In this document: positions 1 to 64,000 of the stretch, in pieces
Layout: each line of letters begins with the position of its first letter
Position numbering within the stretch: the first letter of the stretch is position 1
IMG/VR virus record: IMGVR_UViG_3300037755_000497
Coordinates: 32,001 to 96,000 of that record
Source of the DNA: a virus
Length of the DNA stretch: 64,000 nucleotides
Direction: 5' to 3' (one strand)
Notes under the pieces: model-generated
What the model saw: the letters and a program-made list of their open reading frames with translations, nothing else
What the model was told of the DNA's origin: nothing
Databases searched by the model: none
Program-made: the position numbers and the translations under genes

Positions 1-758
1 ATTAAAGTTTGAAACAAAACCGCTAAATCTTTTGATGAACTAGAAAAAGTTAAAGACAGGTATTTATTTTTTTGTAAATGCACTGAACCATCAGTATCAA
101 TTAAACCAGCAATAAATCTTAATATAGATTCTCGATTCCAAGATAGAACTGTATCTTCTGGGAACGATTTCTGATAAGCGTATTTACCTTTTATTAAATT
201 ATCATAATGATTGCACTTAACAGGTTCAGGTTTTACACCTTTACCTTTTTTATTAGTTATAACATAGGTGTGATTACCTTCACTAGAATTTCTATAACAG
301 AATTTTGCCCCTAAGTCCTTCCTAACTTTTTCTGGTATTTTATCACTACTTGAAGATATATGTATTCCAGTTGTAATTTGTCTGGAACATCCATCACCAA
401 GTATAGCACCTATTGCATAAGCGTGTTCCTCATTTTTATCACCAAACTTGTAGTCAACAAATTTCTGAACAATTTTTAACTTCTGGTTCTTCTTTATTTC
501 ACTAATGTTACGTTCCATAACCTTGCCGTTTTTAATATTGTTTACAAGAAAAACGTGATCATCAGTTGGTGATGGCAACTGATGATGTCCATTACTCATG
601 ATATTAACAGTTTTTATCCCATTACTATGAACTTTTTTTACTTTAGATGGTGAAACAGTTCCATCACTGTTATAACCAAAAACTTCTTCACCAATTTTAA
701 GTTTATTAATTGGTTTTGGGCCACAAGGTGTTGCTACTAATGTTCCTTCTGCTAAACA
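1..758 (-). mobile_element. Intein with LAGLIDADG homing endonuclease in the RecA P-loop (partial)
   Basis: Block A CLAEGTLVATPCGPKPI at 758, block B-like TDDHVFL, and LAGLIDADG motifs AYAIGAILGDG and FIAGLIDTDGSV. Confidence 0.9.
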
Positions 759-1052
759 TTGGCTTGGCCCATGTATTTCCATAAAAATACCACCAGGAAT
801 TCCACCAGTTATATACTGCAATCCTTTATGGATAAATTTAATTAGGTACGGTATAAGGTCACCAACTTTACTAGTAACAATTTCAAATTCACTTTTTAAA
901 GATTTTAGTATAGATGCTTCGGCTTTCGTTATTTTAGCATCACCTTCGTTTTTTGAGGGTTTTTTGCTTTTTTTTGACTTGCTTTTCTTCTTCTTTACTT
1001 TCTTTTTTATTTCCAAGTTTTGTTTTGATGCTGACCTTTTTTTCACTTTCAT
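1..1052 (-). CDS. RecA/UvsX-like recombinase, 5' part, interrupted by an intein; runs off the window edge (not in ORF track)
   Basis: Manual translation from ATG at 1052 gives MKVKKRSASKQNLEIKKKVKKKK...LQYITGGIPGGIFMEIHGPSQ, matching the RecA GGxP-G-xxxEIxGP lead-in to the Walker A motif, then an intein start CLAEGTLV. Confidence 0.8.
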   Translation of the reverse strand, partial: MKVKKRSASKQNLEIKKKVKKKKSKSKKSKKPSKNEGDAKITKAEASILKSLKSEFEIVTSKVGDLIPYLIKFIHKGLQYITGGIPGGIFMEIHGPSQCLAEGTLVATPCGPKPINKLKIGEEVFGYNSDGTVSPSKVKKVHSNGIKTVNIMSNGHHQLPSPTDDHVFLVNNIKNGKVMERNISEIKKNQKLKIVQKFVDYKFGDKNEEHAYAIGAILGDGCSRQITTGIHISSSSDKIPEKVRKDLGAKFCYRNSSEGNHTYVITNKKGKGVKPEPVKCNHYDNLIKGKYAYQKSFPEDTVLSWNRESILRFIAGLIDTDGSVHLQKNKYLSLTFSSSSKDLAVLFQTL

Positions 1053-1965
1053 TTTTAACCTTCCTTGTTATCTTTTTAAATCTCATTTCAAATTCATCAA
1101 TCTGGTATAAAAGGCTTTGGAATTTATACTTCTTAAATATCTTCCTTACTTGGCTAAACCTTACCTTAGCCGCCTGTTCTTTTGATAACCTATATGCCTT
1201 TTGTATATCTCTTATGTCTTCGTCTTGAAGTATCGCACCTATAGCAATTAGATATTTATTTCTGTCTAAAATTTCTTGTTCATTCTGTTTTATTGGTAAC
1301 TTCTTTTTACCAGTTATCCCATTTAATATTATTCCAGTGGCCTTTACTGGGCCAATTCCATGTACACCATTAATATTATCTGATTTATCACCAACTAAAG
1401 ACTTCCAAAGTATGTAGTGTTTTGCTGGGAAACCAAGAAAAAGTTCTACTTTATTTTCACTTAACAGATATGGTCTGGATTTTTCACCTTTCTTTGCAAC
1501 AAGCCTTTTACCCTTTGGAAGGTACAGCTTAACTTTACCCTTAACTAATTGAATAAAATCTGTATCATTTGAAACAATTATTTTTTCACCTTTTAATTTT
1601 GTATTTGTAAGCCACCCAATAATGTCATCAGCTTCAATATCTTGCACCTGTATTTGTTTTACTGGAAGATGGTTGAATATTTCCATCAGTATTTCTTTAT
1701 TTTTAGCAATAGCTATTTTATCTTCTTCATTCCTGTTCTTATCTCTTTGTTGTTTGTATTCTGGGAATAGCTGTAACCTTCTTTTTGATTTCCCTAAGTC
1801 CCATGCAATAATAATACTATCTGGTTTAAATTTCTTCATTAAATTTGTTAGCATCTTCATCGAGTTAAAGGCACCGGAAATTCTTGTTCCTTTGCCATCT
1901 GTCAGCTTGGATGCGAAATGCGCCCTATAAATCAAGTTATTCGCATCAATTAATAAGTGTCTCAT
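940..1965 (-). CDS. 5'-3' exonuclease / flap endonuclease (PolI 5'-nuclease, T5 D15 / T4 RNase H family)
   Basis: Motifs LLIDANNLIYRAHFA, YKQQR, EADDIIG, SNDTDFIQL and GDKSDNINGVHGIGPVKA (H3TH). Confidence 0.93.
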   Translation of the reverse strand: MRHLLIDANNLIYRAHFASKLTDGKGTRISGAFNSMKMLTNLMKKFKPDSIIIAWDLGKSKRRLQLFPEYKQQRDKNRNEEDKIAIAKNKEILMEIFNHLPVKQIQVQDIEADDIIGWLTNTKLKGEKIIVSNDTDFIQLVKGKVKLYLPKGKRLVAKKGEKSRPYLLSENKVELFLGFPAKHYILWKSLVGDKSDNINGVHGIGPVKATGIILNGITGKKKLPIKQNEQEILDRNKYLIAIGAILQDEDIRDIQKAYRLSKEQAAKVRFSQVRKIFKKYKFQSLLYQIDEFEMRFKKITRKVKNESEKKVSIKTKLGNKKESKEEEKQVKKKQKTLKKRR

Positions 1966-1968
1966 TAC

Positions 1969-4146
1969 CTAACCTTCGTCTAAACTTTCTAATAATTGGT
2001 TGAAGAAGTTTTCTTTATTATCTTGCGGCTTATCTGTCACTATTTCTTCTTCACTAATTACGTTACCTTTTTCATCATACCTTGTTATCATTGGAACGCC
2101 TTCAAACTTCCCTTTCTTAGCGTTGTTTGCCATCTTATTTCTTGCTTTTGTTTTCTTAACTTCTTCTTCAAAATAATCATAAAATTTTGATGGTAGCTTA
2201 ACACCCATTTCTTCAATATAATGTGAAGGCCTAGTCTTCATATTATTGAATCTTTCATATATCGCTGAAATATAAAGTTCTTCCTTGGCCCTAGTTACTG
2301 CAACGTAGGCAATTCTTCTTTCTTCTTCAAAGTCATCAGCTTTGTAATGTGGCATTACTTTTTCACAGCAACCAAGTATAAATACTACTGGGAATTCCAT
2401 ACCTTTTGATTTGTGAATTGTTAAGCAATGAATAGCATCATCATCTTCATTTTCTTCAAATTCCATTGATTCAACAAATAGTATAAAATCTTGAGGATTC
2501 TTAAATCTTTCAGCACCAAATAATAATGAATTTAAATTCATACCTGTATCATTATCCGGTTCTTCATCAGCACTTTCTAATTCTTTATTCAACCATCTAA
2601 GGTAACCAGTTTCTTCAATTATTTCTTCAAATATTTCCTTAGTTGTTATTTCTGATGTTTCAATTTTTTTTGAAAGCATAGTAATCATATCAACGAAACG
2701 TTTAGCTTGGCTTGATTGTGTTGCACCCATATTCAAATCTGGCCAACGTTGTAATGCTTGCCAAAAAGTTTCGTAACCGTTATCAAACATTATTTCTTCG
2801 ATTTTATCTATAAACTTACCGCCAAGGAATCTAGCTGGTCTATTTATAATTCTCCTAAAATCTTCTGGTTCGGCCATATTTGGGTGGTAACATATTTTCA
2901 AGTAAGCAAGCATGTCTTTTACTTCCTTCCTGTCATAGAAACCTTCTTTAGAGTAAACTTTGTGTGGGATGTGGTTTATAATAAAATTATCAACAATAGC
3001 CCTGGACTGGGCATTAGTTCTATAAAGGATTGCTATATCATTTAAGTTATAACCATCAACAATCATACATTCTATTTTATCAAGAATGTTCCTTGCTTCT
3101 TCTTCAACATCCATAGACATAATTACTTCTGGTTCTTTACCATTAGCATTATCAGTAAAAAGGTTTTTCCATATTTGTGTGGTGTTATGCTTAATTAACT
3201 TATTCCCAGCACTAACTATTTCTGGGCTTGATCTATAATTTTGTTCCAACTTGATAATGGTTGGTTTATATTTATCCTGAAATTCTTGTATATAACTAAT
3301 TTTTGCACCCCTGAATCCATACAAACACTGGTAATCATCAAGTACAATCGTCATATTCTTACCATTTGATATTAAATCAAATAACATAAACTGAATTTTA
3401 TTTAAGTCTTGTGCTTCATCAATAAATATATGCTCGATTCTTTTTTTTAACCTTTCTAAAAATTTAACATTCTTAGTCTTAATTAACTCATAATAAGTCT
3501 TAATTAAAAAATCGTCAAAATCAATTCGTTTCTGGGAAGACAGTTCCTTTTGATACTCTTTATAAGCTTGAATAAACGTACCTTCCCTTGTGAACTTCCA
3601 GTCCTTGTTCGTCTTAGGGTCTGAATCATATATTTCAATTTTAAATTCCTTTATATGTGCTTCCAAGTCTTTAACTCTTTTACCCTCATTCTTCCAATAG
3701 GATATTTTACTAAGTATCGACTTAATATCTTTAGTAGCAAATCTATTTCTATAATTATCATAAGAATATTTATTAATAATTTTTACCATTGTCATCCAAC
3801 GGCCACCACCCATAATAAGTTTGGGGTGTTCATGCTTATTTTGCCATTCCCTTAAATCTTTAAATATCCTTAAAAATAGCGAATGTGACGTTCCAAGTTT
3901 TAATCTATCAGTTTTATTTCCTATGATTAATTCTAACCTATCACACATTTCATCAGCTGCTTTCTTGGTAAAAGTTGTTACAAAAATGCGTGATGGTAAA
4001 CTACCATTCTTTATTATATAAGCTATTTTAGAGGTTAACATTTTTGTTTTTCCAGCCCCGGCCCCAGCAACAACCATTAATGAATTGTCTTCACTATATA
4101 CAACCGCTTCTTTTTGATTTTTGTTTAACCCTTTAAGAATTTTCAT
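1969..4146 (-). CDS. UvrD/PcrA-family SF1 DNA helicase
   Basis: LNKNQKEAV, AGAGAGKT, TFTKKAA, DEAQD, YGFRGA, LEQNYRS, ILYRTNAQSR, TIHKSKGMEF, EERRIAYVAVTRAK. Confidence 0.96.
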   Translation of the reverse strand: MKILKGLNKNQKEAVVYSEDNSLMVVAGAGAGKTKMLTSKIAYIIKNGSLPSRIFVTTFTKKAADEMCDRLELIIGNKTDRLKLGTSHSLFLRIFKDLREWQNKHEHPKLIMGGGRWMTMVKIINKYSYDNYRNRFATKDIKSILSKISYWKNEGKRVKDLEAHIKEFKIEIYDSDPKTNKDWKFTREGTFIQAYKEYQKELSSQKRIDFDDFLIKTYYELIKTKNVKFLERLKKRIEHIFIDEAQDLNKIQFMLFDLISNGKNMTIVLDDYQCLYGFRGAKISYIQEFQDKYKPTIIKLEQNYRSSPEIVSAGNKLIKHNTTQIWKNLFTDNANGKEPEVIMSMDVEEEARNILDKIECMIVDGYNLNDIAILYRTNAQSRAIVDNFIINHIPHKVYSKEGFYDRKEVKDMLAYLKICYHPNMAEPEDFRRIINRPARFLGGKFIDKIEEIMFDNGYETFWQALQRWPDLNMGATQSSQAKRFVDMITMLSKKIETSEITTKEIFEEIIEETGYLRWLNKELESADEEPDNDTGMNLNSLLFGAERFKNPQDFILFVESMEFEENEDDDAIHCLTIHKSKGMEFPVVFILGCCEKVMPHYKADDFEEERRIAYVAVTRAKEELYISAIYERFNNMKTRPSHYIEEMGVKLPSKFYDYFEEEVKKTKARNKMANNAKKGKFEGVPMITRYDEKGNVISEEEIVTDKPQDNKENFFNQLLESLDEG

Positions 4147-4751
4147 ATATACCTAAGTTTAAATCTTACACCGTTGCATATACCCTCTAAATTATTTGTA
4201 ATCATTCTTGAAGCATACTTTTTGCACTTCCCTAATCTGGCACTTGCTAGATATGATGAAGCAAATTTTTCTACTTCACCCGTACTTAAATTAATTATTT
4301 CAACAGGTTTTCTTCGTTTTTGTGATTGCTTGTAAGCGGCTTGTCTTTTTTTAGTGGTTATCGTTGTTAATGCCGCATTTTCTTTTCTTTCTAATAATAT
4401 ACAATTACCAATACGGTAATTACCTAAATCATTATTTCTGGAGACAACAGGGTCAAGCCAAGTTTCTCTTTTTAATATTTCTGATAAATACCAATTTATA
4501 AACTCACGATGCCCCCATAAATGTTTTACATTTCTTGCACCATAATCTTTATATGCTATGTTCCTAATATCAGTGCATCTGCCACGTTGTGCCCTGAATG
4601 AATCATAGGCCTTTTTAATTATAAAATTTTTACTTGTAGTTGGGTTCCCAACAAAGTACCATTTTTCGTCAAACACGAAATCAGAATCAGTTTTAAAAGA
4701 AGCGATAACTTCCTTACTTGTGATCAATTTTCCATTACCGCTTCTATTCAT
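4143..4751 (-). CDS. HNH-like homing endonuclease with C-terminal NUMOD1-like domain, possibly degenerate
   Basis: RC..YKDYGAR..W..F..W..VVSRNNDLGNYRIGNC pattern of phage HNH proteins; C-terminal KPVEIINLSTGEVEKFASSYLASARLG. Confidence 0.7.
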   Translation of the reverse strand: MNRSGNGKLITSKEVIASFKTDSDFVFDEKWYFVGNPTTSKNFIIKKAYDSFRAQRGRCTDIRNIAYKDYGARNVKHLWGHREFINWYLSEILKRETWLDPVVSRNNDLGNYRIGNCILLERKENAALTTITTKKRQAAYKQSQKRRKPVEIINLSTGEVEKFASSYLASARLGKCKKYASRMITNNLEGICNGVRFKLRYI

Positions 4752-4760
4752 AACATTACC

Positions 4761-5951
4761 TTATTTCTTTTTCTTGCCTGACTTTGATTTAGGCTTTTTC
4801 TTATCTTTACTCTTTTTTTCTACTTTCTTTTTGCCTTTAGATTTCTTTTTAGGCTTTTCGTCTTCATCGTCATCGTCTTCATCGTCTTCATCGTCTTCAT
4901 CGTCTTCATCGTCTTCATCGTCTTCGTCATCGTCTTCGTCTTCATCATCATCGTCATCATCATCGTCATCATCATCGTCTTCATCTTCGTCATCATCATC
5001 GTCTTCATCATCATCGTCTTCATCATCATCGTCTTCATCATCATCATCTTCGTCTTCATCATCGCTATCAACTTCAACGTCATCATCTTCGTCTTCGTCA
5101 TCGCCATCAACTTCAACGTCATCATCTTCGTCTTCGTCACTTTCAACTTTTATTTTGCTACCCTTTTTTAACTCTTTTAAAAGTTTTTCAAGTGCTTTCA
5201 TAGAAAATGTTGGTTCAAGTTTTTCTAAATCTTCCATCTGGCCAATAACTTCTTCGTCACTTTCAAATGCACCTGATTTTAAAAGTTCAGCTGATTTACC
5301 CCATTTGGTATCTTTGTATCTTCTCATGACACTTTTCTTACCATTATGGGTAATAATCATTGCTTTACCCTTATCCAAATTAAAAAACTTTTTAAGGCTT
5401 GTTGTTTCGTCATCCATTTTTTCCATGAATTCTTCAAACACATCTTTAGCAAGCCTTAGAACTTGTACACATTTATCTGTAACGTCTTTAACTTTACCCT
5501 TCTTACCTTCTTTCAGTTTTACAGCGTTAACATAGTAAGAAGTTTGTTGCATAAAAGGTTTGTGCGCTTGGCTTTCCTTCTTTGACATCTTTTTGCCACT
5601 TTCTTCTTTTTCTTTAATTTTGTTATAAATTTCAAAACCGTATTCACAAACTGGACAATCTTCATCGTAGGCCCTAGCACAAGTAACTGGTTTACCAATT
5701 AATTTATTGCCCTTTCTTTGCTGGTGAATCATAGTCATTTTATAAGGTAGATCATTCTTAGAACCGGGGTAAGGTGGTAGGGGCATAACATGCGTTTCTA
5801 CACAATCTAATTTCATGTAGTCTGTACTATTACCGCTTTTCTTCTCACGTGATTTCTTAACACCACTTTTTAATTTCTTTTCATCATAATCAAATGATAG
5901 CTTGTTACTAGCTTTCTTCTTTTCTTTTTTGTCTTTTGACTTCTTAGCCAT
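4761..5951 (-). CDS. Single-stranded DNA-binding protein (T4 gp32-like) with ~95-residue Asp/Glu tract and Lys-rich termini
   Basis: PLPP...H...TC...DCPVCE...YYVNAV pattern typical of phage gp32-like SSBs; located between UvsY-like and helicase genes; acidic tail. Confidence 0.7.
   Translation of the reverse strand: MAKKSKDKKEKKKASNKLSFDYDEKKLKSGVKKSREKKSGNSTDYMKLDCVETHVMPLPPYPGSKNDLPYKMTMIHQQRKGNKLIGKPVTCARAYDEDCPVCEYGFEIYNKIKEKEESGKKMSKKESQAHKPFMQQTSYYVNAVKLKEGKKGKVKDVTDKCVQVLRLAKDVFEEFMEKMDDETTSLKKFFNLDKGKAMIITHNGKKSVMRRYKDTKWGKSAELLKSGAFESDEEVIGQMEDLEKLEPTFSMKALEKLLKELKKGSKIKVESDEDEDDDVEVDGDDEDEDDDVEVDSDDEDEDDDDEDDDDEDDDDEDDDDDEDEDDDDDDDDDDDDEDEDDDEDDEDDEDDEDDEDDEDDDDEDEKPKKKSKGKKKVEKKSKDKKKPKSKSGKKKK
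4858..5143. repeat. Imperfect trinucleotide/nonanucleotide repeat encoding the poly-Asp/Glu tract
   Basis: Mixed TCA/TCG/TCT triplets, e.g. (TCTTCATCG)n. Confidence 0.95.
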
Positions 5952-5978
5952 TTGATACCTCTTTTTTTGTTGTTAACG

Positions 5979-6419
5979 TTATTTTTTTCTTCTTATATTG
6001 CCCTTAACTTCTGCCCTTTTGTTATTGGCTATATTTGTTAATTGTTGCCCCTTTTCTTTCATTGATGTGGTTGCTGACTTACATATATTGTAAACATAAT
6101 TTGCTTCAATAAGAAAATCTTCGGCTTCATTTACAGCACTATCTAATTCTACGTTAGCTTGAACTTGTGGTATATTTAATGGTTTCCCTTTGTTTTTCTT
6201 TTTAGACCATTTTAAAATTGCTTTGGCCCTTGCTTGTTTCAATTGCTTTTCGGCCATTTCTTTAATAGCAATGGCTTCACCAAAACTAAGACCAGTGTTG
6301 TTCATGCTGGAAGATAATTCAATTATTTCTTTGTCAATATTTGAGGCGTTTATCTTAACCCTTTCCTTAAATTTATCAACTTTCTTTTTGTATTTGTTTT
6401 TTACTTTTATAATATCCAT
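5979..6419 (-). CDS. UvsY-like recombination mediator (helical)
   Basis: 146-aa coiled protein with NIPQVQANVELD motif, between Pol and SSB; genome also encodes RecA and a UvsW-like helicase. Confidence 0.55.
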   Translation of the reverse strand: MDIIKVKNKYKKKVDKFKERVKINASNIDKEIIELSSSMNNTGLSFGEAIAIKEMAEKQLKQARAKAILKWSKKKNKGKPLNIPQVQANVELDSAVNEAEDFLIEANYVYNICKSATTSMKEKGQQLTNIANNKRAEVKGNIRRKK

Positions 6420-6420
6420 A

Positions 6421-9108
6421 TTATTTTGCCTTCTTTGCTAATTCTTCAATACTAAATTTTTCACCGTACCAGCAATCATATAAATCAAAATCTACAACTA
6501 AAGGAACTTTCCATTTCCCTTCGCCTAAAACTCTTTCCATAGTTTGATGGCAAAGTTCCTTTACAATTTTCATTTCACTTTTTGGCCCTTCACCAACAAG
6601 ACCATCGTGAATTGACAAAAGAATTCTTGATTTTAATTTTCTTTTCCTTAACTCTTTTTCTAACTTCAATTTACCCTCAACATAGATTTCATTAGCGTAA
6701 CCCTGAATTGGGAAGTTCATTGCTTGCCTATGAATAGCACCTATATCAAAATCACGCTTCTTACAGTCTTGCGAGTGTTCAGAATTGAACCATTCTGATG
6801 CAGCTGTAAATCTTCTTTTTCTACCTGTTTCTGGTAACTCAAAAAGGCCTACATCAATTGATTGGTCACATATTTCTTCACGCCAATCATGCAAGTAATG
6901 GTACTTCTCAAAGTAAATATCTATCATGTCCTGAACATCTTCAACGTCCATACTAAATTGCTGGGCTAAAGTGTTGGCATCCATACCATAGTTAAGTCCA
7001 AAACCAAGTGTTTTTGCGAAAACCCTATGTTCATCAAATATACTTGATAACAATATTTTATTTTCAATTGATTTTAATTTCTTCTTATTCTTCCTATACT
7101 TTTCTTCCCAATTTTTTGGTGGCTTGTAGCTTCTTATTTTTGCAAATTTTTCTTCTGTCATATCCTTATCAAGGAAACCCAATGTAGTGCCAAACTTAAC
7201 AACGTTCCTTGTATGTAGATCAACACCTTGTTGTATTTCTTTAATCATGGTCTTATCTTTTGATAAGAACGCACCTACCCTTAATTCCAACTGTGCAAAG
7301 TCAGCTGAAAATAGAATCCAATTCTTTTTCTTCGTTTTAAACAATTGCCTAATATTAGCATCTGGAAAAAGTGGGTTAGGCCTTGGTATATTTTGAAGGT
7401 TTGGTTCACTTGATGACATCCTTCCAGTTCTTGGCGTGTGAATATTCCAACTACCATGAATGAAACCTTTATCATCTACTGATTGGAGTAAACCGCTTTC
7501 GCCATCTTTACCATCAAGGAACGTCTTCTTCATTGTTGAAAGACTTCTATGCAATAATATCAATTTTGGTATCTTTGCGTATTTTCTTTTCCTTGCAAAT
7601 TTTTCTAAAGTATCAGCACCAACCGAGTAACCTTTTTTACCACGCTTAATTCCCATTTCTTCAAATGGGTAATCTTTAGATTCAAAGTAGGCCAGAAGTT
7701 GGTCTGGTGAATTCAGGTTTAAATCTTTTATCTTTGTTGCTTTTCTTACTTTACTTTCTATGTCAATAATTTTTGCATCAAAAAGCCTACCAATTTCTTT
7801 TAATCTTTCAACGCCAAACTTCATCCCACGGTATTCACAATCGGTCATTAATTGAGTTAATGGCATTTGCCTATCAAAAAATAATTTTTCTAGTTTTTCT
7901 TTTTTTAATTCTTTTCTAATTTTTTTCTCAAGCCTATTATTGCCACAAACGTCAATTGCAAGATATTTGCAAATCATTAAAGGTGGAATGAATTGATAGG
8001 ATTTTTTATTCTTATGTGATTTGTTTGTGTACGGCCACAGAAGTGTATCGTAAGCACCGTAGTTAATTCCCCTTAACTTCATGCAAGTATTCAAATCGTG
8101 CTTTTTGTTTTCATCAATAAGCGCATCGCCTATGATGGTATCAAAGTCAAAATTTTTATATGGAATTTTATTTTTCCTACCAAATTTTTGGTCGAACTTT
8201 CCATTATGAAGTGTCTTTTTTGCTTTAGATGCATTAACCCTTCCTACAGTAGCAAAAATTCTTTTCTTGTTCGCCTTTACAAATTTATTTATTTTCTTTG
8301 CTAACTTTCTATCTTCATCTGTCCATAGTTTGTGATTCATGTGAATATCTTCATATTCAAGCATAGGTACTATTGTTGCAAATTTTCCGTTATCAGCATA
8401 ACCAGCGTTAATTATTTTGTGCTTATAAAATTTTAATCCTGTAGTTTCGTAATCTGTGTTGAACCTTTCAACGTTTGAATAGTATTCTTCAAATTCTCTT
8501 AAATCTTTTTTTGATAACACTAATTTAAATTCTGGGTCTTTGGTTCTTCCATCATCACCAGTTTTTGCAAATTTTTTTGCTTTCTTCAAATCATTGATAA
8601 TATAATCGTCAAATTCCCATTTTGTTAAAGCTGAAACTGGTGAATAGGTTGGTATTATTTTTGTTGAAAATGTCCTTTCTTTTTTCTTATATTTGTAATC
8701 AATATCAAAATCATCAATGTGCCCCTGGAAATCACCAATGGTATTTTCATTCATTAATTGCATCAATGGTGCTTTACCCATACAAACAATTATCTTTGGC
8801 CTTACTTCCAGAATTTCTTTGGCTATATGACTTTGACAAGCTACAACGTGCTTCTTCCCAATATCACTTGGCTTGAATGCTTTACATTTAACTGCAAATG
8901 TTAAGTAAACATCATCACGATTGATTCCAGCTTTTTCTAAAAGGTAGTTTAATTTTGAACCGCCATCACCAGAAAATGGTTCACCAGTCTTGTCATCTGT
9001 AAATGAAGGGCAATCACCCACTAGCATGATACTAGCTTTAGAAGGGCCAACGCCTTCCATACAATTTGTATCACATTTATAAGCTAAATCACAATTATCG
9101 CAAAACAT
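6421..9108 (-). CDS. Family A DNA polymerase with N-terminal family-4 uracil-DNA glycosylase-like domain and 3'-5' exonuclease (SPO1-like architecture)
   Basis: CxxC...GEPFSG..G (UDG4); DYETTGL, HNGKFD, YLAID (Exo I-III); TGRMSSSEPNLQNIP, ADFAQLELR, AKTLGFGLNYG, NFPIQG, IHD. Confidence 0.96.
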   Translation of the reverse strand: MFCDNCDLAYKCDTNCMEGVGPSKASIMLVGDCPSFTDDKTGEPFSGDGGSKLNYLLEKAGINRDDVYLTFAVKCKAFKPSDIGKKHVVACQSHIAKEILEVRPKIIVCMGKAPLMQLMNENTIGDFQGHIDDFDIDYKYKKKERTFSTKIIPTYSPVSALTKWEFDDYIINDLKKAKKFAKTGDDGRTKDPEFKLVLSKKDLREFEEYYSNVERFNTDYETTGLKFYKHKIINAGYADNGKFATIVPMLEYEDIHMNHKLWTDEDRKLAKKINKFVKANKKRIFATVGRVNASKAKKTLHNGKFDQKFGRKNKIPYKNFDFDTIIGDALIDENKKHDLNTCMKLRGINYGAYDTLLWPYTNKSHKNKKSYQFIPPLMICKYLAIDVCGNNRLEKKIRKELKKEKLEKLFFDRQMPLTQLMTDCEYRGMKFGVERLKEIGRLFDAKIIDIESKVRKATKIKDLNLNSPDQLLAYFESKDYPFEEMGIKRGKKGYSVGADTLEKFARKRKYAKIPKLILLHRSLSTMKKTFLDGKDGESGLLQSVDDKGFIHGSWNIHTPRTGRMSSSEPNLQNIPRPNPLFPDANIRQLFKTKKKNWILFSADFAQLELRVGAFLSKDKTMIKEIQQGVDLHTRNVVKFGTTLGFLDKDMTEEKFAKIRSYKPPKNWEEKYRKNKKKLKSIENKILLSSIFDEHRVFAKTLGFGLNYGMDANTLAQQFSMDVEDVQDMIDIYFEKYHYLHDWREEICDQSIDVGLFELPETGRKRRFTAASEWFNSEHSQDCKKRDFDIGAIHRQAMNFPIQGYANEIYVEGKLKLEKELRKRKLKSRILLSIHDGLVGEGPKSEMKIVKELCHQTMERVLGEGKWKVPLVVDFDLYDCWYGEKFSIEELAKKAK

Positions 9109-9120
9109 AAACCTACACCA

Positions 9121-9378
9121 TCACCCTTGTTCAGAGTAGTAATTTAAACGCTCTAATGTCTCAAAGTCAACATCATCTTCTGATGATAACCTTATTTTTT
9201 TCTCGGCCTTCCTAAGTGACATTTGAACTGTTTTCTTGGCCCTTTTTAACGCATCACTTACTTTTTCTTTGTTCTTGACATTAGTTGAATAAGATATGTG
9301 TACATCCCGACTTTCGTAGTCACCAATTTGCACTTTCACACCTTCGCTATAACTAATCCTATCTAATTCATCACCCAT
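9121..9378 (-). CDS. Small hypothetical phage protein
   Basis: Tightly packed in the operon; VQIGDYESRDV resembles a common small phage protein. Confidence 0.7.
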   Translation of the reverse strand: MGDELDRISYSEGVKVQIGDYESRDVHISYSTNVKNKEKVSDALKRAKKTVQMSLRKAEKKIRLSSEDDVDFETLERLNYYSEQG

Positions 9379-11267
9379 TATCTCTTACCTTTATTTTTTA
9401 CTGACCTAGATTTCATTCCATATTTCTCTCTAAATTTTTGTACTGCTTTATCGTAAGAAAGACCCGAATCAAAATACTTTGCTTTACGGCCGTTGAAATT
9501 TAACAAGCATGAACCACCGTCACCCCATCTGGAAGTAACATGAACTTCTGTGACAGTTTCCATTTTTGATTTTGATTCTTCTGCATTGTCTTCACCGTAA
9601 TTGTCATTTGTCTTAACCCTTCTGTGCAAGATAACTAATGAATCCAAGTCTTGGTAAATTGAAGATGAATCTTTTAAATCGTTAGCTGTTGGAACTCTAT
9701 TGTTTTCAACTTTTCTTGGTTGCGCAATTAGCACAAATAATATACCAAGTTGTTCTGCTAATAATTTAAATCTTCTAGTTACTTCACCAATTTTATCTTT
9801 TACATTATCACCACGAACTAGGAAGTGTAAGTGGTCAAAACAAACTGCTTTAACACCGTAACGATGTACAACATTTGTTATCTTCTCACACATAGCTTCT
9901 AATTCAATTATCCCGTCTTCTGGGTAACCAAGGTACATAATATCCGCTGGGTTTTCAAACCTTGCTTGCCGTATTTGTAGTTCTGTTAAGTTATCGACAT
10001 GTGTAAAATCTGAAACAGCATTAGCAATAGTTTTTTCGGCCATTCTTAATTGTCTCATTTCACAACATTCAATATAAGTTGGTATCCCTTGTTTTCCCAA
10101 ATCTAAAAACCAATCAGCTACCCATGTTGTTTTACCAACTTTTGGATTCGCTGTTACTACAACAAAGTAACCAGGTTTAGAACGTGGTAAAATCCTATTT
10201 ACCCTTTCCCATCTTGTGATAAATCCAATTAGTTCATCGTCATCAGCTGTGTGCCTAAGTTTAATTAATTCCCTGTAAGCATCTGTCAACGACATTACAG
10301 ATTTTACTTGGAATTGTTTTGCTAATGTAACTAACTTCCTAAAGTCCTTTTCCGTATATCTTGGTGCTTGCTTATCTTTATCCCAAAAATACTGGTTGGC
10401 ATCTTTTAATAGTTTCTTCTCCCCTTCTTCTATTATCTCATGCTGGGGCAAAAGAACGTTGTAGCACCTGTTCATTCCAAGACGCTTGGCCATTTTTTCA
10501 GCACCATCTTGACCGTCAACATCATTATCGTAAACTAAATTAATTCTCTCAAATCTTTCAAGCCTTTCATACCATTCTGGTTGCATGGCCTTTGCACCAG
10601 TAGTAACAGCTACAACATTTTCAAAACCAGCGTTCCATAGTGCTATGGCATCAAGTTCAGCTTCACATAGGAATATTTCTTTTATTTCCTGGTTATCTAA
10701 TATTTCATCATGGAAAAGGGAAGACTTGCCACCTGTTATTCTACGCCACTTGAATTTCTTATCTTTAAACTGGATGGCCCTGAATTTTACGTTGACAAGC
10801 ACCCCATTTTCCCAGAAAGGAAGTGAAACGTATTCATACCCTTTCTTCTTCCAAGAACCTAGCATAAAATGCTTGATTGCTTTCATGGAAAAACCACGTT
10901 CATTTATTAAATAATCTTTCGCTTTCCTTTTACTATTCTCAATTTTATTAAAATATTTATGTGCCAATGTCTGGTCAATATCAGCATCTTCATGTTCATC
11001 ATTACTTGGTTTTTTAAGTTCTATATTTGCACGCTCATTGTCACCAGTTAATTTGTTAAATTCTTTCTGTAGTGACTTTATAGAACGCCCTTTAACACCG
11101 CACCCACCATTAAGACAATTCCAATAACCATAATAAGCGTGGTTGTTATTATTATTAATACCAAACCTTTGCCTATCATCATCACAGAATGGGCAATCAG
11201 CTTGCAAGTTATTACCGACTTGTAAAACCTGTAAACCTTTACCTTCTAAATATTCCCTTAAGTCCAA
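9378..11267 (-). CDS. Primase-helicase (T7 gp4/Twinkle-like: Zn finger + TOPRIM + SF4 helicase)
   Basis: CPFC..C...C Zn finger; CEAELDA and YDNDVDG (TOPRIM), KDAN; ANPKVGKT, FDHLH, AQPRK, LKDSSSIYQD. Confidence 0.93.
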   Translation of the reverse strand: MDLREYLEGKGLQVLQVGNNLQADCPFCDDDRQRFGINNNNNHAYYGYWNCLNGGCGVKGRSIKSLQKEFNKLTGDNERANIELKKPSNDEHEDADIDQTLAHKYFNKIENSKRKAKDYLINERGFSMKAIKHFMLGSWKKKGYEYVSLPFWENGVLVNVKFRAIQFKDKKFKWRRITGGKSSLFHDEILDNQEIKEIFLCEAELDAIALWNAGFENVVAVTTGAKAMQPEWYERLERFERINLVYDNDVDGQDGAEKMAKRLGMNRCYNVLLPQHEIIEEGEKKLLKDANQYFWDKDKQAPRYTEKDFRKLVTLAKQFQVKSVMSLTDAYRELIKLRHTADDDELIGFITRWERVNRILPRSKPGYFVVVTANPKVGKTTWVADWFLDLGKQGIPTYIECCEMRQLRMAEKTIANAVSDFTHVDNLTELQIRQARFENPADIMYLGYPEDGIIELEAMCEKITNVVHRYGVKAVCFDHLHFLVRGDNVKDKIGEVTRRFKLLAEQLGILFVLIAQPRKVENNRVPTANDLKDSSSIYQDLDSLVILHRRVKTNDNYGEDNAEESKSKMETVTEVHVTSRWGDGGSCLLNFNGRKAKYFDSGLSYDKAVQKFREKYGMKSRSVKNKGKR

Positions 11268-11268
11268 T

Positions 11269-12420
11269 TTATTTATCCCTTAATTCTTCTATATACTCAA
11301 TAACGAATTCTTGTATGGCCTCTGTCCTTTCAGCTTGACATTGCTGGACATATAGTGCTTCAAATAATGAAGCTGTCTTCTGTCTTATTTTTTCATACCT
11401 TTTCTTATAAAGTTTGTTATCTTGTAAAGGCGTTGATTTTTCTTCATCAGTTAATTCAATTTCTTCTAATTCTTTAGTTCTTAAATAATCTAATAGCCTA
11501 TCTTCGGCACCACTAGTAGAAAGGTGGTTTGGCTTTGGAAAAACACCATTACCTTCATTAGCGAATTTCAAACCAGTAATCTGGGCCTTCAAAAACTTTT
11601 TAATCGTAGTTTCATTATCATTTATAATGTCAACTGCTAGTAAAAAGTGTTTAAAATCTTTTCCAGTCTGGGAAGGAACTCTAAGAACTTTCTGCTTATA
11701 AAATTCTTTCCTAAGTTTCGCCCAACGCTTTGCTAATTGTAACGCTTTTTTAATTCTCTTACTTTCAACATCTGTTACTATTTTTTTCTTTTTAGATTTC
11801 TTCTTCTTTTCTACAATTTCTACTTCATAAGAAGGGTGCCCCTTATTTTTCTTTAATTCATTTTCCCTATACTTTATTAAAGCATCACTCATAACTTTAA
11901 ACTCAACAGCTGTTACATTATCACCCCTAAACTTATTGCATCTACCACAACAAGGTAGGACATTATCAATTGTATATCCTTTAAAATTATCTATCCTATC
12001 TAAACCGCACCCAGCTTCAAACCCAATTGTTTTTACGTTACAATAGTAGCAATTTTTATTAATTATTTCAGTGTAATCACTCTTTTTTAGATTAAAATTA
12101 ACACCCCTTTCATTCGCCTGTGATTTCGCTCTATTAAATCTAATTAATGGTTTCTTTGTAGCATCCGTTATACAATTTATGCATCTTCCTAAGTATCCAT
12201 CCTTCCTGCTAGCATCACTGTTAAAAAAAGATACATCTTTTATTTTTTTACAAGCCGAACATTTCTTTTCTGTAACTATTAAACTACAGGCAACAGATTT
12301 TGCCTGTTCTTTCTTGCATTGCTTACATTGGTTTTTAAAACCTGTTTTACTTTTTGTACGTTTATCAAAATTACTAATTGATTGTTTCTTTTTACAAGTA
12401 GTACATTTTTGTTTCTTCAT
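11269..12420 (-). CDS. HNH endonuclease (two Zn-ribbon repeats + HNH) fused in frame to an unknown replication-associated domain
   Basis: CTTC..CKQC, CSAC..CINC, CYYC...GLDRIDNFKGYTIDNVLPCCGRCN, followed by ~190 unrelated residues. Confidence 0.75.
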   Translation of the reverse strand: MKKQKCTTCKKKQSISNFDKRTKSKTGFKNQCKQCKKEQAKSVACSLIVTEKKCSACKKIKDVSFFNSDASRKDGYLGRCINCITDATKKPLIRFNRAKSQANERGVNFNLKKSDYTEIINKNCYYCNVKTIGFEAGCGLDRIDNFKGYTIDNVLPCCGRCNKFRGDNVTAVEFKVMSDALIKYRENELKKNKGHPSYEVEIVEKKKKSKKKKIVTDVESKRIKKALQLAKRWAKLRKEFYKQKVLRVPSQTGKDFKHFLLAVDIINDNETTIKKFLKAQITGLKFANEGNGVFPKPNHLSTSGAEDRLLDYLRTKELEEIELTDEEKSTPLQDNKLYKKRYEKIRQKTASLFEALYVQQCQAERTEAIQEFVIEYIEELRDK

Positions 12421-12560
12421 ACAATTACCCTTATTAATAAGACCCAGGATGTATTTAGCACCCTGGGAATAAACGGTGTTCCACCAGCTGTCAGAATTAA
12501 ATTTGATTTCTCAATCTTCATCCTAATTTTTGGTAGCTTTTTTTGCATTGGTCGATGCAC
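12417..12560 (-). CDS. Short ORF (47 aa, not in track); possibly the detached N-terminus of the gene invaded by the HNH
   Basis: GTG start behind a GGGGG RBS-like run; MHRPMQKKLPKIRMKIEKSNLILTAGG...; its stop overlaps the HNH ATG (ATGA). Confidence 0.5.
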   Translation of the reverse strand: MHRPMQKKLPKIRMKIEKSNLILTAGGTPFIPRVLNTSWVLLIRVIV

Positions 12561-12586
12561 TATTTCCCCCACCGTTTAAAAGAAAA

Positions 12587-13684
12587 TTATTTTTTCTTTT
12601 TACCTTTTGATTTTTTCCCTGATTTTTTATCAGACTTCTTTTTAGTGGAAACTTTTTCTTTGTTTGATTTCCCACCTAACTTCTTCATTGCCCATTTCTT
12701 CAAGTCATCTGTTTTACCAATTGAGGTTGGTTTTTCAGCACCTAGAATTGAAACTAACATTAGCAATTCAGCATATTTTAACTTATCAACACCAGATGGG
12801 TTCTTTTTAAGTTTAGCTACACTTTTTTCCATTTCGGCCCGTTTAGCTTCCCTTTCTTTCTTCTTATCATTAGCAGTTTTACCTTTTGTGTCAGTTTTTG
12901 CTTTTGATTTTTTTCCTTTCGGTGCTTCCTTTACTTTTGACTTTTTACCTTTTTTAGGCTTTTCGTCTTCGTCTTCATCTTCATCTTCGTCTTCATCTTC
13001 GTCTTCTTCGTCTTCGTCTTCATCTTCATCTTCGTCTTCTTCTTCTTCATCTTCGTCTTCGTCTTCATCTTCGTCTTCGTCTTCATCTTCGTCTTCGTCT
13101 TCATCTTCGTCTTCGTCTTCATCTTCGTCTTCGTCTTCGTCTTCGTCTTCTTCGTCTTCTTCGTCTTCTTCTTCGTCTTCTTCTTCGTCTTCTTCTTCGT
13201 CTTCTTCGTCTTCGTCTTCTTCTTCGTCTTCTTCGTCTTCTTCATCAGAATCATCTTCATCAGAATCATTTTCATCTTCATCAGAATCATCATCTTCTTC
13301 GTCTTCTTCGTCTTCTTCGTCTTCTTCGTCTTCATCACCATCTTCTTCATCATCTTCTAAAGATTCTTTACAATATGGACAATGATCTTCACCAACTAAA
13401 ATATCAGAACCACAAACTGGGCAACCACCAAAGCTTCCAGAATCTTGGCCTTCGGCCGCTGCTAATCTTACAGTTTCAATTTGGTCAGCGAATAACCTGG
13501 AAGCAACAAGTGTGTTTGTAACACCAGCTAACTCTGTTAAGAAATGCATTAAGTTTAAATCGTCACCAGCTGGCACTTCAATTTTCTGTGCTTCACAAAA
13601 CTTTTGAAGCGCACCAAATAATTTTTCATAGTTTGGTTTTGATTTCTTTTCTTTTTTTGATTTTGTTTTTGACTTCTTAGCCAT
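12587..13684 (-). CDS. Zn-ribbon protein with ~130-residue Asp/Glu tract, basic segments and C-terminal HeH/SAP/Rho-N-like motif; candidate histone chaperone
   Basis: CPVC...CPYC; acidic tract; VDKLKYAELLMLVSILG...KTDDLKKW; strong RBS (GAGGT). The ORF is secure; function is inference. Confidence 0.6.
   Translation of the reverse strand: MAKKSKTKSKKEKKSKPNYEKLFGALQKFCEAQKIEVPAGDDLNLMHFLTELAGVTNTLVASRLFADQIETVRLAAAEGQDSGSFGGCPVCGSDILVGEDHCPYCKESLEDDEEDGDEDEEDEEDEEDEEDDDSDEDENDSDEDDSDEEDEEDEEEDEDEEDEEEDEEEDEEEDEEDEEDEDEDEDEDEDEDEDEDEDEDEDEDEDEDEDEDEEEEDEDEDEDEDEEDEDEDEDEDEDEDEKPKKGKKSKVKEAPKGKKSKAKTDTKGKTANDKKKEREAKRAEMEKSVAKLKKNPSGVDKLKYAELLMLVSILGAEKPTSIGKTDDLKKWAMKKLGGKSNKEKVSTKKKSDKKSGKKSKGKKKK
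12964..13357. repeat. Imperfect (TCTTCG/TCTTCA)n repeat encoding the Glu/Asp tract
   Basis: Directly visible; includes 18-bp units TCTTCATCTTCGTCTTCG. Confidence 0.95.
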
Positions 13685-13723
13685 TTGATACCTCTTTTTT
13701 TTATTTGTTAAAAATCCCTGTTA

Positions 13724-13915
13724 TTAAAAATCTGTAGCTTTAACAGTTTTCCTATTATTATTAATACATCTTTGCTGGGCATCAGCTATCATAAGGTAGA
13801 CTTTTTCATTTAGCTTTTCTAATGCTTCACTTGAAACATTAAGACCAGTTGACTTAAGTGCTTCTTTTGTTTTTGAACCTATTAACAACATTTCCTTTCC
13901 TTGCTTACTTCCCAT
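13724..13915 (-). CDS. Bacterial-type histone-fold protein (Bd0055/HBb-like singlet)
   Basis: LLIGSKTKEALKSTGLNVSSEALEKLNEKVYLMIADAQQRCINNNRKTVKATDF shows the histone-fold pattern with the RKTVxxxD signature and a short alpha3. Confidence 0.88.
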   Translation of the reverse strand: MGSKQGKEMLLIGSKTKEALKSTGLNVSSEALEKLNEKVYLMIADAQQRCINNNRKTVKATDF

Positions 13916-15458
13916 TTTTATTTCTCCTTTGAATTACGCTTACGCTACTGTAAGTGTTTAGAATGGTTTTACCTTTTCTTCTTAGCTTCTCACTTTTTGT
14001 ATCCCATAGAAAATCGAAAGTTGGTTTACTTTTTTTACCAAATAATTTCCTTAATACATCATCGTAGTCACGTTCTACCCTACCCTTCATCTGGTTAAAG
14101 TCTTGGATGTTTATAGGGATGGTGCATATACCATGGTCAAAAGTTTTTATACTTAAACCAGCAATACCTTTTCTTGTTGTTATTACAACATCAAATTGTT
14201 TTTTAATTCCCAGATTTATAATGTCAAAGAATTCTTTGTCAGCACTATATGCCAGCATAAATTCTTTCCAATCTTCTTTCCAATCTTCTTTATCGTTAAT
14301 TTCTTGTTTGCTAACGTTACCAACCAACAACTTCACACGCAAATTTTTATTTAATAATTTTTCTCTTAAATACAATCCTTGCCATCTTCTTTCAACAAAA
14401 ATAATTACTATTTTTTTCTTCTTGACTTTTTGAAGCGTCCTGTTGATTACAATTTTGTTCCTTTTTTTATCTCTGGCCATATTGTAAAGAAGTTCAGTGT
14501 TGTTACTTGTATCGTCATAATCATCACCATCGTAATCAGTTGGCACTAAATTTATTTTTGCTGGTAGCCTAGAACCTAAATCTGTATCAGGTATGATGTG
14601 AATTAATTTTCCAAACAAATCATAAATTAAATATTCTTTCCCATCTTTTCTTTTTTCATCAGCACTAAGTCCTATTCTAAATTTTGCTGGACATAAATCT
14701 AAACAACCATTGAATGAAGCCGCCCCATATCTTTGAACTTCATCAGCTATTAATATTCCACACACTGGGTAATATAAATCTTGGTTTGATTTGTTTCTTA
14801 AACTTTGAACCATACAAACATTTATTTTACCAACTTTCCTATTCCCAGGATAAGGTAAATCAGGGAAAGATTCTGTCCACGCTTTTTTTGTTGCGAATAC
14901 GCCACCAGCACCACCTATGTCTTCTAATTTTAAATTTAATAAATCATTTCTTAGTGCTTCTTTAATCCATTGTATCTGGTGAATCTTTTCCCATAGTACA
15001 ACTAGACCAACTTGTTCACTTCTTGCAATTGCTTCTAAACCTATTACAGATTTACCACAAGAACATGGGCCGCGAACAATTCCCTGTTTCTTTTTTAAAA
15101 TTATTTTTACAGCTTTCTCTTGGTCTTTTCTTAGGATTGTTTTTGAATCATATTCCGTTTTTTTTGTTACACGTTTAAATTTTATAACAACATCATGGTT
15201 TCGTTTTCTTAGTTCTTTTTTTATTCTTGGTAAGCAACCACGTGTGAATCTTATAACTTTTTTATCATCACTTATTTTAAAACTTTCGTAAATTTCAGGT
15301 TCATTGTCTGTTGGAAGCCCCATTCTTTCCATACGGATGTACATTGGGTTTATGTGTTTACATAATTTTTTTAGATTAAGGATTGCCCTTCTATCATCTT
15401 TTAAAAGTTTTTTGTAACTCAAACTTGCGTGTGAATCAACCTTGATTTTTACCTTCAA
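13905..15458 (-). CDS. SF2 helicase (UvsW/XPB-like)
   Basis: LRKDQEKAV, GPCSCGKS, DEVQ, GLSA..R.DG, QMKGRVER. Confidence 0.88.
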   Translation of the reverse strand: MKVKIKVDSHASLSYKKLLKDDRRAILNLKKLCKHINPMYIRMERMGLPTDNEPEIYESFKISDDKKVIRFTRGCLPRIKKELRKRNHDVVIKFKRVTKKTEYDSKTILRKDQEKAVKIILKKKQGIVRGPCSCGKSVIGLEAIARSEQVGLVVLWEKIHQIQWIKEALRNDLLNLKLEDIGGAGGVFATKKAWTESFPDLPYPGNRKVGKINVCMVQSLRNKSNQDLYYPVCGILIADEVQRYGAASFNGCLDLCPAKFRIGLSADEKRKDGKEYLIYDLFGKLIHIIPDTDLGSRLPAKINLVPTDYDGDDYDDTSNNTELLYNMARDKKRNKIVINRTLQKVKKKKIVIIFVERRWQGLYLREKLLNKNLRVKLLVGNVSKQEINDKEDWKEDWKEFMLAYSADKEFFDIINLGIKKQFDVVITTRKGIAGLSIKTFDHGICTIPINIQDFNQMKGRVERDYDDVLRKLFGKKSKPTFDFLWDTKSEKLRRKGKTILNTYSSVSVIQRRNKNGK

Positions 15459-15481
15459 CCAACACCCCTGTTAGAATTTTT

Positions 15482-15772
15482 TTAAACACCGAATAATTCC
15501 TTGAAAGGCAAATCAGTGTTCAACAAAATAAAATTTCCTTCGGGTTGTAGCAAGTCATCGGCCGCAAGTAAAACCTTTTCAAGTTTTTCTGCACCTGTAC
15601 CACTTAGCATAATTTTTTCATTGCGCTGTAGCAGTAAGGCCAAGTTATTCGTGAATTCACGAATTTTAGGGTGAATAATTTCAATTTCTTCAACTGCATC
15701 GACCATGCTTCTTCTTCCCATTTTTTTTCTGTGTTTAGTAATCATCAAGAAAATTTTCTTGGTTGTCAACAA
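15482..15772 (-). CDS. Hypothetical protein
   Basis: Co-oriented ORF in the operon; start uncertain. Confidence 0.55.
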   Translation of the reverse strand: MLTTKKIFLMITKHRKKMGRRSMVDAVEEIEIIHPKIREFTNNLALLLQRNEKIMLSGTGAEKLEKVLLAADDLLQPEGNFILLNTDLPFKELFGV

Positions 15773-15968
15773 AGTTTTCAGGAAAATATTCTGGCACGCT
15801 CTGCATTAAGTCCCAAACATCATCTAGGCCTTCCCATTGGCCATTAACAAAAACAAATATTTCACCGCTGAATTTATCCTGCGCATAAAGAAACCCATCA
15901 GTGCCATAGATTAAATCAAATTCATTTGCATTGAATTTTTTATTATTGAAATTTTCATGTCCCAGCAA
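15735..15968 (-). CDS. Hypothetical acidic protein
   Basis: Co-oriented ORF with an AAGGA upstream. Confidence 0.55.
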   Translation of the reverse strand: MLGHENFNNKKFNANEFDLIYGTDGFLYAQDKFSGEIFVFVNGQWEGLDDVWDLMQSVPEYFPENFVDNQENFLDDY

Positions 15969-16113
15969 TTTTTATCTTCCTTGATTTCGGTGTGGTAATT
16001 TAATTTTATCATGCCCCAAATTTTTTGGAAGTTTAAAAGTCATTTGGTCAACTGCTATTATTTCTGGGTATCGAACTTTGATTACTTCAAACGTTTAACT
16101 AACTCCAAACTTT

Positions 16114-16478
16114 GATTGCTGGAAAACATGTTACGTTAAAACATTGGAACATTGAAACGTTGGATTGCTGGAAAACATTCAAAACATAATTTCTGGTGAA
16201 AAACAAAAACAAGAAAAAATTGTTAGAAAATTTATTTTCTATATGTATTTATTCTATAATAATATATTCTATACTTAAGACCCCCCAAAATATGTTCCCG
16301 AAAAACTTGTTTGCGGTAACAGAATATGTTCCTGAAACGGTACAAAATATGTTCCTGAAAAACATACCTTTTTCGGTAACAGAATATGTTCCTGAAAACA
16401 TGTTTTAAAACTTAATTTGTATGTTTTTCGGTAACAGATACTAGGGGGTAGTGCATAACAGGAACATAATATGTTCCT
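16114..16478. repeat. Iteron-like repeat cluster with AT-rich tract; putative replication origin
   Basis: AATATGTTCC at 16289, 16323, 16346, 16383 and 16468; exact 24-bp repeat at 16314 and 16374; palindrome 16460-16478; GATTGCTGGAAAACAT at 16114 and 16163; AT-rich 16200-16277. Confidence 0.7.
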
Positions 16479-16899
16479 AATCAATTTTAAGTTTTTTAGC
16501 TGATTTCCTTAATTTACTTTCACCAGGAACAAGAAGCACTTCCCATTTAGTAAACTTGATTCTTCTTCTACCTAAACCATTTTCACCATCAAAAACTGAA
16601 ATGTCTGTATAAGATGTTAAACCATCTTTGGTTTTGATGTAGTAATGCGGCTTAAGCATTTTCTTCTTTTCCAGTGACTTCAAAATTATTTCAACACGCT
16701 TTTTTGGGTAGCCAAATTCTTTTACTATCTGGTGAACTTGAATCATTGAAATACCCCGTTCACCTTTTTTATTTGGGAATGCGCATTCTCTTAATAGTAA
16801 GTAGAAACTAAATTCTTGATAGGTTATCAGACCTTTCCTGTAGGCATGGTGTAATGCGAATAAATTAATTCTTTGTTTCTCAAATATAGATAGCTTCAC
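16477..16899 (-). CDS. Putative winged-HTH DNA-binding protein (initiator-like)
   Basis: ITYQEFSFYLLL...QIVKEFGYPKKRVEIILKSLEKKKML; adjacent to the repeat cluster. Confidence 0.55.
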   Translation of the reverse strand: MKLSIFEKQRINLFALHHAYRKGLITYQEFSFYLLLRECAFPNKKGERGISMIQVHQIVKEFGYPKKRVEIILKSLEKKKMLKPHYYIKTKDGLTSYTDISVFDGENGLGRRRIKFTKWEVLLVPGESKLRKSAKKLKID

Positions 16900-17303
16900 T
16901 ATTCTTCCCCTAGTTCTTTGAACAGTAGGTAAGAACGTTTCATTCCACGGATTCCAAGTTTCAAAGCTGCTTTATAATTATTTACTTTTAAAACTTTCCC
17001 TTCAACAACTTCAAATTCATAAATAGTAGATAGCAATTTTATTTTTTTCAGTTTTCTAATATGATAGTCAATTACTGAACCATCTATATTTTTTAAACGT
17101 TTTTTTGCTTGATTGATTTCTTCCAAACTTAGTTCATTAATTGGTTCTTTAATGTGGGCCAAGTCTGTTAACAGTATATAAAAGGCCGCTGTGGCCCATG
17201 ACATCGAACCCCTACTAACTAAGTTAAAAGCTACATCGGTTCTTAATTTTTTTAATTCTAACAAGTCCTGTTTGGACACTTTATTTCTTTTCATCACCAT
17301 CAC
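16899..17303 (-). CDS. Putative winged-HTH protein, apparent paralog of 16477..16899
   Basis: GSMSWATAAFYILL...HIRKLKKIKLL parallels the neighbouring gene. Confidence 0.5.
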   Translation of the reverse strand: MMVMKRNKVSKQDLLELKKLRTDVAFNLVSRGSMSWATAAFYILLTDLAHIKEPINELSLEEINQAKKRLKNIDGSVIDYHIRKLKKIKLLSTIYEFEVVEGKVLKVNNYKAALKLGIRGMKRSYLLFKELGEE

Positions 17304-17412
17304 CGTTTAGTTTAATGTACTTAATATGTACCACATCAATATTAGATGTCCAAGAATAGATAGGATTTATTACATGGTGTGTCTGGTAATAACCAGAAAT
17401 TAAAGGATAATT

Positions 17413-17487
17413 TAAGGTGGTGGGTAACTCAAGGAAGATGTTAGCATTATGAGGGCCAGAATCAAGGAAGATTCACCTACCACCTTA
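17413..17487 (+). ncRNA. Candidate structured RNA with two GGA-loop hairpins
   Basis: 13-bp outer stem TAAGGTGGTGGGT/ACCTACCACCTTA encloses TCAAGGAAGAT twice; the second copy is GAATC-AAGGAA-GATTC. Confidence 0.45.
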
Positions 17488-17600
17488 GAAAGTATTTAAA
17501 CCTACTTTATCTTATCAACCTTTTCAAGCCGCACAAGGTGCCCGTATTTTCCCATTTTAGATCGAATAGTTAACTTTATTGCCAGAAAGTGAAAAAGTAT

Positions 17601-17643
17601 GTTATACTTAGTTATACGATGTTATTGTATAACAATGTAGAAC
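17601..17643. promoter_or_regulatory. Cluster of GTTATAC/GTATAAC heptamers upstream of the plus-strand regulator
   Basis: GTTATAC at 17601 and 17611, GTATAAC at 17627, degenerate copies at 17621 and 17637. Confidence 0.7.
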
Positions 17644-17657
17644 GGGATGGTGATGGT

Positions 17658-17900
17658 ATGGCTAAGAAAAAGATTCAACGTAAGGTATCAAAAATTACAA
17701 CCCCAAAGGTCGATTTTGGGGCCAAAGACAAGATGAAGGCCTTTAGGTGTTCTAAGGTAATAGCTGAACTGCTAGACAAGGAAGATAACGCTTCTGAAAC
17801 GATAAATAAGGCCATATTAGAGTATCTAAGCAAGAAACTAATAGAATGTCCAACCTGTAAAGGTAAGGGCCAAATACGGCCCCATAAAGAGTGTAAATAA
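17658..17900 (+). CDS. Small ribbon-helix-helix-like regulator with a CxxCxGxG tail; the only credible plus-strand gene
   Basis: MKAFRCSKVIAELLDKEDNASETINKAILEYL has an RHH-like pattern; CPTCKGKG; start placed at ATG 17658 (MAKKK) rather than the track's GTG. Confidence 0.65.
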   Translation: MAKKKIQRKVSKITTPKVDFGAKDKMKAFRCSKVIAELLDKEDNASETINKAILEYLSKKLIECPTCKGKGQIRPHKECK

Positions 17901-17901
17901 G

Positions 17902-18600
17902 CTATAGAGATTTAAACCATGCACAAATCTTTTGCCACAAATTTTTCTTGACTATTGGCTTAGGTTTTTGTGCTGGAATACTATTCGGAACCACATCTTT
18001 TACTGGTTCTTGGATTGGTGTATCACCTTTAAAGAAATCTTCGTGTTCAAATATTTCCCTTATAATTGTCATAGCACCCATTTGTTTACTCACAGCTGTA
18101 TCAGACCACTTACCATCAGCAATGTATTTTCCACTATCGTAGTGATTACTAAAAGACCAAAGATAAGGTGATTTTACATGTGAATGGTACTTTCTATAAC
18201 CCCACCCATTATGAGATTCAAAACAAAAACATATTTCTGGGATACCCCAGCTAAAGAATCCTAACGTTTTAAACATTTTTAAATGTAAAGTTTCCATAGC
18301 ATCCAAAGCAGCATCTTCCCAGGAATTCCACGGGCCAAGTCCTACTGGAACCAAAGTGGTTTTCTTAGACCAGCTTTCACCGTTGTGAATTTGCTTGGAG
18401 AAATTTAAACCAGCTTCCATATAATGAATACAACCAACAACATACCAAGGTACTTTGGTTTCTTTTTCAACTTTTAAATATTCTTCCTTGAGGGAAACAA
18501 TTTTATTAGCAATTATTTTGATATAACTAGTATGATACATTGGCATCATACTATCCCAAAGTTTCTGGTATTCATCACGAAGTTCTTTTGTAAGTTTCAT
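17902..18600 (-). CDS. Endolysin, lysozyme-like family (COG5526-type)
   Basis: VPWYVVGCIHYMEA, HNG, ESHNGWGY, SPYLWSFSNHY..GKYIADG, SKQMG; start moved to ATG 18600 because the upstream TTG extension overlaps a terminator. Confidence 0.85.
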   Translation of the reverse strand: MKLTKELRDEYQKLWDSMMPMYHTSYIKIIANKIVSLKEEYLKVEKETKVPWYVVGCIHYMEAGLNFSKQIHNGESWSKKTTLVPVGLGPWNSWEDAALDAMETLHLKMFKTLGFFSWGIPEICFCFESHNGWGYRKYHSHVKSPYLWSFSNHYDSGKYIADGKWSDTAVSKQMGAMTIIREIFEHEDFFKGDTPIQEPVKDVVPNSIPAQKPKPIVKKNLWQKICAWFKSL

Positions 18601-18610
18601 ATTAACCCCA

Positions 18611-18638
18611 AATAAGAAAGGCCCAGTTTCCCAGGCCC
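18611..18638 (-). terminator. Rho-independent terminator
   Basis: GGGCCTGG-GAAA-CTGGGCCT followed by TTCTTATT on the minus strand. Confidence 0.7.
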
Positions 18639-18672
18639 AACCGAACAAATCAACCCTGCAATTGATTCATTC

Positions 18673-18903
18673 TTATTTTTGAAATAGATTTGCGCCTAAA
18701 GACAATGTTGATTCATAATCAACTGATGCATTTGCCACATCAGCAAAATCAGCATCCATTTTAACCGCTAAAGCAACAACACCAGCTTTTACCGCATCCA
18801 ATTCATCACGAATGGCACCGTAAAGTTCTTTGTCAGAAGCTTGACTTTTATTAGCGTGACCTTCTGTAAGTCCAACCGCTTTTCTTTGCCCAATTTTTAA
18901 CAT
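18673..18903 (-). CDS. Hypothetical protein, possibly virion-associated
   Basis: Good RBS; followed by a terminator. Confidence 0.65.
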   Translation of the reverse strand: MLKIGQRKAVGLTEGHANKSQASDKELYGAIRDELDAVKAGVVALAVKMDADFADVANASVDYESTLSLGANLFQK

Positions 18904-18955
18904 GTTTTTTCCCTTGTTAAGGTTTTTAGTTTAAAGCTAAATTACAAAAAGAATC

Positions 18956-19255
18956 TTAGTTGTCAGATTCAGATTGTGTAGCAACGTAATGGAATTCCTT
19001 CGCTGTTACAGCTTCGGCCGCAATCAGTGTAAATCCATCAGCGTTGATAGTGATAGCATCAACATACGTTTTTGTACCAGCTGCTATTTCTTTTCTGGCC
19101 TTAGCAAGTGGCATTGTTTCACTTTTCTTGTAATCAGCTTGGTCAGTGATGTTGTAGACCTCAACTTTTTTAGGCTTGAAACCAAGAACAACTTTTTTGT
19201 CGGCCCCTGCACCAACGAAACTACCAGCACGTGTTTTGCTTACATTACTTGACAT
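18956..19255 (-). CDS. Small beta-rich protein, possible capsid decoration
   Basis: GSFVGAG...VLGFKPKKVEV motif seen in small virion proteins; strong RBS. Confidence 0.55.
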   Translation of the reverse strand: MSSNVSKTRAGSFVGAGADKKVVLGFKPKKVEVYNITDQADYKKSETMPLAKARKEIAAGTKTYVDAITINADGFTLIAAEAVTAKEFHYVATQSESDN

Positions 19256-19353
19256 TTTTTACCCCCTTAAGGTTTTTAGATTAATAGCTTTAGCACCCCT
19301 ACCAACCATCAATAGCGTCTACTATTTACATGTAGGATGAATCAAGATTTATT

Positions 19354-19370
19354 GTATAACAATGTATAAC
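19354..19370. promoter_or_regulatory. GTATAAC-AAT-GTATAAC element
   Basis: Exact tandem heptamer in an intergenic gap. Confidence 0.75.
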
Positions 19371-19380
19371 ATCAATCAAA

Positions 19381-19626
19381 TTAAAAAAGGTGGGTCACAC
19401 CGTTATCAGATAATTCCTGGATAATCATATTATTTATTTCAGCGTATATCTGTCTCTTTTGATTGGGAATTAACATTTCTTTTTCCAGATTGTGGGATAC
19501 CTTGGCCCTAATATTTTTTAGGGCCTGTAGTACCTGTTGACTATACATTGCACACTCGAATACTTCGTTATCATCTGGAATATTAAATTCTAAATTAGCC
19601 TTCATTTTCATTTTCCGATGAAACAT
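19381..19626 (-). CDS. Hypothetical protein
   Basis: MKANLEFNIPDD..F motif common in small phage proteins. Confidence 0.7.
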   Translation of the reverse strand: MFHRKMKMKANLEFNIPDDNEVFECAMYSQQVLQALKNIRAKVSHNLEKEMLIPNQKRQIYAEINNMIIQELSDNGVTHLF

Positions 19627-20245
19627 CTTCTATCAGTGATGGATTCTTTTGAACATAAAGAAGGATGTCACGATTATAAGTTTTAGCTGTGGCCTGTGCT
19701 TCTGTGCAAGCTGATGCTAGGCTACCCATTTTCTCAACAATCATTAACTGAACTTCTTTAATCTTGCCATTAAGTTCAGCATATTCTTTTGCTACTTCAA
19801 TTTTTTTACCGACTAAATGTTTTAGAACTGGGTCAGATAGTTTACCAGATTCTTCTAATTTAAGAACTTTTGAAATAACTTGTTCCTGGAAAGGTGTTAG
19901 TTTTTCTTTTTGAAGCCCACCAACTGAATTAAATTTAGCAAGTATCTCTTTTCTTTGTTGCTCTAATTTATTATTCATGTGCTGTGATTGTGTTACTTCA
20001 ATTTTTTTCGTACCAATGTGCTTGTCAATTATTACTTCCTTTTCGTCTTTTTCTAATAATTCTTCAACTTCATCAGCGGTTTCAATAATTTCCCCAACTT
20101 CATCATTAGAAAGCCCAGATTCTTTTTCTGGTGCATTCATAATGTTAATGTCTTTGTTGATTTGTTTCATTTCTTCGTCAAATTTTTGCTTAGGTGTTTT
20201 CATTTTCTTCCTTCCAATTTTCGCTAAACGAATTGTAAAGTTCAT
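19595..20245 (-). CDS. Hypothetical coiled-coil protein
   Basis: Long co-oriented ORF; true start probably at MKTPK. Confidence 0.7.
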   Translation of the reverse strand: MNFTIRLAKIGRKKMKTPKQKFDEEMKQINKDINIMNAPEKESGLSNDEVGEIIETADEVEELLEKDEKEVIIDKHIGTKKIEVTQSQHMNNKLEQQRKEILAKFNSVGGLQKEKLTPFQEQVISKVLKLEESGKLSDPVLKHLVGKKIEVAKEYAELNGKIKEVQLMIVEKMGSLASACTEAQATAKTYNRDILLYVQKNPSLIEDVSSENENEG

Positions 20246-20287
20246 ACTGTTTTTAGTATAAATAATGTTTATACGCTTTTTAGTATT

Positions 20288-20548
20288 CTATTCTTCTTCT
20301 GGTTTAATAACTAGGTTTTTACCATTAAATACGTTCACACCATATTGTGTTTCAATCCAGTACGTGTTTTTTTCTGGTTTACCTTCAAACTTTTCAAGTT
20401 TTTTAACTGTACCTTCTTCTTCACTAAAATTCAAAGTTTCTGGTTCACCAGTTGAAGGATTCTTTCTTAGCACTTTTCCTGTTGCCAAAACAACATCGTT
20501 TAATTCAAAAACCATACTATAATCCTTTCTTGCATTCCATTGTTCCAT
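20288..20548 (-). CDS. Hypothetical protein
   Basis: Co-oriented ORF. Confidence 0.6.
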   Translation of the reverse strand: MEQWNARKDYSMVFELNDVVLATGKVLRKNPSTGEPETLNFSEEEGTVKKLEKFEGKPEKNTYWIETQYGVNVFNGKNLVIKPEEE

Positions 20549-21020
20549 CCAATAGAAATTTGTAATCTGTTATCCCATCAAGATATTTTTCAACAGTGAA
20601 TTCTTTATACTGTTTACAATATCTGGCCCTTGAAAAGAATCTTTTACCCCAACTACTGCATTCTTTATAGAATTCTTTCCTACAGAAACCAGGCTTATCT
20701 GGACAAAACCTGTATCTTTTTCCAGAAACCACGCAAGCAAAACCTAGTTCAATAAAATTTTCCCTAATCTTCTTATTGCTTAAGTCATATTCTTTTATGG
20801 ATTCCTTTTCGCAATCAGGCCCATAAAAATCTGTACATACTCTGTTGGTAAGGAACCCTTCGTGCTTAGGTCTGGGAATCAAACGCTGTTTTTCAAGTGG
20901 CCTATGGTATTGGTGAACTTCATCCATATCAGATTTTGGTTCCATAACATCTTTTGTCCACTTTTTAAAACCAGCACACGAAGAAAGCATTAAAATCGAA
21001 ATCATTAAAATCATTTTCAT
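20517..21020 (-). CDS. Cys-rich lipoprotein (o-spanin candidate)
   Basis: Signal peptide II MKMILMISILMLSS-C. Confidence 0.65.
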   Translation of the reverse strand: MKMILMISILMLSSCAGFKKWTKDVMEPKSDMDEVHQYHRPLEKQRLIPRPKHEGFLTNRVCTDFYGPDCEKESIKEYDLSNKKIRENFIELGFACVVSGKRYRFCPDKPGFCRKEFYKECSSWGKRFFSRARYCKQYKEFTVEKYLDGITDYKFLLDGTMECKKGL

Positions 21021-21028
21021 ATCGAATC

Positions 21029-21334
21029 CTATTTGTTTGCTAACATTCTTTCTAGTTCTTTTTTGGCCGCTGACTCTAAGACATCAGCAAGCTTTTCTAG
21101 TTCACGTACTTTGTCTTCAAAGTGTTCAACTACATTGTCATATTGCTGGTCTTGCGGTTTTTGTTTTTCCAGATTAACTTTATTTTCAGCTTCTAAAGCA
21201 TTTTTCTTTGCTTCCATCCATTCATCTAAATATTTCCTGGATTCTTTAGTATTACTTTTTTCAAGAACTTGTTCAGCTACACCCATACCTTTAGTTAATA
21301 AGGCCAGTACACTAGTTGTAATTAACTTTCCCAT
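21029..21334 (-). CDS. Coiled-coil protein with hydrophobic N-terminus (i-spanin candidate)
   Basis: LITTSVLALL followed by a heptad-rich helix; lies upstream of a lipoprotein gene. Confidence 0.45.
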   Translation of the reverse strand: MGKLITTSVLALLTKGMGVAEQVLEKSNTKESRKYLDEWMEAKKNALEAENKVNLEKQKPQDQQYDNVVEHFEDKVRELEKLADVLESAAKKELERMLANK

Positions 21335-21350
21335 TTTGTTTCCTTGTAAT

Positions 21351-21402
21351 AAAAAAGCCCCAGTGTTTTCCTGGATTCATTATCCAAGTTCACCAGGGGC
21401 TT
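21351..21402 (-). terminator. Extended hairpin terminator
   Basis: AAGCCCC..GGGGCTT outer stem, inner TGGAT/ATCCA stem, T-run on the minus strand. Confidence 0.65.
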
Positions 21403-21429
21403 GTATTTTTATTTTAATTTTTTTATCAA

Positions 21430-21888
21430 TTAGACTTTATCACACGCCTGTGCTGCAAGCTGATTGATTTTCTCACTTAAATCAGATAGTCCACATTCCC
21501 ATTTAGATGGAACCCCTTTATCTAATAGTGCTGGAATTGCAAGTGAAGCCGCTGCTTTACAAATTTCTGATGCGACACCTTCGGCCTGTGAACCTTCTGG
21601 TGCTGACTCATTAAGTGCTTTTACAACAAGTGAATTATCACTTTCAATTTTTAATAGTGCTTCAACATCAGCTTGTACAGCATCAGTGGCCTGACATTCA
21701 CCAGTTTCAACAATCGCTTTTGTGATTGCATCAGCTGCTTTTTTCTTTGCTTGCGGTACTACTGTGCTTTTGAAGTAAGAACAACTTGTCACACTCATTA
21801 GCATGACCGCTGTAATTAACATAATAAGAATCTTCATAATTTTTCCCCTTGGTTCTTTGTTTTTAAGCATTATAATGTTTGTTATCAT
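21430..21888 (-). CDS. Lipoprotein
   Basis: MKILIMLITAVMLMSVTS-C lipobox; true start probably the internal MKIL. Confidence 0.7.
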   Translation of the reverse strand: MITNIIMLKNKEPRGKIMKILIMLITAVMLMSVTSCSYFKSTVVPQAKKKAADAITKAIVETGECQATDAVQADVEALLKIESDNSLVVKALNESAPEGSQAEGVASEICKAAASLAIPALLDKGVPSKWECGLSDLSEKINQLAAQACDKV

Positions 21889-21894
21889 TATAAA

Positions 21895-22371
21895 TCAATC
21901 TTTCTTTTTTTCTCGCTTCTTTTCGCTGTGCATATTAAGAAACTCAAGTAATTTCAATGGAACTGGCCACCCTAAAGCACTTATATTTTCCATAATAGAA
22001 ATAGCTTCTGTGACCATCAGAAAAGTTTTCATTGTAGTGGTAGCATATTGGCCGGGAAATTCCCTGTCTAAGACACCAGCTGTACCCAGCATCATTATGT
22101 AGACAAAGAACTTCATGGCCACCCTTGACCAACCACTGGAACTAAGTTCCTTATTTTTACAGGCCTTCATAACACCTGTAATAGAGTCAAAAACAACCAG
22201 TATAAAAACTGGGACAAAGACATAGCCGTTGCCAAAAATATAAGCATAAGTACAAAAAAATAAAGCTGACACAGACTTAGGAAATGTATGGTCACCAATG
22301 CTAAAAATAATTTCCCTACATGTTTCTAATTTAAAATGTGTCAAAACGTTTCCCTTCCTTAAGTAACCCAT
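21895..22371 (-). CDS. Holin (phage holin 4 family-like)
   Basis: TM segments; LVVFDSITGVMKA..SS.G..K and EAISIMENISALGWPVP. Confidence 0.85.
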   Translation of the reverse strand: MGYLRKGNVLTHFKLETCREIIFSIGDHTFPKSVSALFFCTYAYIFGNGYVFVPVFILVVFDSITGVMKACKNKELSSSGWSRVAMKFFVYIMMLGTAGVLDREFPGQYATTTMKTFLMVTEAISIMENISALGWPVPLKLLEFLNMHSEKKREKKKD

Positions 22372-22399
22372 AGTTCCACCACGTCCTTATGGTTTCTCT

Positions 22400-23053
22400 C
22401 TATTCGTTTTCGATTGCTGTTTTTTGTGCAACATAAGTTAATATCTGTTGTTCACGCCAAATTGCATAGTCATCGGCAAGGTTAATTAATGCTGTTGAAT
22501 ACGCAAGAACTTTTTCATCCGTATTTAGAGCGTCACCAATTGATAGGCCAACAATTTCAAACCTGGCAATCAAACCTTTATCAGAATATTTTGCTGGATT
22601 CGTTTTCATTGAAAGCCAAGTTAGGTAATTGGCAACAGCACTGTCTGGATTTGTAGTGTTGTAAACTTGTTTCATTTCAACTTCAACAGCTGTATTTAAA
22701 GTTGTGAATAATTCTTGAACTCTTTGTGTTTTATCATAAGCATCGTAACCAGCTTTCTTTTGGATTTCCCAGCGTGATAGTATAGCTTCATGATAAGTCC
22801 AACCAGTTAAATCTTCTGGTTCTTCATTTACTGAATCTTCACCATTTTCCCAGTATGCTGGTTGCGCTTCAATTTTTACACCTGTAAGGATGTTTAAAGG
22901 AAGTTCTTCAAATTCTTCTGGAAAATCTATAATTACCCCGACACCACTTGAATGGGGCCATCCTTTTAAGTCCTTTTCATTTGCTGTAGGGCCTTTAATT
23001 ACATCGCCCTTTTCCCATCTATCAAAATCCCTATCTGCTATTAAAATTTTCAT
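22400..23053 (-). CDS. Putative tail fibre assembly/accessory protein
   Basis: Position directly after the fibre genes. Confidence 0.45.
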   Translation of the reverse strand: MKILIADRDFDRWEKGDVIKGPTANEKDLKGWPHSSGVGVIIDFPEEFEELPLNILTGVKIEAQPAYWENGEDSVNEEPEDLTGWTYHEAILSRWEIQKKAGYDAYDKTQRVQELFTTLNTAVEVEMKQVYNTTNPDSAVANYLTWLSMKTNPAKYSDKGLIARFEIVGLSIGDALNTDEKVLAYSTALINLADDYAIWREQQILTYVAQKTAIENE

Positions 23054-23074
23054 ATATTATTTCTCCTTTATTAA

Positions 23075-23992
23075 TTATAGTTCTGCTTTTGCTGTAAATG
23101 AGTCAATAAAGTTTGCTCCACCTGTTGCTGTAGCTACGTGATAAACAGAAAACCCATCTACCATATTGTTAAGAAGGTTTGGTGTTGATGACATGCTAAC
23201 CACCCCTACGTTGGTTAAACTAACCGAAGGGGTAACTCTTTTATTTACCTTGTATTGATACCCCATTGAAAAGTTCTGTGCGTTAGTAGCGTAAAAATCA
23301 AACCTAATACTTCCTACTTCGTAATATCTTTGAGCATCCAATAATTCTCTACCCTGATTATACTGCTTAAAATCCCCAACAAATGAACCTTGATTAAGCA
23401 TAAAGCCAGCAACAATTAAACTCGCTGCACCTGTTGCTGCAACCTTGACTTTTATCTCTATTTCAATTCCACGCTCTACCTGACTATTTAAAATAAAGTT
23501 TTCAAACTTCACTTGTTGCCAAATACCTAATGTACTTAATTCAACTTGCTTATTAGATAATGCGGTTACAGCTGAAAAATCATCTCTTACATCAGGAATT
23601 CTAACTGTCATTGTGAATAAATCAAAATTAGTAGGCTTAACCCAAAGACCTTGAGACAAAGATTTAGAAGCATACTTTACAGCATCTTTACTTTCCATTC
23701 TGTATCTTAAATAAACTTCATCAGTATCAGCACCAGCAACACCGTCTACAAATTTAAAGCCTCTAAATAAACCAGTAAAAGGCAAATCAGTATCTTCACT
23801 TTCTAGTTCTGGTGGTGTACTCCATGTGCCTTCTCTTTTAATAGCTATTCTATCTGGCCCTACAAAATTAAAAGTAGCATTGGGTACAGCAATTGAATCA
23901 TACGGAAATCCAGAATATTGATGCAAATTCAAACCACCGTTTATAAAGTCGTTTGGTATTTGCGTTCCTAGTACATGATTTTTTAAGCCCAT
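23075..23992 (-). CDS. Tail fibre/adhesin module (CBM-like beta-sandwich)
   Basis: FINGG...DR; ELLDAQRYYE; C-terminal AEL, typical of phage fibre modules. Confidence 0.65.
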   Translation of the reverse strand: MGLKNHVLGTQIPNDFINGGLNLHQYSGFPYDSIAVPNATFNFVGPDRIAIKREGTWSTPPELESEDTDLPFTGLFRGFKFVDGVAGADTDEVYLRYRMESKDAVKYASKSLSQGLWVKPTNFDLFTMTVRIPDVRDDFSAVTALSNKQVELSTLGIWQQVKFENFILNSQVERGIEIEIKVKVAATGAASLIVAGFMLNQGSFVGDFKQYNQGRELLDAQRYYEVGSIRFDFYATNAQNFSMGYQYKVNKRVTPSVSLTNVGVVSMSSTPNLLNNMVDGFSVYHVATATGGANFIDSFTAKAEL

Positions 23993-24002
23993 AATATTTT
24001 TC

Positions 24003-25022
24003 CTATAATTCCGCGTTTATAAAAATTCTTCCATTGCCACCAGTCAGTGCTTCAAACATCCCAGATTCACCATTTCCACCAGCACCATGGGTAAAATTAG
24101 CTCTTAACCTACAATTATGCCTAGTGGTAGTATCAAAAGCAGCATTTACTGTTAGATTAGTAGCTACATTTTTACAAAAGAATCGCCACCCATTTGAAGT
24201 TTGAAATGTTGACGTTACAGCTGGAATTTTCCTTTTTTCTTTAAAATTAAGAATTCCCCAAATTGAACCCGATGACTGTATAGTTCCCACTGATATGGCA
24301 CCTGATGTTCCATACTCTAATGCTTCAAAATAGTATGAACAAACATCCCTTTCATCTAATACTGAACCAGCAAATGAAGAAAATTCATTAACGATATTCC
24401 CATTGAAACTTATATAATGTCTCATGGCCTCTATTCTGTGAATTACAGTGGAACCAGTTACAGACATATTCTCTAAGGTTAGTTCAACTTCATAGCCGTT
24501 ATTTCCAGCTAGTGATGAAATCGGAACTCCTAACCATTTTACTTCTTGATAGATTCCTACAGTTAAAGCTACTGTTTCATTAAATATTTCTGTTTGTGCT
24601 GAATGGTCATCTTCTGCATTTGCTCTAAGGATTCTTAGTCTTGCAACAGTAGCACTTTCTGAATAAACCCATCTGTGAACATTTACATTTTCGCCACCAA
24701 CTTCAAAAGAATTTTCTGATGCTATTCTTTGGGCCATTAAAAGCTTCCCATCAGAACTAGATGGTGTTCCAGAAAATTCAATGCATCTTCTAACTTTATT
24801 TTCCCCTGAAACATTTGATGATTGCTCTGATGTAGGTGCAACAGACCATGTTCCTTGATACTGTATAATGTATCTATTTATAGTATTATAGTTTTTAGAC
24901 GCTACTGGCATAATTCTAGCCCCAAACTCGGATTCTAGTCCTTGCAAAGTATGCCTGAAAAATTCTGCAAATCCATTTAATTCAATTTGTCTATCTAGTC
25001 TTGCTAATCTTTTTGAACTCAT
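24003..25022 (-). CDS. Tail fibre/adhesin module, paralog of 23075..23992
   Basis: Shared GTWS, CSYYFE/AQRYYE, KR..P and terminal AEL. Confidence 0.65.
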   Translation of the reverse strand: MSSKRLARLDRQIELNGFAEFFRHTLQGLESEFGARIMPVASKNYNTINRYIIQYQGTWSVAPTSEQSSNVSGENKVRRCIEFSGTPSSSDGKLLMAQRIASENSFEVGGENVNVHRWVYSESATVARLRILRANAEDDHSAQTEIFNETVALTVGIYQEVKWLGVPISSLAGNNGYEVELTLENMSVTGSTVIHRIEAMRHYISFNGNIVNEFSSFAGSVLDERDVCSYYFEALEYGTSGAISVGTIQSSGSIWGILNFKEKRKIPAVTSTFQTSNGWRFFCKNVATNLTVNAAFDTTTRHNCRLRANFTHGAGGNGESGMFEALTGGNGRIFINAEL

Positions 25023-25031
25023 ATATTTTCC

Positions 25032-25571
25032 TTACCAGTTTATTTTTATAAATATGTTTACTGCAATATTTCGCATTCTAGTTTCACCAGCATTGGTTGC
25101 TGATGTTCTAGCATTTGGGGAAAATGAAGAGTCGAATGAAAACTGTCTTTCAGAATTAGAACCAGTAGTTGCACGTGCAGATGTTCCACTAACTGTACTT
25201 CTTAAAGCTCCTGCACTTCCTGATAGTGCCCAGACTCTATCTAACGGGCCACCCTCAATTTTTTGCATTTGATCCATTTGATTGCTACCTAATGCTCTTT
25301 CTGTTTCATCTTCAAACCCATCATTTCTTCCATGGTTCTTACCTCTTAAAACTAATCCTCTAGCATCATCTAAAACAGTCATTCCAGTTAAACTAGCTAA
25401 GTCAGTTCCTTCAACATTTCTATCATCATAGAGAACCCAGCTATTTCCGTTTAAAGCTTGAAATTGTTCTTCTGATAGTCGGCTGTGTCTTATATCACCA
25501 ATTGAAGGGCCTAACCCTGCTTTTGCTAACAATTGACTAAACTTTTTACTTCCTATTACACCAAAATTCAT
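25032..25571 (-). CDS. Tail collar-like short fibre protein
   Basis: DARGLVLRG, LGSNQMDQMQ, ETRMRNIAVNIFIK. Confidence 0.75.
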   Translation of the reverse strand: MNFGVIGSKKFSQLLAKAGLGPSIGDIRHSRLSEEQFQALNGNSWVLYDDRNVEGTDLASLTGMTVLDDARGLVLRGKNHGRNDGFEDETERALGSNQMDQMQKIEGGPLDRVWALSGSAGALRSTVSGTSARATTGSNSERQFSFDSSFSPNARTSATNAGETRMRNIAVNIFIKINW

Positions 25572-25602
25572 ATTTAGTTACTCCAATTATTTAATTACTA
25601 CC

Positions 25603-26823
25603 TTATACATTATAAGTTAAATTTCCATAAATAGTAGAATCCGTTCTTGCTGAACCCACCCCACTATAGTTTCTATATGTCATAGTAAGGATTCCTGTAG
25701 TCGTTGTTGCCATATCAAAAACTTCACTCGCTGATGCCCTATATACATTACTTTTATCGTTAGTAGGCCTTGCCCAATCCGGTATTAAGGATGCGGCAGA
25801 GGACACCGTAACTAATGAAGCATGCGTTGGTAAACTCTCTACGCTTATAGTTACTTGATTATTCACCCTAACAATTTTAATTGTTCCAGAGATGAAGCCA
25901 CCACTCCCAGTTAAATCAATTATAATACTATTATCAGAAGTGTGTATGCTCTCTAGGTTCGATATTTTATTTTCGTTTACAAGCACTCTTTGGCCGAATA
26001 AAGCTAAATCTAAATTAGTAACCCCGTTCCATCTGGAAACATCATAACCAAATTCAGTAGCTAAATCTTGCTTCATTAAATCTATGTCACCAGCAAGCTT
26101 ATCCATAAGTAATTGATGTGAATTGCTAGGTCTATGAATAAATGCACCGATAAAATGTCCAGCAATGTTTTCACCACCAGCACCACCAGCATTTCTAAAT
26201 CTAATTAAATTGCTTCTTCCACCAGAAGTTCCAACTTCTATAAAGTCACCATCATTATTAAAATCATTACTAGAGCATCTAAACATTGGTTGCATGTTTC
26301 CGGCTTCACCACGCATAATAAAGTATTCACCAATTTGTTTTGATGGGTAAGCGTTTATTGTGAAATCTCTGGGTAATACAAAATCAGTTTCATCCTCAAG
26401 AAGCGTACCAGCAATGGACATAGGTTCAGCATCAACTGCTAAGGTGTGTGTTCTAGGTGCAAAGTCTACATAACCTAAAAATATTTCACCTTCTTGTGCT
26501 GGTTCAATTTTAAGTCTAATTTGTGAATTATCAATCCATTCATAATCATAGTAATCGTAAAGTTGTCCACCACGAATTCTTGAAACTAATTTAAATTGAT
26601 GTCTAAATTCACTTTGAGATAAACCTAGCTGAACAAATAATGAAGGTGATGATTGTTGAAACCCAACCATTGATGCTGGAAGTGTTAAATCATTCAGATT
26701 GATAACTAGTTGTCCACCTGTTGCTTCATGAGCAAACTTTATTACCTTCATTGATCTTGCTAGTGGTTTATGACCAGCAATCTCTTTTTTAGTTCCAAAA
26801 TTGTTTGATTTACTAGTAAACAT
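25603..26823 (-). CDS. Tail fibre-associated protein
   Basis: Coiled linker followed by a C-terminal beta domain (IVRVNNQVT..IPDWARP). Confidence 0.6.
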   Translation of the reverse strand: MFTSKSNNFGTKKEIAGHKPLARSMKVIKFAHEATGGQLVINLNDLTLPASMVGFQQSSPSLFVQLGLSQSEFRHQFKLVSRIRGGQLYDYYDYEWIDNSQIRLKIEPAQEGEIFLGYVDFAPRTHTLAVDAEPMSIAGTLLEDETDFVLPRDFTINAYPSKQIGEYFIMRGEAGNMQPMFRCSSNDFNNDGDFIEVGTSGGRSNLIRFRNAGGAGGENIAGHFIGAFIHRPSNSHQLLMDKLAGDIDLMKQDLATEFGYDVSRWNGVTNLDLALFGQRVLVNENKISNLESIHTSDNSIIIDLTGSGGFISGTIKIVRVNNQVTISVESLPTHASLVTVSSAASLIPDWARPTNDKSNVYRASASEVFDMATTTTGILTMTYRNYSGVGSARTDSTIYGNLTYNV

Positions 26824-26834
26824 ATTTTAATTCC

Positions 26835-27521
26835 TTAATATAAATTCCAATCTGGTTCAACTGCATCAATTCCCTGTTTGAAAACTGTAATATCTACATC
26901 TAAATTTTCAAATCCGTTATCACTGAACCTGTTAACATCAAATCTAAATGTTGACGTTGTTTTCTCTCTGATAACTGTACCCCTTGAACCAACCCCTAAT
27001 TCATTTTGAGATACACTTGCTTGTATAACTGGCACCACTATAAGTGGTATATTTATAGTTCCACGAAAATCACCAGTAGCGTTTCTAGTAGCTGTTATCG
27101 CTCCTATAATATCTTCTGAACTTATAGGGATTGGACTAACTACTTGGCTACAGTCAAATCCTGTAGAAAAATTTGTCTTATTTATTTCGCTAAAAAAATA
27201 CACTTTAAAAACATCACCACTTCCATCAGTATAAAATGCACCAACTTTTTTATAAGCATTAAATCCAGAAGGTTTAATCTTACTTGTCGATGTCACTAAC
27301 CCAACTGTTCCACTTGAAACAACTAGATATACATAATAAAAAGTTGAAGCCGCAATTACACCAGAATCTAATCCACCTAAACCAGTTGTTCCTGTATTAA
27401 GTAAAAGTTGTGTTTTTTGATTAATTAAGTGCCCACCTACAACAAGCCTAGAACCTAATGGTAAGCTTATTTGCGTAGCGTTCACTTTTTCTAAATCTGT
27501 TAAAATTGTTTTTGCAAACAT
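26835..27521 (-). CDS. Tail fibre-associated protein
   Basis: GGLDSGVIAASTFYYVYLV..PSGF..KVGAF motif typical of fibre proteins. Confidence 0.65.
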   Translation of the reverse strand: MFAKTILTDLEKVNATQISLPLGSRLVVGGHLINQKTQLLLNTGTTGLGGLDSGVIAASTFYYVYLVVSSGTVGLVTSTSKIKPSGFNAYKKVGAFYTDGSGDVFKVYFFSEINKTNFSTGFDCSQVVSPIPISSEDIIGAITATRNATGDFRGTINIPLIVVPVIQASVSQNELGVGSRGTVIREKTTSTFRFDVNRFSDNGFENLDVDITVFKQGIDAVEPDWNLY

Positions 27522-27529
27522 ATCTTTCC

Positions 27530-30500
27530 TTATGGTGTAAACTTACTTGTTGTTATTAAGTTATTATACTCTTTTAATTCCACAAAAGTTTGCTCTGGTG
27601 TACCATCCCCTTGGATGATTTCTGAAACATTAGGACATACTGATTGAAAAGTAATTTCTGTAGCTGTTGCTTGAAAAGTTATCAATCTTGAAAATCTATA
27701 TCTTCCTGTAACTGAACCAGTCCCACCCTCACCATTAGCTTCACATCTTAATAAGACATTACTATCGTGGTTTGCAATAAGTGAAACACCATTACCAACA
27801 TTGTATTGAGCATCGAAAGACATGTTTAATTCATACCACTTTCCAATGGTTAAGTTAGCTAATTTTAAATCGGTCACATCAGCAATACTTGTGCTTATAG
27901 GTGCGGTTAAAAACCTTCTTTGAAAATAAATAATATGCTCTTTAACTACTGCACCAACATCATCTTTAATTACAATGTTATCATCATTATCAATGGTAAA
28001 TTCCCTTACTTCACCATCATTTCTTTTACAGGCATATCCTCTACCACTAGTTTTAAATCTACCAGCATGAATTTCTGCAAGGTCACCAGAATTTTGTTCT
28101 AAATTATCTACAGCAACACCATCATTTTGAGTTAAAATAATTTCTAGTATTTCACCTGGAAATTCCAGAACACCACTTTCAAGTTTAATAGTATGAGTTT
28201 CATTATCTAATGTGAAACCAGCACCGTGCATGAAAGTTTGGCCAGTGTTATTAATTAACATTCTTAAGAAACTAGGGTGCGGTATAAACCCTGTTACTGG
28301 AATAGATTGAATATTATCGTCACCATTTACAGTTACTTTCTGATAATTTTCAACACCGACATCAGAAATATAAACGCCATTTCTTCTGAAGGCCATACTG
28401 TAACCTAAAATGGATACATCATCATTAGCAGCTGTATATTTAAACCTTAAATCATGGCTTCTACCCTCAAGTAAATGACCTATAGAATTGCCAGCTACAT
28501 CGGCCCATACTGCGCCATCGTAAACTTTTGAATCTGGTATCCCTGGTGCTGATGAATCAACTTCAATTGCAATTTCATCTACACCAGCATCATAAGATGC
28601 TTTATAATCAGCATCAGTATCAATTACGATGTGGTATTTATCACCTGGAACAAGCATTAAGTTTTGTAATGTTAATTCGATTAGGTTAGTGCCAGCACTT
28701 AGTGTAGAAACTGCAATATAACCTGAATCGTAAACAGCATTTAATAAATCAGGTTCACCAGCATCATCTTTTAGAATTAATATTCTGTATGAACCTAAAG
28801 GTGTACCAGTTTTAAATACTTCTATTGATAGTTTTCTGTAAGCACTAACTAAAGCATTACCTAAAAATTCTTGTGATCTATTAGCAAAGGCCGTTCCATC
28901 ATCAAGTGCAAGTGTAGCATCATTATTTGCTAGGCCATATTCAACTAATGATGAAATTACAGCTTCATCAGTAAATGAATGTTTAAAATACTTAACACCA
29001 TTGGCCCTGCTTTCAAATTCTACAACTTGAAATTCGTTGCCATCCCTAGTTACTTCTAGTACGCCATCATCTTCTTCAAAATCATCTGGCATTACAATTA
29101 GAAATTCCACTTCTAAAATATCTAGTATGAAATCAAGAAATTCAGATTGCACTTCTGGAAATTCCGTTGTGTCTAAATGATTAATTGATTGAAGTATGCT
29201 TCCAGTATCTAAATTGTATTGCTTATTAACAGTGTCGTAAATTGCAGTTGTTTCACCAGCATCAACATAATCGCTTCCTGAATTTGAAAATACATTTTTT
29301 GCTTGGTGAACAAATGGGCTATCCTGGAACCAATCGTCAATAACATCATCGGTTTTTGAGGCATCGCCACTACCACCACCTGAACCACCAACTGGTATTC
29401 TTATAATATTTGTTTCAACTAAATCATTAATTGCTGTTACTGATACACCACTGTCATTTTGAACAGCGATTACCGCAAAAGCAATTGAACCTTCGGCAAT
29501 AGGTGGGTTAGGTGTATTGGCCGAAGTTGTACCAAAGTTCCCAGCTTGTGTGGTGTCATTCGATAAAACTAAAATTTCGTTATTTTGAAGTAAATTAAGT
29601 GAATATTTAAACCACTTATCAGCTTGGCCCGTAAAATCAACAGGTGTAAAGGTATCACCACCACCTGTTATAATACCTGTAGCAAAATCAATATTTCCAC
29701 CAGCGTAATTTGAAAGTAATGAACCATTAGGTAAACGATATGTCGAACCATCGGCCAATGAAACAAAAGATGGCGAAATTAAAATTAATGTACTCGCTGG
29801 ATTTTCTGGCACAACTCTAAGAAGTTTTCTATTTATTGTTTCATCATAAACTTCATTTAAACTTGCAACAATAGCAATTTCTGATAAATCACTATTTTTT
29901 GCGTAGGGTGATGCACCACCTGTTAAAACATCTTTACCAGCTTTAGCACTTTCTACAGCTATCAAATCCCTACCAGCTGTTAAGTCCCTTTTAACCGTTA
30001 CATCACCAGTAGAAAGAATTTCCATTAGCAAATTAGCTGCACCGATTGCTTGGTTATAAAATTTATATGAATTTGTACCATTAGCATCAGCATCAATTAT
30101 ATAAATTAAATCTGTTAATGATCTTTGAACAGAATTAAAAGTTACTGTATCAGTATTGATGTCATCACCGAAAGTAGTATTACCAGTAACCGTTAAATTG
30201 GACTGGAAAATAGAGCTTACCGCTGCTAAATTTTGGAAGTATGCATTCCCATGGGCATCAATATAAGCAATTAAAGAACCGCCTGAATCCCTGATACCCC
30301 ATTTAATACCTTGAAGACCTGAACCACCAATTGAATTAAACAATGTATGCGAAACTGGGATGTCTGGGGTATCTTCATCGGATGCATTAACTTGTGTATC
30401 AAGTTGAAGGCCGGTTGTAGTTTGTTTTGTTGTGATCGTCTCTGGTGTAATATCGGTATGTGTACCATCAACTAAACTATGTTCAGTTCCAAAAAGTGAA

Positions 30501-31312
30501 GTGATACCAACAAGGCCAAATGAAAGATTATTTACATCAGACTGGTCAAATGTACTTGGTGAATTTCCATTATCACCTTCAATAATCCCAATGAATAAAA
30601 TATCAGGGTCAAGTCTTAGGTCAGTGTTTCTTCTTACAGTAGAACCAATTGCAAAAACTTGGTAATCACTAGGGTCAACAGATATGCTTCCAATTGTTTG
30701 CCCTAATGCTGTTAATGTTTCAATTTTATTATTTACACCATCCCAAATTACTGTTGCTTCTTCAAATGTATCAGCTTGTGAAACTGGGTTCTTTAAATAT
30801 ACTAAAACTTTTCTTCCAGCATTAGAAACACCAGCTTCAAAAATTGAATCTACAGTTATAGTTAAAGTTTCATCACCATCATCAACTACAACATCAGGTT
30901 CAGCTAGTTCACCAATTCTTTCTTGTGTGAAGGTATATTTAATTTCACCAGTTCTAACATTTATTTCCGTATTCGCTGGTATATCTTGAAATCTTAATCC
31001 TACATAGTAATCAATACCTGTTGCATTTTCAAAAGGGATGTTATTAGCATCAATCGAATCAAGATTTATTATGTGCCCAGGTGGGCCATCAGTTCCAATT
31101 AGTGGTGTTACAATATCGAATGTGTCTGGTGTATCCGAAGATAAGATTTGTACAACATTTATGTCTGGTTCAAATACGCCGTTTGATTGCCAAACCTGTG
31201 CAAAACTTTCTAAAATTAATGTATGTAAATAATCCAAAAAGTTTTCGGTTATTTGTTGCTGTGGAAGAAATTTTTTCAAATAAATTGAAACTTTTTTATC
31301 ATTTGTGGACAT
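27530..31312 (-). CDS. Large tail fibre/baseplate-attached structural protein
   Basis: 1260 aa, acidic and beta-rich, GGSGGGSG linker, follows the baseplate genes. Confidence 0.7.
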   Translation of the reverse strand: MSTNDKKVSIYLKKFLPQQQITENFLDYLHTLILESFAQVWQSNGVFEPDINVVQILSSDTPDTFDIVTPLIGTDGPPGHIINLDSIDANNIPFENATGIDYYVGLRFQDIPANTEINVRTGEIKYTFTQERIGELAEPDVVVDDGDETLTITVDSIFEAGVSNAGRKVLVYLKNPVSQADTFEEATVIWDGVNNKIETLTALGQTIGSISVDPSDYQVFAIGSTVRRNTDLRLDPDILFIGIIEGDNGNSPSTFDQSDVNNLSFGLVGITSLFGTEHSLVDGTHTDITPETITTKQTTTGLQLDTQVNASDEDTPDIPVSHTLFNSIGGSGLQGIKWGIRDSGGSLIAYIDAHGNAYFQNLAAVSSIFQSNLTVTGNTTFGDDINTDTVTFNSVQRSLTDLIYIIDADANGTNSYKFYNQAIGAANLLMEILSTGDVTVKRDLTAGRDLIAVESAKAGKDVLTGGASPYAKNSDLSEIAIVASLNEVYDETINRKLLRVVPENPASTLILISPSFVSLADGSTYRLPNGSLLSNYAGGNIDFATGIITGGGDTFTPVDFTGQADKWFKYSLNLLQNNEILVLSNDTTQAGNFGTTSANTPNPPIAEGSIAFAVIAVQNDSGVSVTAINDLVETNIIRIPVGGSGGGSGDASKTDDVIDDWFQDSPFVHQAKNVFSNSGSDYVDAGETTAIYDTVNKQYNLDTGSILQSINHLDTTEFPEVQSEFLDFILDILEVEFLIVMPDDFEEDDGVLEVTRDGNEFQVVEFESRANGVKYFKHSFTDEAVISSLVEYGLANNDATLALDDGTAFANRSQEFLGNALVSAYRKLSIEVFKTGTPLGSYRILILKDDAGEPDLLNAVYDSGYIAVSTLSAGTNLIELTLQNLMLVPGDKYHIVIDTDADYKASYDAGVDEIAIEVDSSAPGIPDSKVYDGAVWADVAGNSIGHLLEGRSHDLRFKYTAANDDVSILGYSMAFRRNGVYISDVGVENYQKVTVNGDDNIQSIPVTGFIPHPSFLRMLINNTGQTFMHGAGFTLDNETHTIKLESGVLEFPGEILEIILTQNDGVAVDNLEQNSGDLAEIHAGRFKTSGRGYACKRNDGEVREFTIDNDDNIVIKDDVGAVVKEHIIYFQRRFLTAPISTSIADVTDLKLANLTIGKWYELNMSFDAQYNVGNGVSLIANHDSNVLLRCEANGEGGTGSVTGRYRFSRLITFQATATEITFQSVCPNVSEIIQGDGTPEQTFVELKEYNNLITTSKFTP

Positions 31313-31341
31313 ATTAAAATTTCCTTATATTAATCAATTTA

Positions 31342-31358
31342 GTATAACAATGTATAAC
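31342..31358. promoter_or_regulatory. GTATAAC-AAT-GTATAAC element
   Basis: Exact tandem heptamer upstream of the large fibre gene. Confidence 0.75.
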
Positions 31359-31379
31359 ATGAAATACAAAGCAAAATTA

Positions 31380-33233
31380 CTACAGGTCAAAACCTGGTGC
31401 TATTGTTCGTACATCAGTAGGTATTACCATCATTTCTATTTCGTCAATCTTCATAATAGTTGACGCATTAGTTTTCATCCCAAATTTCCCTTTTGTAAAG
31501 GAAGCATCTATAATTTCATGCTGTTTGTTTGAATCAACATAGGCCTTTATTACAGTGTCACCATTGGCCGCGCTTAGATCGGTTATAACAGTGAATATAT
31601 AACTTGCTTGTGGAACTATGTCTTCTGTTACTGGGGCACTAATTTGGGTGGTTACACCACCTACAACCTTGTATAAAGAAGTTTCCCTATTGACAGTATC
31701 AATTCTAAATTCGTAATAGTTATTTATGTCCTGGAAGAAGAATAAAACCGAGAATACGCCCCCAGTTGACGAAGCATTTTCTGCTTTAACTTGAAGCACA
31801 ATGTCTTGAAATTCAGTGTCACCAAAAACCGATGTATTTACTATGGTGCTTGGTGCTAATTCCATTTGAAATTCACTATTGACATTAGCTGAACCTTGTG
31901 CAACGTTAAATTGCCCGATGCCATCTACAAAATCATCAAAAAATCTAATAAATATTACATTAATTCTTTCTGATACTGGACGCATAAGATTTAAGATTCT
32001 TTGGATTAGAACCTTGTTTAAATTCCCAGTTCCATCATCAACAATTCTAATATCAGTTTTAAATTCATCTAGCTGTTCAATTTGATATTCAATGAAGCCA
32101 CTTAGTGGCGGTGTCAATGTTGCTGAATCAACATTATATACTGAATTAAGTGCAAGCCTAAAATTATCAACATCAACTTTAACAGTATTTATTCCAACGC
32201 CTTCACCACCAATAAACATTTTTGCGAAATTTGTTACATCACCCATTATACCTAAAGAAGATTTGGCCGTTGATTCAGTTCCATTTACATAAAGCCTTAT
32301 ACCATCATTTGCTCGGTCAACCATCAGAGCAATATGCCTAACAATATTATTGTCTAAATCAAATGACGTTATTAAAGAATCAGTTATAGTTGTTATGCCA
32401 TCGCTTACAGTGTAGGAAACAGTTTTAGCTGCTTTATCAATTTCAATTTTGAAACCTTTACCTGAACCATCCATCTTATGTACTAAAGTTTTATTCGCTT
32501 CGCTTATTGAAGACCTAATAAATAACTCAACTGTAAAGTCCTGACTTAAATCATAGTCATCACTATTATTAATCCTTACCACACCACCTTGTAGGGCCAG
32601 GTGTTTTGTTGAACCGTTCGGGAACCCTGAATTTGGGTTAGTATAGAATTGATATGGTGAAACACCAACAGCTTCATTAACTAATATCGACCTATCAAGA
32701 AAATTATTTTCAAAAGTGTATAAAGCAACAACATTATTTGAAGTGTCTTCACTACCTTCAACACCTGGAACAGATATTAGCCAAGAATCTTCACCCAGCT
32801 GTTCTTCACCGAATGCTTTTTCACCGATAATAAATCTAAAATCGAACCAGTTAAAAATTCTTGCTGTCTTACCTACAAATAACCTAACAATATTTGCATA
32901 ACCTGGTTCAGTTCCTTTTTGTTTCCATAGAGCAACGGCCAGTGAAATTAGCTTTCTTAAATCATTTTCCGAAAGGTCTTGTGTAATATTATTCAAGTCA
33001 TTAGTGAAACCAACAATATCTTTTAAATATATTAAAAGGTCAGCACGAATTCTTGCTGGGTCATTAAGTGTTGAAAGCGTTTTAATTCTCGCTTGCATTT
33101 TCTCAAATTCAATTTGCTTACCGATAAGGAATCTTTGAAGAAAATCATTACCTTCACGTTTATCAATATCCCTAATTGGTTTATGGATGAATTTGTAAAT
33201 ATCATACTGAAAATTAGGGTCTATTTTAGGCAT
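31380..33233 (-). CDS. Baseplate wedge/tail protein I-like with LamG (ConA-like) domains
   Basis: DPARIRADLL..L...LWKQKGT; DFTVELF..HIAL..LYVNG..DNFRL. Confidence 0.75.
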   Translation of the reverse strand: MPKIDPNFQYDIYKFIHKPIRDIDKREGNDFLQRFLIGKQIEFEKMQARIKTLSTLNDPARIRADLLIYLKDIVGFTNDLNNITQDLSENDLRKLISLAVALWKQKGTEPGYANIVRLFVGKTARIFNWFDFRFIIGEKAFGEEQLGEDSWLISVPGVEGSEDTSNNVVALYTFENNFLDRSILVNEAVGVSPYQFYTNPNSGFPNGSTKHLALQGGVVRINNSDDYDLSQDFTVELFIRSSISEANKTLVHKMDGSGKGFKIEIDKAAKTVSYTVSDGITTITDSLITSFDLDNNIVRHIALMVDRANDGIRLYVNGTESTAKSSLGIMGDVTNFAKMFIGGEGVGINTVKVDVDNFRLALNSVYNVDSATLTPPLSGFIEYQIEQLDEFKTDIRIVDDGTGNLNKVLIQRILNLMRPVSERINVIFIRFFDDFVDGIGQFNVAQGSANVNSEFQMELAPSTIVNTSVFGDTEFQDIVLQVKAENASSTGGVFSVLFFFQDINNYYEFRIDTVNRETSLYKVVGGVTTQISAPVTEDIVPQASYIFTVITDLSAANGDTVIKAYVDSNKQHEIIDASFTKGKFGMKTNASTIMKIDEIEMMVIPTDVRTIAPGFDL

Positions 33234-33384
33234 CTAATTCTTCCTTTGAATCATTATCTTCTTCCAGCTTTTCCGAACAATCTTTACAGTACAATTCAAG
33301 TTGATTACCTTTCGGTTTGTTATCGCTGGGAAAGTATCCTAGAACCTTTTCACACGCCCCACAATGTACTTTCCCAAACGTCAT
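33226..33384 (-). CDS. Small Zn-ribbon protein (52 aa, not in track)
   Basis: Manual translation MTFGKVHCGACEKVLG...LYCKDC; fills the intergenic gap and has an AGGA RBS. Confidence 0.65.
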   Translation of the reverse strand: MTFGKVHCGACEKVLGYFPSDNKPKGNQLELYCKDCSEKLEEDNDSKEELDA

Positions 33385-33393
33385 AACTATTCC

Positions 33394-34008
33394 TTACGCT
33401 GCAACCAAAACTGGTGTTAAAATAATTTGTCCTTTTTCAGACTGTTTTAGAAGATCACGTGCAATGTAACCAATAACGTATGGTACAGAAGTAGCGTGCG
33501 CTTTTAAATGGCCAAATCCAAAATTGTGTAGTGCTTCATGAATAACGTTACCAAATATTTCCCAAATATAAAACCTATTAAAAAACTTTGAATTAATCCA
33601 AGTTTTCCAAGTATTTGGATACGTGAACCCCACTGTAGAAGAAAAGTTCTTAGTGTACATAGTAGAGAATACATCAATATCACGGTCTTCACTTTCATTA
33701 TAAAGGTCTTTACCTGAACAAATTAAATTGTAAATTTGTAGGTTACTAAGGCCATTAGTTTCAGTCAGTTTAGCGGCTAGAATCCTATCTTTAAATTGTT
33801 GACTGTTTAAAACCTTTTTACCTTTAGTACAGGCTTCAAGCATTTTTTCTTTTTGCTTACCAGTGTAATTATCCAAACCATGAATCTCAATATCTAATTC
33901 ACCAAATGTCATTTGGTCTGGTGTTGTAGGTACTGGGCCTGTGGCCGGTTTTACCCTTCTTTTATTTCCAAATAAATTCATAAACCACCTTTTCATTCTA
34001 TAAAACAT
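33394..34008 (-). CDS. Zincin-like metalloprotease (HExxH..G..H)
   Basis: VGFTYP..W...HEALHNFGFGH...SVPYVIG. Confidence 0.75.
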   Translation of the reverse strand: MFYRMKRWFMNLFGNKRRVKPATGPVPTTPDQMTFGELDIEIHGLDNYTGKQKEKMLEACTKGKKVLNSQQFKDRILAAKLTETNGLSNLQIYNLICSGKDLYNESEDRDIDVFSTMYTKNFSSTVGFTYPNTWKTWINSKFFNRFYIWEIFGNVIHEALHNFGFGHLKAHATSVPYVIGYIARDLLKQSEKGQIILTPVLVAA

Positions 34009-34018
34009 AATTGTCCTT

Positions 34019-36478
34019 TTATATTACTGTTGCTGAAATGCTACCAGCGAATGGTAGTTCCCTTGTGTTCATTGGTACTGCATCACCTATTGCTTGTGGA
34101 ACTGTTATTACAACTTTCTTGATATTAACTGGGTCAACTTCAAATATTTCTGACACAATAACTGAAAGCGGTACTTCTTGACCGAAATCCCATCTTTTTG
34201 TTACACCATCATTAAATGTTGCTTCTGGGTTTAGTAGGGCCGTTATTGCATTTTCAATTTCAGCTTTAACCCCACCTGTTACTGTCGCTGTTACATCAAT
34301 TACTTTTGGTGTGTAATTCACAATAGTAGCTTCATGGTTGCTAACAATCACTGGGTCAATATCAAGTGCCTTGCTTCCATTGAAGAAGTCAGTTAGTTCA
34401 TTTCTTTGAACTTCTGTAAGTAGTGCCCCAGCAAAACCTACAACTACAACTTCAACTGTCTTAACTCCAAATGTTTCTTCAATAGCTAACGCCCTAGCTA
34501 CAAGTGATGAACCATTAGAATCAACAAATTGAGTGGCCAAGAATTCAAAATCAATTGTTGCGATTGCTCTACCACGTGTTCTTAAAGTAGCTGGGCCTTC
34601 AACTTTTAATCTTGCTAAATCTTGTTCAGTAGAACCTTCTTTCGGTGACCAACCAATAGCTTGACGTGGGTTGAAAACTCTGGAAATAAAAGATATACCG
34701 GATTTGTTAACTGATACTGTTCTTGCACCAACGTTACCATCAACATCAGCACCAATTCTGTACAATGCACGAATATTATCAACACCAGGTGAAGGTATCC
34801 TACCTTGTTTACCATCACCAAATTTAATTGTTGCATTGTCATTAGCATCAATTTGTAAAGTATAATCCTTGGATGCACTATTAGATGAAAGGAAATTTTC
34901 TTTTTGATTCCATGGTTGAAATCCAGAACCTTCATCAACTTCAACTAATAACGTTCCTTCAATAAGTGGCCTTTGTGTTAATAAGAATTCTAAATTTACA
35001 TCACCATTAGAAGAACCAACTGGGTCATCTGTTACAGTTTGCCCTTGTGATACAGGTACAAGAACATATTGTGTCCCAGTATCAATTCTAATTCTATCAA
35101 CATTTGGGTTTACTGGTGCTGTTACTTCAATAATCCTTACACGTATTGCGTAGCCTTCAATTGCATTTGTAACTCTTTTCAACCAATTTTTAGACTGACT
35201 TTGCGGCAATGTATAAGAAAGTTTACCATCTTCTGTAAATCCGTTCGTTAAATCACTTGTATCACCAACTTCATTCCATTTTGTTCCTACAACGTAATCT
35301 TGTTCGTTTAGTGAAACCGCTGATTGCCCTAGTAGTCCACCAGTGGTAAGAACATTCACACCACCAATATATTGGGAAACTAAAGTTTCTTGTGCCCCAG
35401 TGCTGGAAAGAACAACTCTTACGACTGAACCGCTTCTATTCTCTGTTCCTAGTAGCGTTGTTAAGTCTAACGTTAAATTTGAACCATTATTAGTTACTAA
35501 ATCTGGTTTAGCATCTTCTAAAGTATTATCATAAAATTCCACAACGTATTCAATACCGCTACCAAAAGTGTTGAATATGAATTCAAGCGTATTAAATAAT
35601 ACGTTTTGATGAATTACATATAGTATGTCACCTTTTTTAGGTGTTGCCGGAAATAAATCAAAGAAGACACCATCAGTAGATGCTAAACCAGTTCTATTGG
35701 CCCCAAATGATGCGTTCTTTACATTGAAGTTTGCTACACCCGTATCAATTTTTGTAATTGCTATTGATTCAATCGAATCATTTAAAGGTATGATTGAAAG
35801 TTTGCTTGTTTCATCACTTATGGCGTGAACTCTTTTTAATATATTTTCATTGCCACTTGTATTAATAGCAGCTGCTAAACTTGCTAAAGTTGTTGGTATA
35901 TCGCCACCAACTGGATATTCTACCCCAGCACGAAAATCAACGCCTTCAATATTTACACCATTACCAGCTTCAATTGCATTGTCTATGATTTCTACTAGGC
36001 CAGCTTCAAAAACAAAAATACCTGTTGGAACATTTGATGGTTGAATTGTGAAGCTAGTATTTGTTTCATAAATTACTTGTGGAACTTCTTCTGTTTCAAC
36101 TGTTGAAAATTGGCTATCCCTTGGTACAAGTTCTATTGCAGTTGTAAACACTTTAGATAGTTCAAGCACAATATCAGTTACAGCTGGTGTTGCCTGTCTT
36201 AAAGTTACATCAATAAGTGCAAGGTGACCCCTAACACTTTCCAATAACCTTGCTGTCGGTAACAAACTTTCGTTAGCTGTAATATCTAATAAAACGTTAT
36301 TTAAATGTCCAATTAATGAATAACAACGTAGTAGTTGTTGAAATGGTTCTTCATCAGATTCATCAGTTATTTCTGGTACATTTACACGTTGATACTGTAT
36401 CAATGAACGCAATAAATCTGGGTAATAAAAACCGCTAAAATCAAAGTCCGGTATCTCAATAGTTCTTGCTTCGGCCAT
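34019..36478 (-). CDS. Baseplate J-like protein
   Basis: ANESLLPTARL, IKFGDGKQGRIP, YRIG..GNVGA, RAIATIDFE. Confidence 0.88.
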   Translation of the reverse strand: MAEARTIEIPDFDFSGFYYPDLLRSLIQYQRVNVPEITDESDEEPFQQLLRCYSLIGHLNNVLLDITANESLLPTARLLESVRGHLALIDVTLRQATPAVTDIVLELSKVFTTAIELVPRDSQFSTVETEEVPQVIYETNTSFTIQPSNVPTGIFVFEAGLVEIIDNAIEAGNGVNIEGVDFRAGVEYPVGGDIPTTLASLAAAINTSGNENILKRVHAISDETSKLSIIPLNDSIESIAITKIDTGVANFNVKNASFGANRTGLASTDGVFFDLFPATPKKGDILYVIHQNVLFNTLEFIFNTFGSGIEYVVEFYDNTLEDAKPDLVTNNGSNLTLDLTTLLGTENRSGSVVRVVLSSTGAQETLVSQYIGGVNVLTTGGLLGQSAVSLNEQDYVVGTKWNEVGDTSDLTNGFTEDGKLSYTLPQSQSKNWLKRVTNAIEGYAIRVRIIEVTAPVNPNVDRIRIDTGTQYVLVPVSQGQTVTDDPVGSSNGDVNLEFLLTQRPLIEGTLLVEVDEGSGFQPWNQKENFLSSNSASKDYTLQIDANDNATIKFGDGKQGRIPSPGVDNIRALYRIGADVDGNVGARTVSVNKSGISFISRVFNPRQAIGWSPKEGSTEQDLARLKVEGPATLRTRGRAIATIDFEFLATQFVDSNGSSLVARALAIEETFGVKTVEVVVVGFAGALLTEVQRNELTDFFNGSKALDIDPVIVSNHEATIVNYTPKVIDVTATVTGGVKAEIENAITALLNPEATFNDGVTKRWDFGQEVPLSVIVSEIFEVDPVNIKKVVITVPQAIGDAVPMNTRELPFAGSISATVI

Positions 36479-36484
36479 AATATT

Positions 36485-36865
36485 CTACCTTTTTTCGGAT
36501 TTACCTTTTAAACCTTGTGTGAATTCTTCTTCTTTATTCGTTAAAAGGTCTATGTATTTAAAACTAATTACCAATTCACCAATTTTACTTTCATCAAATG
36601 AAAGTGTTGTTTCATCCATTCTTACTAGTTCAGAAAATTTGGCCAATATCCTTCTTACAGCTTGCGTGGCCTTACCACGGAAAGATGCTGTCTTTATAGA
36701 GAAAATTAACGAATCATCAATCCCTAAAAGTTGGAATGCATTGTCATCATTACCTTCCTGGAATGCTAATGATAAAATCTTTTGGGTGTTCTTGCTTTGA
36801 TCTTTTTCAATAGCTGCACGGCCTCTATTGTCAACACCCACTGGAATTTTTAAACCTTTTGGCAT
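36485..36865 (-). CDS. gp25/gpW-like baseplate wedge protein
   Basis: Size, position before J, and GLKIPV...LIF pattern. Confidence 0.65.
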   Translation of the reverse strand: MPKGLKIPVGVDNRGRAAIEKDQSKNTQKILSLAFQEGNDDNAFQLLGIDDSLIFSIKTASFRGKATQAVRRILAKFSELVRMDETTLSFDESKIGELVISFKYIDLLTNKEEEFTQGLKGKSEKR

Positions 36866-36867
36866 AA

Positions 36868-37065
36868 TTAGTACCTTTTTAGTAAACGCTTCTTTTTACC
36901 ATATCTTTTCTTCCAGTGCTTTATACAATATATTCTAGTATCGCCTTCATTCTCTGGATTTTTTTTTGCTTCATCTAATGTTAATTCATCACCGCATACA
37001 TAACAATTTGTTTTTAAAACTTTGTCTTGCGCATCCCTTTTCTTCATCGGGCTATCAGTAAACAT
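36868..37065 (-). CDS. Small Zn-finger protein
   Basis: CYVC...YCIKH. Confidence 0.6.
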   Translation of the reverse strand: MFTDSPMKKRDAQDKVLKTNCYVCGDELTLDEAKKNPENEGDTRIYCIKHWKKRYGKKKRLLKRY

Positions 37066-37075
37066 ACTATACTTC

Positions 37076-38356
37076 CTAAGTTAACAAATTATCATATCTA
37101 CTTGCTAGGGCCGTAGCTTCTGCACCACCGGCCTGCACATCTGATTTTGCTTTAGTTAAATCGTTTAGTAATACTATTGAACCATTATTCAAACGGCAAC
37201 GGCCTTCTGTAGTATTAAATCTTTGGTCATAATAAGATAGGGCACCTGATGCACCGAAAGCGATTGCAGCGGCTATATCAGCTATTCTCTGTAGTGCTTG
37301 CGGCCTTCTAATATCCTTTTCATCATCAATGTCTGAAATACCTGTGTCACTAATATCAATTGTCCCTGGTGGCGTAACGCCCAGCAAAGCAGTAATTGCC
37401 GCTATTGAAGTTTGGCAATTTGTTTTAGCTGTTAAATCAATATTGTCATCTTCATTTGAATCAATAGCAGAAATCTGATTATTTAATGCAGCAATTCTAT
37501 TGTTAAATACATCTTCTAATTGACCCAAAAATAAATTCATTATTCCTTGGAAATCAGAGTCACTTGCAATTTGATTTGTTCTTTCAGTGTCAGTAAAACC
37601 ACCGAATGTTTTTTGACCAATGCTACTATTTGCCGGTATGGTTCCAGCTGGTGTAATAATATACTCAAAAGTTATATCACCATTTTCTGTCCAAGTTCCA
37701 CCATTGGCCGTACAAGTCGGTTCATCAACACCTGATTCAGCTGGTGTTTCACCAGTACAATAACCAGTCACACTTAAAACTTTTAGTAAACCGATGTTGC
37801 CACCACCAGAAACAAATAATACATCGTTAATATCAATATCTTCTAGGTTATTTATAATTCTAACTGAATTACTATTACCATCAATTTCAGCAAAGATTTC
37901 TGCACCGTTTGATATTGTTGTTTGTCCTGGGTAACCACTTTGTAAAAGCTGTAGAATCGTATCTTGTGATGTGAACAAATCAATTTCATTCAATTGCTCT
38001 AAAGCTACTAAAGGCCCACCATCAAATTGCGCTATTCTTGTTGGTGAAAAATCACCGCCATTCCAAAGCCTAGAACTATCGTCACCGTTGGCAAACTTTT
38101 GAACATCTGTTTCAACTATTTTTGAAGCTATATCTTGGCCATCAATCCATCTTCTTTCATTTTCGTATTTACCAATTATATTATCATTAATAGTATCAAA
38201 AGTTTCTTTTTGAAAATCTTCAACATCTTGTTGCTTGTCTAATGCACCTTGAATAGCAGCAACCTTACCAGCTGTAGCACTAGCACCGGCCAAGGCCACA
38301 TCTTTTAATGCAGTAAGTGCAGCTGTCTGTGCTGGTGAAGGTGTTGGTAATCCCAT
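37076..38356 (-). CDS. Uncharacterised baseplate-region structural protein
   Basis: Located between spike and gp25-like genes; helical ends with a central beta/Cys insert. Confidence 0.6.
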   Translation of the reverse strand: MGLPTPSPAQTAALTALKDVALAGASATAGKVAAIQGALDKQQDVEDFQKETFDTINDNIIGKYENERRWIDGQDIASKIVETDVQKFANGDDSSRLWNGGDFSPTRIAQFDGGPLVALEQLNEIDLFTSQDTILQLLQSGYPGQTTISNGAEIFAEIDGNSNSVRIINNLEDIDINDVLFVSGGGNIGLLKVLSVTGYCTGETPAESGVDEPTCTANGGTWTENGDITFEYIITPAGTIPANSSIGQKTFGGFTDTERTNQIASDSDFQGIMNLFLGQLEDVFNNRIAALNNQISAIDSNEDDNIDLTAKTNCQTSIAAITALLGVTPPGTIDISDTGISDIDDEKDIRRPQALQRIADIAAAIAFGASGALSYYDQRFNTTEGRCRLNNGSIVLLNDLTKAKSDVQAGGAEATALASRYDNLLT

Positions 38357-39231
38357 TATGTGTTTCCCTTTAAAAATATGCTTAATGCTGTAGGGTCAAG
38401 TGGTGTACCAGCTTTTGAACTCATAGGAACAATAGGTGCTTGCGAAGGGTTGATACCAGCTTGTGATTGTGGAACTAAATGAATATGTTGGTCATGAAGA
38501 CCTATCATGTTTTCTGATAGTGTTGCATGAAATGATGGTGAAGTTCCAATCTTCGCTATCGGTGCATCCAAAATAATTTCAGCTGTTGCTTTAGCATTTA
38601 TTTTTCCAGCTTCTAATACTATTTTCTGGTCACCGCTTACATCAACAAGCGTTACTTGCGTTTCATTTATTTCTAGTTTACCACCGCCACTGTGTAACAT
38701 TTTTACTATTTTATTTTTATCATCGAATAAAAGTATGTGCCCTAGTATTGATTGCATTTTAATTAATTGACCTTCCTTCTTATCATCAAAAATAAGACTG
38801 TGACCTTTACCAGAAACCATTTTGTAGAACTGCTTATCTTCTGTATCATCAAATATAAAATAATGGCCGCTATTAGATTTCCACCCCATAGACTTGCCGT
38901 AATTTGCTTTAAAGATGTCATCAATATCAGCATCATCAGCATCGCTGTACAACATGCAAACATAAGTTGGTTCTGGAAGTTCAACATCAGTTGTGTCATC
39001 ACCGCCATCATCAGCTTGAATTTCAACTTCAATTTCATCACCAACTTGTGGAACCCAGAACATGCCAGCACCATTAGCACTAGCGAACGGAAAACATGGT
39101 TCAGCTGGTAAAGGGTATTCACCTTTGTATAAAGTAGGTGCATTAAAGAAAACAGCACCACGTAATCTTAACCCAATATCTTCATCAGTAATTCTTGTTA
39201 CAATCGCACGGTGCTTTTCAGTTACAGACAT
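38356..39231 (-). CDS. Baseplate spike (gpV/gp5-like)
   Basis: GAGMFWVPQVGDEIEVE (OB fold), repeated SGH..IFDD beta-helix, HDQHIH tip. Confidence 0.9.
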   Translation of the reverse strand: MSVTEKHRAIVTRITDEDIGLRLRGAVFFNAPTLYKGEYPLPAEPCFPFASANGAGMFWVPQVGDEIEVEIQADDGGDDTTDVELPEPTYVCMLYSDADDADIDDIFKANYGKSMGWKSNSGHYFIFDDTEDKQFYKMVSGKGHSLIFDDKKEGQLIKMQSILGHILLFDDKNKIVKMLHSGGGKLEINETQVTLVDVSGDQKIVLEAGKINAKATAEIILDAPIAKIGTSPSFHATLSENMIGLHDQHIHLVPQSQAGINPSQAPIVPMSSKAGTPLDPTALSIFLKGNT

Positions 39232-39232
39232 A

Positions 39233-40615
39233 TTAAATCCCCTTTAACTTTCTAAAGCGTTTATCAGTATCGCTTAAGTTAAGTTGTGGTGATGCCTGAA
39301 CTACTACATCATCAATTACTTTTCTTGCTGAAAATTCTGTGTAGTACCCTTCACCTTTTGTCATAGCATGTTTAACCCTAGTAAAATAATACCTTCCACT
39401 AAATTGCGAGCTAATGCCTTCAAGCCTATGTATTTGTCTTGATTGTAAAACTTCATTACCGACTAATCGGCCATCACCGGAAATAAAATTTTCCTTTTGT
39501 CTTTTTATAAATTCTTCTATTGATTTTTTAGCAGCGGCTTCATTTTTAAACCTTTTATGCTTTGGAAAAGAATAACTTCGGCCATAGGCCTTAAATGCTA
39601 CTTGGATACCATCATCAATTTTTGGCTTTTCTCCACCACGTGCGCCTATATTGGCACCAGTGAATCTTGTTTCTGTATCAGCTTTTGTTTTTTTAGATTC
39701 TTCCTGGCTTACCCTATCCATAGGTTTATGTGAAGTGGAAGAAGTTTGCTTATCTTTTAAAACAAAAACTTCAAAATCTGTGGCCTGGTCATGTGCTTCT
39801 AATATTGGTGAAAATGAAAGTAAAGTGTTAGTATAGCTTAGGTCACCTTCATTATATGCGAATGTAAACACTTCCCTATTATTTTTAGTTGGTGGGGGTT
39901 GGAAAAATAATCCAAACTTTTTACGTTTCGTATCCCACTTAGAAAATAAATCAAAGCCATTAATATCAGCAATTTTTTTAAGGTAGGTGTAATCTGATAC
40001 CCCTTTCTTTTGTGGTGCCCTGTTTTGAATACCAGGAACCTTTCGTATCCCAGCAAATGAACGTGGGTCATTCGTCTTAATATCGAATCCATTTCTGGAA
40101 CCAATAATAGAGGCTATTTGCGAATCTCTAAAGCCTTTGTATGATACACCATCTTTAGGTTTTCTTCTTGATGCTCTATGAAGTAAGTCATAGCCGATAA
40201 TAGTTAATGTTGGTGGGCCACTATCAGGGAAGTCTGGTTTTATAGAAACAATATCAGATGCACCAACTGTTACTAGGCTTGAACCATAACCCATTTGAAC
40301 TTCCACAATATGACCTTCGCTAAAAAGTCTGGAATCAATAATGGAATTAATTTGACCCCCACCATAGTTATCAATTTGCGCTGACATGGTAATTGTTAAT
40401 TTATCAAATTGGTCAGCGTTATCTTCAAAAGTTACTGACTCAATAAATTGTTTAACCTTGTCACTAACAGCATAAGGTTTAGCACCAGGGCCACCATAAA
40501 TTATTAGCTCATAGTTAGGTGCAAAGGGGTCACGGCTTAGGCGTGCGCCCGTACCCACTGGTGTAACAGCTGATTTTGGTAATCCTAATGTGTTTACAAG
40601 GCTAACTATACTCAT
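39233..40615 (-). CDS. Baseplate hub (gpD/gp27-like)
   Basis: VEVQMGY, SDYTYLKKIA..GF, FSGRYYFTRVKH. Confidence 0.85.
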   Translation of the reverse strand: MSIVSLVNTLGLPKSAVTPVGTGARLSRDPFAPNYELIIYGGPGAKPYAVSDKVKQFIESVTFEDNADQFDKLTITMSAQIDNYGGGQINSIIDSRLFSEGHIVEVQMGYGSSLVTVGASDIVSIKPDFPDSGPPTLTIIGYDLLHRASRRKPKDGVSYKGFRDSQIASIIGSRNGFDIKTNDPRSFAGIRKVPGIQNRAPQKKGVSDYTYLKKIADINGFDLFSKWDTKRKKFGLFFQPPPTKNNREVFTFAYNEGDLSYTNTLLSFSPILEAHDQATDFEVFVLKDKQTSSTSHKPMDRVSQEESKKTKADTETRFTGANIGARGGEKPKIDDGIQVAFKAYGRSYSFPKHKRFKNEAAAKKSIEEFIKRQKENFISGDGRLVGNEVLQSRQIHRLEGISSQFSGRYYFTRVKHAMTKGEGYYTEFSARKVIDDVVVQASPQLNLSDTDKRFRKLKGI

Positions 40616-41487
40616 ACAAAAATTGTTGTTTTCCTATTTCTTTTGGTTAAAAATTCTTCCCTTAATGCTTGGTTTTCTTGTGTCGCTTTAAGTGAAATAG
40701 TTTGTGGCGTAATATCAATTGTCCCGATTTCTGTTGCCTCAACCAAGAATATCTTGTCACCAGCTTTTAAATCAGCTTTATCTGGTTGTGTTCTTCTTAG
40801 TATGTCACCTAAAATTGCATCACCATATTCTTGTTGTGCAACCCTTTCAAAACTATCACCACTACGAATTTCACGTGTCCTATCAATCGTGTGAAGTGAA
40901 CCACCAGGAATGTTAATCTTACTTTTTATTTGTGAGAAGATACCAGCTGCACCAGCAATAACACCAGCTGCAAATTTAATTTGCGAAGCCAAACTTGTTG
41001 CTGCATTTTCTGTTACAGTGTCTTCTAATTTTTGTAATGTTATTGAGGCAATAACACCACGAATTGAACCATCACTTCTTAATTCATCATAAGCATAGTC
41101 AACCCGTTTCACGAAACATGTAAACCCAATTTCTGTACCGTAAGTGAATAAAAATTTTGGTGGCCTTTTTAAATCAGGGTCACGTTTTTTAAATGAACGT
41201 AAAGTTTCAATTTGTTGTTTTATATTTTTGAATGAGTCAGTAGCGTAAAACCTAGCTGTAAAAGTTACAGTTTCACCATCATTATTTAGATATTGAAAGT
41301 TTGGTTCTTTTTTATTTATTGTACTAGCTTCACCAATAGCTACATCACCACCAGTTTCAGAAAAATTCTGTGGTACATACTGACCTTGAAATTCTAGGTT
41401 CCTATTTTTTCGGTCATCACCTGTTAGTGTCCACGCTTTATTACTGGCAAAACCAAACAGTTCCCCTACTACATCTAATAACGCCAC
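40612..41487 (-). CDS. Tail tube initiator with LysM-like domain
   Basis: RPPKFLFTYG, F..DG, GDSFERVAQQEYGD. Confidence 0.8.
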   Translation of the reverse strand: MALLDVVGELFGFASNKAWTLTGDDRKNRNLEFQGQYVPQNFSETGGDVAIGEASTINKKEPNFQYLNNDGETVTFTARFYATDSFKNIKQQIETLRSFKKRDPDLKRPPKFLFTYGTEIGFTCFVKRVDYAYDELRSDGSIRGVIASITLQKLEDTVTENAATSLASQIKFAAGVIAGAAGIFSQIKSKINIPGGSLHTIDRTREIRSGDSFERVAQQEYGDAILGDILRRTQPDKADLKAGDKIFLVEATEIGTIDITPQTISLKATQENQALREEFLTKRNRKTTIFV

Positions 41488-43847
41488 TATTGCCCCCCAG
41501 CTAATGCAAGCCCATTACTTCTTTTTTGGTGCTTGTTCTTTACTTCCCTTCCTTGTTCAAAGGAATTGTTTATCTGGTCTTCGGTCACTTTCTTGTTAAG
41601 AATCTTTCCAGCATCACCACGCAATTCAAGTACAACTTTAGTTGTTCCACCACCTGAACCACTGGTTGTAACCGTGTTGTTATTTATAACGTTCCCAACG
41701 GCCCTAGCTGTCTGTTCAGCTGATGCTGGTTGCACTAATGCTTTTTGCCCTGTTGCTTCTTTTTGAATTGAATTTGAATCCTGTACAGCATCGGCTATGT
41801 TTGTTCCACTGTTAGCTGCATTTTCTGCAACACCAGCAACCCTAGTTTCACCTTTCCCAAATCCAAAGAAACCGCCAATTGATTTTGCAATTTCAATCCC
41901 TTTAGTAACACCAGCTGTAGCAAACCTTGTTATACCAGCAATTATTGCTGCAATACCTTGTACTACTGGAATGATAAATTTAGCTATTTTCCCTAGTGCA
42001 TTTGCAACACTGGAACCGAATGAAGTTAGGTCATTTTTTGCTGTTGATGATTGCCCAAATATTACCCCGAATAATTCGCTGAATGCAGCACCTACTTCTG
42101 AAAAAGCTGGGCCTAATTCACTCTTTACTAAATCAATTACTGGGCCAATATTCGCCATAAATCCAGCACCAAAAGTTAAGGCGGCTTCTTTTAATCCCTC
42201 AAAGCCACCGAACGCTTTAAAAGCAGCAAACCCTATAGCAGCAAGGCCAGCTACAATTATCCCAATCGGTGAAAATAGGAATCCTAATGCAGCACCTACT
42301 AAACCAAGCGCACCCCAAAGGAATCCAAAAGCTGATGACACAATTCCAACAACACCACTAAGGCCTGTTAAGATTGGGCCTATTACAAAGAATGCAGCAC
42401 CGAGTGCGGCCAATATAGGTGCGGCTATTGCACCTATAGCAATAATCTTTGCTACAAGATTACCCATTGATTGCGTAGAACCTTCACTGTCTTCTGTCCA
42501 TTTACTAAAGAAAGCTACAACTTTTTTACCAACATCTGTTACAAAGTTTCCTACTTCTTTAAACCCATCAACAAAACCAGTTATAAATTGAAGAATGGCC
42601 TTACCACGTTTTTCACCAAAGAATTTGAAGAATACTTCACCACTTTTCGATGTCCGATCTATTTGCCCAGTAACAAGCTGGAAACCAACCGCTAAGTTAG
42701 ACACAACATCAGCTGCATCCCTTATTGGTTGTGTTAAGAACCCAGCTACTAAACCACCAGTTTCAATTAATACACCGCTGATTGCCGATTTCATTATTGT
42801 AAATGCACCAGCTAAGTTATCAAGTCTTTCACCAGCTTGTTTTGCAGCTGTGCCCGTTGAATTTTTTATTCCTTCCTGTAATCTTTTAAAACCATCAACA
42901 CCTTCGTTTGCTAATGCGTTGATAGCCCTTTGACCCCTTACACCAAAAATTTCTTGCGCAATCGCTGAACGTTCAGCACCACCACCAGCATCTTTCATTG
43001 CTTGCGTAATATCACCTAATAAATCTGGTAAAGGTCTAAAGTCATCGTTTGAATCACGAACCTTAATATTAAACCGATCAAGAAGTTCTTGTGCTTTCTT
43101 AGATGGTTTAGCTAATTTATTAAATGCATTTGTTAATGCTGTACCACCTAACGAACCTTTCAAACCAGCATTCGCTAATGCACCCATAGAAACAAGGATG
43201 TCATCAAGTGGTATCCCAGCGGCGGCCAAAGCACCACCACCGAATTTAACAGCTTCACCTAATTGTGTAATATTGGTGTTTGTCTTACTTTGTATGAAAG
43301 CAAATTTATCACTTAGTTCAGTTAATTTTTGAACCTTTGTAGCATTTTTATCGAAAGCTGGTGCTAGTGCTGACATGGAATCTGTTGCAATATCAGATGC
43401 AGCACCTAATTCTAGTGAACCAGCGGCGGCCAAGTTTAAAACTGTTTCTAATGAACTTATCTGTTCTTCTGCATTAAAACCTGCGAGTGCTAAGAACTCG
43501 AATCCTTGGCCCGCTTCCTTGGCCGAAAAAGATGTACTTGCGCCTAAGCGTTTAGCCTCGGCCGTCATATCAGCAAATTGTTTTTTAGAAATATCACCTG
43601 TCAAAGATTTAACAACTGACATCTGTTTTTCAAAGTCAGCAAATTCTTTTGTGGCCAATGCAACCCCAGCTGTTAACGGGGCACCAGCTAAAGTTAGACC
43701 CTTTAAACCTTGACCTAGTTTACCTATAGATGCGCTTGCCTTTTTGACAGAATTGGTCATGGTGCTAAAGCTTCGGTTGGCCTTCCCGATTTGCCTTGCT
43801 ACACCATCACCATTAAATTTTAGAATTGCATTGAATTTAAATGCCAT
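41487..43847 (-). CDS. Tail tape measure protein (TP901-family core)
   Basis: FEKQMSVV, LGASTSFSAKEA, ALANAGLKGSLGGTAL, DNLAG; hydrophobic helical repeats. Confidence 0.93.
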   Translation of the reverse strand: MAFKFNAILKFNGDGVARQIGKANRSFSTMTNSVKKASASIGKLGQGLKGLTLAGAPLTAGVALATKEFADFEKQMSVVKSLTGDISKKQFADMTAEAKRLGASTSFSAKEAGQGFEFLALAGFNAEEQISSLETVLNLAAAGSLELGAASDIATDSMSALAPAFDKNATKVQKLTELSDKFAFIQSKTNTNITQLGEAVKFGGGALAAAGIPLDDILVSMGALANAGLKGSLGGTALTNAFNKLAKPSKKAQELLDRFNIKVRDSNDDFRPLPDLLGDITQAMKDAGGGAERSAIAQEIFGVRGQRAINALANEGVDGFKRLQEGIKNSTGTAAKQAGERLDNLAGAFTIMKSAISGVLIETGGLVAGFLTQPIRDAADVVSNLAVGFQLVTGQIDRTSKSGEVFFKFFGEKRGKAILQFITGFVDGFKEVGNFVTDVGKKVVAFFSKWTEDSEGSTQSMGNLVAKIIAIGAIAAPILAALGAAFFVIGPILTGLSGVVGIVSSAFGFLWGALGLVGAALGFLFSPIGIIVAGLAAIGFAAFKAFGGFEGLKEAALTFGAGFMANIGPVIDLVKSELGPAFSEVGAAFSELFGVIFGQSSTAKNDLTSFGSSVANALGKIAKFIIPVVQGIAAIIAGITRFATAGVTKGIEIAKSIGGFFGFGKGETRVAGVAENAANSGTNIADAVQDSNSIQKEATGQKALVQPASAEQTARAVGNVINNNTVTTSGSGGGTTKVVLELRGDAGKILNKKVTEDQINNSFEQGREVKNKHQKRSNGLALAGGQ

Positions 43848-43856
43848 TTTGCTTCC

Positions 43857-44078
43857 TTACATTTTCCCTAAATACCTTTTTCCCTTGGTACTCGGTTTAG
43901 ACATTGAAGCATTGGCCTTTTTTATTGCTTCATTTTCGTCTTTCTTCTGTTTGGCCAAACGCTTTAAACTCCAAATAAACTTCTTTTTCCTCATTTTTTT
44001 TACATCGGAAAGGCTAAGACCACCGTTGTAATTATAAATCAAATTATGCTGGGCTTCCCATAAATCGCCCCTATCCAT
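43857..44078 (-). CDS. Tail assembly chaperone, downstream (T-like) ORF
   Basis: Between chaperone and tape measure; in the -1 frame of the upstream ORF. Confidence 0.7.
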   Translation of the reverse strand: MDRGDLWEAQHNLIYNYNGGLSLSDVKKMRKKKFIWSLKRLAKQKKDENEAIKKANASMSKPSTKGKRYLGKM

Positions 44079-44944
44079 TATAGGGACGAAGAATCGAAAA
44101 AAGATTCATACCCCCAATTAATTTGTGTTTCAAAATCTTTCTTACAAAATTGACAATTACCGGAAATCTTCATATCTGGCCCAGCATTGTTATTCACAAT
44201 TTCTTTACCAATTCTCTCAATATCAAATTTCTTGATTTTTTTAACTAATGATTTTAAATCAACATACCCTTCAACAAGTTCACCGTTGTTGGTACAACCT
44301 GTAATAGCACTATTGAAAATTGCCTTCTTTACATACCCAGCGTTTGCCGCTTTTTCTGTAGGCACACTTTCCAGTGCATCCCATTTAGAAACTGATAGTA
44401 AAAGACCAGTTACAACTTTAGCTGGTGCCCCGTTGATTCCTGGCATAGTTATAGGTTTTTTTAATTCATATTTTACTGTTTGTTCATGTTCCTTATCTTT
44501 ACATTCGACATCCAGGCCGCGTAAATCAGCTACGAAATTTTCAATTTTCTTTTTACAATGTGGGCATTGTACAGAATCAAAATGTAATTCATGACCTAGT
44601 TCTTCAACTCTTAATACCATGTACATGTACATCATATTAGGAAAATGTAGCTGGGAAAGTGTAATAAGTTTTTCTTCTTTGCTTAATGATTGGTAGTCTT
44701 TACCCTTGAATTCATCAAGTAGTAAATCCATCATTGATCTTACGAAGGTTCCAACATTCGCTGATTGTTCTTGTAGGTCGGATAAAGTTTCTTCAATATC
44801 CATGTCCCATTCTTTAAAAGAAAATGTTGGCGTTTCGCATCCATCAAAAATTGGAAGTCTTGCGCCCAATGTACCTAGATTTGTTCTTCTACTTTTTTCA
44901 ACTTCACCATTTTCTGGCTTTACTTCGATCATTTGTTCCCCCAA
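44078..44944 (-). CDS. Tail assembly chaperone / T4 gp26-like protein
   Basis: Follows the tube gene; CPHC and CQFC pairs; C-terminal FF. Confidence 0.7.
   Translation of the reverse strand: MGEQMIEVKPENGEVEKSRRTNLGTLGARLPIFDGCETPTFSFKEWDMDIEETLSDLQEQSANVGTFVRSMMDLLLDEFKGKDYQSLSKEEKLITLSQLHFPNMMYMYMVLRVEELGHELHFDSVQCPHCKKKIENFVADLRGLDVECKDKEHEQTVKYELKKPITMPGINGAPAKVVTGLLLSVSKWDALESVPTEKAANAGYVKKAIFNSAITGCTNNGELVEGYVDLKSLVKKIKKFDIERIGKEIVNNNAGPDMKISGNCQFCKKDFETQINWGYESFFDSSSL
44096..44102 (-). other. Putative -1 ribosomal frameshift site T TTT TTC
   Basis: The -1 frame reads TTT TTT CGA TTC TTC GTC CCT ATA ATG GAT, open into the next ORF. Confidence 0.65.
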
Positions 44945-44982
44945 ATAACTTATGTTTTGTGAAGATTACATAAATTTGAAAT

Positions 44983-45014
44983 ATAGGGGCCTTTAATAAA
45001 TAGGTGGCCCCTAT
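44983..45014 (-). terminator. Hairpin after the tube gene
   Basis: Perfect 9-bp stem ATAGGGGCC/GGCCCCTAT; weak U-tract. Confidence 0.55.
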
Positions 45015-45028
45015 TAACCTGTTTAAAA

Positions 45029-45466
45029 TTAATCTATTTTGTCTATAGAAAGTAACCAAGTAATCATTGCTGGTTCGCCTTCGTTAGCCATTTCTAAATC
45101 ATCATCTGTACGTTTTTTAACCCATACACCTGAAACAAGTCTTACACTTGCAACAGCACCACTGATTGAACGCTTAATAAGCGTACCGCTTTTTTTGTAC
45201 GTTGCTGAAACGGGGTCAACCCCTTCCCTACGCCATAGCTCCAAAGCAGCTGTTTCAACTTTGTGGTGTTCAAATGTTTTAATATCATGTTCACTAGCTT
45301 TCACATTACCACCAGAAACAACAGTTCTGTCTGGCATTTCTGCACTTTCAGTTTCCTGTTCTAGCCCAGACATTTCGGTAATCAGAATTGGCGGTAAACC
45401 AACAATGATTAGTTCAAAATTGTTCTTAGGTATGTGATCTGCTTTAACTGCACCTTTCATAACCAT
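45029..45466 (-). CDS. Tail tube protein (gp19-like)
   Basis: Follows the sheath gene; EMSGLE, W...., KKSGTL, W.K pattern. Confidence 0.85.
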   Translation of the reverse strand: MVMKGAVKADHIPKNNFELIIVGLPPILITEMSGLEQETESAEMPDRTVVSGGNVKASEHDIKTFEHHKVETAALELWRREGVDPVSATYKKSGTLIKRSISGAVASVRLVSGVWVKKRTDDDLEMANEGEPAMITWLLSIDKID

Positions 45467-45510
45467 ATTTTTTCCCCTTCCTTAAGTTTCGTTAGAAAAA
45501 CGATGCAGTA

Positions 45511-48147
45511 TTAAACTGCACCTTCTGTTACACCTTGTTTACCGATTCTAATAATAAATCTTTCAACAGTATCAACAATCGCAAGTGCCATGTCAGCGAA
45601 TAAATCACCATCAGCACGTGTAGACGTTGTATTGTTTTCACTATCTATTTTTAGTAACGTTGCTTCCTGAACATCCTTACCTACCAATGCACCTTTTGCA
45701 AGTTCACCACTAAAGAACTGGAAGAATGCTGCTTTTAGGATTTCTTGCGTTCCAGATTCTTCACTGTTAAGTGCAAAGATGATGAAGTCAAAATTTTCAA
45801 TGAAAATATTTTCTACATGCGATAAGTATTCTCTGTGATGCTTAAATTTGAAAGCTGGGTCAAGTCCAACAGTTCTATCACCCCAAAGAATAAAATTCCC
45901 ACTCTTTTCAAGTAGAATGTTAATACCTTGTGGGTTAAGAAATTCTTGGTCAAGTGGTTCACGATTATCAAAACCAGCTGGCAATGCTAGTGCTTGGCTA
46001 AGAATAGCATCAGTACCAGCGGCGGCCTTATGGTAACCGTCAAAGTCCCTTGCAATTCTGGCTTCTACACCATGGATAGCACCTGTTGCTGAAATCAATT
46101 TCAGACCACCACCATCTTTAGAAACCCTAATGAAAGATGGCCATGATACAACTGCAAAGTCATTTCTTCCAAGTGTATCATTAATAAATTCTTCACAAGC
46201 TACTTCATCAGTAATGTTTGCTGGAACTTCGTAACGATATTGCCAGTTTTGTGAACCAGCAAATGCTACCCCAGCTTTTTGAACAGCACTTGAAGTAATA
46301 CCTGGTGTTGCTAGTTTTACTAAACCTAAATTTTTACCACGTAGGCTTCTAAGTTTAGATGTACCAACATCATAAGCATTTTCATAATCAAGGTCAGCAA
46401 TATCAGCGATACCATCATAACCACCAGAAAGTTCCTGGATATACTGCGCTCTAAAAGTTTCCCCAATAGCTGTATCAACTGTAAGGTCACTTCCAGGTTT
46501 AACAGTAATTGTGTTTGCATTATTTGAATCAATCAAATAACTTTTTCTTGAGTTATCTTTATTTGGATAAACACGCCCACCCTCAAGTGCATTCAATTCT
46601 AAAGGTTCAACATAAACTGTAATAGTATCGTTGACTGACCAAGTAACCGCTGAATTAAGTGTGTTGTCTTCAAGTGTGAACCCGTAACCAAAGTCATTAA
46701 GTGCAGCAACAGCGATACCAGATGTAACAACAGTTGTACCTGTGAATGGCATCTTTTCAGAAACCATATCCCATGTTTGGTCAACACCACCACTTAATAC
46801 ACCAGCACCAGCTACAACGTTTGCATCACTAGAAACTAATGTGTAAGCATTACCAGCAAGACCAGCTGTCCTAGCATGGATGTGCGCAACAGTAGCACTA
46901 TCTTTTTCAGCAAATGTTAATGGACTGTTTGCAAGTACAAATGCAACCAAGTTGTCAATTGAACCTTCTGCATCAGCACCAATTTCAATTTGCGTAGCTG
47001 GGGTGGCAACAACAGTTTTCCAAGTGTAAACTACACCAGCAATTTCCAATGTTGCATTATCAGCTGGTTGACCACCGAAAGTTAAAATTTCTTCGGCCCT
47101 TGCACCGGCAACAGTGTTTGTTAGGGTCAACTTATCTTTGATAATTTCTGAACCTAATGATACAGATGAAAGTTTCATCTTCGCATTGTTAACGCTAGAA
47201 AAAACAGGGTAATGAATCTTTGTTGTTAAAACAGTTTGTGTTAAAGAAACAATTTCATTGGCGTAGTTTGCTGGTCTTTGCCCTGCAACCAATGAACCAC
47301 CCATATTTAAATCAATTGCCTTGATTAGAAAATCTGAATCACTTTCTGCATTGATTGCATCAACAAAATAATTTGGTTTTGATGGGTCAATTGAAAGGTC
47401 AGTAAAATTCTTTTTAAGTTCAGCAACATTGCCTTCAATTAGGTAGAACTCAAGACCAAATTCAGAATTTGGTTGTAGCAAACCTGGTTTAACTAAAACA
47501 CCCAGTGATTCACCATCATTACTTAGAACAATTTCAGTTAAAGTATTTGCTGGGTCAGAAGATTCTGCAATTTCATCAAGCAAATTAATATCAGCTGCAA
47601 AAGTTAAAACCCCTGCATCAGTATTAGATTCAATTGGGAAACTTTTACCTGGAACTGCTTTCAATTTTACTAGTGCGCCAACAAGTTCATCTTTTTTTAG
47701 ATTCGCTGGGGCATTTGAAAGTGTTAAAGTGATTTCAGTTAAGCTTGCATATTCATCAACAATTCTGAATTTTTTACCGGCCCAACGTCCACCGTTACCA
47801 GCTTCAAAAGTAGCTACTAGTGCGCCACTATTTACTTGGTTATAAAGTGATAGTGATGATTTTTTTTCTGAACCATCAGTAACACGATTATACCAAACTT
47901 CACCAGCACCGTTCGATGCTCTATAGTATGATAAAGCTGCATCCGGTAATAAGGATGCTGGAATTAAACCACCAGCTTTAAATAAATAATCACTTTTTGT
48001 AGATGCTCTAAATGCTTTTTTAGGGCCTTTCTTTAGAATACCTGTGTAAGCTGTAGTACCCAATGCACCTGGAACAATTGCACCACCTGATTCTTGTTCG
48101 ATGATTGCAACACCAGCTGCACGTGTTGGGCCAAATCGTCTTGCCAT
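45511..48147 (-). CDS. Contractile tail sheath protein with large inserted domains
   Basis: GVAIIE, G.W G, LSGGYDG, HKAAAG, QEFLNPQGIN, WGDRT, ERFIIRI. Confidence 0.93.
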   Translation of the reverse strand: MARRFGPTRAAGVAIIEQESGGAIVPGALGTTAYTGILKKGPKKAFRASTKSDYLFKAGGLIPASLLPDAALSYYRASNGAGEVWYNRVTDGSEKKSSLSLYNQVNSGALVATFEAGNGGRWAGKKFRIVDEYASLTEITLTLSNAPANLKKDELVGALVKLKAVPGKSFPIESNTDAGVLTFAADINLLDEIAESSDPANTLTEIVLSNDGESLGVLVKPGLLQPNSEFGLEFYLIEGNVAELKKNFTDLSIDPSKPNYFVDAINAESDSDFLIKAIDLNMGGSLVAGQRPANYANEIVSLTQTVLTTKIHYPVFSSVNNAKMKLSSVSLGSEIIKDKLTLTNTVAGARAEEILTFGGQPADNATLEIAGVVYTWKTVVATPATQIEIGADAEGSIDNLVAFVLANSPLTFAEKDSATVAHIHARTAGLAGNAYTLVSSDANVVAGAGVLSGGVDQTWDMVSEKMPFTGTTVVTSGIAVAALNDFGYGFTLEDNTLNSAVTWSVNDTITVYVEPLELNALEGGRVYPNKDNSRKSYLIDSNNANTITVKPGSDLTVDTAIGETFRAQYIQELSGGYDGIADIADLDYENAYDVGTSKLRSLRGKNLGLVKLATPGITSSAVQKAGVAFAGSQNWQYRYEVPANITDEVACEEFINDTLGRNDFAVVSWPSFIRVSKDGGGLKLISATGAIHGVEARIARDFDGYHKAAAGTDAILSQALALPAGFDNREPLDQEFLNPQGINILLEKSGNFILWGDRTVGLDPAFKFKHHREYLSHVENIFIENFDFIIFALNSEESGTQEILKAAFFQFFSGELAKGALVGKDVQEATLLKIDSENNTTSTRADGDLFADMALAIVDTVERFIIRIGKQGVTEGAV

Positions 48148-48162
48148 GTTTTACCTTCCTTT

Positions 48163-48179
48163 GTTATACAATGTTATAC
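48163..48179. promoter_or_regulatory. GTTATAC-AAT-GTTATAC element
   Basis: Immediately upstream of the sheath RBS. Confidence 0.75.
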
Positions 48180-48194
48180 CTATTTGACAAAAAA

Positions 48195-49526
48195 TTAAAG
48201 TGTTTGTCTTCCTATATTTAATCCGAGTGATGTTATCAGTGGAACATCTTTACTTGGTTTGTCGTAAAAAACAACCCCCTCTATATCAAATGCACCTTTA
48301 GACAAATTGGTTCCACTTGAATCATTTCCTTCTTCTAATGAATTGCCCACCGTATCAATTTCATCAACTATTAATAAATTATGCTTATTGGCCAGACCAT
48401 ACGTTATTACGTTCTTCACATTGGCAAAGAATCTTCTAATGCCATCTGTAAGCCTAAATTGGTCTATTTCGCCTGTGTAAAGGGTGAAGTCGAACCTATA
48501 TGACTGTTGGGTTAAGGTATCGTGTACAACGGCCATATCGTTTTCTTTATCACGTATAAAATCTTTGTGGGAAGAATTAGTGTTACGCATCACAAGACCC
48601 TTCTTGTCAATAGCGGTAATTCTATTGAAAACAATATGTGGGTAGGAAGGTTTTTCGTAATAATCTTGATTGACTTTGACAGAAATTTCTGGGACATAAA
48701 TAAAGGTGACTTCAACCAATTTGTCAACTGGTATTGGTGCTGAAAATGTTTCAATCCCTGCTTCAAAAGTAAACCCATCTTGTTTCCCACTTCCTGGTGC
48801 ATAGCTGTCATGTAAGTTTGACAGCTTTAAAGGGTCATCAGTTAAATTATAAACTGATGCAACATCAAAAATATTGTAACCCTTGTTTTCCAGTATAGTG
48901 GCCAAGTCTATGGCACTACTACTTGAAGAATCAGTGTAGAATTGAACCACTGATGTACTTCTGAAATTCAAATTCAGTAAGCGTAAAATAGTATCATAAA
49001 CTAGGTCATCGAAAAATTCAATGTCAAATTCACCCAACAATTTTAGTTCACTAACCTTTGGCGTAACTGTTTTGTCAGTTGTTTTTAAGTTGACTACAAA
49101 ACCAATTTTCTTATTTCCAATTGCCGGTATTGGGAATGTACTTATATTAAGCCTTATTTCTGATTCAGTATTCCAATCCGATGCACCAGCGATAACCCAA
49201 TTTGCCCCATCCCAATAGTAATTCCCAGCTGTGGTCTTAACTTTGAATCCAAGACTTGTTCCTTCTGGAAGGTCTAAAGTTCCCTGTTGACTTTCGTAAA
49301 TGGGTTCAAAAAGTAACCACTTTTTCAATGCCATGGGTTCAAGAAAAGGCGTTTCAAAATATATATCATCATCCAATGGGTAAAAATTTAAAGCATCAGC
49401 TTTTAAATGGATACCTGGTGCCATTGCATTTTCTGTATTTAGCCTAATTTTTGTCGGGTCAGAAAGTGCAATTTCATTTCGCATATCTTCATCAAAGCAA
49501 AAATTTTTTATAATTCTATTAATCAT
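48195..49526 (-). CDS. Tail completion/terminator-like protein
   Basis: Position before the sheath gene; YPHIVF motif. Confidence 0.5.
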   Translation of the reverse strand: MINRIIKNFCFDEDMRNEIALSDPTKIRLNTENAMAPGIHLKADALNFYPLDDDIYFETPFLEPMALKKWLLFEPIYESQQGTLDLPEGTSLGFKVKTTAGNYYWDGANWVIAGASDWNTESEIRLNISTFPIPAIGNKKIGFVVNLKTTDKTVTPKVSELKLLGEFDIEFFDDLVYDTILRLLNLNFRSTSVVQFYTDSSSSSAIDLATILENKGYNIFDVASVYNLTDDPLKLSNLHDSYAPGSGKQDGFTFEAGIETFSAPIPVDKLVEVTFIYVPEISVKVNQDYYEKPSYPHIVFNRITAIDKKGLVMRNTNSSHKDFIRDKENDMAVVHDTLTQQSYRFDFTLYTGEIDQFRLTDGIRRFFANVKNVITYGLANKHNLLIVDEIDTVGNSLEEGNDSSGTNLSKGAFDIEGVVFYDKPSKDVPLITSLGLNIGRQTL

Positions 49527-50179
49527 TTTTTATCCCTATGTTCCCCATCTTTAGCACCACGTTTTTTCCACATATCTTCGATAGCTTTTCTCCAATTTTC
49601 TTGTAGAACTCTATCAATAGTTGGGTCTTCTTCAAAAACTTTACTAAAAACTTTTCTTGATGGAACAGTTAATGTACTACCAGTTTTCATACTGCTTACC
49701 GATCTTTTTTTAGTCGAACTACCTTTTCCTTCTTTCTTACTAAGTGCTATTGCTATAGCTTTCTTCATTTTATCAGTTACAGTTATGTCATAGCCTTCTT
49801 CCATTAACTCAACAAGTGTTTCCATACTTATTTGGCTTTTTGCTTTACCAAATTGGCTACCAGTTGAACCAGCTTTTTTTATAATACCAACTTCAACTTC
49901 AAAAGCACTTTTCATTTTAAAATCAATAGCGTTCCAAAGATTTCTTTGGTTAAGTAAAGGTAAATCTGAATTCTTCATTGCTAAAGTTAATTCAGAATTA
50001 CTGTCAAATTCACGGTTCCTAATATTGTCTTTTACTTTTTTTATTAGGAATAGGTAATTCCTAATTGTGCCTTTTCTAATGGCATTAACTAAATCACTTT
50101 GTGCAGTTCCAGGTTTAATAAACTTTTCAAAGTTCTTTATGTCACCAGTAAATGTGAAACTTGCTGGGTTACTTGCCAT
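49523..50179 (-). CDS. Neck/tail completion protein (virion morphogenesis family)
   Basis: PLLNQRNL, MEEG..I.VT.KM, VPSR. Confidence 0.6.
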   Translation of the reverse strand: MASNPASFTFTGDIKNFEKFIKPGTAQSDLVNAIRKGTIRNYLFLIKKVKDNIRNREFDSNSELTLAMKNSDLPLLNQRNLWNAIDFKMKSAFEVEVGIIKKAGSTGSQFGKAKSQISMETLVELMEEGYDITVTDKMKKAIAIALSKKEGKGSSTKKRSVSSMKTGSTLTVPSRKVFSKVFEEDPTIDRVLQENWRKAIEDMWKKRGAKDGEHRDKK

Positions 50180-50595
50180 TAAGCATCCCTTGGCCCAACA
50201 GGGTCACGGTCTTGGAATGGATACCTTACTAAAGTAAAACCACCAATACCTGTAAAATGTGCAGCTGGGTCACCAGTTGAATGTGAAAGGTAAAGTTCGG
50301 TGCTAAGTTGTCCTATCTTTATAATTTTATCACCACGTTTTAACTGGATACCTTTATTTACTAGGTCTTCGTACCTAACAAGTATGTAACCCTTTCTTTC
50401 TTCATCAGCACCAAGTTGTGTAAAGTTACCCCGTTGGTCACGGTCACCATGTACTACTTGTGCTGGTAAAATCATTTCCACTTTTCTACCAATATTGTTA
50501 ACAGGGTATTTCCTACCAGACACACCAGTTGGATAAGGGGTGGAATCTTTGTCAATCTGTTGTATTGTAACGTCAATTGGTTCTATTAAGTCCAT
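50179..50595 (-). CDS. Head closure protein-like
   Basis: Size and position; LKRGDKI. Confidence 0.55.
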   Translation of the reverse strand: MDLIEPIDVTIQQIDKDSTPYPTGVSGRKYPVNNIGRKVEMILPAQVVHGDRDQRGNFTQLGADEERKGYILVRYEDLVNKGIQLKRGDKIIKIGQLSTELYLSHSTGDPAAHFTGIGGFTLVRYPFQDRDPVGPRDA

Positions 50596-51575
50596 TACCT
50601 AAACCCTTTAGAAAGTTCATCAGTTTTTCTATGCATAAAACTTCCACCCACTCTTATTGGTGTTCTGAATAAAGATATAATCCTGTCAACTTCTTCGTTA
50701 CCTGAATCAGATGAACGTACACTTTCTTTATTGCTTGATGCCTCAAAAAATTCTTGTTCGTGCAAATCAACTTTCAATCTTTTTAATGGGCCTGTACCTG
50801 ATGTTGCTGAAACAGAACTTCCAACTGGTTTATTAATATCCAACATAACTAATATTAGAACCGCTTTCTGGATAAGTAATGGCGTGCTACCATCTGGTTC
50901 TAGGTATCCAAATGAACCAGTTATATGTGTCAGTGACCCTTTAACAAAAAGTCTGGAAGTAATAGAATTTGTAAATATGCTACCCTTGGCCCTTCCAATG
51001 TTAAGCTTTATTCTAGGGTTCTTTCTGTCATCAGTAGGTGTTTGCCTTCCTTTGAAAGCTACAAAGTCGTAATCTTCACCTTCTGTTAAAATTGTAGATG
51101 TCGAATTAATTCTTAGTTCATCAATTTCAATAATCGGAACAGGTAAGTGCATAAGTGCTGTATTTCTTCCTTCAATCGGGAAGGTTCCTTCACGCTTATT
51201 AAAAAATTGGCCAGTCTTTTCATCTATTAAATTCATAGCTGTCTTAATATACCTTTCAGCTTTTGATTTAGGTAAAGTTTCCGAATGAAGAAATTTGGCC
51301 GGGCCATTAACAATTAAGTTTTCAGAACCAGTTTTTTCAACTCGAATTCTATCAGGGCCAGATAGTATTTCAATGATACAATCAGTTTCACCAGCTTGTG
51401 TTAGAACGTCTTTTATATTCAGTGCCCCAGTTGTAACGTATTCATAAATATCGCCACCAGCATCAACTGTTTTATTTGATAAAGTAATATCACTTGCAGT
51501 AACTTTTGTATTAGATGCCAAATACATTTCCAAAAGCAATTGCCCGTAAGTTACATAAAGTCCAGTGTTATCCAT
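50595..51575 (-). CDS. Head-tail adaptor-like protein
   Basis: LIDEKTGQFF, GSFGY..TPLLIQKAV, SGNEEVDRII. Confidence 0.65.
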   Translation of the reverse strand: MDNTGLYVTYGQLLLEMYLASNTKVTASDITLSNKTVDAGGDIYEYVTTGALNIKDVLTQAGETDCIIEILSGPDRIRVEKTGSENLIVNGPAKFLHSETLPKSKAERYIKTAMNLIDEKTGQFFNKREGTFPIEGRNTALMHLPVPIIEIDELRINSTSTILTEGEDYDFVAFKGRQTPTDDRKNPRIKLNIGRAKGSIFTNSITSRLFVKGSLTHITGSFGYLEPDGSTPLLIQKAVLILVMLDINKPVGSSVSATSGTGPLKRLKVDLHEQEFFEASSNKESVRSSDSGNEEVDRIISLFRTPIRVGGSFMHRKTDELSKGFR

Positions 51576-52108
51576 TATTTCACCCTTATTGATTTTGTTA
51601 TTTCTTTGTTTATATTAAAACAGTCTTTTAAAGTAATGGTTTCAAAATCTTCATCAATCGGGAATTTGCCACCCACAATTGTTAAAACCTTTCCAAGATA
51701 TTCAGAGCAAACCAGCTTCTTCCAACCATTACCAAATAAATTTTTCTTTACTTTATAATTAAAGCACTTTAGCATAAAAATTGCAAAGGCGTTCCCAACT
51801 AACTGTAGCAATGAATATTTCTTCCCTTTATTATCTGATATTACTCTTATAATAGCTTTTAATTCTTCCCTTGTTATCGGAACCTTGAATTCAGCTACAA
51901 CAAAAGAATGATTATTTATAAATTTATCAAATTCGGTTGCAACAACGCCATCTAATGTGGCCTCATTAATTATTATTGGTCGGGTTCCATCATCTGATAT
52001 ACCAAAACCAGCATGGTCATATTCAGTGCCCTGGAATAGTCTTACTAGGTGGGATAGTACCTTAGTCCACTTCCTTTTTGTTACGTAATATATATGAAGG
52101 TAAACCAT
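51575..52108 (-). CDS. Permuted papain-like (NlpC/P60, YiiX-type) enzyme
   Basis: YDHAG, EAT..GV, GKKYS, LVCSEY. Confidence 0.8.
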   Translation of the reverse strand: MVYLHIYYVTKRKWTKVLSHLVRLFQGTEYDHAGFGISDDGTRPIIINEATLDGVVATEFDKFINNHSFVVAEFKVPITREELKAIIRVISDNKGKKYSLLQLVGNAFAIFMLKCFNYKVKKNLFGNGWKKLVCSEYLGKVLTIVGGKFPIDEDFETITLKDCFNINKEITKSIRVK

Positions 52109-52110
52109 AC

Positions 52111-53181
52111 CTATCCTTTCCAGTCTGGGTCAACTAATGAGATTATGTAAAAAGATACAGTACCCCATGAACCTGTTAGTGGTACAACTTCACCATCTGA
52201 ATTCGGGCTTAGGCTAAGTATTAATTGTGCATATTGTGAACTTCTTAATGGTTGAAGTGTTATATAGTTGAAAGGGAAAATTATTGTATCATCCGGTAAA
52301 TTTCCCCATTGCGGTATAAAACCCTGTCCCAAATTCGCTGCATTTATAATGTCTTTTTCATTCTTATATTTTTTGCGTTTGTATAAAAACCTAAGTGGGT
52401 TAATTTCAGATATTGGATTCTTAGGGTCGAAAAAAGGATTACCGGCCCAAATTTCAAAATTTATAGGCACATTAATCAAACAGCTTTTAGAAAAATTTAA
52501 TTCAGCATGTTCTAATATTAAAATCTTGCCTGGTTTTGGTTCCAATAGAAAATTAGATGTCGTTGCGTATGAATACGTTGCAGTTAATGAACCTTGTAAA
52601 GCATACGAATCACTAATGGTAACTTTGCCATCTTCGTAATTAATAGTGTAGTCCCTATCTTCCAATAGTTCTTGTGCGCCATCATACACATAAGGTTTAT
52701 AATTATTATGAATGTCATCTTCATCTGTTATTCTACCATGTGAAGTATCAATCCATTTCTGTTTACTGGAATTATATAATTTCCCAGTTTCCAATTCTAA
52801 TACTTCGTTTTCAACCCTAACTGAATTCATATACCAAGTACAAGCATCACACCAGTCATGTGAAATTAGTGTAGTTGATGGCATGTCTGGTTTCTCAACT
52901 GAAACCCTTTCCACCCCAGTTGAATCAGAGTATTGTGGTGATAACTTTTTATTACTTTTCTTAAAATTTGTCTCGAAATCATATTGGATACCATTTTTTG
53001 GTTCTGTTAATGGTATCTTTGTTGATAGTATGAATTCTTCATCTATTAAAAAAACTTGGTAATATTTTTTACTGGAATCTTCTGGGTCAGTTCTAATTAA
53101 CCATTGAAGCCTATTACGCATTTCCTTTGCGATAATATTTTCTTTCAATTCTTTCCAAGTAACTTCAATAGCACTATTCAT
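52111..53181 (-). CDS. Hypothetical structural protein
   Basis: DYTINYEDGKVT beta motif; lies in the head-neck cluster. Confidence 0.55.
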   Translation of the reverse strand: MNSAIEVTWKELKENIIAKEMRNRLQWLIRTDPEDSSKKYYQVFLIDEEFILSTKIPLTEPKNGIQYDFETNFKKSNKKLSPQYSDSTGVERVSVEKPDMPSTTLISHDWCDACTWYMNSVRVENEVLELETGKLYNSSKQKWIDTSHGRITDEDDIHNNYKPYVYDGAQELLEDRDYTINYEDGKVTISDSYALQGSLTATYSYATTSNFLLEPKPGKILILEHAELNFSKSCLINVPINFEIWAGNPFFDPKNPISEINPLRFLYKRKKYKNEKDIINAANLGQGFIPQWGNLPDDTIIFPFNYITLQPLRSSQYAQLILSLSPNSDGEVVPLTGSWGTVSFYIISLVDPDWKG

Positions 53182-53188
53182 TTTTTAC

Positions 53189-56100
53189 CTATGTTAACCC
53201 TAGTGAATAAACCTTCACTTGCATTCTTGCTAAATTTACAGGTATTGTGATTGCAGAACCATCCGGTGCTGCAAACCTCATTTCAAGTAAATCATCTACT
53301 GCTACTGGTTCTATCCAATCTATTGAAACTTGTTGCCCTTGTGTTGCTGCACCTTTAGCAGAAGCTTGCGTTAAAGTGCCAGCTATTGGGTTCCCATTTT
53401 TATAAAGTTGAAACTGCCCCCTTCTGTTGTTAGCACCAGCATAAAAATAAGCACTAAATGCAATTTCAACTCTACCTTCAAAATTTGATTGGAACTCGGT
53501 ATTACTCGCTTTAGTTAAGTAGGTATTTGCGAAACTGTTTATATTATTCTGAAATAATATTGCTTGAAAAGTGGCACCTGGAACTGTTTGGTCAGTGCTG
53601 TTTACATACTGTAAAAAACCTGTTGCTAGTCTATCTAATTTTACTTTATCAACCCCTTGCATATAACCATTAGTCGATGGCCCTGATGCAGCTGGGATAG
53701 AAAATTGTCCTGTTGTAGAATTGTAAGCTAATGGTGCTAGTATGGATAGTGCAGCACGTGCCCTAGCATCGGTGAAATAAAGATTCGTACCTTCATTAAT
53801 ATGAGTGGTTAAAAGGGTGATTATCCCAGTAAAACCGTTAACTGAATTTACTTCTGATGGTGATATTTCTGTATATACTGAACCACTCCATCGGTAAGTT
53901 TTGTTTGAATCAAGTGCTACATAAATTTTACCAGTTTCACCTGTTACTGGGAAACTTGCTAGGTCAGCAAATTCTAAAACATCATCAACAAAACTTGGTA
54001 GATATATAGCATCAATTAATGAACTTGCGTTTAATGGTGCTAGTCCATTGGCCGCGCCTTTCAAAGCTGTTATGATTGTATTTACAGCTGTTGAAAAATC
54101 AGAAATTGTTGATGCTAATTGTGTCCCAGTATGTGTTGACCTGGCCCTTAAATTCGCATCAGTGTCATTCTGTGTTGCACCTGTTTGTATTGTATCAAAT
54201 TTAACCTTATCAACAGCTGACATCAGACCACCAAGAACAGCTGTAGCTACAGCAATCGGGTCAACACCATTAGGTAAATGTCTAGCAGCATGGTTACTAA
54301 CATCAACACCATCTACCTGACCAACATTAGTGATATTCTGGCCGCCCATATTAAGATTGCCAGACATCGCTTTGGAACCATCCCTATTTAATAATTGTGG
54401 GTGGGCATCAGCATTACCCCTATCTAATAATTCATCATGAAATGAACTTGCGGATAAACCAGATGCACGATGCTGTGGCGTAGGTCTAGCATCATAAATC
54501 CTAAGTGCTGGGTTACCTTCTTCCACAATTATAGTGGCTATTAAAACCATAGCATCATCAAAAGAAATAGGTGGCAATGCCAAATTAGATGCTTCGGCTT
54601 CAATTAATGTATCATGTATGGCCTGACCCGTAACAACTGAATACTGTTCATTATCACCATCACCTATTAAATAAAGTGAATGCTTAACAAATTTACCAGC
54701 TGGTATTGCTACCAACGCACCACTGTTATCATCATATTGGGTGTTAGTTACCTGTGTAACTTCACTTATAACATTAAATTCCCCTAACCCATCCCTATAA
54801 AATAAGAAAAATTCCACCGCTTGGCCTCCACTTGGTGCAAACCTATTAGTTCCAAACCAATAAATACCAGGGCTAATATCCAGTGCCCTTGCTGTGGAAC
54901 CATTTTCACTAACCTGTGAACCAGTATTGTAAATTGGGCCGAACGCTTCACGGTTAAAAGCAGCTATCTTATTTCCAATATGACTTAATAATATTGGCGT
55001 GCTTTCTATAAAATGAATTTCAGTTACAAATGTAGCAACCCTACCCAATATAATATTTTCTTCTGTATCTGGAAGTGTAGATGCTTGTGATACAACACCA
55101 GATGATGTTACGTATATGTATGATACACTTAAAGGTAGTAGGACAAGTGTTGCTGATTCCCAGAAAACTTCCCTTACAAATTTATCAACTGCATCCAAAC
55201 AAAATCCGCTACCAATGCTAACACCAACATTTAGGCCGCCACCATCTGATAATACACCGCCACTATAAACACCCATAGTTGAAGCTGCACGGCCAAGTTT
55301 TGATATATTTACCTGTTGGCTAAACTTATCAGCTTGTATTATTTCACCACGTAAGAAAACACCTATTGCACTTTCTGGGCTTGGGTCATCTATTCTTAAT
55401 TTTATAGGTGCATCGTCATCAACAAATACTTTTGTACTAACATTGGCCTTGAACAACCCTGCGCCCATAGTTCCTGGATGCTCAATATCTAAATCAGCTG
55501 TTACACCATTTCTTAGCATTACTGTTGTGGTTCTTATAGTTGGTGCTGTACCAGAATTTTCAGCGAATAAATTTTTATCGAATCCTTCAATTTCAGCACC
55601 AGATTGTGAAACTAATTCTGCACCATTATTTATACGAATACCGTTACCAGAACCAACTGTACTTCTGGCCAAAACTGTATTAGCATCAAGTCTTACCCCT
55701 GCCCCTGTTAATAATATAGCGTCTTCAAATAATGTCCCATCGTCATCAGTAAGTATTGCTGAATATATTCTAACAATTGATTGGAACCCACCATTTGATT
55801 GTATTCTTAAAAGTTTCTTAGTTATAGAACTTGATATTAACCTTAAATTTCTGAAAACTGCTTGAATGTCTTTAGTTGTTGACTCTATTACAACTGATTC
55901 TGTGCAATTTAATACTGTTACAATATCACAAATTGAAATTAATGTACTTACATCTGTAATTCTTATCCCAGCTGCATTTGCCCCTGTGGCCCCTCGAATA
56001 GTTACCCCTTGTAACCTAGAAGTTGATTGATTTATTTTTACAACGTCATTATCTGGGTCAGCTGGTTCTAGTATAACTGAACCATGCCCATTTACTTTTA

Positions 56101-56449
56101 CAGTTACATTACCCTTTATAACAAGTGGTTCACTTAATGAATAAATACCAGGGCCAATCTGTAATACATAAGGCTTAGTTGGCGAAGCATCTAAAATAGA
56201 TGCCATTGCTGCTATAGGGTCAGAAAATTGGTCGGGGCCAGGGCTTTTCTGTACAACTACTATATCTTGTATTGCTGATGCATCGGGGCCTTGTGGGCCT
56301 TGCGGGCCTGTATCACCTAAATCTGAAAGCGCACGCCACTTTAATGAACCGTCTACATCTTTAATCATAGCACTTTCATTTGCTGCATCCTCAAAATCTT
56401 TAGGTAAGTGCCTTTCAGAGTTTACTAAATCCCGATGTATTTTTGTCAT
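53189..56449 (-). CDS. Large fibre-like protein (short Gly-X-Y stretch, beta-helix region, C-terminal C1q/BclA-like domain)
   Basis: GDTGPQGPQGP; IGPGIY; GLMSAVDKVK; FPVTGETGKIYVA; VNSVNGFTG. Confidence 0.65.
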   Translation of the reverse strand: MTKIHRDLVNSERHLPKDFEDAANESAMIKDVDGSLKWRALSDLGDTGPQGPQGPDASAIQDIVVVQKSPGPDQFSDPIAAMASILDASPTKPYVLQIGPGIYSLSEPLVIKGNVTVKVNGHGSVILEPADPDNDVVKINQSTSRLQGVTIRGATGANAAGIRITDVSTLISICDIVTVLNCTESVVIESTTKDIQAVFRNLRLISSSITKKLLRIQSNGGFQSIVRIYSAILTDDDGTLFEDAILLTGAGVRLDANTVLARSTVGSGNGIRINNGAELVSQSGAEIEGFDKNLFAENSGTAPTIRTTTVMLRNGVTADLDIEHPGTMGAGLFKANVSTKVFVDDDAPIKLRIDDPSPESAIGVFLRGEIIQADKFSQQVNISKLGRAASTMGVYSGGVLSDGGGLNVGVSIGSGFCLDAVDKFVREVFWESATLVLLPLSVSYIYVTSSGVVSQASTLPDTEENIILGRVATFVTEIHFIESTPILLSHIGNKIAAFNREAFGPIYNTGSQVSENGSTARALDISPGIYWFGTNRFAPSGGQAVEFFLFYRDGLGEFNVISEVTQVTNTQYDDNSGALVAIPAGKFVKHSLYLIGDGDNEQYSVVTGQAIHDTLIEAEASNLALPPISFDDAMVLIATIIVEEGNPALRIYDARPTPQHRASGLSASSFHDELLDRGNADAHPQLLNRDGSKAMSGNLNMGGQNITNVGQVDGVDVSNHAARHLPNGVDPIAVATAVLGGLMSAVDKVKFDTIQTGATQNDTDANLRARSTHTGTQLASTISDFSTAVNTIITALKGAANGLAPLNASSLIDAIYLPSFVDDVLEFADLASFPVTGETGKIYVALDSNKTYRWSGSVYTEISPSEVNSVNGFTGIITLLTTHINEGTNLYFTDARARAALSILAPLAYNSTTGQFSIPAASGPSTNGYMQGVDKVKLDRLATGFLQYVNSTDQTVPGATFQAILFQNNINSFANTYLTKASNTEFQSNFEGRVEIAFSAYFYAGANNRRGQFQLYKNGNPIAGTLTQASAKGAATQGQQVSIDWIEPVAVDDLLEMRFAAPDGSAITIPVNLARMQVKVYSLGLT

Positions 56450-56641
56450 GGTTCTTTTCCTTCAAAATTAGGGGCTAGTAATAAGCTGCCCATTAGTGTC
56501 AAAAATTATTTCACCCGTTGACAAAACAACTAAGTTGTCAGTAGGTAAGTTTAATAACTCGAATGCTTCAATGGAATTTAATGCCCTTAAATTCGCACCG
56601 TCTTCTTCATCACCCCTTCTTCCACCAAAACCTGACATAGT

Positions 56642-56947
56642 TTACCTTCTCCAAGCCCAGACCCTAACCTTAATAGGTGGGTCACCAGCTTCCTTAGCAA
56701 AGTGTAATTTCGTCCATGCTCCATGGTCAAAAGTAATAGGTGTTTCCTTCTTAAATAAAATACCATCTAAGCTTGAACCATTAAAAGAAAAATATAGAGT
56801 TTTGTCATTGCTTTCGTTAGAAATCATTAAAGATGTTGGCGTGAATGGCAATATAATATCTGGTTTCTTATTAAATCCTAGCGAGTCGTAATTACGACTA
56901 ACATCTATTAAATTAAAATAGAAGTTCCTGTTTATTTGCCCAGACAT
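56642..56947 (-). CDS. Small beta-sandwich protein
   Basis: YFSFNG..DG..L; VRVWAW. Confidence 0.65.
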   Translation of the reverse strand: MSGQINRNFYFNLIDVSRNYDSLGFNKKPDIILPFTPTSLMISNESNDKTLYFSFNGSSLDGILFKKETPITFDHGAWTKLHFAKEAGDPPIKVRVWAWRR

Positions 56948-56968
56948 AATAATATTCCTTCATAACTA

Positions 56969-57259
56969 TTAATAGTACGCCCATAGCCTATAAGCTGATG
57001 CTACTGCACCTTTTACCGCTACTGAATTTAACCCCTGGTCAATATCATTTAACGTAAGTTCTTCATTGGCCAGTACAATACCATCAACCACTTCTGAATC
57101 ACTGGAACGGTTAATCATAAACTGTAAAGGATTTCCACCATCATTTTTGATCTTCAAAGTTGTTATAGCACCTTTAAGTGCAACATAATTATCTTCATAA
57201 TCAGCTGTAGTGTTATCTTCTTTGAAGGCCCAACCTGGTCTAATTGTTTCTGTAGCCAT
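56969..57259 (-). CDS. Small beta-sandwich protein, similar to 56642..56947
   Basis: IKND..LQF..DGIV..E; YRLWAY. Confidence 0.65.
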   Translation of the reverse strand: MATETIRPGWAFKEDNTTADYEDNYVALKGAITTLKIKNDGGNPLQFMINRSSDSEVVDGIVLANEELTLNDIDQGLNSVAVKGAVASAYRLWAYY

Positions 57260-57260
57260 C

Positions 57261-57689
57261 TTATTTCCTTTCCTTTAAATTATCCAAGGCCCATGTCCTA
57301 TTTCTAATTTTCACCAAATCCGTTCTGGAAAGAATCGGTGGTGGTGGGTTTTTGTAAGTGTAAACCATAATGGAAAGTTGAATGTTGTCAGCTTGACAAA
57401 TTAACCTTTCACCTAGTTCACGTTCCACACCCTTTTTTTCCTTAGTAACAAGTTCGGCCATAAACCGCACCCTGCTAAATCCTTTTGGAAAAGGAAGTGT
57501 GTGAAATTTTTTATTGTGAAGAACTCCAATACCAGTTATCCTGTCCTGGAAGTCTTTCACGGATGACCATTCCAACCACTGTTTCACGTCATCTTCTTTT
57601 TTCAAATCAAATTCAAGTGTGCTTCCATCCTTGAAGTTCAACTTAATCATGGTGTTTCCTTTTGTGCTTAGGTGCCAATTAAGATTCAC
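57261..57689 (-). CDS. Hypothetical protein
   Basis: Co-oriented ORF; likely start MIKLNF. Confidence 0.65.
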   Translation of the reverse strand: MNLNWHLSTKGNTMIKLNFKDGSTLEFDLKKEDDVKQWLEWSSVKDFQDRITGIGVLHNKKFHTLPFPKGFSRVRFMAELVTKEKKGVERELGERLICQADNIQLSIMVYTYKNPPPPILSRTDLVKIRNRTWALDNLKERK

Positions 57690-57705
57690 ACTTACTTAAA
57701 CCGTT

Positions 57706-58053
57706 TTATCTTCTGTTCTTTTTCTTCCCAGTTCTGCTTTCTTCCTGTGCTTTAGCTTCCTTCTCAACAGCTTTTTCTTCCAACTTTTTAGGTTCAGATT
57801 CCTTGGCCGCTTGCTTATCAGCTTGTGGTTCCATTACGGACAACACTCTTAGCTTAGGTAACATGTGCGCATGAGTTTTTTTAATATGCTCATATTCGTC
57901 TTCTGTTACCGCCAACTGTCTTCCAGGATTGACGTGTAAGGCCCCTTTACAAGAACGCTTACAGTCTTTCCCAAATTTCTCAACACATTCAGGGGCATCA
58001 CCGTAATACACAATTAAATATTTTTTCATGTTCAGTTCCCCACTTATTTTCAA
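57706..58053 (-). CDS. Hypothetical protein with charged tail
   Basis: Co-oriented ORF. Confidence 0.65.
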   Translation of the reverse strand: MKISGELNMKKYLIVYYGDAPECVEKFGKDCKRSCKGALHVNPGRQLAVTEDEYEHIKKTHAHMLPKLRVLSVMEPQADKQAAKESEPKKLEEKAVEKEAKAQEESRTGKKKNRR

Positions 58054-58064
58054 GTTTTAAAAAA

Positions 58065-58379
58065 TTACTTTTTACTGGATTTTTTGCCAGCTTTTTTCTT
58101 GCTTGAAGACTTTAATTTTTTATCAGACTTGCTTTTCTTTTGGTCACCTTCACTTGAAGATTTTTTCTTTTTCTTAGCCGCTTCCTTTGGTTCTAATTCT
58201 GTACAACTAAATCTACCATTGTTAGCAAATTCTTGACATGCGCTACCACGTACAATTTTTGGTACATTTCTGATGAATTTTTCCCCAGCAAGTGTATAAG
58301 TTTTCCCTCTAATCAAAGTAACTTTTGCCCGTCTAATTAATTTTTCTGTTGCCATTTGTGCTTCCTTTGTTATTGCCAA
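58065..58379 (-). CDS. Basic protein with Lys/Ser-rich tail
   Basis: Directly downstream of the major capsid gene. Confidence 0.65.
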   Translation of the reverse strand: MAITKEAQMATEKLIRRAKVTLIRGKTYTLAGEKFIRNVPKIVRGSACQEFANNGRFSCTELEPKEAAKKKKKSSSEGDQKKSKSDKKLKSSSKKKAGKKSSKK

Positions 58380-58411
58380 ATATAGCTGTTAATAAGTTTC
58401 AATACAACAAT

Positions 58412-58434
58412 GGGGCCTATTATTGGAAGACCCC
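58412..58434 (-). terminator. Hairpin after the capsid gene
   Basis: GGGGTCT/AGGCCCC stem; weak U-tract. Confidence 0.45.
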
Positions 58435-58447
58435 GAAACCAGTTAAA

Positions 58448-59755
58448 TTAGTTTAATCCGATGTTGATACCAAGAACACAAGCATCAGTTTCTTCCATTT
58501 GAACAGCAACCCTTGCGGTCATTGCAAATTCAGTTACAGAAGAATAGATATTTCTATCTTTTTCAACTTGAATATCACGGCCAATACCTAGAATCATGTT
58601 TCTGAATTCTGTTAACCACATTTGAGATTGTGATAGGTAAGAAATCTTAACATCACTTGGTGAAGATAAAGCACCGCCACCGTTTCTTGCGATTGTCCCA
58701 GCTGCATAATCCATGTCATAGTCAACGCCTTCAACGTAAGGTGTAACTGGTGAAAGTGGGTTATCATCAATTGATTGAAGAACAACAGTTTCGCCACCAA
58801 CAACTAGGTTCTTGTGATCTAGGGCAACAGGTGTTGTACCAGTCAAAGTAACGTGTTGAGTGATAAGCGGTGTCTGTGGTAACAATGCTAAAGGAACAAG
58901 TTCAATACCAAATGGCATTAAATTCATTTCAGAAGTAGCGGCTTGGTCACCAAGTCCTGTTGCACGTGCAGCAAGATTGTTTCTGAAAAGTTGTTCAGTT
59001 GTATCAGAGATAAAGAATTTAAGATTTCTCTTATTCTTCTTAAACTTAGATGGCATTTCAACAATCATGTCACTAAATACTTGGTGACTGATGTTTTGCC
59101 CATCATGGTCAACAACGTGAGATTGTCCAGCAAGTTTTAACCAACCATCTTGAAGCTTAAGATATGTATCAACGATAACATCAGTAGGTGAACCACCATC
59201 AACTAAGTCACCTTCTGGAACAACAGCACCTAACTTGTCACCTTGAATGTAAAGTTCTTCAAGGTCGTTAGACATTTGTGTTGCCATCAAACGCATAATT
59301 GTATCTTCAACTCTTTCGCCTTCCAAGTTTTCCATTACGAATTCATCAGAAAGTTCCCATGGAACCATGATTTCTTCTGGTTGCAATGTAACTTTTGAGA
59401 AGTTAGCTTTTCTTCTAACACCTGGGTCTTTAGCTTCTTTCTTAGCTACGGCAACACGTCTACCAACACCAATTTTGTCGATGTCTAGTTTGTCGTTTCT
59501 GAAACGTACAACACGTGTTTTACCTTTAAGACCAGTTACATCAATAACGAAATCAATGAACATGTCAGCTTGCGCATCATTCAATCTACCAGCGGCCGCA
59601 ATATCAGCTGTAGTTATGGCCGCCTTTTGAAGAATTTCTTCATTCGACATACCTTTTTCTAATTCTTTGTCTTCTGCTACTGCTTTTTTCAATTCAGCAT
59701 TTTCAGTTTCAAGTGCCTTCAATCTTTCTTCAACAGTCAATTCCTTCTTAGCCAT
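58448..59755 (-). CDS. Major capsid protein (HK97 fold) with an inserted domain
   Basis: GRLNDAQADMFID, IDKIGVG, ENLEGE, SNDLEEL..QGD, DGWLK, MPSKFK, NMILG..RDI. Confidence 0.9.
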   Translation of the reverse strand: MAKKELTVEERLKALETENAELKKAVAEDKELEKGMSNEEILQKAAITTADIAAAGRLNDAQADMFIDFVIDVTGLKGKTRVVRFRNDKLDIDKIGVGRRVAVAKKEAKDPGVRRKANFSKVTLQPEEIMVPWELSDEFVMENLEGERVEDTIMRLMATQMSNDLEELYIQGDKLGAVVPEGDLVDGGSPTDVIVDTYLKLQDGWLKLAGQSHVVDHDGQNISHQVFSDMIVEMPSKFKKNKRNLKFFISDTTEQLFRNNLAARATGLGDQAATSEMNLMPFGIELVPLALLPQTPLITQHVTLTGTTPVALDHKNLVVGGETVVLQSIDDNPLSPVTPYVEGVDYDMDYAAGTIARNGGGALSSPSDVKISYLSQSQMWLTEFRNMILGIGRDIQVEKDRNIYSSVTEFAMTARVAVQMEETDACVLGINIGLN

Positions 59756-59788
59756 TTTTTCCTTCCTTTGTGTTTTTCCGTAAGTTTA

Positions 59789-59805
59789 GTTATACAATGT
59801 TATAC
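59789..59805. promoter_or_regulatory. GTTATAC-AAT-GTTATAC element
   Basis: Upstream of the major capsid gene. Confidence 0.75.
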
Positions 59806-59828
59806 ATTAATATTAAAAAGTTAAAGGT

Positions 59829-61178
59829 TTATTTTCTCTTTAAGTTACGCTGTTTCCTTTGGATATTTTTTGAAATATCAGAAAGGCCAACAAGATTACT
59901 AAAAACAGATTCACCTTTTTCAACTTCATCATCAGCATCAGATTCTTCTTCATCATCATCGCCTAGATTGAAACTAGCACCCCCTGATTGCTCGATGTCT
60001 TCAAGTTTGGTGTTTATTTTTTCCAGTTTTGAATCAATGTCTTCCTTAAAGCTGGAAGAAGAAGTTTTTAATTCTTCTTTAATTTCTTCCTTAAAGCTAT
60101 CAAGTGACTTTTGAAGTTCGGTCATGGCACTTTTTGTCACGCCTTTTCTTGAATCATTGTTTAAAACAGATTCAATAAGTTCGGACAATTTACCTGCGAT
60201 TTCACGCAATACGGCCATTCTTTTACCAGAAATTTTTGCACCAGCCTTTTCAACATCTTGACGAACAGACTTGATACTATCATTAATGCTTGTAAAAATT
60301 GATTCTTGTTCTTTAGCTTTTTCGCTGTCACCTTCTTCTTTTCTTTCGGCCATCATTGCCATAAGCATGTCGATGGATGCAAAAGTAAGAGATACAACTT
60401 CATTCAATGCACCAGCTGCAAAATCATGTAGCTCTAAACTTCTTTCAAGCATACCCGAAACATCTTCAAGATTTTTTTCTAGCTTAACAACTCTTTTAGA
60501 AAGTTCATCATTATCCAATTCTGAATCATCTTCACTTTCATCTTCTTCACTGGTTGCAGTACCAGCTGCTTTATTTTTTCCTGATTCGTCTTCATCTTCT
60601 GAATCTTCATCATCAGCGTCTTCTTCATCGCCTTCTTCTGATTCGTCTTCATCTTCTGAATCTTCATCATCTTTTTTGTCTTTATCTTTGCCTTCATCAT
60701 CAGCTTCTTCTTCTGATTCGTCTTCATCTTCTGAATCTTCATCAGCTTTTGTTACTTCGTGAAGTTTTACATCTGGGTAAGATTCTTTGAATTTTTCAAT
60801 GTCAAAACTAAATGTACAACATTGATCGAAAACACCTTTTTCAAAATGTTCTAAAGCACATCCAATACAAACGCTATTCCTTAGTCCAGCACCCATTGTT
60901 TCAGCTTCCACTTCTTTAGTTATCCCACAAAAGTGACAGTGTTCACCACACTTGTCTGAATCAGCTTTCGCAATTTTTTCAGACCACTTAGGCATAGCTT
61001 TAATAAGTGGTAATTTTTTTACTTTGGCCACTTTTGCCCCCTTTTTATTGTTTTTATTAACACTTTTTGTTATATAGAATGATTCACCAATAGCCGCCAT
61101 ATCAACAGCTGATACTTCATCAACTTCTAAATCAAAGATTTCCTTTACACCCTTCTGAACTTTTTTTGTCTTAGCCAT
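59829..61178 (-). CDS. Capsid scaffold-like protein with acidic repeats and a Cys cluster
   Basis: Between protease and MCP; coiled-coil; SEDEDES x3; N-terminal DLEVDEVSAVDMAA. Confidence 0.7.
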   Translation of the reverse strand: MAKTKKVQKGVKEIFDLEVDEVSAVDMAAIGESFYITKSVNKNNKKGAKVAKVKKLPLIKAMPKWSEKIAKADSDKCGEHCHFCGITKEVEAETMGAGLRNSVCIGCALEHFEKGVFDQCCTFSFDIEKFKESYPDVKLHEVTKADEDSEDEDESEEEADDEGKDKDKKDDEDSEDEDESEEGDEEDADDEDSEDEDESGKNKAAGTATSEEDESEDDSELDNDELSKRVVKLEKNLEDVSGMLERSLELHDFAAGALNEVVSLTFASIDMLMAMMAERKEEGDSEKAKEQESIFTSINDSIKSVRQDVEKAGAKISGKRMAVLREIAGKLSELIESVLNNDSRKGVTKSAMTELQKSLDSFKEEIKEELKTSSSSFKEDIDSKLEKINTKLEDIEQSGGASFNLGDDDEEESDADDEVEKGESVFSNLVGLSDISKNIQRKQRNLKRK

Positions 61179-61182
61179 GATT

Positions 61183-62607
61183 TTATTCCTTACCTGTTAC
61201 GGGTCTTGATTTTGCACGTCCACCAATAGAGAAACCAGTTATTTTCCCAGTCTTAACCAGTGCCCAAACTTCATCATCAAAAACCTTCATGGTCATTACC
61301 CATGTACCTTTTTTAATATTCCTACCATTCATATCAAATTCTACTGGTGCAATAAATGTTTCGACAACGGCCATCTTCCTGGAAAAGTCCATGTGTTGGA
61401 ACCCAGTTTCACCAGCTTTATCAACAACGCCAAAACCTAATGACTTTAAAAAATCAGGGTCATCTTTAAAAGCTAACTTAACCATGTATCCATGTGCAGC
61501 TTTTTCAATTTCTGGTGAAGAAATAATATCGTCTTGAAGGTCAATATTATCAGGGATTAAAACAGGGCCAGTCATCAATCTTTTTTCGTCATTCTTTTGG
61601 ATAACATCATATCTTAGTGCGAATGATTTATTAAGTTCTTCTTTGAAGTTTTCTACATCATAATGTGACATAGCTTTTTTAAATTTGTCCTTCAAACTCA
61701 TTTGTTGTTCCCCTTCATCCTGTTCAACATCAGTCATTTCATCTATTGTTCCAGATGCTACGACATTATCATTTTGTGGTTCTTCTTTTTCGGCCATGAA
61801 CCCAATAACAGCTTCAACACCTTCGGTTATTCTGATTCTCTGTAATGTACTTTCTTCAAATGCATCACGTGACATAACTTGAAATGTAAAAATTCCTTGT
61901 TCTGGTAAAACTTGCGAAGACTTGATATTCAAACCTTGGTCTAAAACAAAAATTGTTGCTTGACCAACATCAGTAAATCTTTCCCTTGAAAGGATTAAGC
62001 TTTCAATTCTTAAACCTTCGCCTAGTCTTGTCATTCTTTTGATAATGATTTTTTCAACAGCTTTTGACAGAATTTCTTTGTACTGTGTTTGATTTAATTT
62101 TTTTACTAAAGCAAAATCCATTTCCATGGGGTCTTCACTTCTTTTTAAATTCAAACTTTGAAATTGTTTTACTGACTTCGCTGCATCCATCACTTCTTCG
62201 ATTAGGTCACCTGGAACCAGGCTTACATATTCTTCGTCCATGATTGGAAGAACATGTTCATGGACACCACTTAATGTTGTGGTGTTGACTTGTAATTCAT
62301 GGTAGTGGGGTTGGCCATCTTGTGTTTCAAATTGTATTGGGCCATCTTGTGTTCTTACGGTAACAACATGTTTATGCCTTTCCAATTCTGGGCCAACTGT
62401 GTTTGTTGATGGGTCGAATTTATGTTGATGTTCACCGCTAAGGTCAGTCATTAAAATTCTGTCGTTAACAAAATATATGTGCTTATGTCTTCCATCATAA
62501 TCTGTTTTTCTAGCAGTAAGAATTAGCTTGTGGGCATGTGCCCCACCTTCACCTACTGTTTTGATAATTGTTTTCGCCATTAGGTTTTTCGTCCTTAAAA
62601 ACTTCAA
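61183..62607 (-). CDS. XkdF-type prohead serine protease with His-rich N-terminal region
   Basis: GPVLIPDNIDLQDD, EIEKAAHGYM, QH, KKGTWVM, VKTGKITGFSIGG; start probably at 62580. Confidence 0.9.
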   Translation of the reverse strand: MKFLRTKNLMAKTIIKTVGEGGAHAHKLILTARKTDYDGRHKHIYFVNDRILMTDLSGEHQHKFDPSTNTVGPELERHKHVVTVRTQDGPIQFETQDGQPHYHELQVNTTTLSGVHEHVLPIMDEEYVSLVPGDLIEEVMDAAKSVKQFQSLNLKRSEDPMEMDFALVKKLNQTQYKEILSKAVEKIIIKRMTRLGEGLRIESLILSRERFTDVGQATIFVLDQGLNIKSSQVLPEQGIFTFQVMSRDAFEESTLQRIRITEGVEAVIGFMAEKEEPQNDNVVASGTIDEMTDVEQDEGEQQMSLKDKFKKAMSHYDVENFKEELNKSFALRYDVIQKNDEKRLMTGPVLIPDNIDLQDDIISSPEIEKAAHGYMVKLAFKDDPDFLKSLGFGVVDKAGETGFQHMDFSRKMAVVETFIAPVEFDMNGRNIKKGTWVMTMKVFDDEVWALVKTGKITGFSIGGRAKSRPVTGKE

Positions 62608-62629
62608 AAATAATTGTCAGTTCTATTAT

Positions 62630-62646
62630 GTTATACTTTGTTATAC
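62630..62646. promoter_or_regulatory. GTTATAC-TTT-GTTATAC element
   Basis: Upstream of the protease gene. Confidence 0.75.
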
Positions 62647-62699
62647 ATTTAAAGCAAATTTTTTTTTAAATTACCATACTAAAATTGTTTGGCGTTGCA

Positions 62700-62909
62700 T
62701 TAACTTACTTGTTTAAAAGTGTTATATTTTTGGCCTTCTTCTACCAATTGGAATGAACCTTTACCCCAACCAATTCTTTCACCATTGGGCACATACCCCA
62801 TTGTGATTACCTGTCCACGTTCTTGGATTAGATCAACAGGGTGTATTTCAACTTCACCGTTCAAGTATATTACCTTGGCCCTGTGTTTTTTGACTGTTGA
62901 TTCTTCCAT
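62700..62909 (-). CDS. Hypothetical protein
   Basis: ORF with AAGGGG RBS. Confidence 0.6.
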   Translation of the reverse strand: MEESTVKKHRAKVIYLNGEVEIHPVDLIQERGQVITMGYVPNGERIGWGKGSFQLVEEGQKYNTFKQVS

Positions 62910-62918
62910 ATTCCCCTT

Positions 62919-64000
62919 TTAAGCTGGTTGAAGTTCTGACCTACAATTTGTACCCCAGACTACCTTTCCATTGCGTCTAACAAGCATTATATGGTTTTTC
63001 TTCAATTCTAAGTCATATACAATACCATTATATGGCACTCTTTTCACTATCCTAGGCACCCTAAATTCAGAGTTTATTTCGGTGATTTTATGCCCATCAT
63101 AGTTAATTGTATAAATTCCATTTTTAAATTGCTTCTCTACACCGGCAGATTTATCTAAATAATAGGAGCAACTTTTACCTACTTTAATCAAAAGTTCGCC
63201 TAAATCTGATGCTAATTGCGGTGATGATGTGTAGTATAATTTAGTATTTTCAAAATCACCATCTTTAAAGTTTGTACTTTCCTTAATAGAACCATCACAG
63301 CTATTAAAGGCATCTAAAAATATTCTAATATTACTTGGTGACATTTTTTTAATTATCTCCGGTACAAATTTTTCATGCGAATGCCCAAATTGTTCACAGT
63401 ATTCACCAACACGGGTATCATAAATATGCAGTTTTTCTGTTGTCCTTGTTACGTTTTTGAATCCCATTAGTTTTAATCTTTCAAACATTTTTTCTGAACC
63501 TATTTGTTGTGCAATATTAGCATACCTAGATTCACTACCATAACCTGTACTTCTTGTTGAACCATCTGATAGGTAATACCCCATAAATTCACAGAAATAT
63601 TGTGGCTTCATTTCTAGGCCACAAACATCAACTGTTCCTATATTCCCACCCTCCCATTTGGACGATAAATATAATTTAGCTTCTTTACCAGCTTTCAAAA
63701 ATGAATCCATTTCACAGTAAAATTTACTTAGGTTCCTACCACTCTTACCGTTATCAACACGTTTAAAATAAAACATCATATGATCTGGTGTAACCATCAT
63801 ATCCAAAGATTTTTGGTTATTAGTTAAGTGAACCATTTCACCGCTGAATGGGTATTCTTGTTTCAACCTAAAATCTGTATACTCTGGTATTAATGTATCT
63901 GGGTTAAGACTAAATATCTTATCTAATGGTTCAACATCCTTAAATAATTTCCACCCAGTATTTGTTAACACTTCTGTTATGTCATCATAACATCTTCCAT
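62919..64000 (-). CDS. MuF/SPP1 gp7-like minor head protein, 3' end, intein-containing (partial)
   Basis: Exteins join as (H)GR|CRSELQPA*, matching the MuF C-terminal HxxCR motif; position upstream of the protease. Confidence 0.75.
   Translation of the reverse strand, partial: GRCYDDITEVLTNTGWKLFKDVEPLDKIFSLNPDTLIPEYTDFRLKQEYPFSGEMVHLTNNQKSLDMMVTPDHMMFYFKRVDNGKSGRNLSKFYCEMDSFLKAGKEAKLYLSSKWEGGNIGTVDVCGLEMKPQYFCEFMGYYLSDGSTRSTGYGSESRYANIAQQIGSEKMFERLKLMGFKNVTRTTEKLHIYDTRVGEYCEQFGHSHEKFVPEIIKKMSPSNIRIFLDAFNSCDGSIKESTNFKDGDFENTKLYYTSSPQLASDLGELLIKVGKSCSYYLDKSAGVEKQFKNGIYTINYDGHKITEINSEFRVPRIVKRVPYNGIVYDLELKKNHIMLVRRNGKVVWGTNCRSELQPA
62946..63992 (-). mobile_element. Intein (349 aa) with LAGLIDADG endonuclease
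   Basis: CYDDITEVLTNTGWK, VTPDHMM, FMGYYLSDG, FLDAFNSCDG, YNGIVYDL..NH...GTN|C. Confidence 0.92.

Follow-up and report, generated by a model that had tools for sequence, protein, structure and literature searches.

A histone gene beside a polyacidic protein in a phage replication operon: a new family of putative DNA-tethered acidic mimics

Bacterial histones have been recognized only recently, and we know of no described factor that loads, removes or counteracts them. In eukaryotes, the acidic histone chaperones and binders nucleoplasmin/NPM1, nucleolin, NAP1, prothymosin-alpha and the tails of FACT carry long runs of D/E between basic segments that bind nucleic acids. Among phage proteins, T7 gp5.5 and T4 Arn act on the nucleoid protein H-NS. 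In Bacillus phage SPO1, Gp46 is an acidic DNA mimic directed against host HU (PMC8892312). The closest described design to the protein presented here is SPO1 Gp44, a flexible DNA mimic inhibiting RNA polymerase, which combines a DNA-binding anchor with a disordered acidic domain lacking basic residues and has been proposed to capture a DNA-binding machine after docking on DNA (PMC8208478). In Bdellovibrio, histones rank among the major chromatin proteins (PMC10627809). Structures are available for the histone HLp of Leptospira perolatii (PDB 9QT0-9QT2), which on its own decondenses the nucleoid of E. coli (PMC12701072), and bacterial-like histones have already been reported in Caudoviricetes, i.e., tailed phages (bioRxiv 10.1101/2024.12.06.627149).

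The window, i.e., the whole stretch of 64,000 nucleotides analyzed here, comes from a 108,875-bp virus record in IMG/VR, rated 76% complete by CheckV and referred to below as phage G000. Its genes are almost all encoded on the minus strand. The region of interest begins with a 96-aa ORF (15482..15772, minus strand), followed by an SF2 (ResIII/DEAD-like) DNA helicase identified by Pfam and PHROGs matches (13905..15458, minus strand), a 63-aa histone (13724..13915, minus strand) and a 365-aa polyacidic protein (12587..13684 including the stop codon, minus strand). Further downstream come an HNH-domain protein (11269-12420), a primase-helicase (9378-11267) and a DNA polymerase (6421-9108). The start of the histone ORF lies inside the 3' end of the helicase gene, with an overlap of 11 nt. 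The distance of 39 bp between the histone and the acidic gene, as given in an earlier note on this DNA, was reproduced; this spacer (13685..13723, minus strand) holds an AGAGG ribosome-binding site. No terminator-like site was found between the two genes and their co-transcription is therefore likely, while a terminator-like hairpin with a weak T tail is located downstream of the acidic gene (12443..12467, minus strand). Neither the region nor the histone had a match among 50,697 GenBank phage records searched with blastn and tblastn.

The 63-aa protein matches HLp (9QT0) over residues 4-63 with an E value of 9.3e-11 and, more weakly, the Bdellovibrio histone HBb/Bd0055 (8CMP, 8FVX; E about 0.05). 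The Pfam model CBFD_NFYB_HMF gave an E value of 0.046, which is below the cut-off. Alignment of 21 histone relatives showed S14, K15, K17, K21, R49, N53, R55, T57 and D62 (HLp numbering) to be invariant, and in HLp the residues at these positions contact DNA, line the tetramer interface or form the RD clamp (PMC12701072). Because these HLp-defining residues are invariant, we assign the protein, on sequence grounds, to the face-to-face alpha-3 histones of the HLp type, for which tetramer formation and DNA wrapping are predicted. The truncated alpha-3 helix and the length of 63 aa (about 60-65 aa expected) agree with this assignment. HLp and the phage histone share their length, the R49/N53/R55 interface with the R55-D62 clamp, and the DNA-contacting S14, K15, K17, K21 and T57; unlike HLp, the latter is phage-encoded, lies within a replication operon and is translationally coupled to a helicase. 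With a net charge of +4 per monomer and a pI of 9.5, the phage histone is only moderately basic.

Concerning its origin, the closest relatives are 72-86% identical and are found in bacterial chromosomal loci, the proteins of these loci reaching 77-86%; one conserved locus has the order DUF374, histone, Crp-type regulator, P-type ATPase and cbb3 oxidase. The only named one, 79% identical, belongs to an Oligoflexia MAG of the phylum Bdellovibrionota, and identity to other viral histones is only 34-40%. Since the nearest relatives are bacterial chromosomal genes, the phage histone likely came from the host. The histone tree, built from short proteins, had no starred branch and carries no signal on the donor or on a single capture of the histones of the window and of L026, the only other G000-like fragment. 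With the single histone as query, the viral contigs scanned yielded no match.

The 365-aa protein has a modular architecture, which was established from the ORF call, homologues, the charge layout and an AlphaFold2 model based on a 15-row alignment (all coordinates below on the minus strand). A lysine-rich N-terminal tail (residues 1-17, net +8; 13634..13684) leads into an N domain (residues 18-109; 13358..13633) with a helix at 19-32, a long helix at 45-78 and a zinc ribbon of the CxxC-x10-CxxC type (C88, C91, C102, C105; 13370..13423). The acidic tract that follows (residues 110-244; 12953..13357) consists of 71 E and 56 D in 135 residues, that is 127 D/E together with 2 K, and has a net charge of -125. 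It is written in GAA, GAC and GAT codons as an imperfect hexanucleotide array resembling (GAC GAA)n (12962-13357). Beyond it lie a lysine-rich linker (residues 245-270, net +10; 12875..12952), a C domain composed of a long helix and a SAP/HeH-like helix-extended-helix motif (residues 271-338; 12671..12874), and a lysine-rich C-terminal tail (residues 339-365, net +13; 12590..12670). The model was moderate for the N domain (pLDDT about 66-80), disordered for residues 112-265 and confident for the C domain (residues 270-336, pLDDT 84-95). The layout described in the earlier note, namely basic tail, helical domain, CxxC ribbon, D/E tract, linker, HeH/SAP/Rho-N-like motif and basic tail, is thus borne out by the ORF, its charges and the model. 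The poly-Ser and K/T-rich ORFs that overlie the tract are shadow frames of the acidic array.

In the N domain, the two CxxC knuckles lie on beta hairpins, as expected for a zinc ribbon, with short strands modelled at 85-87 and 94-96. The four cysteines are invariant in alignment A3, and the Pfam models Zn_ribbon, Zn_ribbon_3 and DZR match seven of eight family members weakly, below the cut-off. The cysteines are absent from the subfamily P0038/P0043/P0045, so in one subfamily of the acidic family they are dispensable. Neither Foldseek against PDB and BFVD nor VIA-align found a convincing fold for this domain beyond zinc ribbons, which were also its only ESM Atlas neighbours, and no known fold was found by these searches for the helical part. 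The fold of the C domain matched the SAP domain of Ku70 (Z 5.0, rmsd 2.3 A, 52 aligned residues), Rho-N (Z 5.0, rmsd 2.5 A, 47 aligned residues) and the SAP domain of E1B-AP5 (Z 4.6), Z values at which common helical arrangements score too. Further matches (Z 4-5) covered the whole small domains of Tho1, PIAS1, SLX4, FAN1 and the LEM domain of emerin, and the ESM Atlas leads were Rho_N, SAP and Ish1. By sequence, the Pfam models SAP, Rho_N and HeH did not match the C domain of G000; the C domain of one homologue gave an E value of 0.063 with SAP_new25. The SAP/HeH-like C domain may hence be regarded as a predicted DNA anchor. Matches of the whole protein to the PDB sequences of ORC1, ARP8 and NELF-E were rejected as low-complexity D/E matches, and an NCBIfam lipase match as compositional.

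None of the family models in Pfam, PHROGs, NCBIfam or PADLOC matches the acidic protein. A HMMER search of 1.84 billion representatives with the N domain retrieved 18 proteins at E<=0.001, about 12 of which cover the domain. About 16 members with the same layout were found in total; full-length ones have 285-401 aa and show the complete architecture, including a well-conserved C domain. The tract is hypervariable, changing freely in composition and in length (roughly 100-230 residues), and in P0044 and P0045 acidic and basic blocks alternate. Scanning of viral contigs yielded two carriers, phage G001 and provirus G002, and a pattern scan of the genomes of 185,579 species gave only three confirmed loci, all of them prophages in MAGs of Bdellovibrionales/Pseudobdellovibrionaceae. 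Word-indexed protein searches with the N and with the C domain, as well as viral-contig scans with the cysteine-less subfamily and with the C-domain alignment, returned nothing. A match of G174 to the family profile proved to be a FYDLN_acid protein and not a family member. Of 301 sampled genomes of the phylum, only G006 has the family, which we therefore regard as phage-borne and not as a host gene. Taken together, the homologues indicate that the acidic ORF belongs to a real, conserved and previously undescribed family of early or replication-module proteins in phages and prophages of Bdellovibrionota, with the hosts of G000 and G001 being presumed rather than known. The restriction to this phylum may reflect a young, narrow family and scans limited by the pattern.

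The genomic surroundings of the gene point to replication. The large phages have the acidic gene behind the helicase and ahead of the primase-helicase and the DNA polymerase, and the orthologue of the helicase directly precedes the acidic gene in G001 and the histone in L026. Downstream of the acidic gene, temperate phages encode a Sak4-like annealase and a RecE-like exonuclease, then a replication initiator, a primase and a DnaB-like helicase. These gene orders show that, in two unrelated phage types, the acidic gene is kept at the head of, or inside, predicted replication/recombination operons. A small companion protein of 68-96 aa (the 96-aa ORF in G000; 7301-7588 in L086; 9364-9570 in L087/L093) stands beside it in all three phage types, and profile searches revealed no PDB relative of this companion. 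G000 encodes, in addition, a second protein with a giant acidic tract (396 aa; 4761..5951, minus strand), in which an SSB-like domain is followed by about 110 D/E residues and then a lysine-rich tail. When tested as a T4 gp32-type SSB, it matched phrog_224 over residues 65-328 (E 9.4e-5), with no Pfam match, and G001 has a counterpart with its own giant tract and lysine-rich tail. The presence of the same type of tract in a second replication protein fits a general role at the replisome, as an acidic tail, and a histone-related role equally well.

Based on the above, we tentatively favour, at somewhat less than an even chance, the reading that the acidic protein belongs to the replication module and works as a flexible polyanion, or DNA mimic, tethered to DNA, with the histone chromatin of the host as its likeliest client. 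The SAP/HeH domain and the lysine tails would tether the protein to DNA, and the N domain could dock or oligomerize it. Once tethered, the polyanion (net about -125) might act near the phage replisome as a flexible DNA mimic, competing with DNA for basic DNA-binding proteins. The likeliest client would be the histone that organizes the DNA of the host and, in G000, the phage-borne copy as well, so that the protein may clear histones from phage DNA or buffer them there, in the manner of a sink or a chaperone. Histones are put forward because they are the main chromatin proteins in Bdellovibrionota hosts (PMC10627809), because phages commonly neutralize host nucleoid proteins with acidic mimics (PMC8892312), and because one lineage has inserted a histone gene exactly beside the acidic gene. 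A histone-directed role remains viable since the known hosts are histone-bearing Bdellovibrionota. The more specific proposal, that a DNA-anchored polyanion of phages of histone-bearing bacteria binds histones and evicts or buffers them at the replisome, with the hyper-acidic tail of the SSB-like protein serving likewise, is possible but on the doubtful side.

Several other explanations were weighed against this reading. An artefact, in which the tract would result from assembly or low complexity and the ORF would not be a real gene, could be suspected since the contigs that Logan assembled independently from the likely source run (X1) break at the tract, and since one homologue is frameshifted (P0046 vs. 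P0043). However, about 15 independent homologues from different samples keep both the N and the C domain in frame on either side of the variable tract; the reading frame is therefore considered real, and an artefact is extremely improbable. A 35-nt 5' region is identical between the acidic and the SSB-like gene, and this repeat, together with the acidic tract, accounts for the break in the Logan assembly. The uncovered bins of X1 at 12970-13653 are a hole in the contigs and not evidence of absence, and the tract length of 135 residues is that of a single assembly. A loose end at 13701 proved to be the 35-nt repeat and not a strain variant. Sequencing runs other than X1 matched only about one tenth of the words, probably repeat sequence, and give no indication of habitat.

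In the earlier note, the two genes had been proposed to form a phage histone/chaperone system, i.e., the acidic protein would be a dedicated chaperone of the phage-encoded histone in a co-evolved pair. In line with this, they are adjacent on the same strand with the short, terminator-free spacer between them, the point of histone insertion lies exactly upstream of the acidic gene, and the helicase-histone junction is kept in the divergent fragment L026, where the two genes again overlap and the contig ends inside the histone gene. The distribution of the two genes argues strongly against it. G001, a complete genome of 106,178 bp with terminal repeats, is colinear with G000 across about 55 ORFs (30-79% identity) and carries the acidic gene in the same slot, between the SF2 helicase, which overlaps it by 4 bp, and the primase-helicase, the genes after the acidic gene being the same as in G000. 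A histone profile gave nothing at E<=10 in G001 or in provirus G002, while the same search recovered the histone of the window and two viral histones 34-40% identical to it. The three Bdellovibrionales prophages also carry the acidic family without a phage histone; for two of their loci (L091 and L092), the host MAGs covered by the histone profile search (G006 and G007) have histones of their own, on contigs other than that of the prophage. Conversely, the acidic family is absent from the histone-bearing viral records G003, G004 and G005, the last of which is complete, and neither a homologue nor a long D/E tract occurs within 8 kb of any of 84 histone loci. The acidic gene lies directly beside a histone in one genome only. 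As G001 keeps the acidic gene in its slot without a histone, the histone is seen as the insert, on which the acidic gene does not depend. We conclude from these comparisons that the histone gene is a stable, lineage-specific insertion between helicase and acidic gene, and that the acidic gene is older than this insertion and independent of phage-borne histones. A dedicated phage histone chaperone is thus largely refuted by distribution and now very unlikely. With regard to the chaperone-or-DNA-mimic function that had been suggested, a polyanion or DNA mimic in a replication operon remains reasonable, but the dedicated histone partner does not. Separate observations that speak against a histone role are that the family tracks phage histones in neither direction, that the phage histone is only moderately basic and that one subfamily does without the zinc cysteines.

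Two further alternatives dispense with histones altogether. The acidic protein could be a replisome accessory or organizer, in which the SAP/HeH domain and lysine tails bind DNA while the tract, as an intramolecular DNA mimic, autoinhibits this binding and recruits partners, or in which a block-charged polyampholyte condenses a replication compartment. The acidic tails of T4 gp32, T7 gp2.5, bacterial SSB and HMGB1 are the model for such autoinhibition and partner recruitment. The constant position of the gene in replication/recombination modules, the similar giant tracts with lysine-rich tails in the SSB-like protein and its G001 counterpart, the alternating blocks of P0044 and P0045 and the retention of the family in a histone-less phage all favour this explanation. 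Nevertheless, a tract of 100-230 residues is much longer than any SSB-type tail known, Pfam, PHROGs and fold search detected no homology to described replisome factors, and the cellular occurrences, so far confined to Bdellovibrionota prophages, would be left unexplained, so that we regard it as rather unlikely. The other alternative is a DNA mimic directed against the host or its defences, with a target other than histones, such as an end-processing nuclease, a restriction enzyme or RNA polymerase. Precedents are lambda Gam and T7 gp5.9, which act against nucleases, and Ocr and ArdA, which act against restriction enzymes. In temperate phages the acidic gene lies directly upstream of the annealase/exonuclease pair, a position matching that at which lambda carries gam. 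The early-gene position and the combination of a DNA anchor with a disordered acidic domain, which is the design of Gp44 (PMC8208478), would also agree with such a function. On the other hand, Pfam, PHROGs and PADLOC showed no homology to known anti-defence or DNA-mimic families, most characterized mimics are small and folded, and in large phages the gene sits between helicase and primase and not among the earliest genes; this alternative appears unlikely. A complex prediction with two histone copies and residues 1-150 of the acidic protein scored 0.00 and gave no verdict, being evidence for neither side.

Returning to the tethered polyanion with histones as its likeliest client, a putative DNA anchor joined to one of the longest and purest acidic tracts seen in a prokaryotic virus makes this protein a testable candidate for a histone-handling factor, and the family has so far been found only in phages of histone-bearing hosts, those of G000 and G001 being inferred. 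If a histone-directed role proved true, the protein would be the first factor of the bacterial world to act as a histone chaperone or against histones, and the tail of the SSB-like protein would show convergence with the acidic motifs by which eukaryotic replisome proteins handle histones. Should the client be something other than histones, the flexible DNA mimic design of Gp44 would still be extended to a new conserved family in replication modules. In addition, an inference drawn from gene neighbours is corrected, as the histone appears to be a lineage-specific insert and not an obligate partner.

The comparison with eukaryotic acidic histone chaperones is one of analogy only, and concerns the D/E tract, its basic flanks and a presumed electrostatic competition with DNA for histones. 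The folded domains differ: a Pfam search of the whole protein (E<=0.1) gave no nucleoplasmin, NAP or other chaperone domain, and none was listed by the fold searches, which are by themselves weak. The bacterial FYDLN_acid family (PF09538) resembles the acidic protein in its zinc ribbon and the long D/E region behind it; unlike FYDLN_acid proteins, the acidic protein lacks the FYDLN motif and has a helical N domain and a SAP/HeH C domain. PF09538 did not match it at E<=0.1, while the control L107, a FYDLN_acid protein in the chromosome of a Bdellovibrionota genome, scored 5.2e-15. SPO1 Gp46, T7 gp5.5 and T4 Arn are acidic neutralizers of the main chromatin protein of the host, which in Bdellovibrionota is a histone (PMC10627809), but they are small folded proteins without homology to the acidic protein, for which a histone target is inferred.

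Finally, the statement in the earlier note that no phage equivalent had been described was too strong, given that SPO1 Gp44 is a described disordered acidic mimic with a DNA anchor (PMC8208478). Both elements are present here, the anchor being suggested by the SAP/HeH-like fold and the lysine-rich tails. The likeness is one of design only, as the acidic protein has no PHROG match and Gp44 was set beside it by description. The acidic domain of Gp44 comprises about 67 residues with 57% D/E, compared with 135 residues and 94% in the acidic protein, whose predicted anchor, unlike that of Gp44, is C-terminal and SAP/HeH-like, and which has an extra N-terminal zinc-ribbon domain. The family is therefore best viewed as new, yet as a variant of the acidic DNA mimic kind.

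A small protein gene is a more constant neighbour of the gene of the 365-aa polyacidic protein than the histone gene is. The encoded companion protein (68-96 aa, with the motif PxGxWILVNG..TL..L) lies at 15482-15772 on the minus strand of the window, at 7301-7588 of L086, the acidic-gene locus of the 106-kb relative G001, and in the temperate phage or prophage loci L087 and L093 (9364-9570), and is conserved beside the acidic gene as its companion in large phages and temperate prophages alike. It belongs to no known family, and a profile search found no relatives in the PDB.

Regarding the histone itself, metagenome fragment L026 (24-1725) encodes a helicase that is 49% identical to the window helicase, followed by a histone gene that begins 32 nt before the helicase gene ends and is truncated by the end of the contig. 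A divergent relative thus retains the coupling of helicase and histone. In G001 the helicase orthologue (L086, 7644-9992) has 782 aa vs. 517 aa in the window, and its extra segment is a Cys-led insert with an HNH-like motif, which looks like an intein or a homing-endonuclease element. The closest bacterial histones, at the chromosomal loci L007, L010 and L006, share a conserved locus comprising a DUF374 protein, the histone, a Crp/cNMP-binding regulator, a P-type ATPase and the cbb3 oxidase CcoNO.

Our analysis also revealed a second giant-acidic-tract protein in the window (396 aa, 4761-5951, minus strand), consisting of a K-rich N-terminal tail, an SSB-like domain with CxxC (phrog_224 match, E 9e-5), about 110 D/E residues and a K-rich tail; its counterpart in G001 is located at the start of the contig. 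The 5' heads of both acidic-tract genes share an identical 35-nt stretch (13667-13701 and 5932-5966) containing an A-run, an AGAGG ribosome-binding site, the ATG and codons for AKKSK, and for this reason the Logan assembly graph branches. Among homologues of the 365-aa protein, the metagenome database proteins P0046 and P0043 are identical as far as the acidic tract, beyond which one of them continues in a shifted, M/T/I-rich frame, indicating that tracts of this family are prone to frameshift errors or slippage.

The minus strand also encodes a 383-aa fusion protein (11269-12420) with an N-terminal HNH/endonuclease VII-like region and a C-terminal domain found as a separate 210-aa protein in G001 (33% identity). 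Adjoining the structural genes, a 449-aa protein (59829-61178, minus strand; G001 counterpart 33% identical) has a CxxC pair and a moderately acidic stretch some 80 residues in length, and its long C-terminal half resembles a coiled coil; it is possibly a scaffold-type protein. Finally, a chromosomal FYDLN_acid protein (PF09538) of Bdellovibrionota genome G174 (locus L107, 1501-2016) combines a zinc ribbon with about 100 D/E residues; it represents an analogous cellular design from the same phylum, but is unrelated to the acidic family.

Follow-up and report, generated by a model that had tools for sequence, protein, structure and literature searches.

An HLp-like FtF histone in the replication operon of an uncultured myovirus and its probable origin in Bacteriovoracaceae-type bacteria

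Introduction

Bacterial histones are a recent discovery whose roles in vivo are debated, and the copies carried by phages are known from computational catalogues alone. HLp of Leptospira perolatii forms tetramers around which about 60 bp of DNA are wrapped, irrespective of sequence (PMC12701072), and the histones of Bdellovibrionota are abundant, essential nucleoid proteins (PMC11789641). Schwab et al. (2024; PMC11390915) defined the face-to-face (FtF) histones together with a separate class of ‘phage histones’ that have a C-terminal helix, and set the ‘bacterial dimer’ histones, to which HBb belongs, apart from the FtF type by their missing dimer-dimer residues. Viral FtF histone-fold proteins (VFFHFP) were subsequently reported in tailed phages from IMG/VR by Liu et al. 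(2025), who predicted that they form tetramers and suggested that they were acquired from hosts.

Here we describe a phage-borne FtF histone, P0001, for which we can add to the catalogues a candidate donor lineage (75-82% identity), an insertion site in a replication operon, sister phages that have no histone, and signs of long-term retention. Because these three elements (donor lineage, histone-less sisters and defined insertion) come together, the locus offers a tractable phage-host pair with which to study how a host chromatin protein benefits a virus. It also predicts that Bacteriovorax-like predatory bacteria are infected by a large myovirus; the phages that our literature searches turned up for this predatory group were a microvirus and dwarf myoviruses of Bdellovibrio.

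Results

The carrier phage and the histone locus

The 64,000 nt analyzed, referred to as the window, span bases 32001-96000 of a virus record in IMG/VR whose full length is 108,875 bp. All of its long ORFs are on a single strand. Searches with PHROGs identified structural genes for tail sheath, tape measure, baseplate wedge, tail proteins, head maturation protease and a virion structural protein, as well as replication genes for a family-A-like DNA polymerase, two helicases and an exonuclease. A primase-helicase (Pfam) and an EndoVII/HNH-like protein (PHROGs) are also encoded in the window. The carrier is an uncultured myovirus of the Caudoviricetes with a GC content of 35%. Since its DNA polymerase is at most about 30% identical to those of GenBank phages, it is a phage without a cultured relative. 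No tRNA genes were found in the window by ARAGORN.

The histone gene lies in the replication block of this phage, where the following features were annotated (window numbering, all on the minus strand):

13724..13915, minus strand: histone gene, 63 aa plus stop (protein P0001), alpha3-truncated, FtF (HLp-like); assigned from ORF and translation, PDB matches and fold
13924..13929, minus strand: Shine-Dalgarno sequence AAGGAG, read from the sequence, within the 3' end of the helicase gene and with an 8-nt spacer to the histone ATG
13905..15458, minus strand: SF2 helicase, 517 aa, ResIII/Helicase_C, weakly XPB/Rad25-like (Pfam, PHROGs, PDB)
12587..13684, minus strand: acidic zinc-ribbon protein, 365 aa, downstream of the histone gene by 39 nt (translation)
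12443..12467, minus strand: terminator-like hairpin 3' of the acidic-protein gene (consensus scan alone)
11269-12420, minus strand: EndoVII/HNH-like protein, 383 aa, with N-terminal Cys-rich repeats (phrog_1035, E 5.6e-18)

The order of the block is small ORFs, SF2 helicase, histone, acidic zinc-ribbon protein, EndoVII/HNH-like protein, primase-helicase and DNA polymerase. The first-pass annotation, made from the sequence alone, had described the gene as a 63-aa ORF with a characteristic histone motif pattern, coupled to an SF2 helicase gene among the replication genes of a phage, and this observation holds. The protein carries the motifs LLIGSKTKEALK and NVSSEAL, a long helix and RKTVKATDF. 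Its ATG start (13915-13913) precedes the helicase stop codon (TAA, 13907-13905), which gives an overlap of 11 nt between the two ORFs, and the DNA polymerase, primase-helicase and helicases surround the gene in the myovirus genome. The helicase matches Pfam ResIII (1.7e-7) and phrog_16, DNA helicase (1.3e-25), with weak PDB matches to Rad25/XPBII; we had considered it as an SNF2-like enzyme and rejected this in favor of the ResIII and weak XPB/Rad25 relationship.

The histone ORF ends in a double stop, TAATAA, and is followed by 39 nt with an AGAGG site and then by the same-strand gene for the acidic protein. The latter has basic ends, a CxxC...CxxC zinc ribbon (CPVC...CPYC) and a tract of well over 100 residues that consists almost purely of D and E (at about 12930-13370), and its Pfam matches are limited to weak zinc-ribbon hits. 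The hairpin behind this gene is a possible end of a helicase-histone-acidic protein transcription unit. A sigma-70 promoter scan gave matches at background level only. Elsewhere in the replication block, a second low-complexity acidic tract is found around 4848-5130 within a 396-aa ORF (4761-5951, minus strand). At the DNA level, both this tract and that of the acidic protein match many Bacteriovoracales genomes spuriously.

GTATAAC-N3-GTATAAC direct repeats occur in the window at 17601-17643, 19354, 31342, 48163, 59789 and 62620-62646. Nine matches were counted at up to two mismatches, compared with 0.63 expected by chance. They are confined to positions from 17601 onward, among the structural blocks and at the border of the replication block, with none inside it; judging from this arrangement, the repeat may be a late-gene regulatory site.

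Fold, subtype and predicted assembly of the histone

PHROGs has no family for P0001, and tblastn found nothing at E<=1 among 50,697 phage records of GenBank. Scans of IMG/VR with the single histone or the single helicase sequence also returned nothing; alignment-based scans did find relatives. In total, we collected 34 close homologues with 60-86% identity and 113 cluster representatives at E<=1e-3. Together with the purifying selection described below, these homologues show that the ORF is real and no chance frame.

In a single-sequence phmmer search of the PDB, P0001 matched HLp (9qt0, L. perolatii) with an E-value of 9.3e-11 and about 45% identity across 60 residues, whereas HBb/Bd0055 (8cmp, 8fvx), which the first-pass annotation had taken as the prototype, scored merely 0.045-0.054. 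A profile built from 71 family sequences extended the matches to HLp (7.7e-27), HTkC (2.2e-16), HBb (2e-15) and HmvA (3e-6), with archaeal histones and NF-YB at about 1e-3. Of the two Pfam families proposed as a check at the outset, CBFD_NFYB_HMF was matched by 27 of 28 close family members, while P0001 alone remained below the gathering threshold (E 0.046; 14.5 bits against 21.4). The other, DUF1931 (PF09123), gave no match for P0001 at E<=1 and weak ones in 4 of the 28 relatives. P0001 is a single histone fold of 63 aa and not a DUF1931 pseudodimer, which consists of two fused folds without the DNA-binding residues; on 9qt0, ‘DUF1931’ is a name given by the depositor.

The AF2 model (pLDDT 76) has helices at residues 13-21 and 29-52 and a short three-residue alpha3 at 60-62, in line with the truncated alpha3 (3-4 residues) and shortened alpha2 that characterize FtF alpha3 histones. 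Foldseek with this model placed HLp first (TM 0.80/0.89, rmsd 1.2 A, 45% identity), followed by HBb and HTkC and then by nucleosomal histones, with TM values of 0.75-0.89 across HLp, HBb and HTkC. The expectation of a bacterial-type histone is thus confirmed by both fold and family profile, and P0001 is a genuine alpha3-truncated histone.

The HMMER alignment of P0001 with 9qt0 is in register with the numbering of the HLp paper (PMC12701072). In this numbering, P0001 keeps R49, N53, R55, T61, D62 and F63, which form the tetramer interface and the RD clamp (R55-D62), along with the DNA-contact residues S14, K15, K17, K21 and T57. The RxTxxxD motif reads RKTVKATD and covers residues 55-62. Over the histone family, R49, N53 and R55 are at least 90% conserved. 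As these three residues are missing from the ‘bacterial dimer’ class (PMC11390915), their presence makes P0001 an FtF-type and not an HBb-type histone, and HBb is not its nearest prototype. The N-terminus, MGSKQGKE, has eight residues including two lysines and is followed by the conserved MLLIGSK core. P0001 as a whole is a small, basic protein (net charge about +4).

P0001 is also predicted to form an FtF homotetramer. A four-copy complex prediction reached an ipSAE of 0.86, compared with 0.00 for the best control. In calibration, 20 of 30 proteins whose solved structures are one-chain pairs attained this mark, as did one of 23 solved as single chains; the P0001 job departed from that calibration in its four copies and custom alignment. 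Three runs shared at least 93% of contacts, with a partner pLDDT of at least 87. The predicted assembly combines a handshake dimer with a second interface, the FtF one, at residues 48-49, 52-53, 59 and 61-62. The prediction may reflect likeness to a known structure, since the HLp tetramer has already been solved.

Bacterial relatives and the likely origin of the gene

Scanning prokaryotic genomes, one for each species, we identified 14 histone loci with 65-82% identity to P0001. Twelve of them are in Bdellovibrionota MAGs (Bacteriovoracaceae, Bacteriovoracales, Halobacteriovoraceae and others), on contigs of up to 2.4 Mb, and the closest copies, from the Bacteriovoracaceae lineage, are 75-82% identical. 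The remaining two (L012 and L015) are on Gemmatimonadota MAG contigs with a GC content of 64-69%, where histones 65-68% identical to P0001 are found in cellular contexts; this suggests that the histone subfamily has spread horizontally between bacterial phyla. Most bacterial histone loci have a GC content of 35.5-40%, near the 35% of the phage.

Nine to ten of the bacterial loci share the gene order HD-domain, DUF374, histone, DUF2288, DUF1499, Crp-like, cNMP-binding and P-type ATPase. Many metagenome contigs, several of them about 100 kb long, show this same arrangement. Four contigs of that size (L017, L019, L020 and L026) had been candidates for sister phages and were rejected as bacterial by their DUF374/DUF2288/DUF1499 synteny. 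Five of the genomes with bacterial loci, 2.5-4.1 Mb in size, encode one to three histone paralogues each. Among the Bacteriovoracaceae-type genomes, G007, G008 and G009 (holding the loci L003, L002 and L006) have three separate histone-profile matches apiece and thus carry histone paralogues. P0001 resembles the best-scoring paralogue of these three genomes, the one adjacent to DUF374.

A maximum-likelihood tree of 61 columns, with many open forks and unsettled bootstrap values, groups P0001 with P0002 and P0004 (support 88/86) inside a clade of synteny-confirmed Bacteriovoracaceae copies. A second group with P0013 and P0025 (support 91/96) falls inside the same clade. Phage-side branches are several-fold longer, with a branch of 0.3 for P0001 as compared with about 0-0.05 for bacterial copies. 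P0001 thus nests among the Bacteriovoracaceae copies, within the weak resolution of so short an alignment.

We also looked for a host link at the DNA level by comparing 20 kb of phage DNA with 201 Bacteriovoracales genomes. The comparison yielded no prophage link; apart from the histone gene, only low-complexity D/E tracts matched, and there were no CRISPR-spacer-like matches among those listed. From the ancestry of the histone, which is the sole basis for the host assignment, we infer a host among the Bacteriovoracales and a transfer from host to phage.

Between P0001 and seven bacterial copies, synonymous sites are saturated (pS 0.62-0.84) and dN is 0.12-0.18, as compared with a dN of 0.02-0.04 among the bacterial copies themselves. 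The GC3 of the histone gene (0.21) is close to that of neighboring phage genes (0.23-0.27). Saturated synonymous sites, low dN and phage-like GC3 indicate that the capture is old and ameliorated and that the gene has been under purifying selection. By these estimates, P0001 changes faster at the protein level than its bacterial counterparts do.

The changes are unevenly distributed. Residues 8-39 (alpha1, loop 1 and early alpha2) are near-identical to those of the nearest bacterial copy, from L003, and nine of the ten core substitutions between the two proteins are within residues 40-54, at the alpha2 end facing the dimer-dimer surface. Because the substitutions cluster near the tetramer surface and the branch is long, the assembly behavior of P0001 may differ from that of the host histone. 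We draw no functional conclusion from the clustering, since the same stretch (residues 40-52) is also the most variable one in the bacterial family.

Related phages with and without the histone

Homologues of the SF2 helicase were found at 31-81% identity, and the alignment-based IMG/VR scan with the helicase led to ten loci that were fetched. Two of these represent complete or nearly complete genomes. L097 is a record of 98,732 bp (94% complete) with a helicase identity of 55%, and L102 is a record of 106,178 bp with terminal repeats (100% complete) and a helicase identity of 40%. In both, the helicase is directly followed by a homologue of the acidic zinc-ribbon protein and then by the EndoVII/HNH-like protein, primase-helicase and polymerase:

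L097, 8463-9104: acidic-protein homologue, directly after the helicase
L102, 8122-8994: acidic-protein homologue, directly after the helicase

The C-terminal half of the 383-aa EndoVII/HNH-like protein is kept in L099-L102, between the acidic protein and the primase-helicase.

A search with the histone profile found no histone anywhere in five related phage records, L097 and L102 included; as a positive control, the same search recovered the histone in the source record and in G006, the record holding L016. Since L097 and L102 keep the helicase and the acidic gene without a histone, the histone gene is an accessory insertion between two conserved neighbors. Replication in this phage group does not depend on it, as close relatives lack the gene. 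Because the histone-less phages also have the acidic protein after their helicase, we assign that protein to the replication module and not to the histone. The possibility that this acidic neighbor is a dedicated histone chaperone is weakened by the homologues in L097 and L102. Its PDB matches are of the low-complexity kind only; it may still interact with host histones.

Other phages appear to share the insertion. In L055, a contig of 1.7 kb, a helicase with 49% identity is directly followed by a histone with 67% identity. The contigs that hold the histones P0013, P0025, P0002 and P0030 measure 94,673, 100,610, 123,328 and 104,035 bp, and the first two sizes are also those of the longest contigs for the helicases P0157 (94,673 bp) and P0155 (100,610 bp). 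These identical contig sizes by themselves suggest that further histone-bearing members of the phage group exist.

A more distant case is L016 (IMGVR_UViG_3300009506_000024), an unrelated high-GC myovirus fragment in a record of 63.9 kb. It encodes an FtF-like histone of 64 aa with 40% identity to P0001 at 7980-8174 on the plus strand, next to genes for a ParB-like protein, thymidylate kinase (two copies), a helicase and thymidylate synthase. The gene downstream of this histone encodes a J-domain-like protein and not an acidic one. Because L016 is unrelated, FtF histones have entered phage DNA-metabolism modules more than once.

Discussion

What the histone may do in the infected cell

Our preferred explanation, to which we assign a probability of roughly 60%, is that an FtF histone captured by an ancestor of the myovirus from a Bacteriovoracaceae-type chromosome organizes replicating phage DNA alongside the host histone. 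The ancestral phage would have taken the gene from a bacterium of the Bdellovibrionota, and the gene would have been inserted in the replication module, between those for the SF2 helicase and the acidic zinc-ribbon protein. By analogy with HLp, tetramers of P0001 would bind about 60 bp of DNA and wrap or bend it with no sequence preference. The protein would be made together with the phage replication proteins and could top up or join the host histone pool, such that the large new mass of phage DNA would be organized in a histone-dependent cell. Judging from the sequences, mixed phage-host histone oligomers are likely, because the dimer-interface residues are nearly identical to those of the host protein; mixing gains further weight from the chromosomal histone in the likely host lineage being 75-82% identical.

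The same closeness (75-82% identity) to a chromosomal histone in the putative host lineage would suit a phage histone that acts as a dominant-negative or poison subunit with the host histone, altering the nucleoid or transcription during host takeover. Residues 8-39 are nearly identical to those of the L003 copy, the substitutions at 40-54 are near the predicted dimer-dimer interface (48-49 and 52-53), and the phage branch is accelerated. Yet P0001 keeps R49, N53, R55 and every DNA-contact residue, and therefore bears no mark of a defect; residues 40-52 are, moreover, the most variable in the bacterial family too. We regard such subversion of host chromatin as unlikely. It is also quite unlikely, in our estimate, that the histone is a mimic that co-assembles with the host histone and that would constitute, with the SF2 helicase and the polyacidic protein as a histone sink or DNA mimic, a ‘chromatin take-over’ module specific to phages of histone-bearing bacteria.

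Co-transcription with early or middle replication genes would be in keeping with a protective coat, by which the histone would shield phage DNA from host nucleases or DNA-targeting defenses or exclude host silencing proteins. A sequence-independent binder of the host-histone kind cannot, however, discriminate phage from host DNA on its own, related phages do without the gene, and no defense or anti-defense genes were identified beside it. A coating function is therefore decidedly improbable.

Giant-virus histones are components of the virion, and P0001, small and basic with its net charge of about +4, could in principle condense DNA for encapsidation or be injected with the genome in a similar manner. 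The position of the gene disfavors such a role: it is in the replication block and not among the head and tail genes, and the GTATAAC-N3-GTATAAC repeats of the structural blocks are not near it, starting only at 17601. Tailed-phage capsids also hold their DNA at near-crystalline density, which leaves little space for a stoichiometric coat, and we give a virion or packaging protein very little credence. Equally implausible is a passenger left over from the capture of host DNA with little or no role in the phage, which would fit the accessory status of the gene but is disfavored by the selection data (dN far below dS despite saturation, phage-like codon composition, intact Shine-Dalgarno sequence and start) and by its retention beside a helicase of merely 49% identity in L055 and, probably, on two more contigs of roughly 100 kb that hold both genes.

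Comparison with known systems

The ‘phage histones’ of Schwab et al., or VTTHFP (e.g. A0A2E7QIQ9), resemble P0001 in being phage-borne alpha3 histone folds. They have a long C-terminal tetramerization helix and are without RxTxxxD, whereas P0001 ends at alpha3 and has RKTVKATD. HBb/Bd0055 (PDB 8CMP, 8FVX, 9EZZ) shares with P0001 the alpha3-truncated fold and RKTxxxD, at about 30% identity and a TM of about 0.78. It is without the R48/N52 dimer-dimer residues (Schwab logo) and forms DNA-bending dimers, in contrast to P0001, in which those residues are present.

HLp (PDB 9QT0/9QT1/9QT2) is considerably closer, with about 63 residues as compared with 63, about 45% identity and an rmsd of 1.2 A. 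The two proteins have in common R49/N53/R55, the R55-D62 clamp, the C-terminal F63, most DNA-contact residues and, by prediction for P0001, a tetramer through the same interface. They differ in that HLp is encoded on a spirochaete chromosome and P0001 by a phage, in S52 and T56 of HLp being N and K in P0001, and in A13/T27/G29 being G/V/S.

The VFFHFP of Liu et al. (2025) likewise combine an FtF fold on a tailed-phage genome with a predicted tetramer. Their lysine-rich N-terminal tails are 5-40 residues long, as compared with about eight residues and two lysines in P0001, which places it at the lower limit. Phage FtF histones have already been described in that study, and P0001 is no new kind of protein or system. 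The chromosomal histones of Bacteriovoracaceae and other Bdellovibrionota (L002-L011, L013 and L014) share 65-82% identity with P0001; their key residues are all identical, and residues 8-39, the N-terminal half, hardly vary. These bacterial copies are set in cellular synteny and evolve slowly, whereas P0001 has a long branch and is located in a phage replication operon.
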